Of a stretch of DNA of 24,000 bases, positions 1-24,000 are shown one piece after another. Numbering within the stretch: the first letter of the stretch is position 1; every line of letters starts with the position of its first letter. Position numbers and translations under genes: made by a program. Source of the stretch: Pseudomonas sp. MRSN 12121. Lineage in GTDB: Bacteria > Pseudomonadota > Gammaproteobacteria > Pseudomonadales > Pseudomonadaceae. The stretch spans positions 2,479,388-2,503,387 of the forward strand of contig NZ_CP010892.1 in assembly GCF_000931465.1 (NCBI RefSeq), read 5' to 3'. The notes below the pieces were generated by a model, which saw only the letters and a list, made by a program, of their open reading frames with translations, had not been told where the DNA came from and searched no databases.

Positions 1-118
1 CAAGAAAAACTGGTTCAACGGCCTGAAAATGCCGTCCATCGTAGTGAAGCAGCTCGACGGCAGCGTCGAGGTGGTTCGTGAGTTTGGGTTCGAAGACTAC
101 CTGTCCAGCCTCTCGTAA
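1..118 (+). CDS. nspC: Carboxynorspermidine/carboxyspermidine decarboxylase, C-terminal fragment (5' end lies outside the window)
   Basis: Frame 2 is open from the window edge to TAA at 116-118 and translates KKNWFNGLKMPSIVVKQLDGSVEVVREFGFEDYLSSLS*. As I recall it, this resembles the C-terminus of NspC-type decarboxylases. It lies directly upstream of the partner synthase gene. Only 38 aa are visible. Confidence 0.45.
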   Translation, partial: KKNWFNGLKMPSIVVKQLDGSVEVVREFGFEDYLSSLS

Positions 119-144
119 GCTGGCGGAAAGGAGAGATAAAGAAA

Positions 145-1380
145 TTGAAGAAGAACGTTCTTATCATTGGTGCAGGAGGTGTCGCCAAGGTGGTGGCCCA
201 CAAGTGCGCGCAGCACAACGACGAACTCGGTCGTATTGCCATCGCGTCGCGCAACATCTCCAAATGCCAGGCCATCATCGACAGCGTCAAGGCCAAGGGC
301 AGCCTCAAACAGCCCGCTGAAATCAAGGCCTACGCGCTGAACGCGCTGGACATCGAAGCGACCAAGGCGCTGATCCGCGAGACCGAATCGCAGATCGTCA
401 TCAACGTCGGTTCCGCCTTCCTCAACATGTCGGTGCTGCGTGCCTGCATCGATACCGGCGTGGCCTACCTGGACACCGCCATTCACGAAGAGCCGGGCAA
501 GATCTGCGAGACGCCGCCCTGGTATGGCAACTACGAGTGGAAGCACCTCGAGGAATGCCAGCAGAAGAACGTCACCGCCATTCTCGGCGTCGGCTTCGAC
601 CCGGGTGTGGTCAATGCCTACGCGGCGCTGGCCAAGCAACAGTATTTCGACCGCATCGACTCGATCGACATCCTCGACGTCAATGCCGGTTCCCATGGCA
701 AATATTTCGCCACCAATTTCGACCCGGAAATCAATTTCCGCGAATTCACCGGACAGGTGTGGAGCTGGCAGGACAGCCAGTGGACCAGCAACACCATGTT
801 CGAAGTCAAGCGCACCGACGACCTGCCGGTCGTGGGCTCGCAGAACCTGTACCTGACCGGCCACGATGAAGTGCACTCGCTGTCGAAGAACCTCGACGTG
901 CCCAACGTGCGCTTCTGGATGAGCTTCGGCGAGCACTACATCAATGTGTTCACCGTGCTGAAGAACCTCGGCCTGCTCTCCGAGCAACCGGTCAAGACCG
1001 CCGAAGGCCTGGAAGTGGTGCCGCTCAAAGTGGTCAAGGCCGTGCTGCCGGACCCAGCCTCGCTGGCGCCGGGCTACACCGGCAAGACCTGCATCGGCGA
1101 CCTGGTCAAGGGCACCAAGGATGGCCAGCCGCGCGAAGTCTTTATCTACAACGTGGCCTGCCACGAAGAGGCCTTTGCCGAAACCGACAGCCAGGGCATT
1201 TCCTACACCGCGGGCGTACCGCCGGTGGCCGCGGCCCTGCTGGTGGCCCGTGGCGAATGGGATGTGCAGCGCATGGTCAACGTCGAGGAGCTGCCGGCCG
1301 AGCCGTTCCTCAAGGCGCTGGACGTGATGGGCCTGCCGACCCGCGTCAAGGACGAGCACGGCGACCGTCCATGGAACTGA
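145..1380 (+). CDS. Saccharopine dehydrogenase-family carboxynorspermidine/carboxyspermidine synthase (dehydrogenase)
   Basis: 411-aa ORF with a TTG start 9 nt after AAAGGAGAG. It has an N-terminal Rossmann motif VLIIGAGGVAKVVAHK. Motifs GVGFDPGVVNAY, KYFATNFDPEIN and SLAPGYTGKTCIG align with my memory of Vibrio CANSDH. GC3 bias is strong. Confidence 0.85.
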   Translation: MKKNVLIIGAGGVAKVVAHKCAQHNDELGRIAIASRNISKCQAIIDSVKAKGSLKQPAEIKAYALNALDIEATKALIRETESQIVINVGSAFLNMSVLRACIDTGVAYLDTAIHEEPGKICETPPWYGNYEWKHLEECQQKNVTAILGVGFDPGVVNAYAALAKQQYFDRIDSIDILDVNAGSHGKYFATNFDPEINFREFTGQVWSWQDSQWTSNTMFEVKRTDDLPVVGSQNLYLTGHDEVHSLSKNLDVPNVRFWMSFGEHYINVFTVLKNLGLLSEQPVKTAEGLEVVPLKVVKAVLPDPASLAPGYTGKTCIGDLVKGTKDGQPREVFIYNVACHEEAFAETDSQGISYTAGVPPVAAALLVARGEWDVQRMVNVEELPAEPFLKALDVMGLPTRVKDEHGDRPWN

Positions 1381-1395
1381 TGCAACCCTCGCTGT

Positions 1396-1429
1396 AAAAA
1401 AACCAGGTGCGCCCGGATGGCGCGCCTGG
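1396..1429 (-). terminator. GC-rich hairpin with a U7 tract only on the minus strand
   Basis: CCAGGTGCGCC (1403-1413) pairs with GGCGCGCCTGG (1419-1429) as 11 bp with one G-U. An A7 run precedes it at 1396-1402, so it reads as hairpin+U7 on the minus strand. There is no T-run on the plus side although it sits just after the plus-strand stop at 1380. Confidence 0.4.
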
Positions 1430-1839
1430 CTCTCGCTTCCCCCCGCATTCCGCTCGTTGATCCCGCTGACTCACCGCCACCCTGCGTTCTGCGCAACGGG
1501 TGCGATCGCGCCTGGCCGGCGCCTGACGCTCGTCGACTTTCGCCAAGGGCGCTGCGCTGGCTGATCCGCCGGGCGATCGACCCGCAGGAGGGCGAGCGCA
1601 TCGATGAGGCGGCATTGCAGGCGCTGAACCTGTCGCGCTGAACGGGGCGCGCGGGCAGGGCGGCCATTGGTCGCACCCTGGCGCGCCGGGGCCTGTGCGG
1701 TGCGCTCTTGACGGCATTGTTACCAAAGTCGAAACGCAGTCTTGGCCGGGCGGGGTTTGTGCCGGTCGTGGCTTCGGGCATAAGCTTCCCTCCTTTTTCG
1801 CCCCGGGCCCCTTCGCTCGGCCTGCCTTGAGGAAATCCC

Positions 1840-2814
1840 ATGTCCAGTCAGTTCCCCCAAGCCCGTCCCCGTCGCCTGCGCCGTTCCGAGCAGATGCGCA
1901 GCCTGTTCCAGGAAACCGAGTTCAGCCTCAACGACCTGGTGCTGCCGATTTTCGTCGAGGAAGAGATCGATGACTTCGTGCCGATCAAGAGCATGCCGGG
2001 GGTGATGCGCATTCCGGAATCGAAGCTGGCCGGGGAGATCGAGCGCTACGCCCGCGCGGGGATCAAGTCGGTGATGACCTTCGGCGTTTCGCACCATCTG
2101 GACAGCACCGGCAGCGATACCTGGAACGATAACGGCCTGGTGTCGCGCATGTCGCGTATCGCCAAGGACGCGGTGCCGGAGATGATCGTGATGTCCGACA
2201 CCTGTTTCTGCGAGTACACCGACCACGGCCACTGCGGCGTGCTGCACGGCCACGAAGTGGACAACGACCAGACCCTGGTCAACCTCGGCAAGCAGGCGGT
2301 GGCCGCGGCCCGCGCCGGCGCCGATGTGATCGCGCCGTCGGCGGCCATGGACGGGCAGGTCCAGGCCATCCGCCGGGCCCTGGACGAGGCCGGCTTCACC
2401 CAGACCGCGATCATGGCCTATTCCACCAAGTTCGCCTCGGCGCTCTACGGCCCGTTCCGCGAAGCCGGCGGCAGCGCCTTGAAGGGCGACCGCAAGAGCT
2501 ACCAGATGAACCCGATGAACCGCCGCGAGGCGGTGCGCGAATCGCTGCTGGACGAACAGGAAGGCGCGGACTCGCTGATGGTCAAGCCGGCCGGGGCCTA
2601 CCTCGATATCATCCGCGACATCCGCGAAGCCTCGCGCCTGCCGGTGACGGCGTATCAGGTCAGCGGCGAGTACGCGATGATCAAGTTCGGCGCCCAGGCC
2701 GGCGCCATCGACGAAGCGCGGGTGGTGCGCGAAAGCCTGGGGTCGATCAAGCGCGCCGGCGCCGACCTGATCTTCACCTACTTCGCGATGGACCTGGCGC
2801 TCGCCGGGATCTGA
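1840..2814 (+). CDS. hemB: Porphobilinogen synthase (delta-aminolevulinate dehydratase), Cys-rich Zn-type
   Basis: 324 aa, with GAGGA 6 nt upstream of the ATG. It is near-collinear with E. coli HemB as I remember it (PRRLRR..., [58 protein letters not shown]). Confidence 0.95.
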
Positions 2815-2843
2815 GGCTTTTCGGCAGCGTCCTTAAGGGCCTC

Positions 2844-2922
2844 ATCGCGGGCAAGTCGGATCGCCGCCCGCTCGCTCCTACAGACGAAGATGGATTCTGT
2901 AGGAGCGAGGCTTGCCCGCGAT
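2844..2922. repeat. REP-like inverted repeat (imperfect pair)
   Basis: The left arm is ATCGCGGGCAAG..CGCTCGCTCCTACA and the right arm is TGTAGGAGCGAGGCTTGCCCGCGAT. The left arm carries an extra about 13 nt. It has the same core as the element at 18884-18952 and sits between convergent hemB and the monooxygenase gene. Confidence 0.8.
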
Positions 2923-2965
2923 GGCGTCAGTCCCCGCAACGCAAAAATCGCGACGGGCACTCTTC

Positions 2966-4486
2966 TCACAGCACAATCTTGTGCTCATCGAAATACCGCT
3001 CCAGCACCTTCGGGTCCGCCGAACGCTCGGCCAGCGCCACGTAGGTGTCCGGCCGCAGCAGGTAGAAGCCGTTGCGCGCAAGGCCCGCGGCCTGGTGCGC
3101 CGGTTCCCAGTCGAACACTGTCAGCGGCAGCTGGCGCTCGGCGCACCAGGCGCGCAGGGCGTCGCTGGTGACCCCGTACACATGCACCTGCCACCCCGGG
3201 TAGTCGAGGCTGGCGAAGTTGTCGGTCAGTGCGCCGTGGGCCCAGGGCAGGCGGTCGCCGCCGTGGACGTGGCCGGCGCTGCCGACGCTCAGGGGCATGT
3301 CGCGGTAGTTGAGGGTGATCTGCGACACGGTGCGGAACAGGAATTCGCGCGCCGTTTCCAGCGCCGTCACCTTGGGGATCAGCAACGGCGCCAGGCGTGT
3401 GCGCAGCAGGTTGGCGATCGGCCCGTCGGCGGTGACGAAACTGAACACCCGGTCGGTGGTGGCCACCAGGCGCCGGGCGAATTCGATGCGTTCCAGCTCA
3501 TAGGTCGCCAGCAGGTGTTCCGAAGACTTGCCGCCGAGCACCGCGGCGAGTTTCCAGGCCAGGTTGATGGCGTCGCCGATCCCGGTGTTCATGCCCTGGC
3601 CGCCGGCCGGGCTGTGTACATGGGCGGCATCGCCGAGGAGGAAGGCGCGACCGATGGCGAAGCGCTCGGCCACCCGGTGATGCACCCGGTACGTGGAGAA
3701 CCAGTTGACCCGTTCGACCTGCACCTTGAGGTTATCCATGGCGCGCCGGCTGACGTCCTCGAACTTCAGGGTCTCGGCCTGTTCCGCGCGTTCGTCGCGC
3801 ACCGTGCCGATCAATCGCGCCCGGCCAGTGCCGGCCAGCGGGAACACCGCGAGAAAGTCCGCTTCGTCGAGGTCCGCGTGCAGCTCGCCATTGAGCGCGG
3901 GGCCCTGGGCGTCGACATCCGCCACATAAAACACTTGCTGATAGGTGCCGCCGGGGAAGTCGATGCCCAGGGCCTTGCGCACCGTCGAGCGGGCGCCGTC
4001 GCAGCCGGCCACATAGAAGGCCTGGCAGGTTTCCTCCTGGCCGTCGGCGCCACGCAGCTGGGCGCTGACCAGATGGCCGTGGTCGATGAAACTCAGCAGC
4101 TCGGTGCGGCGCTCGACCGTCACGCCGAAGCGCTCCAGGCGTTCGATCAGCAGTCGTTCGTGCTGGTCTTGCGGGTAGATCTCCAGGAAGGGGTAGGGCG
4201 TGAGGTCGGCGCCGATGCTGCTCAGCGGCAGGTGGGCGGCCTGTTCGCCCTTGACCCACAGGTTGGCGGCGGGCACCCGGTGGCCCTGGTCGAGGATGGC
4301 CTGGGTCAAGTCCAGCTGGCGGTACAGCTCCAGGGTCCGGGCCTGCACCGCCAGGGCCCGGGAGGTGGTGCCGGGGCCCGGGGTCTGGTCGATGATGCGC
4401 ACCTTGATGCCCAGGCGGCTCAGCCACAGCGCCAGGACCAGGCCAGTGGGGCCGGCGCCAATGATCAGTACGTCGCTGCGGTTCAT
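2966..4486 (-). CDS. FAD-dependent aromatic-ring monooxygenase (PheA/TfdB-like)
   Basis: 506 aa. The N-terminal motif DVLIIGAGPTGLVLALWL is a GxGxxG FAD fold. The later motif GRAFLLGDAAHVHSPAGGQGMNTGIGDA is the flavoprotein hydroxylase signature. Confidence 0.85.
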   Translation of the reverse strand: MNRSDVLIIGAGPTGLVLALWLSRLGIKVRIIDQTPGPGTTSRALAVQARTLELYRQLDLTQAILDQGHRVPAANLWVKGEQAAHLPLSSIGADLTPYPFLEIYPQDQHERLLIERLERFGVTVERRTELLSFIDHGHLVSAQLRGADGQEETCQAFYVAGCDGARSTVRKALGIDFPGGTYQQVFYVADVDAQGPALNGELHADLDEADFLAVFPLAGTGRARLIGTVRDERAEQAETLKFEDVSRRAMDNLKVQVERVNWFSTYRVHHRVAERFAIGRAFLLGDAAHVHSPAGGQGMNTGIGDAINLAWKLAAVLGGKSSEHLLATYELERIEFARRLVATTDRVFSFVTADGPIANLLRTRLAPLLIPKVTALETAREFLFRTVSQITLNYRDMPLSVGSAGHVHGGDRLPWAHGALTDNFASLDYPGWQVHVYGVTSDALRAWCAERQLPLTVFDWEPAHQAAGLARNGFYLLRPDTYVALAERSADPKVLERYFDEHKIVL

Positions 4487-4559
4487 GTCGTTGCCCTCAT
4501 GCAGAGATCAATGTCATGCCGGTCTTGCCCGCCACCCGAAGCGCTTGCCGGAACGCGCT

Positions 4560-5174
4560 TCAGCGCTGGCTGAACGCCAGGTTCAGGCCCAGGGCGGCGA
4601 AGCTGGCGGCAAAGCCGCGGCGCAGCCAGTCCTGCACCCGGGGCGACTCGATCACCGCCCGGCGGAACAGGTTGGCCAGCAGGCCGTAGAGCACGAACAC
4701 GGCGAAGGTCATGGCCATGAACACGCCGCTCAGGCCGAGCATCTGCACCGCCGGCGACGGGCCGTCGTGCTGGATGAATTGCGGCAGGAAGGCCAGGAAG
4801 AAAATCGTCAGCTTGGGGTTGAGGATGTTCAGCAGGCAGGCCTTGAGCATCAGGCCGCCGGCGCTGGCGGCGGGGGCGCTGGCGTCCACGGCGAAGGCCG
4901 AGCGGTCGCGCCAGGTGGCGTAGGCCAGGTACAGCAGGTAGGCGACCCCGGCGAACTTCAAACCCTGGAAAGCCAGCGCGCTGGTGTGCAGCAGCGCCGA
5001 CAGGCCCAGCACCGAGGCCAGCAGGTGCGGGACTATCCCGGCGGTGCAGCCGATCGCGGTGAACAGGCTGGCGCGCTTGCCGGCCACCAGGGCGGTGGAA
5101 ATGGTCAGGATCACGCCGCTGCCGGGAATCAGCACGACGATCAGCGAGGTGACGAGAAAATCCAGTGAAAGCAT
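4560..5174 (-). CDS. LysE/RhtB-family amino-acid exporter
   Basis: The start is set at the internal ATG (5174), giving MLSLDFLVTSLIVVLIPGSGV..., the typical LysE N-terminus. The protein is about 204 aa and multi-TM. The 29-aa upstream extension in the ORF track has no homolog-like character. Confidence 0.85.
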   Translation of the reverse strand: MLSLDFLVTSLIVVLIPGSGVILTISTALVAGKRASLFTAIGCTAGIVPHLLASVLGLSALLHTSALAFQGLKFAGVAYLLYLAYATWRDRSAFAVDASAPAASAGGLMLKACLLNILNPKLTIFFLAFLPQFIQHDGPSPAVQMLGLSGVFMAMTFAVFVLYGLLANLFRRAVIESPRVQDWLRRGFAASFAALGLNLAFSQR

Positions 5175-5366
5175 GGTGCAGGGCACTCCCAGGGCAGGTG
5201 ACGGTTTTCCGCTCCGGCTGAACATGTCCGGCAGGTGGCCGTCGGGCTCATCAAAATACACCCGGCACCGGCTTTCAGGGTGGTTGCTTTCAGGCGGTGG
5301 TCGTTTGCATCTTTGCGCGGGCGATGAGGGTTCAGATTAGGTGAAATTCGCCGTGCTTCACGGGGA

Positions 5367-6560
5367 ATGCTCAAATGGTGGTTGTCCGCTGCGGAACAGC
5401 GGGGTGCCGCGGGGGTCGATATCGGCGGCGCTACGCTGCATATTCGGTTTTTTTCGGGAGCCAGGCTTATCAAACTTCTGCATTCATTTCGTTGGGCCGC
5501 TGTGGTGGCCCTGCTGGCCCTGGTCGGTTGCGCCAGCCAGCACAGCGGCCAGGCACCCATGCCGAGCCCGACGCAGATCCAGGCGCAGGCGCTGCGCCTG
5601 TTGCCGGCCAGGGTCGCCGATCGCCAGGGCTGGGCGCGGGATCTCCAGGTGGCCTTTACCGCCCAGGGCATCGAGCCGAGCCAGAGCAACCTGTGCGCGG
5701 TGCTGGCGGTGGCCGAGCAGGAGTCGACCTATCAGGTCGATCCGCCGGTGCCGGGGCTGGGCAAGATCGCCCGCGAAGAGATCGACCGCCGCGCGGCCAA
5801 GGTGCATGTGCCGTCGATGCTGGTGAGCGCGGCGTTGCAGGTGCGTTCGCCGAACGGCAAGTCCTACAGCGAACGCCTGGCCGGGGCGCGCACTGAGAAG
5901 GAACTGAGCGCGATCTTCGACGACTTCATCGGCATGGTGCCCATGGGCAAGACCCTGTTCGGTGGCTTCAACCCGGTGCACACCGGCGGGCCGATGCAGG
6001 TCAGCATCGCCTTTGCCGAACAGCGGGCGCGGGATTATCCCTACCCGGTGGACGGCTCGATCCGCCACGAAGTGTTCAGCCGCCGCGGTGGCCTGTATTT
6101 CGGCGTGGCCCACCTGCTCGGTTACCCGGTGAACTACCCGCAGCCGCTGTACCGCTTCGCCGACTTCAACGCCGGCTGGTACGCCAGCCGCAACGCGGCG
6201 TTCCAGAACGCCGTGAGCGTGGCCTCGGGGATTGCCCTGGCGCTGGACGGCGACCTGATCCGCTACGACTCGATCATGCCCGGCAGCACCGAGCTGGCGG
6301 TGCGCGCCCTGGGCAAGTCCCTGGACATGCGCAACCCGACCATTCGCGACCAGCTGGAGAAGGGCAACAGCCTCGAGTTCGAGGACAGCAAGCTCTACAA
6401 GCGGGTATTCGCCCTGGCCGAGCAGGCGCAGGGCAGGGCGCTGCCGCGCCAGATCCTGCCGGGCATCGAGCTGAAGAGCCCGAAGATCACCCGCAAGTTG
6501 ACCACGGCCTGGTTCGCCAAGCGGGTGGACGAGCGGTATCAGCGGTGCATGGCGCGATAG
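5367..6560 (+). CDS. Putative lipoprotein (DUF1615-like)
   Basis: Long ORF with strong GC3 bias. It has a lipobox LLALVGC preceded by a hydrophobic h-region (about codon 35-55 of the ORF as drawn). The true start is uncertain (see findings). The DUF1615 name is from memory only. Confidence 0.7.
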   Translation: MLKWWLSAAEQRGAAGVDIGGATLHIRFFSGARLIKLLHSFRWAAVVALLALVGCASQHSGQAPMPSPTQIQAQALRLLPARVADRQGWARDLQVAFTAQGIEPSQSNLCAVLAVAEQESTYQVDPPVPGLGKIAREEIDRRAAKVHVPSMLVSAALQVRSPNGKSYSERLAGARTEKELSAIFDDFIGMVPMGKTLFGGFNPVHTGGPMQVSIAFAEQRARDYPYPVDGSIRHEVFSRRGGLYFGVAHLLGYPVNYPQPLYRFADFNAGWYASRNAAFQNAVSVASGIALALDGDLIRYDSIMPGSTELAVRALGKSLDMRNPTIRDQLEKGNSLEFEDSKLYKRVFALAEQAQGRALPRQILPGIELKSPKITRKLTTAWFAKRVDERYQRCMAR

Positions 6561-6621
6561 GCGGCAGCGAGGTGGGGAGTGGATGGCTGATCGACAGGGG
6601 AACGTCAGTGTCCTGAAATGC

Positions 6622-6654
6622 AAAAAGCCCGGCTGACAAGGCCGGGCTTTTTTT
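6622..6654. terminator. Bidirectional intrinsic terminator
   Basis: The structure is A5 - GCCCGGC (6627-6633) - loop TGACAAG - GCCGGGC (6641-6647) - T7 (6648-6654). It lies between the convergent stops at 6560 (+) and 6676 (-). Confidence 0.75.
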
Positions 6655-6675
6655 CGAGTACCGCGCATGGCGCGA

Positions 6676-7155
6676 TCATGCGGTGCGGCGTTCGTTCAGA
6701 CGATCGGAACCACCTTCGGCTACCCGGCGTTCGTTCAGACGATCGGAACCACCTTCGGCTACCCGGCGTTCGATCAGGCGATCGGAACCACCTTCGGCTA
6801 CACGGCGTTCGATCAGGCGATCGGAACCACCTTCGGCTACACGGCGTTCGATCAGGCGATCGGAACCACCTTCGGCTACACGGCGTTCGATCAGGCGATC
6901 GGAACCACCTTCGGCTACACGGCGTTCGATCAGGCGATTGGAGCCACCTTCGGCTACACGACGTTCGATCAGGCGATCGGAACCACCTTCGGCTACACGG
7001 CGTTCGATCAGGCGATCGGCGCCACCTTCGGCGACACGTTTTTCAATCAGGCGATCCGAACCGCCTTCGGCGACGACCGGGTAGGCCGAGGAGGCGGCGA
7101 AAGCGTTGGCGGCAAGGACCGAGAAAGCGATGCTGAGAAGAATTTGGCGTTTCAT
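6676..7155 (-). CDS. Secreted tandem-repeat protein: signal peptide plus 10 x 13-aa AEGGSDRLIERRV units
   Basis: GGAG lies 6 nt upstream of the ATG at 7155. The N-terminus MKRQILLSIAFSVLAANAFA is a classical Sec signal with AxA. It is followed by 10 in-frame 13-aa repeats and only one extra residue before the stop. A terminator lies downstream at 6622-6654. Confidence 0.75.
   Translation of the reverse strand: MKRQILLSIAFSVLAANAFAASSAYPVVAEGGSDRLIEKRVAEGGADRLIERRVAEGGSDRLIERRVAEGGSNRLIERRVAEGGSDRLIERRVAEGGSDRLIERRVAEGGSDRLIERRVAEGGSDRLIERRVAEGGSDRLNERRVAEGGSDRLNERRTA
6682..7071. repeat. 39-bp tandem repeat, 10 copies (coding)
   Basis: The plus-strand unit is about GGCGTTCGATCAGGCGATCGGAACCACCTTCGGCTACAC. 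Central copies are identical and terminal copies carry 1-4 substitutions. There are no spacers between copies. Confidence 0.95.
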
Positions 7156-7232
7156 GATGTGCTCCGGGGGTGCTGTTTGGTTGGTATGGAGCAGATGTTA
7201 CGTGGCGGATTTTTTTTGAGAATTTCATTGAG

Positions 7233-7249
7233 TCGATGGTGACCATCGA
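7233..7249. promoter_or_regulatory. Perfect 8-1-8 palindrome TCGATGGT-G-ACCATCGA (candidate operator)
   Basis: On the minus strand it reads TTGGCA-[TCGATGGTCACCATCGA]-CTCAAT. The palindrome therefore fills a 17-nt spacer between a -35-like and a weak -10-like hexamer, about 80-95 nt upstream of the repeat-protein ATG. Confidence 0.35.
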
Positions 7250-7328
7250 TGCCAATGATAGCGGCGGGGAGCCTTGGAATAGAGCCGTTGGGCGAGGGAT
7301 TCCACGGTGCCGACCGCTCGCGATCAAT

Positions 7329-7358
7329 AAAAAAGCCCGGCGCATCGGCCGGGCTTTT
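7329..7358 (-). terminator. Intrinsic terminator downstream of the DUF4349-like gene
   Basis: GCCCGGC (7335-7341) pairs with GCCGGGC (7348-7354) around the loop GCATCG. The minus strand reads hairpin+TTTTTT (A6 at 7329-7334). It lies 40 nt after the minus-strand stop at 7399. Confidence 0.65.
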
Positions 7359-7398
7359 CGGGTCTTTTCATTGCGCGGCATGGCTGCGCCGCATCACC

Positions 7399-8199
7399 TC
7401 AACGACGGCGCACGAACCGGCGCCACAGCCAGACCCAGATCATCACCAGCGGGAAGGCGAGGATCAGGAATGGCAGCACGTAGCTGCCTTTTTCCAGGGC
7501 TTCGGCAGTGCCGTAGGCGAGGTTGTCCAGCAGGTTGTCGAAGGCCCGTTGCAGTTTCGAACCGCGCTGGCTGCTGTCGGTGGGGACGAAGTTCAGGGTC
7601 AGGCGGTTGGTGTCGATCCGGCGCTGCTGGCCGGCGGCGGCCTGGGCCAGGGCCTGCAGGTCGTTTTCGATGCTTGCCTGTTCCTTGCTGAGCACGATCA
7701 GGTCGCTGACGGTGATGTCCTTGCGCGCGGCCAGCTGGTCCAGGCGTTGTTGCTGGGCCTTGAGCCGTTCCTGCTGGCGCTGCACATCGGCCACGGCGTC
7801 GGCCAGGTCTTCGGCGCTGGTGATGCGCTGGCCGATTTCGGCGCCCTGGGCGGCCAGCCCGACTATCGGTTCGACGCCATCGGGCACGATGCGCAGGATC
7901 GCCTGGGCACGGCGTTCGCCCTGTTCCAGGCGCAGGATGTTGCAGGCGCCGAACCGGGCGCTTTCGCAGGCTTCGCGGGTGGCATTCAGGCGGTCGGCGA
8001 TCTGCGCCGAGGGCAGCGACAGGGTCAGCTCATGTTCGTAGGCCAGCTGCGCCCCGGCCTTGCCCTGGGCACCGCCGATCGCCACCGAGGACGAGCGCTC
8101 GCTGGGCGAACAGGCGGCCAGCAGGCTGCTGAGCAGGAGGCAGGCAAGGATGCCTGGGCGATGGGTGCCTGTGTAATGGGTCGTGCGGTCCTGATGCAT
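7399..8199 (-). CDS. Lipoprotein with a central coiled-coil and C-terminal TM segment (DUF4349-like)
   Basis: 266 aa. It has a lipobox LLAAC, a Q/A-rich coiled-coil segment (RQQERLKAQQQRLDQLAARK) and a C-terminal hydrophobic helix followed by WRRFVRRR. The domain name is from memory. Confidence 0.75.
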   Translation of the reverse strand: MHQDRTTHYTGTHRPGILACLLLSSLLAACSPSERSSSVAIGGAQGKAGAQLAYEHELTLSLPSAQIADRLNATREACESARFGACNILRLEQGERRAQAILRIVPDGVEPIVGLAAQGAEIGQRITSAEDLADAVADVQRQQERLKAQQQRLDQLAARKDITVSDLIVLSKEQASIENDLQALAQAAAGQQRRIDTNRLTLNFVPTDSSQRGSKLQRAFDNLLDNLAYGTAEALEKGSYVLPFLILAFPLVMIWVWLWRRFVRRR

Positions 8200-8240
8200 G
8201 GTTTCTCCTTGATGTGGGTAAGCGGTTGCTGGCCGCGCTG

Positions 8241-8663
8241 TCAGAGCAGCTCAAGCAGGCCTTGCGGATAGACGTTCAGGCGTTGCTCGCGGATCCGTTG
8301 CAGGCTGATCCAGCGCACCTTGAACCGGTGGCCGCTGGTTTCGACCCCTTCGAGTTCGGGCGCGGCATACAGGCGCGGATCGACCAGGCGCGCTTCATGG
8401 ATAAAGACGATTTCATGGCCGGGGGTACCATCGAACACGAACAGGTTTTCCAGCACGCCCAGCAGCTCGAGGTCCTGGATCTCGGCGCCGATCTCTTCGA
8501 GCACTTCGCGTCGGGCGGCGTTGGCCGCCGTCTCGCCAAAGTCGATGCCGCCACCGACCGGCATCAGGTAGTGCTCGTTCTTGCCGGGGTCGAAACCTTC
8601 GGCCAGCAGCAACTGCTCGCCCTGGCGAAAGACGCACACGGATTTGGCTCGGATGGTTGGCAT
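8241..8663 (-). CDS. NUDIX hydrolase
   Basis: 140 aa. The sequence GGGIDFGETAANAARREVLEEIGA matches the Nudix box GX5EX7REUXEEXGU exactly. Confidence 0.88.
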   Translation of the reverse strand: MPTIRAKSVCVFRQGEQLLLAEGFDPGKNEHYLMPVGGGIDFGETAANAARREVLEEIGAEIQDLELLGVLENLFVFDGTPGHEIVFIHEARLVDPRLYAAPELEGVETSGHRFKVRWISLQRIREQRLNVYPQGLLELL

Positions 8664-8811
8664 GGCCCTAGGTCCTTCTGGGTTGCGGGGGGATGTCGCG
8701 GCTTATCGCGGCAGATTTGCCGCACTGATCTCGATAGTCGCGCCGCGGATTGTGGATTAAACCTGGGTCCACCGCGCTGCGCGGCCGCCATCATACAAGC
8801 AAGGTGCCCTC

Positions 8812-9225
8812 ATGACTGATTTTCCATTGCCCGAAGGCTACGTCCCGCTATCGCGCAGCAGCCCGCTGCTGGAACTGATCGGCCCGGTCTATTGCCGGGG
8901 CCACGGCTTGCAGCTGGAGATCGGCCTGCGCGCCGACGGCCGCCACGCCAACGGTCGCGGCACCGTGCACGGCGGCATTCTCGCGACCCTGGCCGATATC
9001 GGCATGGGCTACGCCATGGCGTTCGCCAGCGACCCGCCGCTGGCGCTGATCACCGCCAGCATGCACCTGGACTACCTGGGTGCGGTGCAGGTCGGCGAGT
9101 GGATCGACGTGCGCCTGGAGCACGCCAAGCGCGGCCGGCAGATGGCCTTCGCCACCGTGACCCTGCAGGTCGGCGAGCGGGTGGTGGCCCGGGCCAACGC
9201 GGTGTTCGCGGTGCCGGCGGGTTGA
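8812..9225 (+). CDS. PaaI-family hotdog-fold thioesterase
   Basis: 137 aa. The core motif NGRGTVHGGILATLADIGMGYA is typical of PaaI/YbgC-like thioesterases. Confidence 0.85.
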   Translation: MTDFPLPEGYVPLSRSSPLLELIGPVYCRGHGLQLEIGLRADGRHANGRGTVHGGILATLADIGMGYAMAFASDPPLALITASMHLDYLGAVQVGEWIDVRLEHAKRGRQMAFATVTLQVGERVVARANAVFAVPAG

Positions 9226-9238
9226 GGGGCGTCGCCGC

Positions 9239-10846
9239 TCACTGCGCCTGCGCCACCAACTGCTTCCACTCCAGCCCGAAGCGCGCCAGGTATTTGCGCA
9301 GGCGGTCGGCGTCGTTGGCCTGGGCCTTGGTCTGGCGCGAGACGCCGAACAGTTTGCGTCCGGCATCGGACAGGCTGTCCGCCTGGCGACAGACCTCGAT
9401 CACCGCCTGCAACTGCAGGCGGTCGAACAGGTCGAGTTCGACGCTGTCGCCCAGCAGCGCGCCCAGCGAGTCCTGTTCCCGGCTCAAGCCCCAGGCATAA
9501 CGCAGGCGCTGGATTTCTTCCTCGACCTGGGCTTCGTCGATGCGCCCGCTGTCGGCCAGGGTGCCCATTCGGGTGATGGACGCCGACAGTTCGCGGAAGT
9601 TGCCCAGCCAGGCGGCCTCGCTGGAGCTGGCGAAGGCCAGGTAACGGCGCCGTGCCTCCAGGTTGAAGCGCACCAGTTGCCCTTGCTCCCGGGCGTGGCG
9701 CTCCAGCTCGAAGTCGATGTTCGGCTCGATGTCTTCGCGGCGTCCCGCCAGCCCCGGGAGGTTGAAGGTCCAGAGGTTGATCCGCGCATACAAGTCTTCG
9801 CGGAACAGCCCCTCGGCGACCCGGCCCCGCAGGTCGCGGTGGGTGCCGGCGATGATCAGGAAGTCGCTGGCGACCTCCTGGTCCGAACCCATGGGGAAGA
9901 AGCGCTTCTCCTCGATGGCCTTGAGCAGCATCGCCTGTTCGTCGAGGCCCAGTTCGCCGATCTCGTCGAGAAACAGCATGCCGCCGTCCGCCGCCCGCAG
10001 CAGGCCGTCGCGGGCGTTCTGGGCGCCGGTGAAGGCGCCCTTGATATGGCCGAACAGCGCCGACATGGCGCCGTCGCCGCGCAGGGTGGCGCAGTTGACT
10101 TCGACAAAGCGCCCCTGGACCTGATGCCGGCCGCGCTTGAGCTCATAGATACGCCGGGCCAGGAACGACTTGCCGGCGCCGGTGGGGCCGATCAGCAGCA
10201 TCGGCGCCCTGGAGCGCTCGGCCACCCGCTCGATCTGTTCGATGGAGCGGTTGAACGCGGCGTTGCGGGTGGCGATCCCGGACTTGAGGAAGGCCAGGCC
10301 CTCCAGGCGCTTGTGGGCGAAACGCGAGGCGATGCGGTCGTAGCGCGACAGGTCGAGATCGATCAGCGCGTGGGTGCCGGTGGCGTGTTGTTCCGGGTCG
10401 TGGCGCCGGGCCGGCGAGGTCTGGATCAGCCGGGCCGGCAGGTAGCGCGCCTCGGTCAGCAGGAACCAGCAGATCTGCGCCACATGGGTGCCGGTGGTGA
10501 TGTGCACCAGGTAATCCTCGCGCTCGGTGTCGAACGGGTAGGCGCTGGTGAAGTCGTGCAGGGCCGCGTACACCTCTTCGAAATCCCAGGGGTTCTTCAG
10601 GCCCATGGGGTGCAGGCGCACCTCGGTCTCGGGCGACACCTGGCGGATATCGTCGGCTACCCGCTGGGCCAGGCCGACGTCCCGGGCGTCCAGGCCGTGG
10701 ATCAGCTCCAGGCGCTGGATCAGCACATCCTGCTGCTGGCACAGGCCGACGCTGGGGCGCCAGTGGTTCCAGCGGTTGGCGCCCTTGCCCACGCGGTCGA
10801 GGGTGGAGCCGACAAAGCCTATGGCGACCGTAGGTTTGTTTGTCAT
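9239..10846 (-). CDS. rtcR: Sigma-54-dependent transcriptional activator RtcR (CARF-like N-domain + AAA+ + HTH)
   Basis: 535 aa. It has Walker A GPTGAGKS, the sigma-54 contact loop GAFTGA (KGAFTGAQ) and an RtcR-type N-terminus VAIGFVGSTLD. It is divergent from an operon that contains rtcB and rtcA. Confidence 0.9.
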   Translation of the reverse strand: MTNKPTVAIGFVGSTLDRVGKGANRWNHWRPSVGLCQQQDVLIQRLELIHGLDARDVGLAQRVADDIRQVSPETEVRLHPMGLKNPWDFEEVYAALHDFTSAYPFDTEREDYLVHITTGTHVAQICWFLLTEARYLPARLIQTSPARRHDPEQHATGTHALIDLDLSRYDRIASRFAHKRLEGLAFLKSGIATRNAAFNRSIEQIERVAERSRAPMLLIGPTGAGKSFLARRIYELKRGRHQVQGRFVEVNCATLRGDGAMSALFGHIKGAFTGAQNARDGLLRAADGGMLFLDEIGELGLDEQAMLLKAIEEKRFFPMGSDQEVASDFLIIAGTHRDLRGRVAEGLFREDLYARINLWTFNLPGLAGRREDIEPNIDFELERHAREQGQLVRFNLEARRRYLAFASSSEAAWLGNFRELSASITRMGTLADSGRIDEAQVEEEIQRLRYAWGLSREQDSLGALLGDSVELDLFDRLQLQAVIEVCRQADSLSDAGRKLFGVSRQTKAQANDADRLRKYLARFGLEWKQLVAQAQ

Positions 10847-10951
10847 CTTTATACCTTGAGATAAAAGGCGATAAGCAAGGATATAAAATTATCGCGGGTT
10901 TTGTCTTGAAAGGCCGTTCATGAAAATCTGATAAAAAATAAATTCATTTAA

Positions 10952-10964
10952 AATCAATAAGTTA
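10952..10964 (+). promoter_or_regulatory. IHF-binding site candidate
   Basis: AATCAATAAGTTA fits WATCAANNNNTTR exactly. It is embedded in an AT-rich stretch of about 130 bp, about 30 bp upstream of the -24 element. Confidence 0.5.
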
Positions 10965-10992
10965 AAAAATAATTTTGCCAGAAAAACAAAAC

Positions 10993-11008
10993 TGGCACAG
11001 CGGCTGCA
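10993..11008 (+). promoter_or_regulatory. Sigma-54 (-24/-12) promoter of the rsr-rtcB operon
   Basis: TGGCAC-AGCGG-CTGCA matches the consensus TGGCAC-N5-TTGCW, with correct GG-to-GC spacing (GG 10994-10995, GC 11006-11007). It lies 43 nt upstream of the rsr ATG and opposite rtcR. Confidence 0.8.
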
Positions 11009-11050
11009 ATATCTCTGGCAACGAACGAGACAACAGAGCGAGACGCCAAG

Positions 11051-12601
11051 ATGGCCAACTTCCAGCTGTTCAACACCCGCCAGGCAGCAGCGCCAGCCAG
11101 CGACACCCTGAACGCTTCCCGGGCACCGGCTTACGCCTACAACGCCAAGCACCGCCTGGCCCAGCTGGTGGTGACCGGTTGCCTGAACTCGACCTTCTAC
11201 ACCTCGCCCGAAGGCCAGCTGGAAGCGGTGCTGCAACTGGTGAGCGAACTGGACAGCCGCTTCGTCGCCCAGGCCGCTCGGTACGCTCGGCAACAGGGCC
11301 ACATGAAAGACATGCCGGCCTTGCTGTTGGCCGCGCTGACCGCGCAGCGCTCGGCCCTGGTGCCGGAGCTGTTCGCCCAGGTGGTGGACAACGGCAAGAT
11401 GCTGCGCAACTACGTGCAGATCCTGCGCAGCGGCGTGACCGGGCGTAAATCCCTGGGTTCGCAGCCCAAGCGCCTGGTGCAGAACTGGTTGAACAGCGCC
11501 ACCGAGCGTCAGCTATTGCAGGCCGCGGTGGGTAACCAGCCGTCGCTGGCGGACCTGGTGAAGATGGTCCACCCCAAGCCGAGCGAGGCCTGGCGCGAAG
11601 CCTTCTTCGCCTGGTTGATCGGCAAGCCGGTGGATGCGCAGGCATTGCCCGAACTGACCCGCGCCTTGCTGGCCTTTCGCAGCGGTGCGACCACGCAAGT
11701 GCCGCCGGTGCCGTTCCAGCTGCTGGGTAACGAAACCCTGAGCGGCGAGCAATGGGCGGAGCAGGCGCGCAACATGGGCTGGCAGGGGCTGCGCATGAAC
11801 CTCAACACCCTGGCCCGCCACGGCGCGTTCCAGGTGCCGGGCTGCGCCGAGTATGTGGCGGCGCGGCTGGCGGATGCCGCCGAGGTGGCCAAGGCCCGGG
11901 TCTACCCGTACCAGTTGCTGGCGGCCTACCGCATGGCCGGCGACGAGGTGCCGCAGGTGGTGCGCGAGGCGTTGCAGGATGCCCTGGAACTGTCCCTGGC
12001 CAATGTGCCGGCGCTGCCGGGGAACGTGGTGGTGTGCCCGGATGTCTCGGGGTCGATGCACAGCCCGGTCACCGGCTATCGCCAGGGCGCGACCACGGCG
12101 GTACGTTGCATCGATGTGGCGGCGCTGGTGGCGGCAGCCGTGTTGCGCAAGCAGCCGGCGGCGCGCGTCATGCCCTTCGAGGTCGGGGTGGTGGATATCC
12201 GCCTCAACCCTCGGGACAGCGTGATGAGCAACGCGCAGAAACTGGCGGCCATCGGCGGTGGCGGGACCAACTGCTCGGCGCCCCTGGCACAGCTGGCCAA
12301 TGCCAAGTGCAAGGTGGATACCCTGATCCTGGTCTCGGACAACGAGTCGTGGATCGATGCGCGGCGCCACGGGGCGACCGAGACCCTGCGCCAGTGGGAG
12401 CGGATCAAGGCCATCAACCCGCAGGCGCGGCTGGTGTGCATCGATATGCAGCCCGGGGCGACCACCCAGGCGCCGGACCGCGCGGACATCCTCAACGTCG
12501 GCGGCTTCAGCGACGCGGTGTTCGACGTGATCCAGCAGTTCACCGCGGGCAACTACGGTGCGCAGCATTGGGTCAAGGCCATCGAGGCGCTGGCGCCCTG
12601 A
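11051..12601 (+). CDS. rsr: Ro60-related protein Rsr (TROVE domain + vWA domain)
   Basis: 516 aa. The N-terminal part is TROVE-like (NAKHRLAQLVVTGCLNSTFYTS). The C-terminal part is vWA with the MIDAS motif DVSGSM. Its position between rtcR and rtcB matches the Salmonella rsr-yrlBA-rtcBA layout. Confidence 0.85.
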   Translation: MANFQLFNTRQAAAPASDTLNASRAPAYAYNAKHRLAQLVVTGCLNSTFYTSPEGQLEAVLQLVSELDSRFVAQAARYARQQGHMKDMPALLLAALTAQRSALVPELFAQVVDNGKMLRNYVQILRSGVTGRKSLGSQPKRLVQNWLNSATERQLLQAAVGNQPSLADLVKMVHPKPSEAWREAFFAWLIGKPVDAQALPELTRALLAFRSGATTQVPPVPFQLLGNETLSGEQWAEQARNMGWQGLRMNLNTLARHGAFQVPGCAEYVAARLADAAEVAKARVYPYQLLAAYRMAGDEVPQVVREALQDALELSLANVPALPGNVVVCPDVSGSMHSPVTGYRQGATTAVRCIDVAALVAAAVLRKQPAARVMPFEVGVVDIRLNPRDSVMSNAQKLAAIGGGGTNCSAPLAQLANAKCKVDTLILVSDNESWIDARRHGATETLRQWERIKAINPQARLVCIDMQPGATTQAPDRADILNVGGFSDAVFDVIQQFTAGNYGAQHWVKAIEALAP

Positions 12602-12623
12602 GCGGCAAAAGATGAGATAAACC

Positions 12624-12645
12624 GTGCGCCGGCGAGCCGGCGCAC
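12624..12645 (+). other. GC-rich hairpin just after the rsr stop (no U-tract)
   Basis: GTGCGCCGGC-GA-GCCGGCGCAC is a 10-nt perfect inverted repeat. No T-run follows, so it is a possible processing or stability element rather than a terminator. Confidence 0.5.
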
Positions 12646-12665
12646 GTCGATGATGTTTGATCATT

Positions 12666-12723
12666 GGCCCCGAATGCCGCCGTGACTACCTCCAAAGACG
12701 TCTCGGCAGATCTTGTCTGGGCC
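12666..12723 (+). ncRNA. Y-RNA-like module 0 (minimal stem-loop, no tRNA-like domain)
   Basis: The closing helix is GGCCCCGA/TCTGGGCC (one C-U mismatch). It has the loop AUGCC, an 8-bp helix GCCGTGAC/GTCTCGGC (one U-U), UAC after the helix and CUUG-UCU on the 3' side. The layout matches modules 1-4. Confidence 0.4.
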
Positions 12724-12729
12724 TGTGAA

Positions 12730-12814
12730 GGCACGAATGCCAGTGGCTGTACCTCCTGGTTGGGCCGGTTCGAATCCGGCAATCAGTCACTACTGTTGTC
12801 GTGCCACCTTTTTT
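12730..12814 (+). ncRNA. Y-RNA-like module 1 (Ro-binding-type stem + T-arm hairpin + U6 tail)
   Basis: The closing helix is GGCACGA (12730-12736)/TCGTGCC (12799-12805). It has AUGCC and an 8-bp helix AGTGGCTG/CAGTCACT. The T-arm is GCCGG-TTCGAAT-CCGGC (12764-12780). The 3' side reads ACUGUUG-UCG and then ACC-TTTTTT (12809-12814). Confidence 0.65.
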
Positions 12815-12820
12815 GCTTTT

Positions 12821-12958
12821 GCGACGAATGCGGGTGGAACTACATCCAAGGTTCGAGGTGCGGGTTCGAGTCCCGCCGGTGCCCGGAAAAGGCACCGTGG
12901 TTCAATGGTCAGAGCACGAGTGCACTGTTCCACCAACCCTTGTCGTCGCCTCTTTTTT
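12821..12958 (+). ncRNA. YrlA-like Y RNA module 2 (permuted tRNA-like domain, U6 tail)
   Basis: The closing helix is GCGACGA (12821-12827)/TCGTCGC (12943-12949), with an 8-bp helix GGTGGAAC/GTTCCACC. The T-arm is GCGGG-TTCGAGT-CCCGC (12860-12876). A 7-bp capped acceptor CGGTGCC-CGGAAAA-GGCACCG spans 12877-12897. After UG comes the D-arm GTTC-AATGGTCA-GAGC (12900-12915). The tail is CTC-TTTTTT (12953-12958). Confidence 0.75.
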
Positions 12959-12974
12959 CCCGCCTTGGCGGGGT

Positions 12975-13082
12975 GGCAGCGAATGCCACGGGTACTACAT
13001 GGTGTCGCGGGTTCGAGCCCCGCCAGCCGCAAGGCTGTAGCTCAGTCGGTAGAGCGAATGTGCCCGTTCCCTTGTCGCTGCC
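12975..13082 (+). ncRNA. YrlA-like Y RNA module 3 (permuted tRNA-like domain)
   Basis: The closing helix is GGCAGCGA (12975-12982)/TCGCTGCC (13075-13082). It has AUGCC and an 8-bp helix ACGGGTAC/GTGCCCGT. The T-arm is GCGGG-TTCGAGC-CCCGC (13007-13023). The acceptor CAGCC-GCAA-GGCTG (13024-13037) has a GNRA cap. After UA comes the D-arm GCTC-AGTCGGTA-GAGC (13040-13055). Confidence 0.78.
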
Positions 13083-13109
13083 CGCAGGCCAGGCCTGCAC
13101 CGATTGACC

Positions 13110-13224
13110 CGGCGAATGCCGGTGGAACTACAGGACAGCGTGGTCGCGGGTTCGATTCCCGCCAACCGCAAGGGGCTAGCTCAGTGGTAGAGCGCGCTGC
13201 ATGTTCCGCCTTCACTGGTCGCCG
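13110..13224 (+). ncRNA. YrlA-like Y RNA module 4 (permuted tRNA-like domain)
   Basis: The closing helix is CGGCGA (13110-13115)/TCGCCG (13219-13224). It has AUGCC and an 8-bp helix GGTGGAAC/GTTCCGCC (one G-U). The T-arm is GCGGG-TTCGATT-CCCGC (13146-13162). The acceptor CAACC-GCAA-GGGGC is weak, with only 2 Watson-Crick pairs. After UA comes the D-arm GCTC-AGTGGTA-GAGC (13179-13193). Confidence 0.72.
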
Positions 13225-13290
13225 TTTACGCCGCGCTGTCGGTCACCGAACAAGGTCGAATTGTCGACCACAGAAGAAAGAGCCAAGAAC

Positions 13291-14517
13291 ATGGAACACA
13301 AGACCTGGCAACTGCTGGAAGTCGCCAACGGCAAGCCGATCAAGATGTGGACCCAGGGCGTGCCCGTGGAAAACGAAGCCCGCCAGCAGCTGATGAATAC
13401 CGCGAAGATGCCGTTCATCTTCAAGCACCTGGCGGTGATGCCCGACGTGCACCTGGGCAAGGGTTCGACCATCGGCAGCGTGATCCCGACCCTGGGCGCG
13501 ATCATTCCCGCGGCCGTCGGCGTGGATATCGGCTGCGGCATGATCGCCGCCCGCACCTCGCTGACGGCGGCGGACCTGCCGGACAACCTGCACGGCCTGC
13601 GCTGCGCCATTGAAAGTGCCGTGCCCCATGGGCGTACCGCGCCGCGCAGCGGCCGCGACAAGGGCGCCTGGGGCGAGGTGCCGCAGCAGGCCGACCGGGT
13701 CTGGGCGACCTTGCATCCGCGCTTCAAGGCGATCACCGACAAGTACCCGGCGCTGGCCAAGAGCAACAACCGCCAGCACCTGGGAACGCTCGGTGGCGGC
13801 AACCACTTCATCGAAGTCTGCCTGGATGAAGCCAACCGGGTCTGGTTCATGCTGCACAGCGGTTCCCGTGGCGTGGGTAACGCGATCGGCAACCTGTTCA
13901 TCCAGCTGGCCCAGGCGGATATGCGCCAGCACATCGCCGATCTGCCACACCGGGATCTGGCGTATTTCAAGGAAGGTAGCCGGCACTTCGACGATTACGT
14001 CGAAGCCGTGGGCTGGGCCCAGGACTTCGCCCGGCAGAACCGCGAGTTGATGATGCAGGCGGTGATCCAGGCCACCCGCCAGGTGATCCGCAAACCCTTC
14101 GAGGTGGCGCTGGAGGCGGTGAACTGCCACCACAACTACGTGCAGAAGGAGCGTCATTTCGGTGAGGAGGTGCTGGTGACCCGCAAGGGCGCGGTGTCGG
14201 CGCAAAAGGGCGAGCTGGGGATCATCCCGGGGTCGATGGGGGCCAAGAGCTTCATCGTCCGCGGCCTGGGCAACGAGGAGGCGTTCTGCTCCTGCAGCCA
14301 TGGGGCCGGGCGCACCATGAGCCGCACCAAGGCCAAGGACACCTTCACCCTGGCCGACCAGATCCGCGCCACCGCCCATGTGGAATGCCGCAAGGACACG
14401 GCGGTGATCGATGAAATCCCGATGGCCTACAAGGACATCGACCAAGTCATGCACGCCCAGCGCGAGCTGGTGGAAGTGCTGCACACCCTGCGTCAGGTAG
14501 TGTGCGTAAAGGGGTAG
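13291..14517 (+). CDS. rtcB: RNA-splicing ligase RtcB (3'-phosphate/5'-hydroxyl RNA ligase)
   Basis: The start is reset to ATG 13291 (MEHKTWQLLEV...), giving 408 aa as in E. coli RtcB. It is collinear with my memory of E. coli RtcB (KMWTQGVPVE, ARQQLMNTAKMPFIFKHLAVMPDVHLGKGSTIGSV, VGVDIGCGM, GGGNHFIE, HSGSRGVGN, NCHHNY, SCSHGAGR). Confidence 0.95.
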   Translation: MEHKTWQLLEVANGKPIKMWTQGVPVENEARQQLMNTAKMPFIFKHLAVMPDVHLGKGSTIGSVIPTLGAIIPAAVGVDIGCGMIAARTSLTAADLPDNLHGLRCAIESAVPHGRTAPRSGRDKGAWGEVPQQADRVWATLHPRFKAITDKYPALAKSNNRQHLGTLGGGNHFIEVCLDEANRVWFMLHSGSRGVGNAIGNLFIQLAQADMRQHIADLPHRDLAYFKEGSRHFDDYVEAVGWAQDFARQNRELMMQAVIQATRQVIRKPFEVALEAVNCHHNYVQKERHFGEEVLVTRKGAVSAQKGELGIIPGSMGAKSFIVRGLGNEEAFCSCSHGAGRTMSRTKAKDTFTLADQIRATAHVECRKDTAVIDEIPMAYKDIDQVMHAQRELVEVLHTLRQVVCVKG

Positions 14518-14521
14518 AGCG

Positions 14522-15865
14522 ATGTACGACAGGGAAGCACTGATAGCGGTCCCGCCCAGCTGGCATGACCAGTTGAGCGATTACGAAGCCCGCCGCGTGC
14601 GGGAGGTGATGGACTCACTGGACAGGCACAGTGCCTGGCTGGAACTGAGCCGCTTCGGCAACGGTTTTGTGCGGCAGGCGGCGGTACGCGGGTTGGCCGT
14701 GCAGCCTTCGGCAGAGGCCCTGGCCGCTTTGCTGGAGCGCCTCAACGATTGGGTGCCCCAGGTCCGCCAGGAGGCCGCTGCGGCCGTCGAGGGTTATCTG
14801 GTGCCGGAGCATGCGGGCCTGCTGTTGCAGAACCTGGTGCCGCTGCTGACCCTGGCCGGCAAGCAGCGTGCGGACCATGGCGCCACCCTGGCCAGGGCCC
14901 GCTCGGTGTTGCAACTGCCCCAGGTCCGGGCTGAGGTCGAACGTGCCTTTGGCGCGTCTTTGGGCAAGGCGGCGCGTTTTGTCTTCGAGCTGTTGCTGGA
15001 AGGCGCGCCAGACCGTGCCGGGTTGCTGGCGATGGCGTTGCGGCACCGGGATGTCAGTGTCCAGCAGATGGCGGTGGATGCCTGTGCCGGGTTGCCCGGC
15101 GGGCAGGCGGTGCCGTTGCTGGAGGAGGTGCTGCAGCGCTGCAGCGCCAGCGTTCGGGTCAAGGCTCTGCGGCTGTTGTTGCCGTTGCTGGCCGACCCCG
15201 GCGCGCCTCTGCGCCAGGGGTTGCTCGACCCTTCGGCAGCCATGCGTTGCCTGGCACTCTGGGCGGCCCCGCGGTATGGGCTGGACCCGCACGCAGTGCT
15301 GCAGGCCCGGTTGCTCGAGCCGGCGCCGCGGAACAAGCGTGGATGGCTGGGCCTGCTGGGGCTGGTCAAGGAACTGCAGGAGCTCCGGGCCGACGCCATG
15401 GTGCAACAGGCCCTGGCCTCGCCGGCGCCGAGCGTGCGTCTGCTGGCACTGCAGGTCCTCGACGAGCGGGGCCCGTCCGAGCAGCTCGCGGCCCTGGACG
15501 ACCCGGCGGACAAGGTCTTCAACGCTGCCCTGAGCCTGTTGCACAGGCAGCCGTGGGCGGTGTTCGAGCCGGCCCTGGAGCAGCGTCTGGACCAGCATTG
15601 GCATGCGCTGCCAGCAGCGCGTCGCCAGGCCATGCTGGGGCTCAAGCCCGGTTGGCGCCAGGTGCAATACCTGCTGCATCGCCTGGATCGGGCGGACAGT
15701 GACGCCGGCTACTGGCGCGAGACCCTGGCCCGTTGGTGCGATGCCCGCTATGTGATGTTCGACCCGGTGACTCCCAAGCCTGTGCGCGAGCAGCTGGCGC
15801 AGCGGTTACGGGTCATGGAAGAGGCCGGCGAACTGCCGCCGGGGTCGGTCAAGCGCCTGCTGTGA
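14522..15865 (+). CDS. HEAT-repeat (PBS-lyase-like) alpha-solenoid protein of unknown function
   Basis: 447 aa. Its start lies 4 nt after the rtcB stop, with an AAGGGG Shine-Dalgarno-like sequence upstream, and GC3 is high. It is Leu/Ala-rich with recurring motifs of the type xVRxxAxxxL (VRQAAVRGLA, VRQEAAAAVEGYL, VSVQQMAVDACAGL, VRVKALRLLLPLL, VRLLALQVL). No catalytic motif was recognised. Confidence 0.7.
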   Translation: MYDREALIAVPPSWHDQLSDYEARRVREVMDSLDRHSAWLELSRFGNGFVRQAAVRGLAVQPSAEALAALLERLNDWVPQVRQEAAAAVEGYLVPEHAGLLLQNLVPLLTLAGKQRADHGATLARARSVLQLPQVRAEVERAFGASLGKAARFVFELLLEGAPDRAGLLAMALRHRDVSVQQMAVDACAGLPGGQAVPLLEEVLQRCSASVRVKALRLLLPLLADPGAPLRQGLLDPSAAMRCLALWAAPRYGLDPHAVLQARLLEPAPRNKRGWLGLLGLVKELQELRADAMVQQALASPAPSVRLLALQVLDERGPSEQLAALDDPADKVFNAALSLLHRQPWAVFEPALEQRLDQHWHALPAARRQAMLGLKPGWRQVQYLLHRLDRADSDAGYWRETLARWCDARYVMFDPVTPKPVREQLAQRLRVMEEAGELPPGSVKRLL

Positions 15866-15938
15866 ACAAGATTGCAGGTGGACGATCAGGCAAGCGTTGC
15901 CGGTGCCGGCGACCACCGATTGAAAAGGACAAGGAACA

Positions 15939-16727
15939 ATGCAACACCATGAACCCCACCCGCTGGACAGCGCGATGCGCGAGCGGGTACTGAGCGAGCT
16001 GGCGCGGATCGAGCGCGAGCGCAATGTGCGGGTGCTGTATGCCTGCGAATCCGGTAGCCGGGCCTGGGGCTTCGCCTCCACCGACAGCGATTACGACGTG
16101 CGTTTCGTCTATGTGGAAAAGCCCGAGTGGTTCATCCAGGTGGACCCCGGTCGGGATGTGATTGAGCGTCCCCTGGACGACGAGCTGGACGTCAGCGGCT
16201 GGGAGCTGCGCAAGACCCTCGGGCTGTTGCGCAAGTCCAACCCGACCCTGCTGGAGTGGCTGGATTCGCCCCTGGTGTATCGCAGTGAGCCGGCGGCCAC
16301 CGCGCGCCTGCGCGAGCTGGCCGAGGCGTTCTACAGCCCGCCGGCGGCGCGCAATCATTATCTGTCGATGGCCAGGAAGAATTTTCGCGGTTATCTGCAA
16401 GGCGACAGCGTGCGCTTCAAGAAGTACTTCTACGTGCTCCGGCCGTTGCTGGCGGTGCGCTGGATCGATCAGGGCCGCGGCCGGCCGCCGATGACCTTCG
16501 CCGAGCTGCTGGACACTGTCGACCATCGGCCGCTGCTGGACGAAGTGGATGAGTTGCTGGCCTTGAAGCGCAATGCCGACGAGTCCGCCTACGGGCCACG
16601 GCGAACGGCGCTGCATGCCTTTATCGCCGCCGAACTGGAACGCCCGGTGCCGAAGCTGCCGCGCACCCATCAAGACAATGCGTGGCTGGACGCCTACTTG
16701 CGAGAAACCGTCCGGCACTACGCCTGA
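15939..16727 (+). CDS. Pol-beta-superfamily nucleotidyltransferase (RlaP / PF10127-like, RtcB-associated)
   Basis: 262 aa, with AAGGA upstream of the ATG. The motif CESGSRAWGFASTDSDYDV matches the G[SG]-x(9-13)-DxD minimal nucleotidyltransferase signature. The RlaP family name is from my recollection of comparative-genomic literature and is not verified here. Confidence 0.75.
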   Translation: MQHHEPHPLDSAMRERVLSELARIERERNVRVLYACESGSRAWGFASTDSDYDVRFVYVEKPEWFIQVDPGRDVIERPLDDELDVSGWELRKTLGLLRKSNPTLLEWLDSPLVYRSEPAATARLRELAEAFYSPPAARNHYLSMARKNFRGYLQGDSVRFKKYFYVLRPLLAVRWIDQGRGRPPMTFAELLDTVDHRPLLDEVDELLALKRNADESAYGPRRTALHAFIAAELERPVPKLPRTHQDNAWLDAYLRETVRHYA

Positions 16728-16735
16728 GGAGCCTC

Positions 16736-17779
16736 ATGAAACAGGACGTCATCGAACTGGACGGCGCCATCGGCGGCGGCCAGGTACTGCGCAGTGCCCT
16801 GAGCTTGTCGATGCTCACCGGCAAAACCCTGCGGATTCACAACATACGGGCCCGGCGCGCCCGCCCGGGGCTGCTGCGCCAGCACCTGACCGCGGTACAG
16901 GCGGCCGCGCAGATCAGCGGGGCCAGGGTCCTGGGCGCCGAGCTGGGTTCCCGGGCGCTGACCTTCGAGCCGGGGCCGATTCGCGGCGGCGACTACCGCT
17001 TCGCCATCGGCACCGCCGGCAGCTGCACCCTGGTGTTGCAGACGCTGCTGCCGGCCTTGCTCCAGGCGCCGCAGCCGAGCCGCGTGAGCATCAGCGGCGG
17101 CACCCACAACCCCCTGGCGCCGCCGGTGGATTTCCTCCAGCAGGCTTGGCTGCCGCTACTGCGGCGCATGGGTGCACGGGTGGAATTGCAACTGCTGCGC
17201 CACGGTTTCGTTCCCGCTGGCGGCGGTGAGCTGGAGGCGTTCATCCAGCCGTCGACGCTGCACCCTTTGCACCTGGAACAGCGTGGCGCCGTGCTCGGAC
17301 GCCGGGCCTGGGCCTTGAGTGCCGGCTTGCCCGCGCATGTGGCGGAACGCGAGTTGCAGCGGGTTGGCCAGCGCCTGGATCTGCCGGCGGAACACCTGAG
17401 CCCGGTGCATCTGGAGGAACAATGTGGCCCGGGCAACGTGTTATTGCTGGCGTTCGCCTGCGAGCACCTGACCGAAGTGTTCAGCGGTTTCGGCCAGAGC
17501 AGCCAGCGCGCGGAAAGCGTGGCCGACGGTGCCATCGACCAGGCCCGGGACTGGCTGGACTCCGGCGTCGCAGTAGCGGAGCACCTGGCCGATCAACTGC
17601 TGCTACCCATGGCCCTGGCCGGTGGTGGAAGCTTCACCACCCCACGCATGAGCGAGCACCTGCAAAGCAATATCCGGGTGATCGAGGCGTTTTTGCCGGT
17701 GCGTATCGACTGTTCGGCGCACTCCCGGGAAGTCCTGCGGGTCGAGGTTCTGCCAATCGCCCCCTGGCGTCTAAGCTAG
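16736..17779 (+). CDS. rtcA: RNA 3'-terminal phosphate cyclase RtcA
   Basis: The start is reset to ATG 16736, with GAGGA 5 nt upstream and 8 nt after the previous stop. The 347-aa protein is collinear with E. coli RtcA as recalled (GGGQVLRSALSLSMLTG, RPGLLRQHLTAV, GGDYRFAIGTAGSCTLVLQTLLPAL, LLRHGFVPAGGG, EHLADQLLLPMALAG). Confidence 0.93.
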   Translation: MKQDVIELDGAIGGGQVLRSALSLSMLTGKTLRIHNIRARRARPGLLRQHLTAVQAAAQISGARVLGAELGSRALTFEPGPIRGGDYRFAIGTAGSCTLVLQTLLPALLQAPQPSRVSISGGTHNPLAPPVDFLQQAWLPLLRRMGARVELQLLRHGFVPAGGGELEAFIQPSTLHPLHLEQRGAVLGRRAWALSAGLPAHVAERELQRVGQRLDLPAEHLSPVHLEEQCGPGNVLLLAFACEHLTEVFSGFGQSSQRAESVADGAIDQARDWLDSGVAVAEHLADQLLLPMALAGGGSFTTPRMSEHLQSNIRVIEAFLPVRIDCSAHSREVLRVEVLPIAPWRLS

Positions 17780-17860
17780 CGCCTTGCGGATTTCCAGCAG
17801 GGAAGTGAACGAGCGGCGCAGTTCGCCGGTCGCAAGATGCAGTCAACCGAGGAAATGCTC

Positions 17861-18490
17861 ATGTATCAGCTTTATGGGTCCCAGGGCTCCGGCTCGGCGA
17901 TTGTCGAGATCGCCCTCGAACAGTGCCAGGTGCCGTATCGCATCGTCGAAGCCGCGTCCTGGAAGCCATCGCCCGGGGCCGACGAGCTGGCGCGGCTCAA
18001 CCCCTTGCAGCAGATTCCAACCCTGCAACTGCCCGATGGCAGCGTATTGACCGAGAGCGCGGCGATCCTGATCGAGCTGGGCTTGCGGCACCCGCGGTCG
18101 GCGCTGCTGCCCGAGGATGAGGCGGCCCGCGCGCAGGCCATTCGCGGGCTGGTGTATATCGCCGCCAACTGTTACTCGGCGATCGGCATCATCGATTACC
18201 CGGAGCGCTGGCTGCAGGACGCCGACGAGTCGGCGAGGGCGCGCTTGCGCGACTCGGTCCGTGAGCGCCTGCATTATCACTGGAAGCTGTTCGCCGATCA
18301 GTTTTCGGCCTGCTTGTATGCCAGCGGATCCCCCTTGGCGGCCCTGGATTTCCAGGCGGCGGTGGTGTCGCGCTGGTCCGGCGCGCGCGACTGTCTGCGG
18401 CGCGAGCGGCCCGGCTTCTGCGACGTGCTGGAGCGGATCGACCGCCATCCGCAGGTCGCGCCGGTGCTGGCGCGGCACTGGCCGGACTGA
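17861..18490 (+). CDS. Glutathione S-transferase family protein
   Basis: The start is chosen at ATG 17861, 8 nt after GAGGA. The N-terminal thioredoxin-like GST fold is visible in MYQLYG..., NPLQQIPTLQLPDGSVLTESAAILIEL. The in-frame ATGs at 17837 and 17855 are less well spaced. Confidence 0.8.
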   Translation: MYQLYGSQGSGSAIVEIALEQCQVPYRIVEAASWKPSPGADELARLNPLQQIPTLQLPDGSVLTESAAILIELGLRHPRSALLPEDEAARAQAIRGLVYIAANCYSAIGIIDYPERWLQDADESARARLRDSVRERLHYHWKLFADQFSACLYASGSPLAALDFQAAVVSRWSGARDCLRRERPGFCDVLERIDRHPQVAPVLARHWPD

Positions 18491-18584
18491 ACGCGGCAGG
18501 CCCCGGGCGAGAAAAGCCTTCTAGGCTCGGGCCCCGGGCTCTATATACTCGCCGGCTTTACGTTCATTTCCGGGAGGGCCCGCC

Positions 18585-18878
18585 GTGGCCGACGAAGCAG
18601 ATCAGGATTTCTACAACCGTGCCGACGCCATCATCGAACTGGCCAATGCCCATATCGGCGACAGCAGCCGCGGCAAGGCCAGCGCTTCGCTGATGTACGC
18701 CAACTCGCGTTTCGCCGCCTGGGTCAGCGCCTGCGGTTGTCGCGATGCGGCGGAACTGGCGGCCAACAAGCAACAGGCCGTGGACTATTTCGTCAACGAG
18801 TTCCGCCTGATGCTGGAAGAGAACCTGACCGACTACATCGAGAATTTCGGCGTCTACATGACGCGTCAGGACAGCTGA
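18585..18878 (+). CDS. DUF3144-like small protein
   Basis: 97 aa, with a GTG start 6 nt after GGGAGG. The pattern FYNRADAIIELANAH...ASASLMYANSRFAAWV recalls DUF3144 proteins. The family name is from memory. Confidence 0.65.
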   Translation: MADEADQDFYNRADAIIELANAHIGDSSRGKASASLMYANSRFAAWVSACGCRDAAELAANKQQAVDYFVNEFRLMLEENLTDYIENFGVYMTRQDS

Positions 18879-18883
18879 AAAGC

Positions 18884-18952
18884 ATCGCGGGCAAGCTCCG
18901 CTCCTACAGAAGTTCACTGTCTTCTTCTGTAGGAGCGGAGCTTGCCCGCGAT
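18884..18952. repeat. REP-type perfect inverted repeat (29-bp arms, 11-nt loop)
   Basis: ATCGCGGGCAAGCTCCGCTCCTACAGAAG (18884-18912) is the exact reverse complement of CTTCTGTAGGAGCGGAGCTTGCCCGCGAT (18924-18952). It lies between the convergent stops at 18878 and 18986. Confidence 0.9.
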
Positions 18953-18985
18953 AGCGTCAGTGGCATCGCCGCCCAACAAGCCGGC

Positions 18986-20224
18986 TTACAACCCCATCTC
19001 CAACTCCAGCAGATCCGCCAGCGGCTGGCGGCGGCGGATCAGTTTCGCCTGCCCATCCTCGAACAGCACCTCCGGCAGCAGCGGCCGGCTGTTGTAGTTG
19101 GAGGACATGCTGGCGCCATAGGCGCCGGTGTCGTGGATCACCAGCAGGTCGCCGACCCGGGCCTGGGGCAGCAGTTGTGGGGTCAGGCTGTCGTCGTCCT
19201 GGGTGAAGATATCGCCGGATTCGCACAGCGGGCCGCCGACCACCGTGGGTCGCCGTTCCCGCTGTACCGCCTGGCCGTCGGCGTCGATCAGGCTCATGGC
19301 GTGGTAGGCACCGTACATGGCCGGGCGCATCAGGTCGTTGAAGCCGGTGTCGGCCAGGACGAAGTGATGGTTGCCCGCGTCCTTCACCACCCGCACTTCG
19401 CTGACCAGGCAGCCGGCCTCGGCCACCAGGAAGCGCCCGGGTTCGATTTCCATGCGCACGCCATGGCCGAGCCAGGCTTCGATTTCCTCGCGGGCCTGGC
19501 GCCAGGCATTGGCGTAGCGGCGCACATCCACCGGCTCGTCGCCGGCGCGGTAGGGGGTGGACAGGCCGCCGCCGATGGAGAAGGCCTCGATGTCGTGGTC
19601 CAGGGACTTGACCGCCGCCACCATGGCCGCGCCGACCTGCTCCAGGTGGCCGTAGTCCACCCCGGAGCCGATGTGCATGTGCAGGCCCACCAGTTTCAGG
19701 CCGTACTGGCGGATCACCGCCAGGGCTTCACCGACCTGCTCGTGCCAGATGCCGTGCTTGCTGTTTTCCCCGCCGGTGTTGGTCTTGCGGCTGTGGCCGT
19801 GGCCGAAGCCCGGGTTGATCCGCAGCCACACCCGGTGCCCCGGGGATTTCTCGCCGAGCTGGCGCAGCATGTCGATGGAGCCGGCATTGACCTCGATATT
19901 CAGCTCGACCACCCGTTGCAGGGTGGCGCTGTCGAACAGGTCGCAGGTGAAGACGATGCCCGCAGGCGACCCCTCGGGGCTGAAGCCGGCCAGCAGCGCG
20001 CGTTCGATTTCCCCCAGGGACACCGCGTCCACCCGCACCCCGGCCTCGCGGATCAGGCGCAGCACGTGCAGGTTGGAGCAGGCTTTCTGTGCGTAGCGCA
20101 CCACGTCGAAGGCTTTCAGTTGCTGGATGCGCACCTTGATGGTCCGCGCGTCGTAGCACCACAGCGGGGTGCCGTACTGGCGAGCGGCGGCGGTCAGTTG
20201 TTCGGGAGAAAAGGGAATGGCCAT
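18986..20224 (-). CDS. lysA: Diaminopimelate decarboxylase (E. coli-type)
   Basis: The start is reset to ATG 20224 (MAIPFSPEQL...). It is collinear with E. coli LysA as recalled (FDVVRYAQKACSNLHVLRLIREAGVRVDAVSLGEIERAL, NPGFGHGHSRKTNTGGENSKHGIW, HMHIGSGVDY, GPLCESGD, YGASMSSNYNSRPLLPEVLF). Confidence 0.93.
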   Translation of the reverse strand: MAIPFSPEQLTAAARQYGTPLWCYDARTIKVRIQQLKAFDVVRYAQKACSNLHVLRLIREAGVRVDAVSLGEIERALLAGFSPEGSPAGIVFTCDLFDSATLQRVVELNIEVNAGSIDMLRQLGEKSPGHRVWLRINPGFGHGHSRKTNTGGENSKHGIWHEQVGEALAVIRQYGLKLVGLHMHIGSGVDYGHLEQVGAAMVAAVKSLDHDIEAFSIGGGLSTPYRAGDEPVDVRRYANAWRQAREEIEAWLGHGVRMEIEPGRFLVAEAGCLVSEVRVVKDAGNHHFVLADTGFNDLMRPAMYGAYHAMSLIDADGQAVQRERRPTVVGGPLCESGDIFTQDDDSLTPQLLPQARVGDLLVIHDTGAYGASMSSNYNSRPLLPEVLFEDGQAKLIRRRQPLADLLELEMGL

Positions 20225-20350
20225 GGCAATCGTCTGTGGGCGGGAAAGAGGCCTGCATGATGCCGAGGGGCGGATATTCAATAAAATATCTATTCTTTAG
20301 CTATCGATTCAGTTTTGATATGGGGCGTTTTAAGCAGAAGGAGCCGGGCA

Positions 20351-21271
20351 GTGGACATTTCCCTGCGGCACATCGAGGTATTCCGCGCCATCATGCAGGC
20401 CGGCAGCGTCACCGGCGCGGCGCGCCTGCTGTTCACCTCGCAGCCCACGGTCAGCCGCGAGCTGGCGCGCCTGGAGAGCCTCTCTGGGTTGAGTCTGTTC
20501 GACCGCGAGGGCGGCCGCCTGCTGCCCACGGCCCAGGCGATGCTGTTGCTCGAAGAGGTGGAGCGCGCCTATGTCGGCCTGGAGCGGATCAACAGCGTGG
20601 CGCAGTCGATCCGCCGTTTCGAGCACGGCCAGTTGAGCCTGACCTGCCTGCCGCTGTTTTCCCAGACCCTGCTGCCGCGGGTGTGCAAGCACTTCCAGCA
20701 ACGGCATGCCGGTATCGGCCTGAGCATCACCGCCCAGGAATCGCCCTTGCTGGAGGAGTCCCTGAGCGCCCAGCGCCATGACCTGGGCCTGACCGAAAGC
20801 GAGCACCTGCCCCGGGGCACCCAGGGCGAACTGCTGTTCAGCGCCGACATGGTGTGCATCCTGCCGGAAGGGCATCCGCTGCTGGCCCGGCCGCGGTTGC
20901 GCAGCGAGGACTTTCGCGGGGTGGACTTCATCAACCTGTCCGGCCTGGACATCTATCGCCAGACCCTCGACGAGCACTTTCGCCAGGCGGGCGTCGACCG
21001 CCGGGTGGTGATCGAAACCACCAACGCCGCCTCGGTCTGTGCCATGGTGCGCCAGCAGCTGGGGGTGGCGATCATCAACCCGCTGAGCGCCATGGAGGAG
21101 GCGGGCAGGGGCCTGGCGATCCGCCCGTTGCAACTGTCGGTGCCGTATCGGGTGATGCTGATCCGCCCGGATTACCGGCCTTCGTCGATTTTCGTCGAGG
21201 CCTTCTGCGCCTCCCTGAAGCAGGAAGCCGCGTTGCTGGCCGCCGCCCTCGAGCAGCGGCTGCGGGAATGA
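20351..21271 (+). CDS. lysR: LysR-type activator of lysA
   Basis: The start is reset to GTG 20351, 8 nt after AAGGAG. It is collinear with E. coli LysR as recalled (LRHIEVFRAIMQAGS, TSQPTVSRELARLE, ESPLLEESLSAQRHDLGLTE, ASVCAMVR). It is divergent from lysA. Confidence 0.88.
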   Translation: MDISLRHIEVFRAIMQAGSVTGAARLLFTSQPTVSRELARLESLSGLSLFDREGGRLLPTAQAMLLLEEVERAYVGLERINSVAQSIRRFEHGQLSLTCLPLFSQTLLPRVCKHFQQRHAGIGLSITAQESPLLEESLSAQRHDLGLTESEHLPRGTQGELLFSADMVCILPEGHPLLARPRLRSEDFRGVDFINLSGLDIYRQTLDEHFRQAGVDRRVVIETTNAASVCAMVRQQLGVAIINPLSAMEEAGRGLAIRPLQLSVPYRVMLIRPDYRPSSIFVEAFCASLKQEAALLAAALEQRLRE

Positions 21272-21346
21272 GGGCGGCGCGGCCGCCGTTGCGTGCCCGG
21301 GCCTGAAACGCCCGGGATCGGTTGTTCACCTTGAGGGATATCTGTC

Positions 21347-22552
21347 ATGTCGGAGCCTGTCATTCGCGATACCGCCCAGCCCGCGAGCCGCGGCATTCCG
21401 CGCACCGTCTGGGCGCTGGGCTTCGTCAGCCTGTTCATGGACCTGTCTTCGGAACTGGTGCACAGCCTGTTGCCGGTGTACATGGTCGGCACGCTGGGGG
21501 TCAGCATGCTGATGGTCGGCATCATCGAGGGCGTGGCGGAGGCCACGGCGCTGATCGTGAAAGTCTTTTCCGGCGCGCTCAGCGACTTCATCGGCCGGCG
21601 CAAGGGCCTGTTGCTGCTGGGCTACGGCCTGGCGGCGCTGACCAAGCCGCTGTTCCCGCTGGCGTCCTCGGCGGACCTGGTGTTCGGCGCGCGCCTGCTG
21701 GACCGCATCGGCAAGGGCATCCGCGGCGCGCCCCGGGATGCCCTGGTGGCGGATGTGGCGCCCCCGGAGATCCGCGGCGCCTGCTTCGGCCTGCGCCAGT
21801 CGATGGACACGGTCGGGGCGTTTCTCGGGCCGATCCTGGCCATCGGCCTGATGCTGGTGCTGGCCAACGATATCTCCCAGGTGCTGTGGCTGGCGGTGAT
21901 CCCCGCGGCGATCGCCGTGGCCCTGCTGGTCTTCGGCATTCGCGAGCCCGGGCATGAGGCCCGGCCCAGGGGGTTCCGCTCGCCGCTGAGCTGGGCCTCG
22001 CTGGGGCGTTTCTCCTCGGCCTACTGGTGGGTGGTGGGCATCGGCGCGGCCTTCACCCTGGCGCGCTTCAGCGAGGCGTTCCTGATCCTGCGGGCCCAGC
22101 AACTGGGCTTTTCGGCCACCTGGGTGCCGCTGGTGATGGTGGTCATGGCCGGCTTCTACATGGTCTCGGCCTATCCGGTCGGCAAATGGTCGGATCGTGT
22201 CAGCCGCACGGCCTTGCTCAGTGTCGGCTTGCTGTTGCTGATCGGCGCCGACCTGGTGCTGGCCCAGGCGCAGTCGGTGCCCATGGTGCTGCTCGGCGTC
22301 GCCCTGTGGGGCCTGCACATGGGCTTCAGCCAGGGCATCCTCGCCACGCTGGTGGCCGACACCACGCCCGCCGATCTCAAGGGCACCGCCTTCGGCGTGT
22401 TCAACCTGCTGAGCGGGCTGGCCCTGCTGCTGGCCAGCGTGATCGCCGGCTGGCTGTGGCAGGCCCATGGCGCGGCGCTGGCGTTCTACACGGGGGCGGG
22501 GTTTGCGGCGTTGTCGCTGTTGTTGCTGATGGCCAAGCCGAAGTCGCAGTGA
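21347..22552 (+). CDS. MFS transporter
   Basis: 401 aa with about 12 predicted hydrophobic segments. It has the MFS loop motif GALSDFIGRRKG between TM2 and TM3 and a second copy of the pattern (GKWSDRVSR) in the C-terminal half. Confidence 0.85.
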   Translation: MSEPVIRDTAQPASRGIPRTVWALGFVSLFMDLSSELVHSLLPVYMVGTLGVSMLMVGIIEGVAEATALIVKVFSGALSDFIGRRKGLLLLGYGLAALTKPLFPLASSADLVFGARLLDRIGKGIRGAPRDALVADVAPPEIRGACFGLRQSMDTVGAFLGPILAIGLMLVLANDISQVLWLAVIPAAIAVALLVFGIREPGHEARPRGFRSPLSWASLGRFSSAYWWVVGIGAAFTLARFSEAFLILRAQQLGFSATWVPLVMVVMAGFYMVSAYPVGKWSDRVSRTALLSVGLLLLIGADLVLAQAQSVPMVLLGVALWGLHMGFSQGILATLVADTTPADLKGTAFGVFNLLSGLALLLASVIAGWLWQAHGAALAFYTGAGFAALSLLLLMAKPKSQ

Positions 22553-22566
22553 CAGGCCGCCGGTGC

Positions 22567-23175
22567 TTACTGCTCGGCCCCTGTCTTGGCGGGGGTGTCG
22601 GGCTGGTCGGCCGACAGGCTCCAGACGATGGAGGTCAGGATCCCCAGGTCCAGCAGCAGGGCCTGTGAGCGCAGGACCTTGCGCAAGGCCGGGTAGTCGG
22701 CCCGGGTCGCCTTGAAACTGGATTTTTCCAGGACATAGAGATGGCGGGTCACTGCCTTGACCGCCAGCTCGGCCAGTTCCTTTTCGGTGGTGGGCCTGGC
22801 GATGTCCATCTCCTTCAAGCGCTCCTGGAATGCGGCAAGGGCGTCTTGGTCCCGGTCGTCTCCGGGCGGGTAGGCGATCTTTCGGTCGGGCGCGATCTCG
22901 CTGACGTTCTTGAACAGGGCGATGGACTCGTTGAAGTGTTGCAGGGCCGCGGCCTTGGCTTCGGTGGCATGGGGGGCGTCCTTGAGTTCGAGATACATCA
23001 GCATTTCGTGGGATTTCTGAAACCCGCGGTGCAGCTCGGCGCCGGCATTGGCCGAGAGTTTCTCGAGTTCTTTGCGGTTCGCGTCGAAGGACGGGCCGGC
23101 CATGGCCTGGAGGCTGACCAGCCCGGCCAGGCATAGCGCCACGCCTGCGCGGAACAGGGGGTGGATCAGGCGCAT
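22567..23175 (-). CDS. Secreted/periplasmic hypothetical protein
   Basis: 202 aa, with GAGGAG upstream of the ATG. It has a signal peptide MRLIHPLFRAGVALCLAGLVSLQAMA followed by a predicted helical, charged body. No family was recognised. Confidence 0.6.
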   Translation of the reverse strand: MRLIHPLFRAGVALCLAGLVSLQAMAGPSFDANRKELEKLSANAGAELHRGFQKSHEMLMYLELKDAPHATEAKAAALQHFNESIALFKNVSEIAPDRKIAYPPGDDRDQDALAAFQERLKEMDIARPTTEKELAELAVKAVTRHLYVLEKSSFKATRADYPALRKVLRSQALLLDLGILTSIVWSLSADQPDTPAKTGAEQ

Positions 23176-23456
23176 GTTCTGCTCCTCGTTATCGGGTTAC
23201 AGGCACCGCGATCGACAGCCTGCGCACGGCGTGGGGCTGTTTCAGTCGTGAGTCAGTGGATGGTCAGGGTGGGAAATACAGGGGCTGGCCAGCCGCATGA
23301 GTTGAATGTAGCTGACGGCGAGGGGGCTGCCAGTGGTGGCCGTTCGGCGGTTGCCGGGCCAGGAAGGAGCCCGGCGCACGAGACCGTGCGCCGGGGGTGT
23401 TGCCGGCCGGCCGGCGGATGTCGTGGGTCCGAAGGCCGGTCGGGGAACGCGGTGGG

Positions 23457-24000
<544 letters not shown>

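Follow-up and report, generated by a model that had tools for sequence, protein, structure and literature searches.

The repeat gene carried by a 24,000-nucleotide stretch of the Pseudomonas sp. MRSN 12121 genome (contig NZ_CP010892.1; hereafter the window) is, taking all observations as a whole, probably best explained as an ordinary member of the PA4623/PA4881 family of MexT-activated tandem-repeat proteins. To this family assignment our analysis adds a match, at the level of sequence, between the 13-residue repeat unit of the protein and the motif located at the mature N-terminus of PtrA.

Architecture of the repeat protein

The 159-residue product is composed of a 20-residue signal peptide, an eight-residue linker, ten 13-residue units arranged head-to-tail with the consensus AEGGSDRLIERRV, and a final alanine (Table 1). 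The organization proposed in the initial annotation (signal, eight-residue linker and ten repeats of 13 residues) was thereby reproduced in every detail, by ORF translation as well as by Tandem Repeats Finder (6686-7071, period 39, 9.9 copies, 94% matches, no indels, score 646). The N-terminus consists of MKRQ, the hydrophobic stretch ILLSIAFSVLAAN and AFA (altogether MKRQILLSIAFSVLAANAFA), and was judged to be a signal peptide from its n-, h- and c-regions (charged start, hydrophobic core) and its AFA↓A site in the sequence alone. On this basis, the protein is predicted to be exported via the Sec pathway to the periplasm or to the outside, in agreement with its earlier description as a secreted protein made almost wholly of repeats.

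At the DNA level, units 5-7 are identical and divergence rises toward both ends of the array, with units 1 and 10 differing from the central units by 7 and 6 nt, respectively, so that the previously described contrast between identical central and divergent outer units is recovered. All of the amino acid changes listed at that time are likewise present in the unit table, namely S to A in unit 2, D to N in unit 4, I to N in units 9 and 10, and RRV to RRT in unit 10; unit 1 also shows an R to K exchange. Each unit is charge-balanced (E, D and E versus R, R and R), as had been pointed out. The mature protein (139 residues, ∼15.2 kDa) has a GRAVY of -0.87 and 14.4% glycine, contains 29 acidic and 30 basic residues, and lacks Cys, His, Met and Trp. 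With more than 6% glycine and a high hydrophilicity, it falls within the hydrophilin composition range, a definition that considers composition only and is silent on function. Codon choice in the repeats (6682-7071, - strand) is unusual for a 65% GC genome, with a GC3 of 0.53 and GGT, CGT, GAA and GTA used throughout.

AlphaFold2 modeling, based on a 17-sequence alignment, yielded a mean pLDDT of 33.6, with values below 50 for residues 24-159; a helix was present in the signal peptide only (residues 2-22) and no secondary structure was found in residues 24-159. The mature protein is predicted by this model to be intrinsically disordered.

Table 1. Features of the repeat gene and its surroundings (positions in the window).
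Feature	Position	Strand	Basis and remarks
Coding sequence, 159-aa repeat protein	6676..7155	-	ORF translation; stop codon 6676-6678; frame kept in 80/80 related loci
Sec signal peptide (predicted), residues 1-20	7096..7155	-	MKRQ, hydrophobic core, AFA↓A; conserved in orthologues; AlphaFold helix at residues 2-22
Linker ASSAYPVV, 8 residues	7072..7095	-	ORF translation and unit table
Ten 39-bp units, each encoding AEGGSDRLIERRV	6682..7071	-	Tandem Repeats Finder, unit table, NF041599 match, predicted disorder
Shine-Dalgarno GGAG	7162..7165	-	Read from sequence, 6 nt before ATG; CCGGAGCAC kept in nearly all loci
Candidate weak sigma-70 promoter	7195..7222	-	-35 TTCTCA (7222-7217), 16-nt spacer, -10 TAACAT (7200-7195); inferred from sequence
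Candidate MexT box ATCA-TTGGC-ATCGAT-GGTC-ACCAT	7236..7259	-	Ends 80 nt upstream of ATG; 14/15 specified positions of the published consensus
Two-way terminator hairpin	6621..6655	.	Stem 6626-6643 on - strand; also serves the convergently oriented DUF1615 gene
Terminator hairpin of the upstream DUF4349 gene	7331..7358	.	Terminator scan and sequence

The repeat array is part of a coding gene of variable copy number

The repeat ORF is a genuine coding gene and is neither a minisatellite nor a VNTR. One might envision a non-coding minisatellite in which several frames are open by chance, as three + strand frames are likewise open across the array, a property which is due to the repeat itself. However, this explanation is refuted by the data and retains virtually no probability. 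The start codon, the Shine-Dalgarno sequence and the signal peptide are conserved in the related loci, and copy number, which ranges from 5 to 12, changes solely by whole 39-bp units among 80 loci, the lengths of the homologues rising accordingly in 13-residue steps (94, 107, 120, 133, 146, 159, 172 and 185 residues). Variation is concentrated at the third codon position, with a mean entropy of 0.39, 0.22 and 1.08 bits at positions 1, 2 and 3, respectively (585 aligned units), and 12 of the codon changes within the array are synonymous while 6 are nonsynonymous. Moreover, the protein matches the NF041599 profile (see below), and MexT-driven promoter activity has been published for family members (PMC2794183). 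Frameshifted repeats in close relatives, which the initial annotation had put forward as one sign of a non-coding VNTR, were not encountered, the frame being open in all 80 related loci (named Pseudomonas genomes). Within the unit, A1, E2, G3, G4, D6, R7, L8, R12 and V13 are 89-100% conserved, and the A-E-G-G-x-D-R-L core reaches 96-100% at most positions (585 units).

The variation in copy number between relatives that had been anticipated is borne out by the range of 5 to 12 units among the 80 loci, a comparison made between species. The closest syntenic locus among those fetched, in P. chlororaphis PCL1601, contains nine units versus ten here, and the flanking DUF4349, DUF1615, NUDIX and LysE proteins are 84-92% identical to those of the window; the copy number has therefore changed recently. 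A recent expansion or homogenization of the units, also suggested previously in terms of expansion or concerted evolution, is plausible: slippage or unequal recombination would let the number of units drift, and those within one gene would be held alike.

Genomic surroundings and expression signals

The repeat gene is surrounded by DUF1615 (a convergent lipoprotein gene), DUF4349, NUDIX and LysE genes. The DUF1615 neighbor is kept by many orthologues; other copies of the repeat gene are found elsewhere in the genome, and many genomes harbor several paralogues. As the terminator of the DUF4349 gene splits off the upstream gene (Table 1), the repeat gene is likely to be monocistronic. The promoter consensus scan found none at its thresholds; CGTAACAT and AATGAAGTTCTC of the candidate promoter are conserved in the related loci. 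ECF-sigma (AlgU-type) and sigma-54 promoters were also considered from the sequence, and were set aside for a poor fit of spacing and key bases. No Rfam family scored above the gathering threshold around the repeat gene. The 5' leader, from the candidate -10 to the start codon (7156-7194, - strand; GCTCCATACCAACCAA.AACACCCCGGAGCAC), is conserved across loci and rich in CA/AAC, and this stretch might represent an A-rich site of the Hfq/Crc type through which translation is controlled.

Relationship to the PA4623/PA4881 family

Tian et al. 2009 (PMC2794183) described PA4623 and PA4881 of P. aeruginosa as homologous, secreted tandem-repeat proteins under activation by MexT, and extended this description to homologues in P. 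fluorescens (Pfl01_3748) and P. putida (PP_4858). In a BLASTP comparison, the window protein matched the 129-residue P. aeruginosa protein P0154 with an E value of 2e-12 and 35% identity over 127 residues, and a chain of profile hits passing through another genus also joins the two proteins. The P0154 gene is located after a two-partner secretion pair and before MFS and molybdopterin oxidoreductase genes, a neighborhood which we take to be that of PA4623. A length of 129 residues has likewise been given for PA4623 (PMC2794183), and from length, species and neighbors we infer that P0154 corresponds to PA4623.

The window protein shares with the PA4623/PA4881 family its small size, a type I signal peptide, a body of tandem repeats with the core [AL]-A-E-[GNS]-G-S-[DE]-R-x-[IV]-[ED]-R, and a MexT box located ∼75-90 nt upstream of the ATG. 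In contrast to the P. aeruginosa members, which contain four units of ∼23 residues, it contains ten units of 13 residues, and it is devoid of a non-repeat tail. The repeat, which had not been recognized as a described family in the initial annotation, can thus be placed in the PA4623/PA4881 family (PMC2794183), and the protein in addition passes the NCBIfam profile NF041599.

As to the taxonomic spread of the family, for which BLASTP and HMM searches had been suggested, 419 homologues were collected, all of them from Pseudomonas where labeled. Relatives are present in 289 of the 301 sampled genomes of the genus and in 8 of the 21 genera of the taxonomic family; a single weak match was obtained among 299 other genomes across the class, nearly all of which belong to other families. 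Names given to the homologues in NCBI and UniRef are 'hypothetical protein' or 'phage infection protein', and the latter label found no support in sequence, context or the PHROGs search. The repeat protein had no hit in Pfam, weak hits alone in PHROGs (to families of unknown function) and nothing meaningful in a PDB sequence search, and a full-text literature search with peptide strings retrieved no papers.

A second family member is encoded in the same genome (G000:C1:670859-671308; L088 2387-2809, - strand). In this protein of 140 residues, the signal peptide is followed by a linker of 21 residues and by units of 14 residues, of the type LA(S/A)DGSDRTPQGQT and ending in VAEGGRDRLEEKGLV, and its gene is preceded by a MexT box with 2 mismatches located 85 nt before the ATG. 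In another genus, two family members of 184 and 148 residues, with units of greater length (16-22 residues, VAENGSSQSVDRLHxEMx), are found in tandem (L087 1731-3062), and a MexT-like box lies 86 nt before each ATG. An 84%-identical copy with the same upstream region is located on a contig labeled Janthinobacterium sp. (L043, JBAGKV010000022.1), which suggests contamination, mislabeling or a recent transfer.

A conserved MexT box precedes the repeat genes

The published MexT consensus reads ATCA-N5-GTCGAT-N4-ACYAT (PMC2794183), and the single deviation of the candidate box in the window is an A for G exchange at the first base of GTCGAT. When the best box within 200 nt was determined for each related locus, 0 mismatches were found in 32 loci, 1 in 17, 2 in 23 and 3 in 7, that is, in 79 of the 80 loci taken together, and the distance between box and ATG was always 78-91 nt; shuffled controls yielded boxes with 4 to 8 mismatches. 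Boxes likewise precede the second family member of this genome and family members in two other genera, and the upstream 110 nt are strikingly conserved across orthologues and paralogues. An nhmmer profile of this upstream region recovered two sites in the genome, both of them before repeat-protein genes. Similarly, the genome-wide MexT box scan revealed no other clear box beyond those of the two repeat genes, and none before a mexE-like gene. A perfect 17-bp palindrome (7233-7249) lies mostly inside the MexT box, of which it forms the center, and is imperfect in most relatives. An alternative role as operator for some other, dimeric regulator was considered and rejected, given its single copy in the genome, its position in the MexT box and its imperfect form in relatives.

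With regard to the regulator, a LysR gene is located divergently from a quinone-oxidoreductase (mexS-like) gene at C1:3745453-3747660. The LysR product shows 81-87% identity to a LysR protein from another genus in the family, where the gene is found between zinc-type dehydrogenase (mexS-like) and RND membrane-fusion (mexE-like) genes, an arrangement matching the mexS-mexT-mexE order of P. aeruginosa (PMC2794183). Judged by these likenesses, the genome carries a mexS-mexT-like pair; NCBIfam holds no MexT-specific profile. The pair (C1:3745453-3749630; L100 2454-6631) is directly followed by HxsB, the radical SAM maturase of a His-Xaa-Ser system (TIGR03978, 561 bits), and a mexE-like gene is not adjacent to it here, as reported for P. 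fluorescens.

Published work provides the functional background to these observations. MexT induces PA4623 74-fold and PA4881 751-fold, binds the motif, and no longer activates when the GTCGAT of the box is mutated (PMC2794183). The tandem-repeat genes Pfl01_3748 of P. fluorescens Pf0-1, which we liken to the window gene by its published description, and PP_4858 of P. putida KT2440 also carry the box and are induced by MexT in E. coli (PMC2794183). In a 2025 transcriptome, few genes depend on MexT as strongly as PA4881 and PA4623 (PMC12607905); papers of 2025 list the two solely as members of the regulon. PA4881 mutants of P. aeruginosa are unchanged in their sensitivity to peroxide (PMC3557286). 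In P. aeruginosa, electrophilic or redox stress overrides MexS, rendering MexT active, which leads to expression of MexEF-OprN and of a detoxification set that includes PA4881, and to lower OprD; MexT activity is thus counter-regulated with OprD (bioRxiv 10.1101/2025.06.09.658697). Whereas MexT dependence has been published for PA4623 and PA4881, it is predicted from the box for the window gene, and MexT control in this strain accordingly appears likely rather than established.

The repeat unit resembles the PtrA motif

The whole protein scores 88.3 bits against NF041599, the NCBIfam 'PtrA N-terminal domain', for a cut-off of 31. As the repeats alone reach 84.6 bits, this match is not due to the signal peptide; three units score 35.7 bits, and six separate stretches are aligned to profile positions 21-31. 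In PtrA proper, represented here by another genus, the motif (DGGGDITFQRM) directly follows the cleavage site (ALA↓DGGGDITFQRMQEQ) and the gene is located beside a PA2807-type cupredoxin gene (L095, L096). By its sequence, each 13-residue unit of the window protein is a copy of A-[ED]-G-G-x-D-x-x-x-x-R, the motif found just after signal cleavage in PtrA (PA2808) and in DUF2790 proteins, a link to PtrA which rests on an 11-residue motif.

PtrA and the window protein have in common (predicted) Sec export, the A↓[DE]GGxDxxFxRM motif and a stress regulon tied to OprD down-regulation, and the window protein lies above the NF041599 cut-off, as a PtrA orthologue would. However, PtrA displays one motif at the free mature N-terminus, with a short helical tail behind it (mature protein of ∼40 residues), whereas the window protein contains ten internal copies after its linker in a mature chain of 139 residues. 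Furthermore, the PtrA gene forms a transcription unit with PA2807 and queF that is controlled by CopRS/CzcRS, in contrast to the window gene, which lies next to DUF1615, DUF4349, NUDIX and LysE genes and not in a copper cluster. DUF2790 proteins (L001, and L091-L093 in another genus) similarly carry an EGGGDRTFER motif directly after the signal peptide, but combine this single motif with a folded DUF2790 domain, whereas the window protein is a chain of motifs. The single-motif genes have no MexT box upstream (5 mismatches for PtrA, 6-7 for DUF2790), so the motif extends beyond the MexT regulon. Two single-copy PtrA-motif genes, both without a MexT box, are present in this genome: one encodes a 110-residue protein in which the motif is joined to a DUF2790 domain (L001 1306-1638, - strand), and the other a 72-residue protein with the motif, beside a MerR-type metal regulator (L002 1417-1635, - strand).

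PtrA, a small periplasmic protein, is induced by copper and zinc, and its loss raises metal sensitivity (PMC10393844). A 2026 preprint links PtrA to closure of the OprD porin: the two proteins associate, and in a model PtrA sits at the periplasmic vestibule while its C-terminus takes no part in the interface (bioRxiv 10.64898/2026.08.14.744805).

Discussion

The most economical reading of the predicted disorder and of the repeated motif is that the mature protein strings an array of short linear motifs along a disordered chain. Several other functions can be considered for such a chain. As a polyprotein precursor, it would be exported and then cut at the RR/KR pairs or ahead of each AEGG, and the roughly ten peptides of 13 residues thus released would act singly. 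An arginine does occupy unit position 12 in 91% of the 585 units, a chain predicted to be disordered would be open to proteases, and cutting would recreate the free, motif-bearing N-terminus that signal peptidase generates in PtrA and the other single-motif proteins. The dibasic pair itself, however, is found at positions 11-12 ([KR][KR]) in 56% of the 585 units, even though RR-containing patterns had served as seeds for the locus search; 14 of the 80 close relatives have no dibasic pair at all, distant members read ENR, QNR, ESR or TPQGQT at their unit tails, and the ∼23-residue units of P. aeruginosa are devoid of a dibasic site. These observations weaken the dibasic processing proposed in the initial annotation, and its suggestion of an omptin-type protease fares no better, since omptin (PF01278) was not found in the complete genome while the E. 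coli control was positive. Altogether, we regard a peptide precursor as improbable.

Slightly less so, although still unlikely, is a role as a bulk protectant. The protein would then resemble a hydrophilin, disordered and periplasmic, or would be sacrificed as an arginine-rich decoy (30 basic residues), shielding the envelope from the reactive electrophiles to which MexT responds without requiring a specific partner. The composition of the protein (GRAVY -0.87, 14% glycine, no Cys, His, Met or Trp) and its predicted disorder are in keeping with this role, the MexT regulon has been read as a detoxification of electrophilic and nitrosative stress, and the GGT, CGT, GAA and GTA codons with their GC3 of 0.53 could fit high expression. 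Like hydrophilins and LEA-type repeat proteins, the window protein is glycine-rich, highly hydrophilic, repetitive and predicted to be disordered, so that the compositional part of the earlier hydrophilin/LEA proposal stands. The protectant function does not sit well with the strict conservation of the motif: there is no sequence relation to hydrophilins or LEA proteins, a strict short motif is conserved here rather than a composition, and the near-invariant A-E-G-G-x-D-R-L core, common to PtrA and DUF2790 proteins, points to a specific recognition motif. In addition, charge and arginine content vary widely in the family, as in the DGSDRTPQGQT units, and the signals associated with hydrophilins and LEA proteins are osmotic stress and desiccation, whereas that of the window gene would be, as far as known, MexT. 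Binding of Ca, Zn or Cu in the periplasm by the E/D carboxylates and the GG turn of each unit is highly improbable. The induction of PtrA by copper and zinc, the metal sensitivity that follows its loss (PMC10393844) and the motif common to PtrA and the window protein would speak for such binding, but the window protein is free of His, Cys and Met, its gene lies outside any metal cluster, its promoter has a MexT box and no CopR/CzcR context, and the PtrA preprint argues for a regulatory link to metals and not for chelation (bioRxiv 10.64898/2026.08.14.744805).

Returning to the array of linear motifs, we propose a mechanism in which the gene would be silent until the LysR regulator MexT is active. 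Electrophilic, nitrosative or redox stress would override MexS, as in P. aeruginosa, and MexT, once active, would bind the box upstream of the weak promoter, inducing the gene alongside the MexEF-OprN response. The array might then serve as a multivalent ligand of some partner in the envelope. If PtrA is a guide, this partner could be OprD-type porins, engaged at their periplasmic mouth, and permeability would fall under MexT-type stress once they are bound. This proposal is made because the unit copies the N-terminal motif of PtrA and because both regulons go together with OprD down-regulation. A role of the repeat proteins as multivalent ligands for channels of the outer membrane is a tentative suggestion, drawn by analogy, which we consider possible but not likely. 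The narrower version, in which they would form a multivalent PtrA 'plug', each unit docking on an OprD-family porin or another channel mouth and the chain closing or clustering many of them, is rather doubtful.

Members of the family, which was described in 2009, rank with the genes that MexT induces most strongly. Its placement corrects the database label 'phage infection protein', and the PtrA motif, together with the PtrA-OprD preprint and the MexT/OprD counter-regulation, yields a concrete hypothesis on MexT stress and outer-membrane permeability. If the 'plug' were to hold true, the repeat proteins would represent a fast post-translational arm of the MexT response whose strength is tuned by copy number, and they would help to explain the loss of carbapenem and basic-amino-acid permeability in MexT-active strains beyond the modest drop in oprD transcript.

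Follow-up and report, generated by a model that had tools for sequence, protein, structure and literature searches.

What is known of bacterial Ro60 and Y RNA function comes largely from a single species that has two Y RNAs. YrlA was first found in Salmonella Typhimurium, and Chen et al. 2014 (PMC4201824) predicted it beside rsr in over 250 bacteria and phages. The same study listed 355 putative YrlAs in 276 genomes, counting every copy located no more than 4 kb from rsr, and proposed that a CGAA-containing 5' motif is the Rsr contact (PMC4201824). In M. smegmatis and D. radiodurans, Y RNAs arise by cleavage of polycistronic precursors, and Rsr binds and stabilises them; that RNase P cleaves the YrlA of M. 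smegmatis was ascribed to the 7-bp stem of this RNA (Chen et al. 2014, PMC4201824). For Salmonella YrlB, a BLASTN search in 2014 returned orthologues solely in S. enterica serovars (PMC4201824). The Salmonella operon has the order rsr-yrlBA-rtcBA and is driven by RtcR and sigma-54 (PMC7790460).

We analysed the rsr-rtcB spacer of Pseudomonas sp. MRSN 12121 within a window of 24,000 nt, the whole stretch under study (NZ_CP010892.1 of GCF_000931465.1, positions 2,479,388-2,503,387 of the forward strand). Pfam and tblastn reveal a complete RNA-repair locus in the window (Table 1), in which the spacer measures 689 nt and occupies, as the initial annotation had recognised, the same operon position as the Salmonella Y RNA genes (PMC7790460). 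The outer neighbours are ordinary chromosomal genes (ALAD, FAD monooxygenase, GST and decarboxylase). The spacer was said to contain no credible ORF, and this holds: the ORFs at 12664-13107 and 12713-13393 have no Pfam match and the orthologous modules carry indels that are not multiples of three, so that a protein-coding spacer was rejected.

Table 1 Features of the RNA-repair locus, in window positions
Feature	Position	Strand	Description
rtcR	9239-10846	-	Divergent from rsr; RtcR and sigma-54 activator/interaction domains (Pfam)
Putative sigma-54-type promoter	10993-11008	+	TGGCAC-N5-CTGCA, TGGCACAGCGGCTGCA; one mismatch to TGGCACN5TTGCW
rsr (Ro60 orthologue)	11051-12601	+	Pfam vWA_Ro60 8.9e-22, TROVE 9e-06
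GC-rich hairpin	12623-12646	+	10 bp; between rsr stop and M0
M0	12666-12723	+	58-nt minimal Y-like hairpin: basal stem and pyrimidine-rich loop UACCUCCAAAGAC
M1	12730-12805	+	76-nt Y-like RNA: basal stem and single T-arm GCCGG-UUCGAAU-CCGGC
M2	12821-12949	+	YrlA-type: T-arm, 7-bp acceptor-like stem, D-arm
Small hairpin	12960-12973		After M2 and its CUC + U6
M3	12975-13082	+	YrlA-type: T-arm, 5-bp stem with GCAA loop, canonical D-arm UAGCUCAGUCGGUAGAGC
Hairpin	13084-13098		After M3
M4	13109-13225	+	YrlA-type; extra covarying helix closing the tRNA-like domain
rtcB (RNA ligase)	13291-14517	+	First cistron past the array; Pfam RtcB 1.5e-129
HEAT-repeat protein	14522-15865		Pfam; downstream of rtcB
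RlaP	15939-16727		Pfam; downstream of the HEAT-repeat gene
rtcA	end at 17779		Pfam; downstream of RlaP

The putative sigma-54-type site lies 43 nt upstream of the rsr ATG and, judged from its sequence, is the likely RtcR-dependent start of a transcript comprising rsr, the Y array and rtcB. An internal sigma-54 promoter at 12802-12817 (TGCCAC..., after M1) was considered and rejected: it is without the essential GG, and matches to the sigma-54 pattern with one to two mismatches are not above chance frequency. Neither sigma-70 promoters nor canonical intrinsic terminators were detected within the spacer. The GC-rich hairpin past the rsr stop keeps its stem in loci L001-L009 while its loop varies, and it may give the rsr cistron a more stable 3' end or serve as a processing barrier; on the minus strand, this hairpin is also the only terminator-like call in the spacer.

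We confirmed that the spacer holds five tandem, same-strand Y-RNA-like modules, M0 to M4, which repeat one RNA architecture as initially described. Specifically, each module consists of a closing helix ending in CGA, the segment AUGC(N), an 8-bp helix, UAC and a variable insert, followed in the 3' half by the return strand of the 8-bp helix, YUUG, and UCG with the closing helix. The pattern CGAATGC-N9-TAC occurs exactly five times in the 24 kb, always on the plus strand and always in the spacer (12671, 12734, 12825, 12980 and 13113), with 0 occurrences in 100 dinucleotide-preserving shuffles. MFE folding of the modules taken singly recovers the two-helix basal stem in all five, with modest z-scores per module (-1.5 to -3.5, M1 having -3.5), and G.U pairs are present in several helices. 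The ten helices listed in the initial annotation are all present in the sequence, although it left out two mismatches in M0, namely one C.U in the closing helix GGCCCCGA/UCUGGGCC and one U.U in helix 2 GCCGUGAC/GUCUCGGC. The modules are located 65-625 nt past the rsr stop on the plus strand, inside the same-strand distance of less than 4 kb by which YrlAs are recognised, and all five carry the CGAA-containing 5' strand in the terminal helix that broadly marks bacterial Y RNAs, from which association with Rsr is predicted. The linkers are conserved as well: ACC/NYC with a U-run follows M1 and M2, and a small GC hairpin follows M2 and M3.

Relatives were collected by a scan with the Rsr protein, one genome per species, giving 80 loci from Pseudomonas and genera split off from it, Chitinimonas, Undibacterium, Massilia and others; the closest belong to Pseudomonas, and their Rsr is up to 96% identical. 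The synteny rtcR / rsr / spacer / rtcB is kept in most of the 80 loci, with spacers of 245-1752 nt. Pairs in the proposed structures were counted in alignments of 38 distinct short modules (M0-type) and 44 modules (M1-type). Two covariance models, R1 (short-hairpin) and R2 (M1-type), were then built from alignments that left out the window and its nine closest relatives. In the M0-type structure 88.8% of cells are paired, versus 23-54% with the 3' partner slid by 1-3 columns; the corresponding values for the M1-type structure are 95.6% and 29-53%. Double changes amount to 145 cells in the M0-type alignment and 13 pairs in the M1-type alignment, where they are located in the closing helix, helix 2, the T-stem and a second GNRA-capped hairpin, and the covariation score was attained by 0/500 shuffles for either type. 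The covariation expected in orthologous spacers was thus found. Not only do the helices of different copies remain complementary despite their sequence differences, as initially observed, but orthologues too carry compensatory changes, those of M2-M4 included.

When both strands of the complete window were searched with R1, filters off, its top five matches were the five modules: M0 (44.6 bits, E 2.1e-10), M3 (31.0 bits), M2 (26.8 bits), M1 (26.4 bits) and M4 (23.9 bits, E 1e-4), the sixth-best window match having 10.5 bits and E 0.6. Over the window and the 80 loci (755 kb, both strands), R1 gave 248 matches at E <= 0.05, every one of them sharing the strand of rsr and lying in the interval from the rsr stop to rtcB. 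R2 matched M1 with 62.6 bits and E 5.8e-16. Together, these searches exclude chance, generic repeats and tRNA remnants. These results also bear out the common basal stem, which is of the YrlA/YrlB type with the proposed Rsr-binding CGAAUG in all five (PMC4201824).

The Rfam models divide the five modules into two sets and support the initial description of the modules as Y-RNA-like. M3 and M4 match YrlA (RF02553) above its gathering score of 69, with 71.9 bits (match 12976-13084) and 72.0 bits (match 13109-13228), respectively, both over model positions 1-114. M2 matches the same model positions with 65.3 bits and a local E of 1.5e-14 (match 12821-12952), just under the gathering score, and is hence a borderline member. 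M0 and M1 escape the Rfam models: M0 has no Rfam match up to E = 10 in the spacer scan (12550-13350), YrlB included, and M1 falls outside YrlB (RF02565) with 17.4 bits and E 1.9 against a gathering score of 97. This match pattern indicates that three modules belong to the described tRNA-like Y RNA family and two stand outside Rfam. ARAGORN finds 0 tRNA genes in the window, and Rfam yields no tRNA match at gathering score there.

The three YrlA-type modules place the T-arm 5' of the D-arm, with an intervening stem, inside the basal stem, as demonstrated by the Rfam alignments and the M2 and M4 consensus folds. The M2 fold (23 orthologues) comprises the basal stem together with the T, AS and D arms, and its AS stem carries compensatory changes. 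In that of M4 (24 orthologues), the basal stem encloses a T-arm, a D-arm and an intervening stem, again with compensatory changes, and an inner closing helix shows 7-13 double changes per pair. Among M3 orthologues sharing GCAGCGA/UCGCUGC, helix 2 shows the compensatory versions CGGGUAC/GUGCCCG, CAGGUAC/GUGCCUG and UGGGUAC/GUGCCCA. The element GNCGAAN0-1G with its leading G reads GACGAAUG in M2 and GGCGAAUG in M4; M3 has AGCGAAUG. The acceptor-like stem measures 7 bp in the M2-type and 4-5 bp with GNRA loops in M3 and M4. Because a 7-bp stem is credited with the cleavage of M. smegmatis YrlA, M2 is a candidate RNase P substrate, and by this analogy the M2-type alone may be one.

The remaining two modules are simpler. 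M1 is without a D-arm and has ACC followed by U6 at its 3' side; M1-type homologues possess a second, GNRA-capped hairpin that the M1 of the window is without. M0-type hairpins are 56-66 nt long, with the basal stem and a UACAUCC-purine-rich loop; they are the first element past the rsr stop in nearly all loci and occur in at least five copies in Undibacterium and Chitinimonas. In the window and L001, M0 reads CCGAAUG and has a mismatch in its closing helix, while in L002-L009 it takes the form GGCCCUGA...UCAGGGCC, with a perfect 8-bp closing helix and CUGAAUG replacing CGAAUG. Among relatives, a C-G pair of helix 2 is replaced by U-A in a compensatory manner, and the U.U position is conserved. 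From these patterns in the closing helix, helix 2 and the U.U position, M0 is structurally constrained in the clade, yet off the canonical motif. Its departure from CGAAUG in the closest relatives may entail weaker or different Rsr binding; alternatively, M0 may remain part of the rsr mRNA, where Rsr would bind it for autoregulation.

Arrays of this size are usual among the relatives. A pattern scan of 75 loci counted 0 modules in 2 spacers, 1 in 1, 2 in 6, 3 in 29, 4 in 20 and 5 in 17, that is, 3-5 modules in 66 of the 75, against a background of 0.06 matches per kb on the opposite strands. In nearly all loci the modules that it finds start directly 3' of rsr. Motif frequencies taken from the scan are partly circular because it anchors on CGAA and rewards AUGC, UUG and UCG. 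With R1, Undibacterium has 6-7 modules. The P. fluorescens/koreensis group has M0-, M1- and M3-type modules only, and at the Rfam gathering score each locus of the relatives scanned yields two or three copies of YrlA. The five modules stand in identical order in Ectopseudomonas and Phytopseudomonas (L030, L033, L038, L039, L040 and L056), whose Rsr is only ~80% identical, and module sizes recur with it (~56, 76-88, 126-131, 104-106 and 117-123 nt). Additionally, the closing helix is specific to each paralogue and is preserved among species with Rsr 75-96% identical, the signatures being GGCACGA/UCGUGCC for M1, GCGACGA/UCGUCGC for M2, GCAGCGA/UCGCUGC for M3 and CCGGCGA/UCGCCGY for M4. Since the closing helix is kept per position, the paralogues are old duplications that have been maintained separately and not homogenised.

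Compared with the described systems, M2-M4 resemble YrlA in the full-model match, the basal stem, the T-arm, the intervening stem and the D-arm, as well as in strand and position (less than 1 kb from rsr, in the rsr-rtcB spacer); the difference here is that three paralogues stand in a row, each with its own closing helix and acceptor-like stem length. M0 and M1 share the CGAAUGC...UUGUCG basal stem with the Rfam YrlB consensus but have no significant Rfam match, and the M0- and M1-types span Pseudomonas and several betaproteobacterial genera. Metazoan Y RNAs are likewise small RNAs with a terminal stem that binds the Ro60 ring, several paralogues per genome, CGA(A) in the 5' strand and UUG in the 3' strand, whereas they are individual Pol III genes without a tRNA-like domain and the modules here form an array inside an operon. 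The initial annotation had proposed a likeness of M1 to vertebrate Y RNAs, for which the Rfam Y_RNA model gives no match in 12550-13350 up to E = 10. Its description of the array as expanded and possibly undescribed survives in part: the size is commonplace, but the M0 and M1 classes have no Rfam model. Nor is a multi-Y-RNA array new as such, because Pseudomonas fulva YrlA and multiple YrlA-like genes beside rsr were already known in 2014 (PMC4201824). The conserved M0- and M1-type classes, the fixed order of five paralogues and arrays of 6-7 modules are undescribed in the main texts of the literature and the Rfam families searched, and we found no description of arrays of at least five Y RNAs in the full texts searched. 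Because similar arrays are common in related bacteria, the locus extends a known system.

Together, these data make it probable that the spacer consists of five Y RNA genes of an RNA-repair operon controlled by RtcR and sigma-54. For transcription, processing, Rsr binding and partners of the modules we infer the course of events from Salmonella, M. smegmatis and D. radiodurans. A single transcript would start at the sigma-54 promoter near 10993 and cover rsr, all five modules and rtcB; endonucleases would cleave it in the short linkers, which are U-rich or form hairpins, and exonucleases would shorten the products as far as the closing helices. A complication for one read-through transcript is that transcription could end at the U-runs that follow M1 and M2. 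Rsr, the presumed protein partner of all five RNAs, would sit on the basal stem common to them (N4-CGA/UCG-N4 with unpaired AUGC and YUUG), while the variable apical parts would give rise to five different Rsr RNPs. The apical parts on offer would be a pyrimidine-rich loop in M0, a lone T-arm in M1 and three distinct tRNA-like domains in M2-M4, and they could tether Rsr to differing partners such as PNPase, tRNA-binding proteins or RNA-repair proteins. We put forward more tentatively, as an idea with nearly as much for it as against it, that the M0-type is a widespread minimal Y RNA class which, with the M1-type and the three YrlA paralogues, would provide at least five Rsr RNPs per stress-induced transcript.

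The five-gene reading has to be weighed against others that assign the same elements different roles. The modules could be cis-acting parts of the mRNA, belonging to the rsr 3' UTR and the rtcB 5' UTR, and not released small RNAs; they would then act as Rsr sites or barriers for mRNA stability, in Rsr autoregulation or in the control of read-through into rtcB, for example by the closing helix and U-run after M1 and M2. Such roles fit the leading position of the M0-type hairpin in nearly all loci, the conservation of the U-runs after M1 and M2 and of the linker hairpins, and the finding of no separate promoter-like site in 10500-13600. However, in all three species studied experimentally the homologous elements accumulate as discrete, Rsr-bound RNAs processed from longer precursors (PMC4201824), and a barrier function alone would hardly account for three distinct tRNA-like domains in which the T and D loops are conserved. 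We regard cis-acting parts in place of small RNAs as quite unlikely; cis-acting roles are also compatible with a Y RNA array, and both could hold.

A different question is whether only four modules are functional, the M0 of the window being a decaying, drifting copy. Its C.U and U.U mismatches, its R1 score, the lowest among M0-type orthologues (44.6 versus 50-70 bits), and the loss of CGAA in L002-L009 would agree with decay. Against this, M0 occupies an unchanged position in the window and throughout L001-L009, conservation extends even to the U.U position, L002-L009 combine the perfect closing helix with the compensation in helix 2, and the loop UACNUCCAAAGAC is retained out to species with Rsr ~80% identical; decay of M0 is rather unlikely. 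That the array consists of degenerate tRNAs or generic REP-like palindromic repeats unlinked to Rsr is hardly conceivable. The T-arm and D-arm sequences are indeed tRNA-like, and the Rfam tRNA model gives a weak joint score to the M2 D-arm and M3 T-arm of two relatives, but the order of T before D is that of YrlA and not of tRNA, M0 has no tRNA arms and M1 no D-arm although both share the common basal stem, and the modules stay on one strand between rsr and rtcB throughout the 755 kb searched. The ARAGORN null result and the R1 searches effectively refute this origin.

Both strands of the predicted Rsr-binding stem are nearly invariant in these modules (CGAAUGC and UUGUCG); in the 2014 study only the 5' strand was recognised, in Salmonella and mycobacterial RNAs (PMC4201824). 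The M0- and M1-types, supported by covariation and by working covariance models, could enter RNA family databases, where they would improve the annotation of rsr-rtcB spacers that are now blank or filled with spurious ORFs. The current understanding is not overturned, since a known system is extended by some new sub-classes and no new kind of system is added. Pseudomonas is a genetically tractable genus in which a single RtcR-controlled operon would encode five structurally distinct Y RNAs, and the conservation of each module as an orthologue group of its own speaks for a division of labour between the Rsr RNPs in RNA repair.

Within the tandem array of Y-RNA-like modules (M0–M4) between rsr and rtcB, the modules M2–M4 are of the YrlA type. 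In the M2-type paralogue the acceptor-like stem has kept a length of 7 bp and shows compensatory changes (columns 61–85 of the M2-type orthologue alignment A5), whereas the corresponding stem in M3 and M4 is 4–5 bp long with GNRA loops. RNase P cleavage of Mycobacterium smegmatis YrlA has been ascribed to its 7-bp stem (Chen et al. 2014, PMC4201824). In two of the homologous rsr loci from other genomes, the Rfam tRNA model scored above the gathering score, at L030 5846–5963 (32.6 bits) and L033 5846–5984 (30.4 bits). In each match the D-arm belongs to one YrlA copy and the T-arm to the copy that follows; these tRNA calls are an annotation trap arising from tandem YrlA genes. Such composite matches recall the idea that YrlA originated in dimeric tRNA transcripts.

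Much longer arrays occur in Undibacterium (L057, L059, L060, L062, L063, L066 and L070; about 5630–7180), with 6–7 modules that are mainly 57–66-nt hairpins spaced about 100 nt apart, and with an additional YrlA-like copy immediately 5' of rtcB. The Chitinimonas lacunae locus (L055, 5604–6505) carries six or more modules and opens with four ~65-nt hairpins that recur with a ~170-nt period, and rtcB is absent from the 4 kb examined there.

Features of the rsr–rtcA region, in window coordinates
Feature	Position	Description
rsr–M0 hairpin	12623–12646	GC-rich, 10-bp stem, CGTGCGCCGG-CGAG-CCGGCGCACG
Rejected sigma-54 candidate	12802–12817	TGCCACCTTTTTTGCT, directly 3' of M1
M1–M2 linker	12806–12820	ACC + U4–6 directly 3' of M1 closing helix
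M2-type acceptor-like stem	12877–12895	7 bp
M2–M3 linker	12950–12974	NYC + U4–6 after M2 closing helix, then small GC hairpin
HEAT-repeat protein gene	14522–15865	447 aa; between rtcB and rtcA
RlaP nucleotidyltransferase gene	15939–16727	between rtcB and rtcA
rtcA, longest ORF	16682–17779	GTG start at 16682

Downstream of rtcB, the HEAT gene is patchy among relatives, being missing, for example, in the P. fluorescens/koreensis group; loci with 4–5 Y modules often carry it. The longest rtcA ORF begins before the RlaP gene has ended, and the true start probably lies near 16736, because the alignment with homologues begins only at residue 19.

The hairpin between rsr and M0 lies 22 nt 3' of the rsr stop and 20 nt 5' of M0, and across the nine closest relatives its stem is kept while the loop is variable. 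No U-run follows directly 3' of it on the + strand, and the hairpin may protect the 3' end of a processed rsr cistron. The linker motifs following M1 and M2, including the GC hairpin of the latter, are conserved at equivalent positions among loci L001–L056. A sigma-54 promoter overlapping the first linker was rejected: the candidate has one consensus mismatch and lacks the essential GG, and we judged the likeness to be a chance product of the M1 3' strand and the U-run. The two U-run linkers may act in weak intrinsic termination, or as sites for RNase E or Hfq, and in this way fix the ratio of Y RNAs to rtcB mRNA.

What the first reader, a model, noticed from the sequence alone, without database searches (positions are those of the whole stretch)
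12821..13224. Three complete, circularly permuted tRNA-like domains (T-arm, loop-capped acceptor, D-arm)
In modules 2-4 the insert reproduces tRNA geometry in permuted order and with correct junction lengths. The T-stem/loop is GCGGG-TTCGA(G/T)N-CCCGC (T-loop consensus TTCRANY). It is followed immediately by an acceptor-like helix closed by a loop rather than by free ends. That helix is 7 bp in M2 (CGGTGCC-CGGAAAA-GGCACCG), 5 bp with a GCAA tetraloop in M3 and degenerate in M4. Two nucleotides follow (UG/UA, equivalent to positions 8-9). Then comes a canonical D-arm (GCTC-AGTCGGTA-GAGC, GCTC-AGTGGTA-GAGC, GTTC-AATGGTCA-GAGC). The anticodon arm is replaced by the 8-bp helix that leads into the Ro-type stem. 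This is the tRNA mimicry described for YrlA, but here it is triplicated, with three different acceptor caps and different variable regions. RtcR is reported to respond to damaged tRNA fragments. An operon that senses tRNA damage and co-expresses several tRNA mimics could use them as decoys, scaffolds or substrates. That last idea is inference only.
Basis: partly seen in the sequence, partly recalled or inferred. Interest (0 to 1): 0.8.

Follow-up and report, generated by a model that had tools for sequence, protein, structure and literature searches.

The report
Three tandem YrlA tRNA-mimic Y RNAs
The region holds three neighbouring genes for YrlA-type Y RNAs, a known class of small bacterial RNAs that bind the Ro protein and mimic tRNA; the triple arrangement is real and conserved in many Pseudomonas relatives, so this is a well-documented example of a known family rather than a new kind of element.

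Summary
Between rsr (Ro60 orthologue) and rtcB lies a 690-nt array of five same-strand Y-RNA modules. All three match Rfam YrlA (65.3, 71.9 and 72.0 bits; gathering score 69). Comparison with 80 related rsr loci shows 99% pairing, with double changes in 24 of 27 pairs. The tertiary Levitt pair 15:48 also covaries (G:C 70, A:U 38, G:U 0).

The triplication is not special to this genome. 22 of the 80 loci, plus an Aeromonas locus, have the same three modules in the same order. The paralogues are 55-66% identical to each other but 92-99% identical to their positional orthologues, and each keeps its own signature. Module 1 always has a tRNA-length 7-8 bp acceptor stem. Arrays of one to seven modules are the norm in this clade.

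The decoy idea has already been published (Hughes 2020). Verdict: new members of the known YrlA family. The conserved division into three paralogue types is a modest, testable extension.

The parts
9239..10846 (-). rtcR, a sigma-54 enhancer-binding activator with an RtcR/CARF-like N-terminal domain
   Evidence: Pfam RtcR 1.9e-83 and Sigma54_activat 4.1e-49
10993..11008 (+). Sigma-54-type promoter-like site TGGCAC-N5-CTGCA, 43 nt upstream of the rsr start codon
   Evidence: Pattern match and sequence. It is a consensus match only. The pattern is not enriched in the window (8 matches against 9.1 expected), so the position is what makes it plausible.
11051..12601 (+). rsr, the Ro60 orthologue (TROVE ring plus vWA domain)
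   Evidence: Pfam vWA_Ro60 8.9e-22 and TROVE 9e-06. NCBIfam RNA-bind_Rsr 3.2e-26, but 91.9 bits is far below its 900-bit equivalog cut-off.
12623..12646 (+). 10-bp GC-rich hairpin just after the rsr stop codon, conserved in relatives
   Evidence: Function unknown; it has no T-run on the + strand.
12667..12725 (+). Module m1: a 59-nt minimal Y-RNA-like module with a Ro-type stem and a short hairpin, and no tRNA-like parts
   Evidence: Own covariance model, 28.4 bits, E 1.1e-05. 58-60-nt modules score at the first array position in L001, L003, L006, L009 and in the single-YrlA Pseudomonas loci (L010-L028 and others). Fold.
12730..12808 (+). Module m2: a 79-nt YrlB-like module with a Ro-type stem, an 8-bp helix and a T-arm only (GCCGG-TTCGAAT-CCGGC at 12764-12780)
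   Evidence: Own model, 27.8 bits. Weak Rfam YrlB match, 17.4 bits, E 1.7. MFE z-score -3.4. Covariation in both helices among 17 orthologues.
12821..12952 (+). YrlA paralogue A1 (132 nt): T-arm 12860-12876, 7-bp capped acceptor 12877-12897, UG, D-arm 12900-12915 (GUUC/GAGC with a U.G wobble), A15:U48
   Evidence: Rfam YrlA 65.3 bits, E 1.4e-14 (3.7 bits below the gathering score). Own model 94.2 bits. Among 29 positional orthologues the acceptor helix is 98.5% paired, with double changes in 5 of 7 pairs.
12976..13084 (+). YrlA paralogue A2 (109 nt): T-arm 13007-13023, 5-bp acceptor with a GCAA tetraloop 13024-13037, UA, D-arm 13040-13055, G15:C48, variable loop GUGUC
   Evidence: Rfam YrlA 71.9 bits, above the gathering score. 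The single-sequence MFE is exactly the permuted cloverleaf. Own model 113.3 bits.
13109..13228 (+). YrlA paralogue A3 (120 nt): 5-bp anticodon-stem equivalent CAGCG/CGCUG, variable loop UGGUC, T-arm 13146-13162, decayed acceptor cap 13163-13176, UA, D-arm 13179-13193, G15:C48
   Evidence: Rfam YrlA 72.0 bits, above the gathering score. Own model 105.2 bits. The cap is intact in L008 and L003 and deleted in L009.
12809..12820 (+). T-rich spacer TTTTTTGCTTTT between m2 and A1
   Evidence: T-rich in the close Pseudomonas loci (L001-L009), and a terminal T-run directly before A1 is kept in most of the other 3-module loci. A role as an RNase E or processing site is inference.
12953..12975 (+). Spacer between A1 and A2: a T-run followed by the small hairpin CCCGC-CTTG-GCGGG
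   Evidence: The hairpin stem is conserved while its loop varies in relatives.
13084..13108 (+). Spacer between A2 and A3 with the hairpin GCAGG-CCAGG-CCTGC
   Evidence: Relatives have GGAGG...CCTCC, a compensatory change.
13291..14517 (+). rtcB RNA ligase, the first gene downstream of the array
   Evidence: Pfam RtcB 1.5e-129
14522..15865 (+). 447-aa HEAT-repeat protein (named 'PBS lyase' in databases), function unknown
   Evidence: Pfam HEAT_2 only. It lies next to rtcB even in a P. aeruginosa locus that has no rsr and no Y RNAs.
15939..16727 (+). rlaP, an RNA-repair-pathway Pol-beta-family nucleotidyltransferase
   Evidence: Pfam RlaP 1.8e-96
16682..17779 (+). rtcA RNA 3'-phosphate cyclase (the true start is probably downstream of the ORF's first GTG)
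   Evidence: Pfam RTC 2e-80 and RTC_insert 5.3e-13

Best explanation
The three elements are three old, paralogous genes for YrlA-type Y RNAs. They form the last three units of a five-unit Y-RNA array: m1, m2, A1, A2, A3.

The array lies inside an operon that appears to be RtcR/sigma-54-controlled: rsr, Y-RNA array, rtcB, HEAT-repeat gene, rlaP, rtcA.

Proposed mechanism:
1. tRNA damage activates RtcR (established in Salmonella, inferred here).
2. The operon is transcribed through the array (inferred).
3. The transcript is cut in the T-rich, hairpin-flanked spacers into RNAs of about 60-130 nt (inferred).
4. Each RNA closes on itself through the conserved CGAAUGC...UUGUCG bulged helix, which is the docking site for the Rsr (Ro60) ring. 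The helix is shown here; the binding is inferred from the family.
5. In A1-A3 the other end folds into an L-shaped tRNA mimic with no anticodon loop and no free CCA end. Secondary structure and one tertiary pair are supported by covariation.
6. That mimic presents a tRNA elbow to a tRNA-binding partner and so tethers Rsr to an effector. This is the family model. PNPase is the partner in Deinococcus and Salmonella complexes; the elbow-specific partner is unknown.

The three paralogues have kept distinct signatures across genera. A1 has a tRNA-length 7-8 bp acceptor stem, A15:U48 and a GUUC D-stem. A2 has a 4-5 bp GCAA-capped stem and G15:C48. A3 has a variable or lost cap. They are therefore probably not redundant.
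For: - **Family match.** Rfam YrlA matches at 65.3, 71.9 and 72.0 bits, E 1e-14 to 1e-16.
- **Operon context.** RtcR, Ro60/TROVE, RtcB, RlaP and RTC are all found by Pfam. A sigma-54-like site lies upstream of rsr. No sigma-70-like sites lie in the array.
- **Strand and position.** All 288 model hits in 81 sources are on the rsr strand, downstream of rsr. None occur in a P. aeruginosa rtcR-rtcB locus that lacks rsr.
- **Secondary-structure covariation.** 99.0% of cells are paired, 24 of 27 pairs show double changes, 0 of 500 shuffles reach this, and slid controls give 38-55% pairing. RNAalifold on an independent MAFFT alignment gives the same structure.
- **Tertiary signal.** The 15:48 pair is G:C 70, A:U 38, A:C 6, G:U 0 among 124 distinct modules, and it switches between paralogues and between orthologues. 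U8, A14, A21, G18-G19, G46 and the UUCRA T-loop are present in all three modules, matching the contacts seen in the YrlA crystal structure.
- **Age and distinctness of the paralogues.** They are 55-66% identical within the window but 92-99% identical to positional orthologues. A1-type modules cluster together across all species. Acceptor length by position is 7-8 bp (21 of 21), 4-5 bp (21 of 21) and 0-6 bp. The same layout occurs in Aeromonas.
Against: - No expression, processing, Rsr-binding or modification data exist for this organism. Everything beyond the sequence and structure level is carried over from Salmonella, Mycobacterium and Deinococcus.
- A1 falls 3.7 bits short of Rfam's gathering score.
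- The single-sequence MFE folds of A1 and A3 do not give the cloverleaf-like junction.
- The acceptor cap of A3 is decayed here and deleted in L009, so that paralogue may be drifting.
- The covariation alignment A2 was fitted to the model, and the Fisher test on 15:48 is not corrected for phylogeny.
- My 'un-permuting' test with ARAGORN did not discriminate: 8 of 15 controls with a shuffled D-arm were also called tRNA.
Confidence: 0.8

Rival explanations
1. The tRNA-like modules act mainly as decoys. They would be co-induced with the repair enzymes to compete with real tRNAs for tRNA-targeting nucleases or toxins, and several copies would simply raise the decoy concentration or widen its range. 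This does not exclude the tether model.
For: Hughes 2020 proposed competitive inhibition of the anticodon nuclease by YrlA and showed that YrlA itself is not cleaved. The modules keep the complete elbow and tertiary core. They lie in an operon that appears to be RtcR-controlled.
Against: The modules have no anticodon loop, which is the usual nuclease target. The nearly invariant D- and T-stem sequences point to a sequence-specific partner rather than generic mimicry. Every module keeps an Rsr-binding helix under covariation, which a pure decoy would not need.
Confidence: 0.15
2. The array works mainly in cis. It would be a set of structured 'punctuation' or stability elements that directs RNase P or RNase E processing of the polycistronic mRNA and sets the rsr:rtcB expression ratio. 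The released RNAs would be by-products.
For: The array sits between two operon genes. The spacers hold conserved T-runs and small hairpins. A1 keeps a 7-8 bp acceptor stem, the length that Chen 2014 linked to RNase P cleavage of M. smegmatis YrlA.
Against: The conserved Ro-binding helix, with its covariation, is present in every module. Tertiary-fold nucleotides are conserved. In M. smegmatis and D. radiodurans the Y RNAs are encoded upstream of rsr and are bound by Rsr, not placed between operon genes.
Confidence: 0.1
3. The three copies are redundant tandem duplicates kept only for dosage, or drifting neutrally, with no differences in function.
For: They share the same core T- and D-arms. 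A3's cap is decaying. Some relatives have two modules or one.
Against: The paralogues are only 55-66% identical to each other but 92-99% identical to positional orthologues. Position-specific signatures hold in 21 of 21 distinct sequences at positions 1 and 2, across Pseudomonas, Ectopseudomonas, Phytopseudomonas and Metapseudomonas. The same three-module layout occurs in Aeromonas.
Confidence: 0.1
4. They are real (permuted or split) tRNA genes, or decayed tRNA pseudogenes.
For: The D-arm and variable loop of A2 are identical to those of common bacterial tRNAs (own knowledge of E. coli tRNA-Phe). In L030 a stretch running from the 3' part of one module across the spacer into the next scores as tRNA at 32.6 bits.
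Against: ARAGORN finds no tRNA in the window or in the array. There is no anticodon loop and no free acceptor end. Each unit is enclosed by a Ro-type helix. Conservation with covariation argues against pseudogenes.
Confidence: 0.01

Closest known systems
Salmonella Typhimurium YrlA (Rfam RF02553; crystal structure PDB 6CU1) in the rsr-yrlBA-rtcBA operon
   Same: Same operon logic (rtcR | rsr, Y RNAs, rtcB ... rtcA). Same Ro-binding 5' strand (CGAAUG). Same order of parts: anticodon-like helix, variable region, T-arm, closed acceptor stem-loop, UA, D-arm. Same tertiary nucleotides: UUCGA T-loop, GG in the D-loop, Levitt pair, U8-A14-A21.
   Different: Salmonella has one YrlA plus one YrlB. Here there are three YrlA paralogues plus two smaller modules. 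Acceptor stems are 7 bp, 5 bp and about 2 bp, against 6 bp in Salmonella. The operon carries extra genes for a HEAT-repeat protein and RlaP.
Mycobacterium smegmatis YrlA (7-bp acceptor stem, cleaved by RNase P, then given a CCA tail)
   Same: Module A1 and all 21 distinct positional orthologues have a 7-8 bp acceptor stem stacked directly on the 5-bp T-stem. This gives the 12-bp tRNA-like minihelix that Chen 2014 linked to RNase P cleavage.
   Different: Cleavage and CCA addition were not tested here. The mycobacterial RNA is encoded upstream of rsr and is not under RtcR control.
YrlB (Salmonella, M. smegmatis) and Deinococcus Yrn2: second, simpler Y RNAs encoded beside the tRNA-like one
   Same: m1 and m2 have a Ro-type stem and lack a full tRNA-like domain. 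Like M. smegmatis YrlB, m2 has a T-arm.
   Different: There is only a weak match to Rfam YrlB (17.4 bits against a gathering score of 97). Two such modules are present here. In Ectopseudomonas, m2 orthologues also carry an acceptor-like GCAA-capped hairpin.
Other tRNA mimics: the tmRNA tRNA-like domain, viral 3' tRNA-like structures, mascRNA
   Same: They share the T-arm and elbow. Short local matches to the tmRNA T-arm (18.9 bits) and a weak mascRNA match appear.
   Different: Those RNAs have free CCA ends or are RNase P/Z products and act in translation or localisation. The modules here are closed, lack an aminoacylatable end and are joined to a Ro-binding helix.

Membership tests
YrlA Y RNA (Rfam RF02553) | Score at or above the Rfam gathering threshold (69 bits) | tested here: met
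   A2 scores 71.9 and A3 72.0 bits. A1 scores 65.3 bits, E 1.4e-14, just below the threshold. So the feature is met for two modules and narrowly missed by the third.
YrlA Y RNA (Rfam RF02553) | Encoded within 4 kb of an rsr/Ro60 gene and on the same strand (criterion of Chen 2014) | tested here: met
   The modules lie 220-630 nt downstream of the rsr stop codon, on the + strand. The criterion is quoted.
YrlA Y RNA (Rfam RF02553) | Terminal helix carrying the Ro-binding 5'-strand motif GNCGAAN0-1G | tested here: met
   A1 has GACGAAUG and A3 has GGCGAAUG. A2 has AGCGAAUG, where the first G-C pair is replaced by A-U, a compensated change seen in 34 of 141 sequences. The helix is 100% paired with covariation.
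YrlA Y RNA (Rfam RF02553) | Nearly invariant T and D stem-loops in the order T-arm, acceptor stem-loop, D-arm | tested here: met
   T-stem GCGGG/CCCGC. D-stem GCUC/GAGC, or the compensated GUUC/GAAC. A1 in the window is the U.G intermediate.
YrlA Y RNA (Rfam RF02553) | Closed (loop-capped) acceptor stem | tested here: met
   A1 has 7 bp and A2 has 5 bp plus GCAA. In A3 only 2 bp remain, so the feature is degenerate there.
YrlA Y RNA (Rfam RF02553) | Nucleotides for the tRNA-type tertiary contacts seen in PDB 6CU1 (T-loop/D-loop GG elbow, Levitt pair, U8-A14-A21 and neighbouring triples) | tested here: met
   All are present in A1-A3. The Levitt pair covaries across 124 modules. This is sequence-level evidence only; no 3D model was built.
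YrlA Y RNA (Rfam RF02553) | Bound by Rsr; modified by TruB and DusA; accumulates as a discrete small RNA | not testable with these tools
   This needs RIP, Northern blots or modification mapping in this Pseudomonas.
Canonical or permuted tRNA gene | Anticodon stem-loop and a free acceptor end; detectable by a tRNA finder | tested here: not met
   ARAGORN finds none in the window or the array. The anticodon position is occupied by a helix that leads to the Ro stem.
YrlB (Rfam RF02565), considered for modules m1 and m2 | Score at or above the gathering threshold (97 bits) | tested here: not met
   m2 scores 17.4 bits, E 1.7, and m1 has no match. They work like YrlB-type second Y RNAs but are not members of the Salmonella-based family model.

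The most novel reading that the evidence does not exclude
The three YrlA paralogues may be a conserved division of labour rather than spare copies. A1 keeps an exact tRNA-length acceptor/T minihelix (7-8 bp plus 5 bp). Like M. smegmatis YrlA, it may be opened by RNase P and given a CCA tail, producing a 'split' Y RNA with a tRNA-like 3' end. A2 and A3 would stay closed. Each type would then tether Rsr to a different tRNA-binding partner during the RtcR-controlled response to tRNA damage. This would be a multi-adaptor Ro RNP system encoded as one processed array.
Probability: 0.25. Interest if true: 0.5.

Novelty: new member of a known kind. Interest (0 to 1): 0.3.

Why it matters
The partner that recognises the YrlA tRNA-like elbow, and the role of Rsr and Y RNAs in the RtcB repair operon, are still unknown. 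A clade in which three YrlA paralogues have kept different acceptor-stem lengths, Levitt pairs and D-stems over long evolutionary times offers a natural experiment. Paralogue-specific pull-downs, RNase P assays and deletions in a tractable Pseudomonas could show what the tRNA-like module is for. The finding does not change what kind of element this is.

Tried and rejected
1. **Un-permuting test.** I cut each module at the acceptor loop, grafted on a generic anticodon arm and ran ARAGORN. All constructs were called tRNA, but so were 8 of 15 controls with a shuffled D-arm, so the test does not discriminate and I give it no weight.
2. **A1 anticodon-stem equivalent.** A hand-drawn 5-bp stem for A1-type modules (GUUCG/CGAGU) was only 47% paired on the MAFFT alignment of 29 orthologues. 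A 1-nt register shift in the Ectopseudomonas sequences is the likely cause. Only a 3-bp UCG/CGA closing stem is safe, so this is inconclusive.
3. **HEAT-repeat protein as the missing YrlA effector.** It co-occurs with three-module arrays (15/22, 4/17, 1/32 and 0/8 loci with 3, 2, 1 and 0 full modules; the one 4-module locus lacks it). However, it also sits next to rtcB in a P. aeruginosa locus with no rsr and no Y RNA. The link is therefore to RtcB and to phylogeny, not to YrlA. It has no PDB sequence relative and only weak PADLOC HEAT-repeat matches (E 5e-06 and 0.002).
4. **Literature not reachable.** The supplementary tables of Chen 2014, which would list copy numbers per genome, and two Wolin-lab reviews are not held. 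I could not check whether the Pseudomonas triple is already tabulated.
5. **Terminators.** The scan found no + strand terminator inside the array. The T-runs follow long-range Ro stems or precede hairpins, so they are not classical terminators.
Full report
**1. What is there**

The finding lies in the 690-nt gap between two + strand genes. Upstream is rsr (11051-12601; Pfam vWA_Ro60 and TROVE). Downstream is rtcB (13291-14517; Pfam RtcB 1.5e-129). After rtcB come a 447-aa HEAT-repeat ORF, rlaP and rtcA. rtcR is divergently encoded upstream (9239-10846). A sigma-54-type site, TGGCACAGCGGCTGCA, lies at 10993-11008, 43 nt before the rsr start codon. No sigma-70-like site was found between 10800 and 13400. 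The closest Rsr proteins in a species-level genome collection are from Pseudomonas (96% identity). The HEAT-repeat protein is 97% identical to one from P. chlororaphis.

**2. Checking the observation**

- cmscan against Rfam finds YrlA (RF02553) three times on the + strand: 12821-12952 (65.3 bits), 12976-13084 (71.9) and 13109-13228 (72.0). The gathering score is 69 and the E-values are 1.4e-14 to 1.7e-16.
- ARAGORN finds no tRNA.
- The T-stem runs straight into the acceptor-like hairpin. Two nucleotides follow (UG, UA, UA), then a 4-bp D-stem with a 7-8-nt loop containing GG.
- The acceptor hairpin is 7 bp in A1, 5 bp plus GCAA in A2, and decayed in A3 (two C-G pairs, then A.G mismatches).
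- A3 has a clear 5-bp anticodon-stem equivalent (CAGCG/CGCUG) with a 5-nt variable loop and one nucleotide at position 26. A1 has a 3-5-bp equivalent. A2 has none.

So 'complete' and 'correct junction lengths' are somewhat generous, but the description is accurate.

**3. The array is larger than the finding**

I built a covariance model from 17 YrlA sequences. It detects two further modules upstream. Module m1 (12667-12725, 59 nt) has a Ro-type stem and a short hairpin. Module m2 (12730-12808, 79 nt) has a Ro-type stem, an 8-bp helix and a T-arm only. CGAATGC occurs five times on the + strand of the 24-kb window, once per module and nowhere else on that strand.

**4. Comparison with relatives**

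I fetched 80 rsr loci from one genome per species: Pseudomonas in the broad sense, Chitinimonas, Rhodocyclaceae, Undibacterium, Massilia and others.
- The model gives 288 hits in the 81 sources. All are on the rsr strand and downstream of rsr.
- Modules per source (80 loci plus the window): 1 (3), 2 (7), 3 (31), 4 (25), 5 (13), 6 (1), 7 (1).
- On the 150 best hits, 99.0% of cells are paired and 24 of 27 pairs have changes on both sides. No shuffle out of 500 reaches this, and sliding the partners drops pairing to 38-55%. That alignment is fitted to the model, but RNAalifold on a plain MAFFT alignment gives the same five helices, with 12 of 27 pairs compensated.
- Among 124 distinct parsed modules, the tertiary Levitt pair (position 15 in the D-loop with position 48 before the T-stem) is G:C in 70, A:U in 38, A:C in 6 and never G:U (Fisher 2.7e-24, not corrected for phylogeny). 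It differs between paralogues in one locus (A1 is A:U; A2 and A3 are G:C here). It also switches among A3 orthologues.
- The D-stem is GCUC/GAGC in 101, GUUC/GAAC in 19, and the U.G intermediate GUUC/GAGC in 2 (the window and L001).
- U8, A14, A21, G18-G19, G46 and the UUCRA T-loop are present in all three window modules. These are the contacts seen in the Salmonella YrlA crystal structure.

**5. The triplication is old and conserved**

- By the 60-bit cut-off, 22 of the 80 loci have three full modules. In the clustering, 22 loci plus the window show them in the same order, with lengths of about 132, 109 and 120 nt.
- These loci span Pseudomonas, Ectopseudomonas, Phytopseudomonas and Metapseudomonas. 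An Aeromonas dhakensis locus with the same operon has the same layout.
- The window's paralogues are 55-66% identical to one another but 92-99% identical to their positional orthologues. A1-type modules form one cluster across all these loci.
- Position-specific signatures hold across distinct sequences. Position 1 has a 7-8 bp acceptor stem and A15:U48 in 21 of 21. Position 2 has 4-5 bp in 21 of 21 and G15:C48 in 20 of 21. Position 3 has 0-6 bp and is mixed.
- On 29 A1-type orthologues the 7-bp acceptor helix is 98.5% paired, with double changes in 5 of 7 pairs.
- The spacers are conserved too. T-runs flank A1, and small hairpins with compensatory changes lie between A1 and A2 and between A2 and A3.
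- A P. aeruginosa rtcR-Band7-rtcB-HEAT locus without rsr has no module, which is a useful negative control.

**6. What it is and how it probably works**

These are YrlA-type Y RNAs. The family model comes from Chen 2014, Wang 2018 and Hughes 2020. The terminal helix binds the Rsr ring. The tRNA-like module is modified by TruB and DusA in Salmonella, adopts a tRNA L-shape, and is thought to recruit an unknown elbow-binding partner. The Salmonella operon is induced by RtcR in response to tRNA fragments.

For this window I infer the following steps.
1. The whole operon is transcribed from the sigma-54-like promoter.
2. The transcript is processed in the T-rich spacers.
3. Up to five Rsr-Y RNA particles form.

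Only the sequence, the secondary structure and one tertiary pair are shown here. Expression, processing and binding are inferred. The conserved differences between the paralogues argue that they are not redundant. [quoted passage not shown]

**7. Rivals**

- A decoy role is possible and not exclusive of the tether model, but it was proposed before. It does not explain why every module keeps a Ro-binding helix.
- A purely cis-acting processing role does not explain the conserved Ro helix and tertiary core.
- Simple redundancy is contradicted by the position-specific conservation.
- True tRNA genes or pseudogenes are excluded.

**8. Novelty**

The family, its tRNA mimicry, the closed acceptor stem, the Levitt pair and the occurrence of more than one Y RNA per rsr locus are all published. 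Chen 2014 reported 355 YrlA candidates in 276 genomes. I could not read that paper's supplementary tables or two reviews, so I cannot say whether the Pseudomonas triple is already listed.

What this analysis adds:
- the five-module layout;
- its conservation across genera;
- the paralogue-specific signatures.

I rate it as new members of a known kind, of moderate-to-low interest, with one testable extension: specialised paralogues, with A1 as an RNase P substrate.

Noticed in passing
window 14522-15865 (+): A 447-aa HEAT-repeat protein (named 'PBS lyase' in databases) lies between rtcB and rlaP. It has no PDB sequence relative and only a HEAT_2 Pfam match. It is found next to rtcB in Pseudomonas and Aeromonas, and also in a P. 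aeruginosa rtcR-Band7-rtcB locus that has no rsr and no Y RNAs. It therefore looks like an uncharacterised RtcB-linked accessory protein.
   Followed up: partly
window 12667-12725 and 12730-12808 (+): Two smaller Y-RNA-like modules lie upstream of the three YrlA copies. Ectopseudomonas orthologues of m2 keep a T-arm plus a GCAA-capped acceptor-like hairpin but no D-arm, which is a 'minihelix' mimic. The window's clade has lost that hairpin. The Ro motif of m1 has a C.U mismatch here where most relatives have U-A.
   Followed up: partly
window 12688-12695 and 12750-12757 (+): Both small modules carry ACCUCC (anti-Shine-Dalgarno-like) in their loops in this genome, where relatives have ACAUCC. 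The same A-to-C change has occurred in two modules. It may be coincidence.
   Followed up: no
window 12809-12820, 12953-12975, 13084-13108 (+): The spacers between modules are conserved. T-runs flank A1. Small GC hairpins lie between A1 and A2 and between A2 and A3, with compensatory changes (GCAGG/CCTGC against GGAGG/CCTCC). In Ectopseudomonas the second hairpin is followed by a T-run, so it looks like a weak terminator. These may be processing or partial-termination signals.
   Followed up: partly
window 12623-12646 (+): A perfect 10-bp GC-rich hairpin lies 22 nt after the rsr stop codon and is conserved in close relatives. On the + strand it has no T-run, so it is not a classical terminator.
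   Followed up: no
L009:6063-6172; L003/L005/L006/L009 downstream of A3: In L009 the acceptor cap of the third YrlA is deleted outright (CCCGC-TCAC-TAGCTC). Several close relatives have a conserved ~30-nt insert (GTAGGAGCTGGCTTGCCAGCGAAG), which I take from memory to be REP-like, between the array and rtcB; the window lacks it.
   Followed up: no
L023 compared with P0001: A P. chlororaphis genome (L023) has the one-YrlA version of the locus (Rsr 81% identical, no HEAT gene). Another P. chlororaphis protein is 97% identical to the window's HEAT protein. Aeromonas dhakensis carries the complete three-YrlA operon. Together these suggest that the whole operon moves horizontally.
   Followed up: partly
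L049:5734-6703; L055:5605-6314: A Rhodocyclaceae MAG has seven consecutive Y-RNA-like modules after rsr, four of them full (>=60 bits) YrlA-type. Chitinimonas lacunae has five 65-68-nt minimal modules, spaced about 170 nt apart (the last two about 135 nt), and no tRNA-like one.
   Followed up: no
L030:5846-5963: Rfam's tRNA model scores above its threshold (32.6 bits) across the junction of two adjacent YrlA modules, running from the 3' part of one module across the spacer into the next. This is an annotation trap for tandem YrlA arrays.
   Followed up: no

Follow-up and report, generated by a model that had tools for sequence, protein, structure and literature searches.

We analysed a 24-kb window (the whole stretch of DNA under study) of Pseudomonas sp. 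MRSN 12121 and found that the interval between rtcB and rtcA was occupied by two genes, one encoding a HEAT-like protein (hereafter HEAT) and the other the nucleotidyltransferase RlaP (Table 1). The operon ran in the order rsr, YrlA RNAs, rtcB, HEAT, rlaP and rtcA, with rtcR in divergent orientation. A divergent RtcR gene, a sigma-54 promoter, and RtcB and RtcA encoded on one strand are the features by which an RtcR-controlled Rtc operon is recognised, and all of them were present at this locus. The consensus scan for sigma-54 -24/-12 sites returned 1 match in the window, compared with 0.07 expected by chance, and the scans of the operon interior revealed neither sigma-70-like promoters nor plus-strand terminators. 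Six proteins and the Y RNAs were found behind this site, the only one of its kind in the window, in support of the original prediction of a larger module. The rsr product also matched the NCBIfam Rsr model, with a score below the cut-off of that model. Regarding rtcB, the ORF as listed from position 13201 overlapped a YrlA match and the RtcB relatives aligned from residue 8-34 onward only. Its start is most likely M31, at 13291, which would give a protein of 408 amino acids.

Table 1. Features of the rtc locus, with positions numbered within the window.
Feature	Position	Strand	Evidence
rtcR, sigma-54-dependent activator of the RNA repair operon	9239..10846	-	NCBIfam RNA_repair_RtcR, 838.6 bits (cut-off 650); Pfam RtcR and Sigma54_activat
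Sigma-54 type -24/-12 promoter, TGGCAC-N5-CTGCA	10993..11008	+	43 nt upstream of rsr
rsr, Ro60-like RNA-binding protein	11051..12601	+	Pfam vWA_Ro60, E 8.9e-22; TROVE, E 9e-6
Two YrlA-type Y RNA genes	12976-13084, 13109-13228	+	Rfam RF02553, 71.9 and 72 bits (gathering score 69)
rtcB, RNA 3'-phosphate ligase	13291..14517 (ORF listed from 13201)	+	Pfam RtcB, E 1.6e-129
HEAT-like alpha-solenoid gene, 447 aa	14522..15865	+	Pfam HEAT_2; all-helical AF2 model
Spacer with relic of gene X, then rlaP ribosome-binding site, 73 nt	15866..15938	+	Alignment with L013, L016 and L032
rlaP, RNA-ligase-associated Pol-beta nucleotidyltransferase, 262 aa	15939..16727	+	PF10127, 323 bits
rtcA, RNA 3'-terminal phosphate cyclase	16736..17779	+	NCBIfam PRK04204.1-2, 473 bits (cut-off 352); Pfam RTC and RTC_insert

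The two ORFs between rtcB and rtcA had the lengths and coordinates originally described, and both of the spacings claimed for them were confirmed from the sequence. The HEAT ATG follows the rtcB stop codon (TAG, 14515-14517) 4 nt downstream, and the rlaP stop codon (TGA, 16725-16727) is followed 8 nt downstream by the rtcA ATG. Because of the 4-nt spacing, HEAT is probably translated together with RtcB. HEAT and rlaP are real coding genes, and the dN/dS values of HEAT (0.2-0.3 when compared with 12 orthologous loci) indicated purifying selection. The overall layout resembled those of the E. coli rtcR-rtcBA and Salmonella rtcR-rsr-yrlBA-rtcBA operons, with a divergent rtcR, a sigma-54 promoter, rsr and YrlA RNAs upstream of rtcB, and rtcA in the last position (PMC3854526), whereas the two genes between rtcB and rtcA were additional. 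Interposed ORFs between rtcB and rtcA have been noted in some taxa, with no identities given (Das and Shuman 2013, PMC3854526). The locus is a known RNA repair system with added accessory genes, of which HEAT is the undescribed part.

As judged from its sequence, the nucleotidyltransferase of the window is a bona fide RlaP, a family that it had been said to resemble. The Pfam match to PF10127 was full length, with residues 13-255 covering model positions 1-248 of 249 at 323.1 bits against a gathering threshold of 23, and a PHROG nucleotidyltransferase was matched with an E value of 1.1e-93. The Pol-beta nucleotidyltransferase motif, defined as hG[GS]-x9-13-Dh[DE]h plus a third acidic residue, was found as G39-S40-x10-D51-Y52-D53-V54 with D84 as the third invariant Asp, so the spacing is x10 and the GS-x11-DxD first given needs correcting. 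Down to 56% identity, G39, D51, D53 and D84 were invariant among 32 RlaP orthologues, and 29 related loci, like the window, had rlaP and rtcB in one operon. The protein had no sequence match in the PDB copy searched, which apparently did not contain the PfRlaP entry. RlaP, whose family name is reportedly owed to Burroughs and Aravind in 2016, is already known and is not the new element here.

RlaP can no longer be said to lack a known substrate, since its in vitro activity on RNA 3'-OH ends was described in a December 2025 preprint, in which the crystal structure of RlaP was also reported (Carruthers, Fatma and Huang, bioRxiv 2025, doi 10.64898/2025.12.29.696909). According to these authors, PfRlaP and PaRlaP, which come from the rtcB-rlaP-rtcA operons of P. 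fluorescens and P. aeruginosa, respectively, add 1-2 NMP to RNA 3'-OH in vitro and prefer broken-tRNA mimics. The RlaP product carries a 3'-OH while RtcB requires a 3'-phosphate, and the authors considered that an RNA 3'-kinase or trimming step was missing. The RlaP of the window resembled PfRlaP and PaRlaP in its match to the full family model, its Pol-beta G-S...DxD...D residues, its position between rtcB and rtcA and its rtcR-controlled Pseudomonas operon. The published operon diagrams highlight rtcR, rtcB, rlaP and rtcA only, whereas rsr, the Y RNAs and HEAT are added in the window.

HEAT is a HEAT-like (PBS_HEAT / HEAT_2) alpha-solenoid, as indicated by its Pfam HEAT_2 match (40 bits, cut-off 27.7) and its AF2 model, which was predicted as all helical with about 30 helices (pLDDT 92.9, pTM 0.81). 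No specific relative was found among solved structures: the sequence search returned artificial alphaRep proteins only (best E value 3e-20) and the 50 Foldseek hits listed were generic solenoids only (alphaRep, PP2A-A, importin-alpha, CAND1 and AP2), the best global fold similarity being to the PP2A A subunit (TMq up to 0.41). With a pI of 8.7 and a net charge of only +3, the protein is mildly basic, so its charge does not indicate RNA binding. The repeat consensus D..VR..A is shared with alphaRep and with the PBS-lyase HEAT-like proteins (CpcE/F, NblB). A phycobilin lyase or NblB function was rejected since HEAT scored far below the NblB cut-off (16.6 bits against 300) and matched the CpcE chain 5n3u_A with an E value of 0.61. 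As is well established, the Pseudomonas species named in the HEAT database matches are non-photosynthetic and lack phycobilisomes. The "PBS lyase" label carried by many HEAT relatives in the databases merely repeats the name of the repeat family and is misleading.

An analogy with the HEAT-repeat ring of Ro60 (TROVE) had also been suggested and turned out to be generic only. Both HEAT and Rsr are helical-repeat proteins from the same operon, but they had no detectable relationship: hhalign gave a probability of 0.1% against the Rsr of the window itself, Ro60 was absent among the 50 Foldseek hits listed, and Pfam yielded no TROVE or vWA match, so HEAT differs from Ro60 in having no vWA domain. 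As anticipated, HEAT was not recognisable as a described RNA repair component, and no description of it was found in the searchable literature (the 2016 RlaP-naming account of Burroughs and Aravind being outside its coverage). A helical-repeat protein of another kind, the TPR protein of the RFH(PrfH)-RtcB systems, has been predicted to be a scaffold and sometimes occurs with a Pol-beta nucleotidyltransferase (Burroughs and Aravind 2019, PMC6514570). Its alpha-helical repeats and the location of its gene next to that of an RtcB ligase make it a precedent for a HEAT adaptor, although it has TPR instead of HEAT-like repeats, belongs to a PrfH-linked RtcB system and is likened to HEAT by description and not by homology.

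Many relatives of the locus carried a third accessory gene, X (~209 aa), which was absent from the window. The spacer upstream of rlaP retained the codons GCG ACC ACC GAT TGA (ATTD-stop), matching the C-terminus AS[AT]TD of X in the relatives; on this alignment, the window has lost gene X and kept its last codons. X had no sequence-level match in Pfam or PDB, and Foldseek produced a weak match to Maf1 (3nr5, E value 4.6e-3, probability 0.99, TM 0.40/0.49). Together, HEAT, RlaP and X constitute an accessory cassette whose genes are variously combined and ordered between rtcB and rtcA, both in Pseudomonas and in some Betaproteobacteria. Where RlaP was present, the orders were rtcB-HEAT-RlaP-rtcA, rtcB-HEAT-X-RlaP-rtcA and rtcB-X-RlaP-HEAT-rtcA; where it was absent, they were rtcB-HEAT-X-rtcA, rtcB-X-HEAT-rtcA, rtcB-HEAT-rtcA, Band7-rtcB-HEAT and rtcB-rtcA-HEAT.

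In order to describe the genomic linkage of HEAT, we considered the best 80 of 264 matching genome loci. At 36 of these 80, HEAT lay in an rtc operon with rtcB directly upstream, and at the remaining 44 it was solitary, with no common neighbour. The rtc-linked loci displayed at least 8 gene orders, were nearly all adjoined by rtcR and included Rhodocyclaceae, Azoarcus and Chitinolyticbacter, the linkage being kept at 26-35% identity. In the HEAT tree, the rtc-linked rows were basal and paraphyletic and the solitary genes formed two derived clades. Spot-checked solitary loci had unrelated contexts, no rtc gene (rtcR included) was found within the flanks examined, and no real neighbour family was common to more than 7 out of 43 loci by a noisy clustering of ORFs. 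The largest neighbour cluster at the solitary loci was an antisense ORF inside HEAT itself. RtcB was absent from 3 out of 4 complete genomes with a solitary HEAT. HEAT was rare: among 201 sampled Pseudomonadaceae species genomes, it occurred in 9, RtcB in 108 and RlaP in 22. The excess of RtcB over HEAT therefore implies that repair works without HEAT, and the 44 solitary loci imply that HEAT has a life outside RNA repair operons. The proposed linkage of HEAT to rtc genes stood for the rtc-linked lineages and failed for the two derived clades, several of whose members occur without RtcB. By adjacency to rtcB and rtcA across divergent members, these two solitary clades excepted, HEAT is an rtc-linked accessory family.

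This distribution bears on the possibility that HEAT takes no part in RNA repair and is a passenger, a mobile solitary gene that has inserted repeatedly at a tolerant site in the rtcB-rtcA interval. Of the loci recovered, the majority were solitary and in variable contexts, most of the complete genomes with a solitary copy had no RtcB, and insertions of other kinds are known from the interval (Das and Shuman 2013, PMC3854526). However, the tree needs two losses of linkage only, given the basal position of the rtc-linked rows, and a linkage that persists down to 26% identity, through at least 8 gene orders and in two proteobacterial classes is not expected from chance insertion. The tight spacing and common strand also speak against a passenger, which we regard as unlikely.

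The same 43 residues were at least 93% conserved in the rtc-linked and solitary clades. The invariant residues (NDWVPQVR and the VR..A positions) belonged mostly to the structural HEAT-like consensus and outlined no obvious ligand site. The conservation is relevant to the proposal that HEAT is a dedicated protein-protein scaffold, an obligate subunit joining RtcB with RlaP, X or RtcA in the manner of the PP2A A subunit. The resemblance of its fold to the PP2A A scaffold, its position immediately behind rtcB, 4 nt away, in the closest loci, and its 4-nt overlap with rtcA in locus L103 agree with such a scaffold. Nevertheless, HEAT had no constant accessory partner, being found with rtcB alone in P. 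aeruginosa (L095-L097), without RlaP in L025, L100 and L101, and without X in the window, and the solitary clades preserved the conserved residues in genomes lacking RtcB. An obligate scaffold is therefore possible but not probable.

The rate at which HEAT evolves could suggest that it faces a conflict, binding ribotoxins or phage factors that enter the cell, as a decoy or an inhibitor, and leaving damage that has already occurred to be repaired by the enzymes that the operon encodes. Its non-synonymous changes were about 3 times faster than those of its five neighbours (its dS was also higher), its distribution was patchy, and one solitary clade had apparently spread horizontally to non-Pseudomonas MAGs labelled Pelagibacterium and Pigmentiphaga. 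Among defence and phage families, HEAT and X gave generic repeat matches in PADLOC and none in PHROGs. The weak PADLOC matches of HEAT could be counted in favour of a decoy, but they were to generic HEAT models (E values of 5e-6 and 2e-3). Moreover, the overall dN/dS was well below 1, no toxin gene appeared among the conserved neighbours, and the most conserved HEAT surface was identical across clades, unlike an arms-race interface. A decoy consequently seems improbable.

A role in operon control, with HEAT adjusting induction through binding to the CARF domain of RtcR or to the Rsr-Y RNA particle, is more improbable still. It would be in line with the presence of rtcR beside nearly all rtc-linked HEAT loci and with the reported binding of RtcA and RtcB to the RtcR CARF domain in E. 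coli (PMC9650030). Against it, HEAT is linked to rtcB and rtcA whether rsr is present or not, the solitary copies occur in genomes that lack RtcB, neither rtcR nor any other rtc gene was found beside them in the flanks examined, and nothing in the HEAT sequence points to a control role.

We favour, with a probability of roughly 55%, the reading that HEAT and rlaP are two accessory genes of an RtcR/sigma-54 RNA repair operon, with RlaP as a nucleotide-restoring enzyme and HEAT as a non-catalytic adaptor. By homology to the characterised Pseudomonas RlaPs, RlaP would add 1-2 NMP to the 3'-OH of broken RNA, with the 5' tRNA half left by cleavage as its preferred substrate, and would so replace, before ligation, the nucleotide trimmed off by a ribotoxin. 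HEAT, an alpha-solenoid with about 14-15 helical hairpins, would act without catalysis by binding a partner found in every cell, which might be the ribosome, a ubiquitous protein, or tRNA or rRNA that has been broken, and may hold or present it for the repair enzymes. A universal partner is preferred over RtcB itself because the same 43 residues are kept in the solitary clades, where 3 out of 4 complete genomes had no RtcB. Several observations count against the adaptor reading, namely the only mild basicity of HEAT, the largely structural nature of its invariant residues, its rarity beside RtcB and RlaP, and the 44 solitary loci. We also considered a more specific and rather unlikely version, in which HEAT, alone or with the Maf1-like X, would be a new damage-recognition or end-handling factor coupling RlaP to RtcB. 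It would capture tRNA halves that have been trimmed and pass on the end extended by RlaP, to be converted into a 3'-phosphate that can be ligated.

Rtc is the best-studied bacterial RNA repair pathway, and its physiological substrates and accessory factors are poorly defined. The activity of RlaP does not fit the chemistry of RtcB on its own. For Pseudomonas and some Betaproteobacteria, the analysis shows that a shuffled cassette lies between rtcB and rtcA and comprises at most three genes (HEAT, X and RlaP), of which two lack a described function, and it corrects the annotation of HEAT proteins as PBS lyases. HEAT and X become concrete, testable candidates for the missing partners of RlaP and RtcB. 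If HEAT did couple RlaP to RtcB, this would solve the problem of 3'-OH versus 3'-phosphate ends left by the RlaP preprint, and the repair that it couples would amount to a multi-subunit bacterial RNA repair machine.

A complete RNA repair locus of the Rtc type is present in the window, with the features listed in the table below. The original prediction that two genes are wedged between rtcB and rtcA was confirmed from the ORFs (447 aa and 262 aa) and from their junctions: the first gene (HEAT, after the fold of its product) starts 4 nt past the rtcB stop, and the second, a nucleotidyltransferase gene, stops 8 nt short of the rtcA start. The sigma-54 element was the only one of its kind in the window, and a consensus scan found neither a sigma-70-like promoter nor a + strand terminator inside the operon. 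On this layout, the operon would be co-transcribed. The longest rtcB ORF begins within the second Rfam YrlA hit and an N-terminus of the E. coli-like type starts at M31; the first 30 codons of the listed ORF are probably not translated. A terminator scan of the gap between rtcA and the glutathione S-transferase-like gene found none. The source genome (G000) gave three Pfam RtcB matches in all, including at least one additional RtcB-family paralogue at a distant site (C1:4786141-4786887).

Features of the rtc locus and its downstream neighbour (window coordinates)
Feature	Position	Strand	Remark
rtcR	9239-10846	-	NCBIfam RtcR 838 bits vs cut-off 650
sigma-54 -24/-12 element TGGCACAGCGGCTGCA	10993-11008		43 nt before rsr
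rsr (Ro60-like)	11051-12601	+	
YrlA RNA 1	12976-13084	+	Rfam
YrlA RNA 2	13109-13228	+	Rfam
rtcB	ORF listed from 13201	+	start almost certainly M31 (13291), giving 408 aa
HEAT	14522-15865	+	447-aa ORF
rlaP	15939-16727	+	262-aa ORF
rtcA	16736 (ATG)-17779	+	
glutathione S-transferase-like gene	17837-18490	+	57 nt past rtcA

The nucleotidyltransferase had been likened to RlaP, and this assignment was borne out by a 323-bit match to Pfam RlaP (PF10127) covering the whole model. Its Pol-beta signature consists of G39-S40, ten residues and D51-Y52-D53 (the spacing of eleven initially claimed was one too many), with D84 as third Asp; G39, D51, D53 and D84 were invariant across 32 orthologues, down to 56% identity. 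The view that RlaP has no known substrate is outdated. Carruthers, Fatma and Huang (preprint, 30 December 2025, doi 10.64898/2025.12.29.696909) characterised two RlaPs encoded in rtcB-rlaP-rtcA operons, one from P. fluorescens and one from P. aeruginosa, and reported a crystal structure at 2.1 A. RNA was the sole macromolecular substrate of both enzymes, which added one or two nucleotides to its 3'-OH ends and preferred the 5' half of a cleaved-tRNA mimic. These authors proposed that RlaP puts back nucleotides lost to cut-and-trim ribotoxins, and flagged the problem that its product ends in a 3'-OH while RtcB requires a 3'-phosphate. Since Pseudomonas RlaPs from such operons have been characterised, this half of the finding, including the placement between rtcB and rtcA, is already known.

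The HEAT protein matched only HEAT_2 in Pfam. Its AlphaFold2 model, built with 47 homologues, was confident (pLDDT 92.9, pTM 0.81) and consisted of about 30 helices and nothing else. Among the 50 matches listed, Foldseek against the PDB returned generic solenoids only (designed alphaRep, PP2A A subunit, importin-alpha, CAND1 and AP2), with TM up to 0.41 for the PP2A A subunit, and a profile search of PDB sequences retrieved alphaRep proteins only. A relationship to the window's own Ro60-like Rsr was rejected, the hhalign probability being 0.1%. The frequent database label 'PBS lyase' was likewise ruled out (NblB, 16.6 bits vs a cut-off of 300), and no specific match to a defence or phage family was found. 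The protein is mildly basic (pI 8.7). Its strongly conserved NDWVPQVR block and recurrent VR..A positions correspond to the structural consensus for this type of repeat; a conserved loop outside this consensus, R116-x-D118-H119, has R116 and H119 invariant and D118 conserved in at least 90%.

The proposed check for co-occurrence of HEAT with rtc genes showed a conserved, though not universal, linkage. A conserved peptide located 264 genome loci with a HEAT relative, and the flanks of the best 80 of these were searched with the window's six proteins. rtcB lay directly upstream of HEAT in 36 of these 80, with rtcR in nearly all of the 36 and RlaP and rtcA in most; Betaproteobacteria (Rhodocyclaceae, Azoarcus, Azonexus and Chitinolyticbacter) were among them. 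The linkage outlasts rearrangement, as eight gene orders were observed: rtcB-HEAT-X-RlaP-rtcA (the commonest, X being a third accessory gene), rtcB-HEAT-RlaP-rtcA (the window and others), rtcB-HEAT-X-rtcA, rtcB-X-HEAT-rtcA, rsr-rtcB-X-RlaP-HEAT-rtcA, rtcB-HEAT-rtcA, rtcB-rtcA-HEAT (4-nt overlap) and Band7-rtcB-HEAT (some P. aeruginosa strains). The three remotest relatives from a protein search (26-35% identity) were all inside rtc operons. In the other 44 of the best 80 loci, rtc genes were absent from the flanks examined, and the neighbours of these solitary genes varied by lineage. Three P. aeruginosa loci (L095-L097) had the arrangement rtcR / Band_7-rtcB-HEAT and no RlaP, with a 24-residue rtcA remnant seen in L095, whereas PAO1 is described with PA4582, rtcB, PA4584 and rtcA (PMC8619066); the rtc operon therefore varies among strains of one species. 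Directly before the HEAT homologue of a metagenomic rtc operon (L102) lies the gene for a 307-aa protein (L102:1729-2652) that has a zinc-ribbon at its N-terminus (Pfam zf_Tbcl) and, judged by eye, a HEAT-like C-terminal part; in this operon, a different 207-aa gene follows rtcB.

In many sister operons (e.g. L011:9361-9990), X (about 209 aa) separates HEAT from RlaP. The 73-nt spacer of the window (15866-15938) contains GCG ACC ACC GAT TGA (ATTD-stop), which agrees with the conserved X C-terminus AS[AT]TD; thus, X was lost from the window and left its last codons. In another locus (L013:9342-9490), the start and end of X are kept around an internal deletion. The HEAT-RlaP arrangement of the window is therefore derived and reduced. 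X had no match in Pfam or PDB sequences, its listed database names were 'hypothetical protein' throughout and, as for HEAT, solitary members exist. The best PDB fold match of its AF2 model (L011:9361-9987; pLDDT 81, pTM 0.81) was human Maf1 (3nr5), a weak likeness (E 4.6e-3, TM 0.40/0.49) with no sequence-level support. Maf1 is a eukaryotic repressor of RNA polymerase III, and the likeness would be of interest if real, since the operon responds to damaged tRNA.

Against 12 orthologous loci, the dN/dS of HEAT was 0.19-0.49 (0.2-0.3 in 10 of the 12), compared with 0.08-0.28 for five neighbour genes; its dN exceeded theirs about threefold, and its dS was higher as well. HEAT is thus a genuine gene under constraint, with faster evolution than the enzymes. 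The closest database copy, labelled P. chlororaphis, was 97% identical. In the closest operon among the best 80 of 264 loci (L016), flanking genes were 92-97% identical to those of the window while HEAT (L016:8001-9341) was only 77% identical, with a dS of 0.49 vs 0.14-0.27 for its neighbours, which may reflect allele replacement via recombination within the operon. Across 201 evenly sampled Pseudomonadaceae species genomes, RtcB was found in 108, RlaP in 22, X in 13 (11 directly beside rtcB) and HEAT in 9, comprising six in an rtc gene cluster (three directly after rtcB), two solitary and one pseudogene. HEAT is therefore a sporadic accessory and not a core part.

In a maximum-likelihood tree of 70 HEAT proteins, the solitary genes formed two well-supported clades nested among the rtc-linked ones; two changes of this label sufficed, and none of 500 label shuffles gave a value as low. 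On this tree, rooted only at its midpoint, we take linkage to rtc genes as the ancestral state, from which HEAT escaped twice. An identical set of 43 residues was at least 93% conserved in both groups, with no clade-specific residue shift between them, and RtcB was absent from three of the four complete genomes with a solitary HEAT.

In the literature searched, whose coverage stopped short of the 2016 Burroughs and Aravind survey, no HEAT or 'PBS lyase' protein was tied to rtcB. Das and Shuman (2013) noted that unnamed ORFs can separate rtcB from rtcA, and the operon diagrams of the RlaP preprint (doi 10.64898/2025.12.29.696909) highlight known genes only. HEAT is a real accessory of a known system, undescribed in that literature. 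RlaP would restore lost 3' nucleotides, while HEAT, which has no catalytic signature, would act as a binding platform. Scaffolding has been predicted for the helical-repeat accessory of RFH-RtcB systems (PMC6514570), which offers a precedent for such a role; a toxin-facing decoy, a regulator and a passenger are the other candidate roles. Because the conserved residues of rtc-linked copies recur in solitary ones from RtcB-less genomes, the conserved surface of HEAT probably recognises a universal partner and not RtcB itself, binding something common to all cells such as RNA, the ribosome or a ubiquitous protein. For this reason, a substrate adaptor is preferred over an obligate RtcB scaffold.
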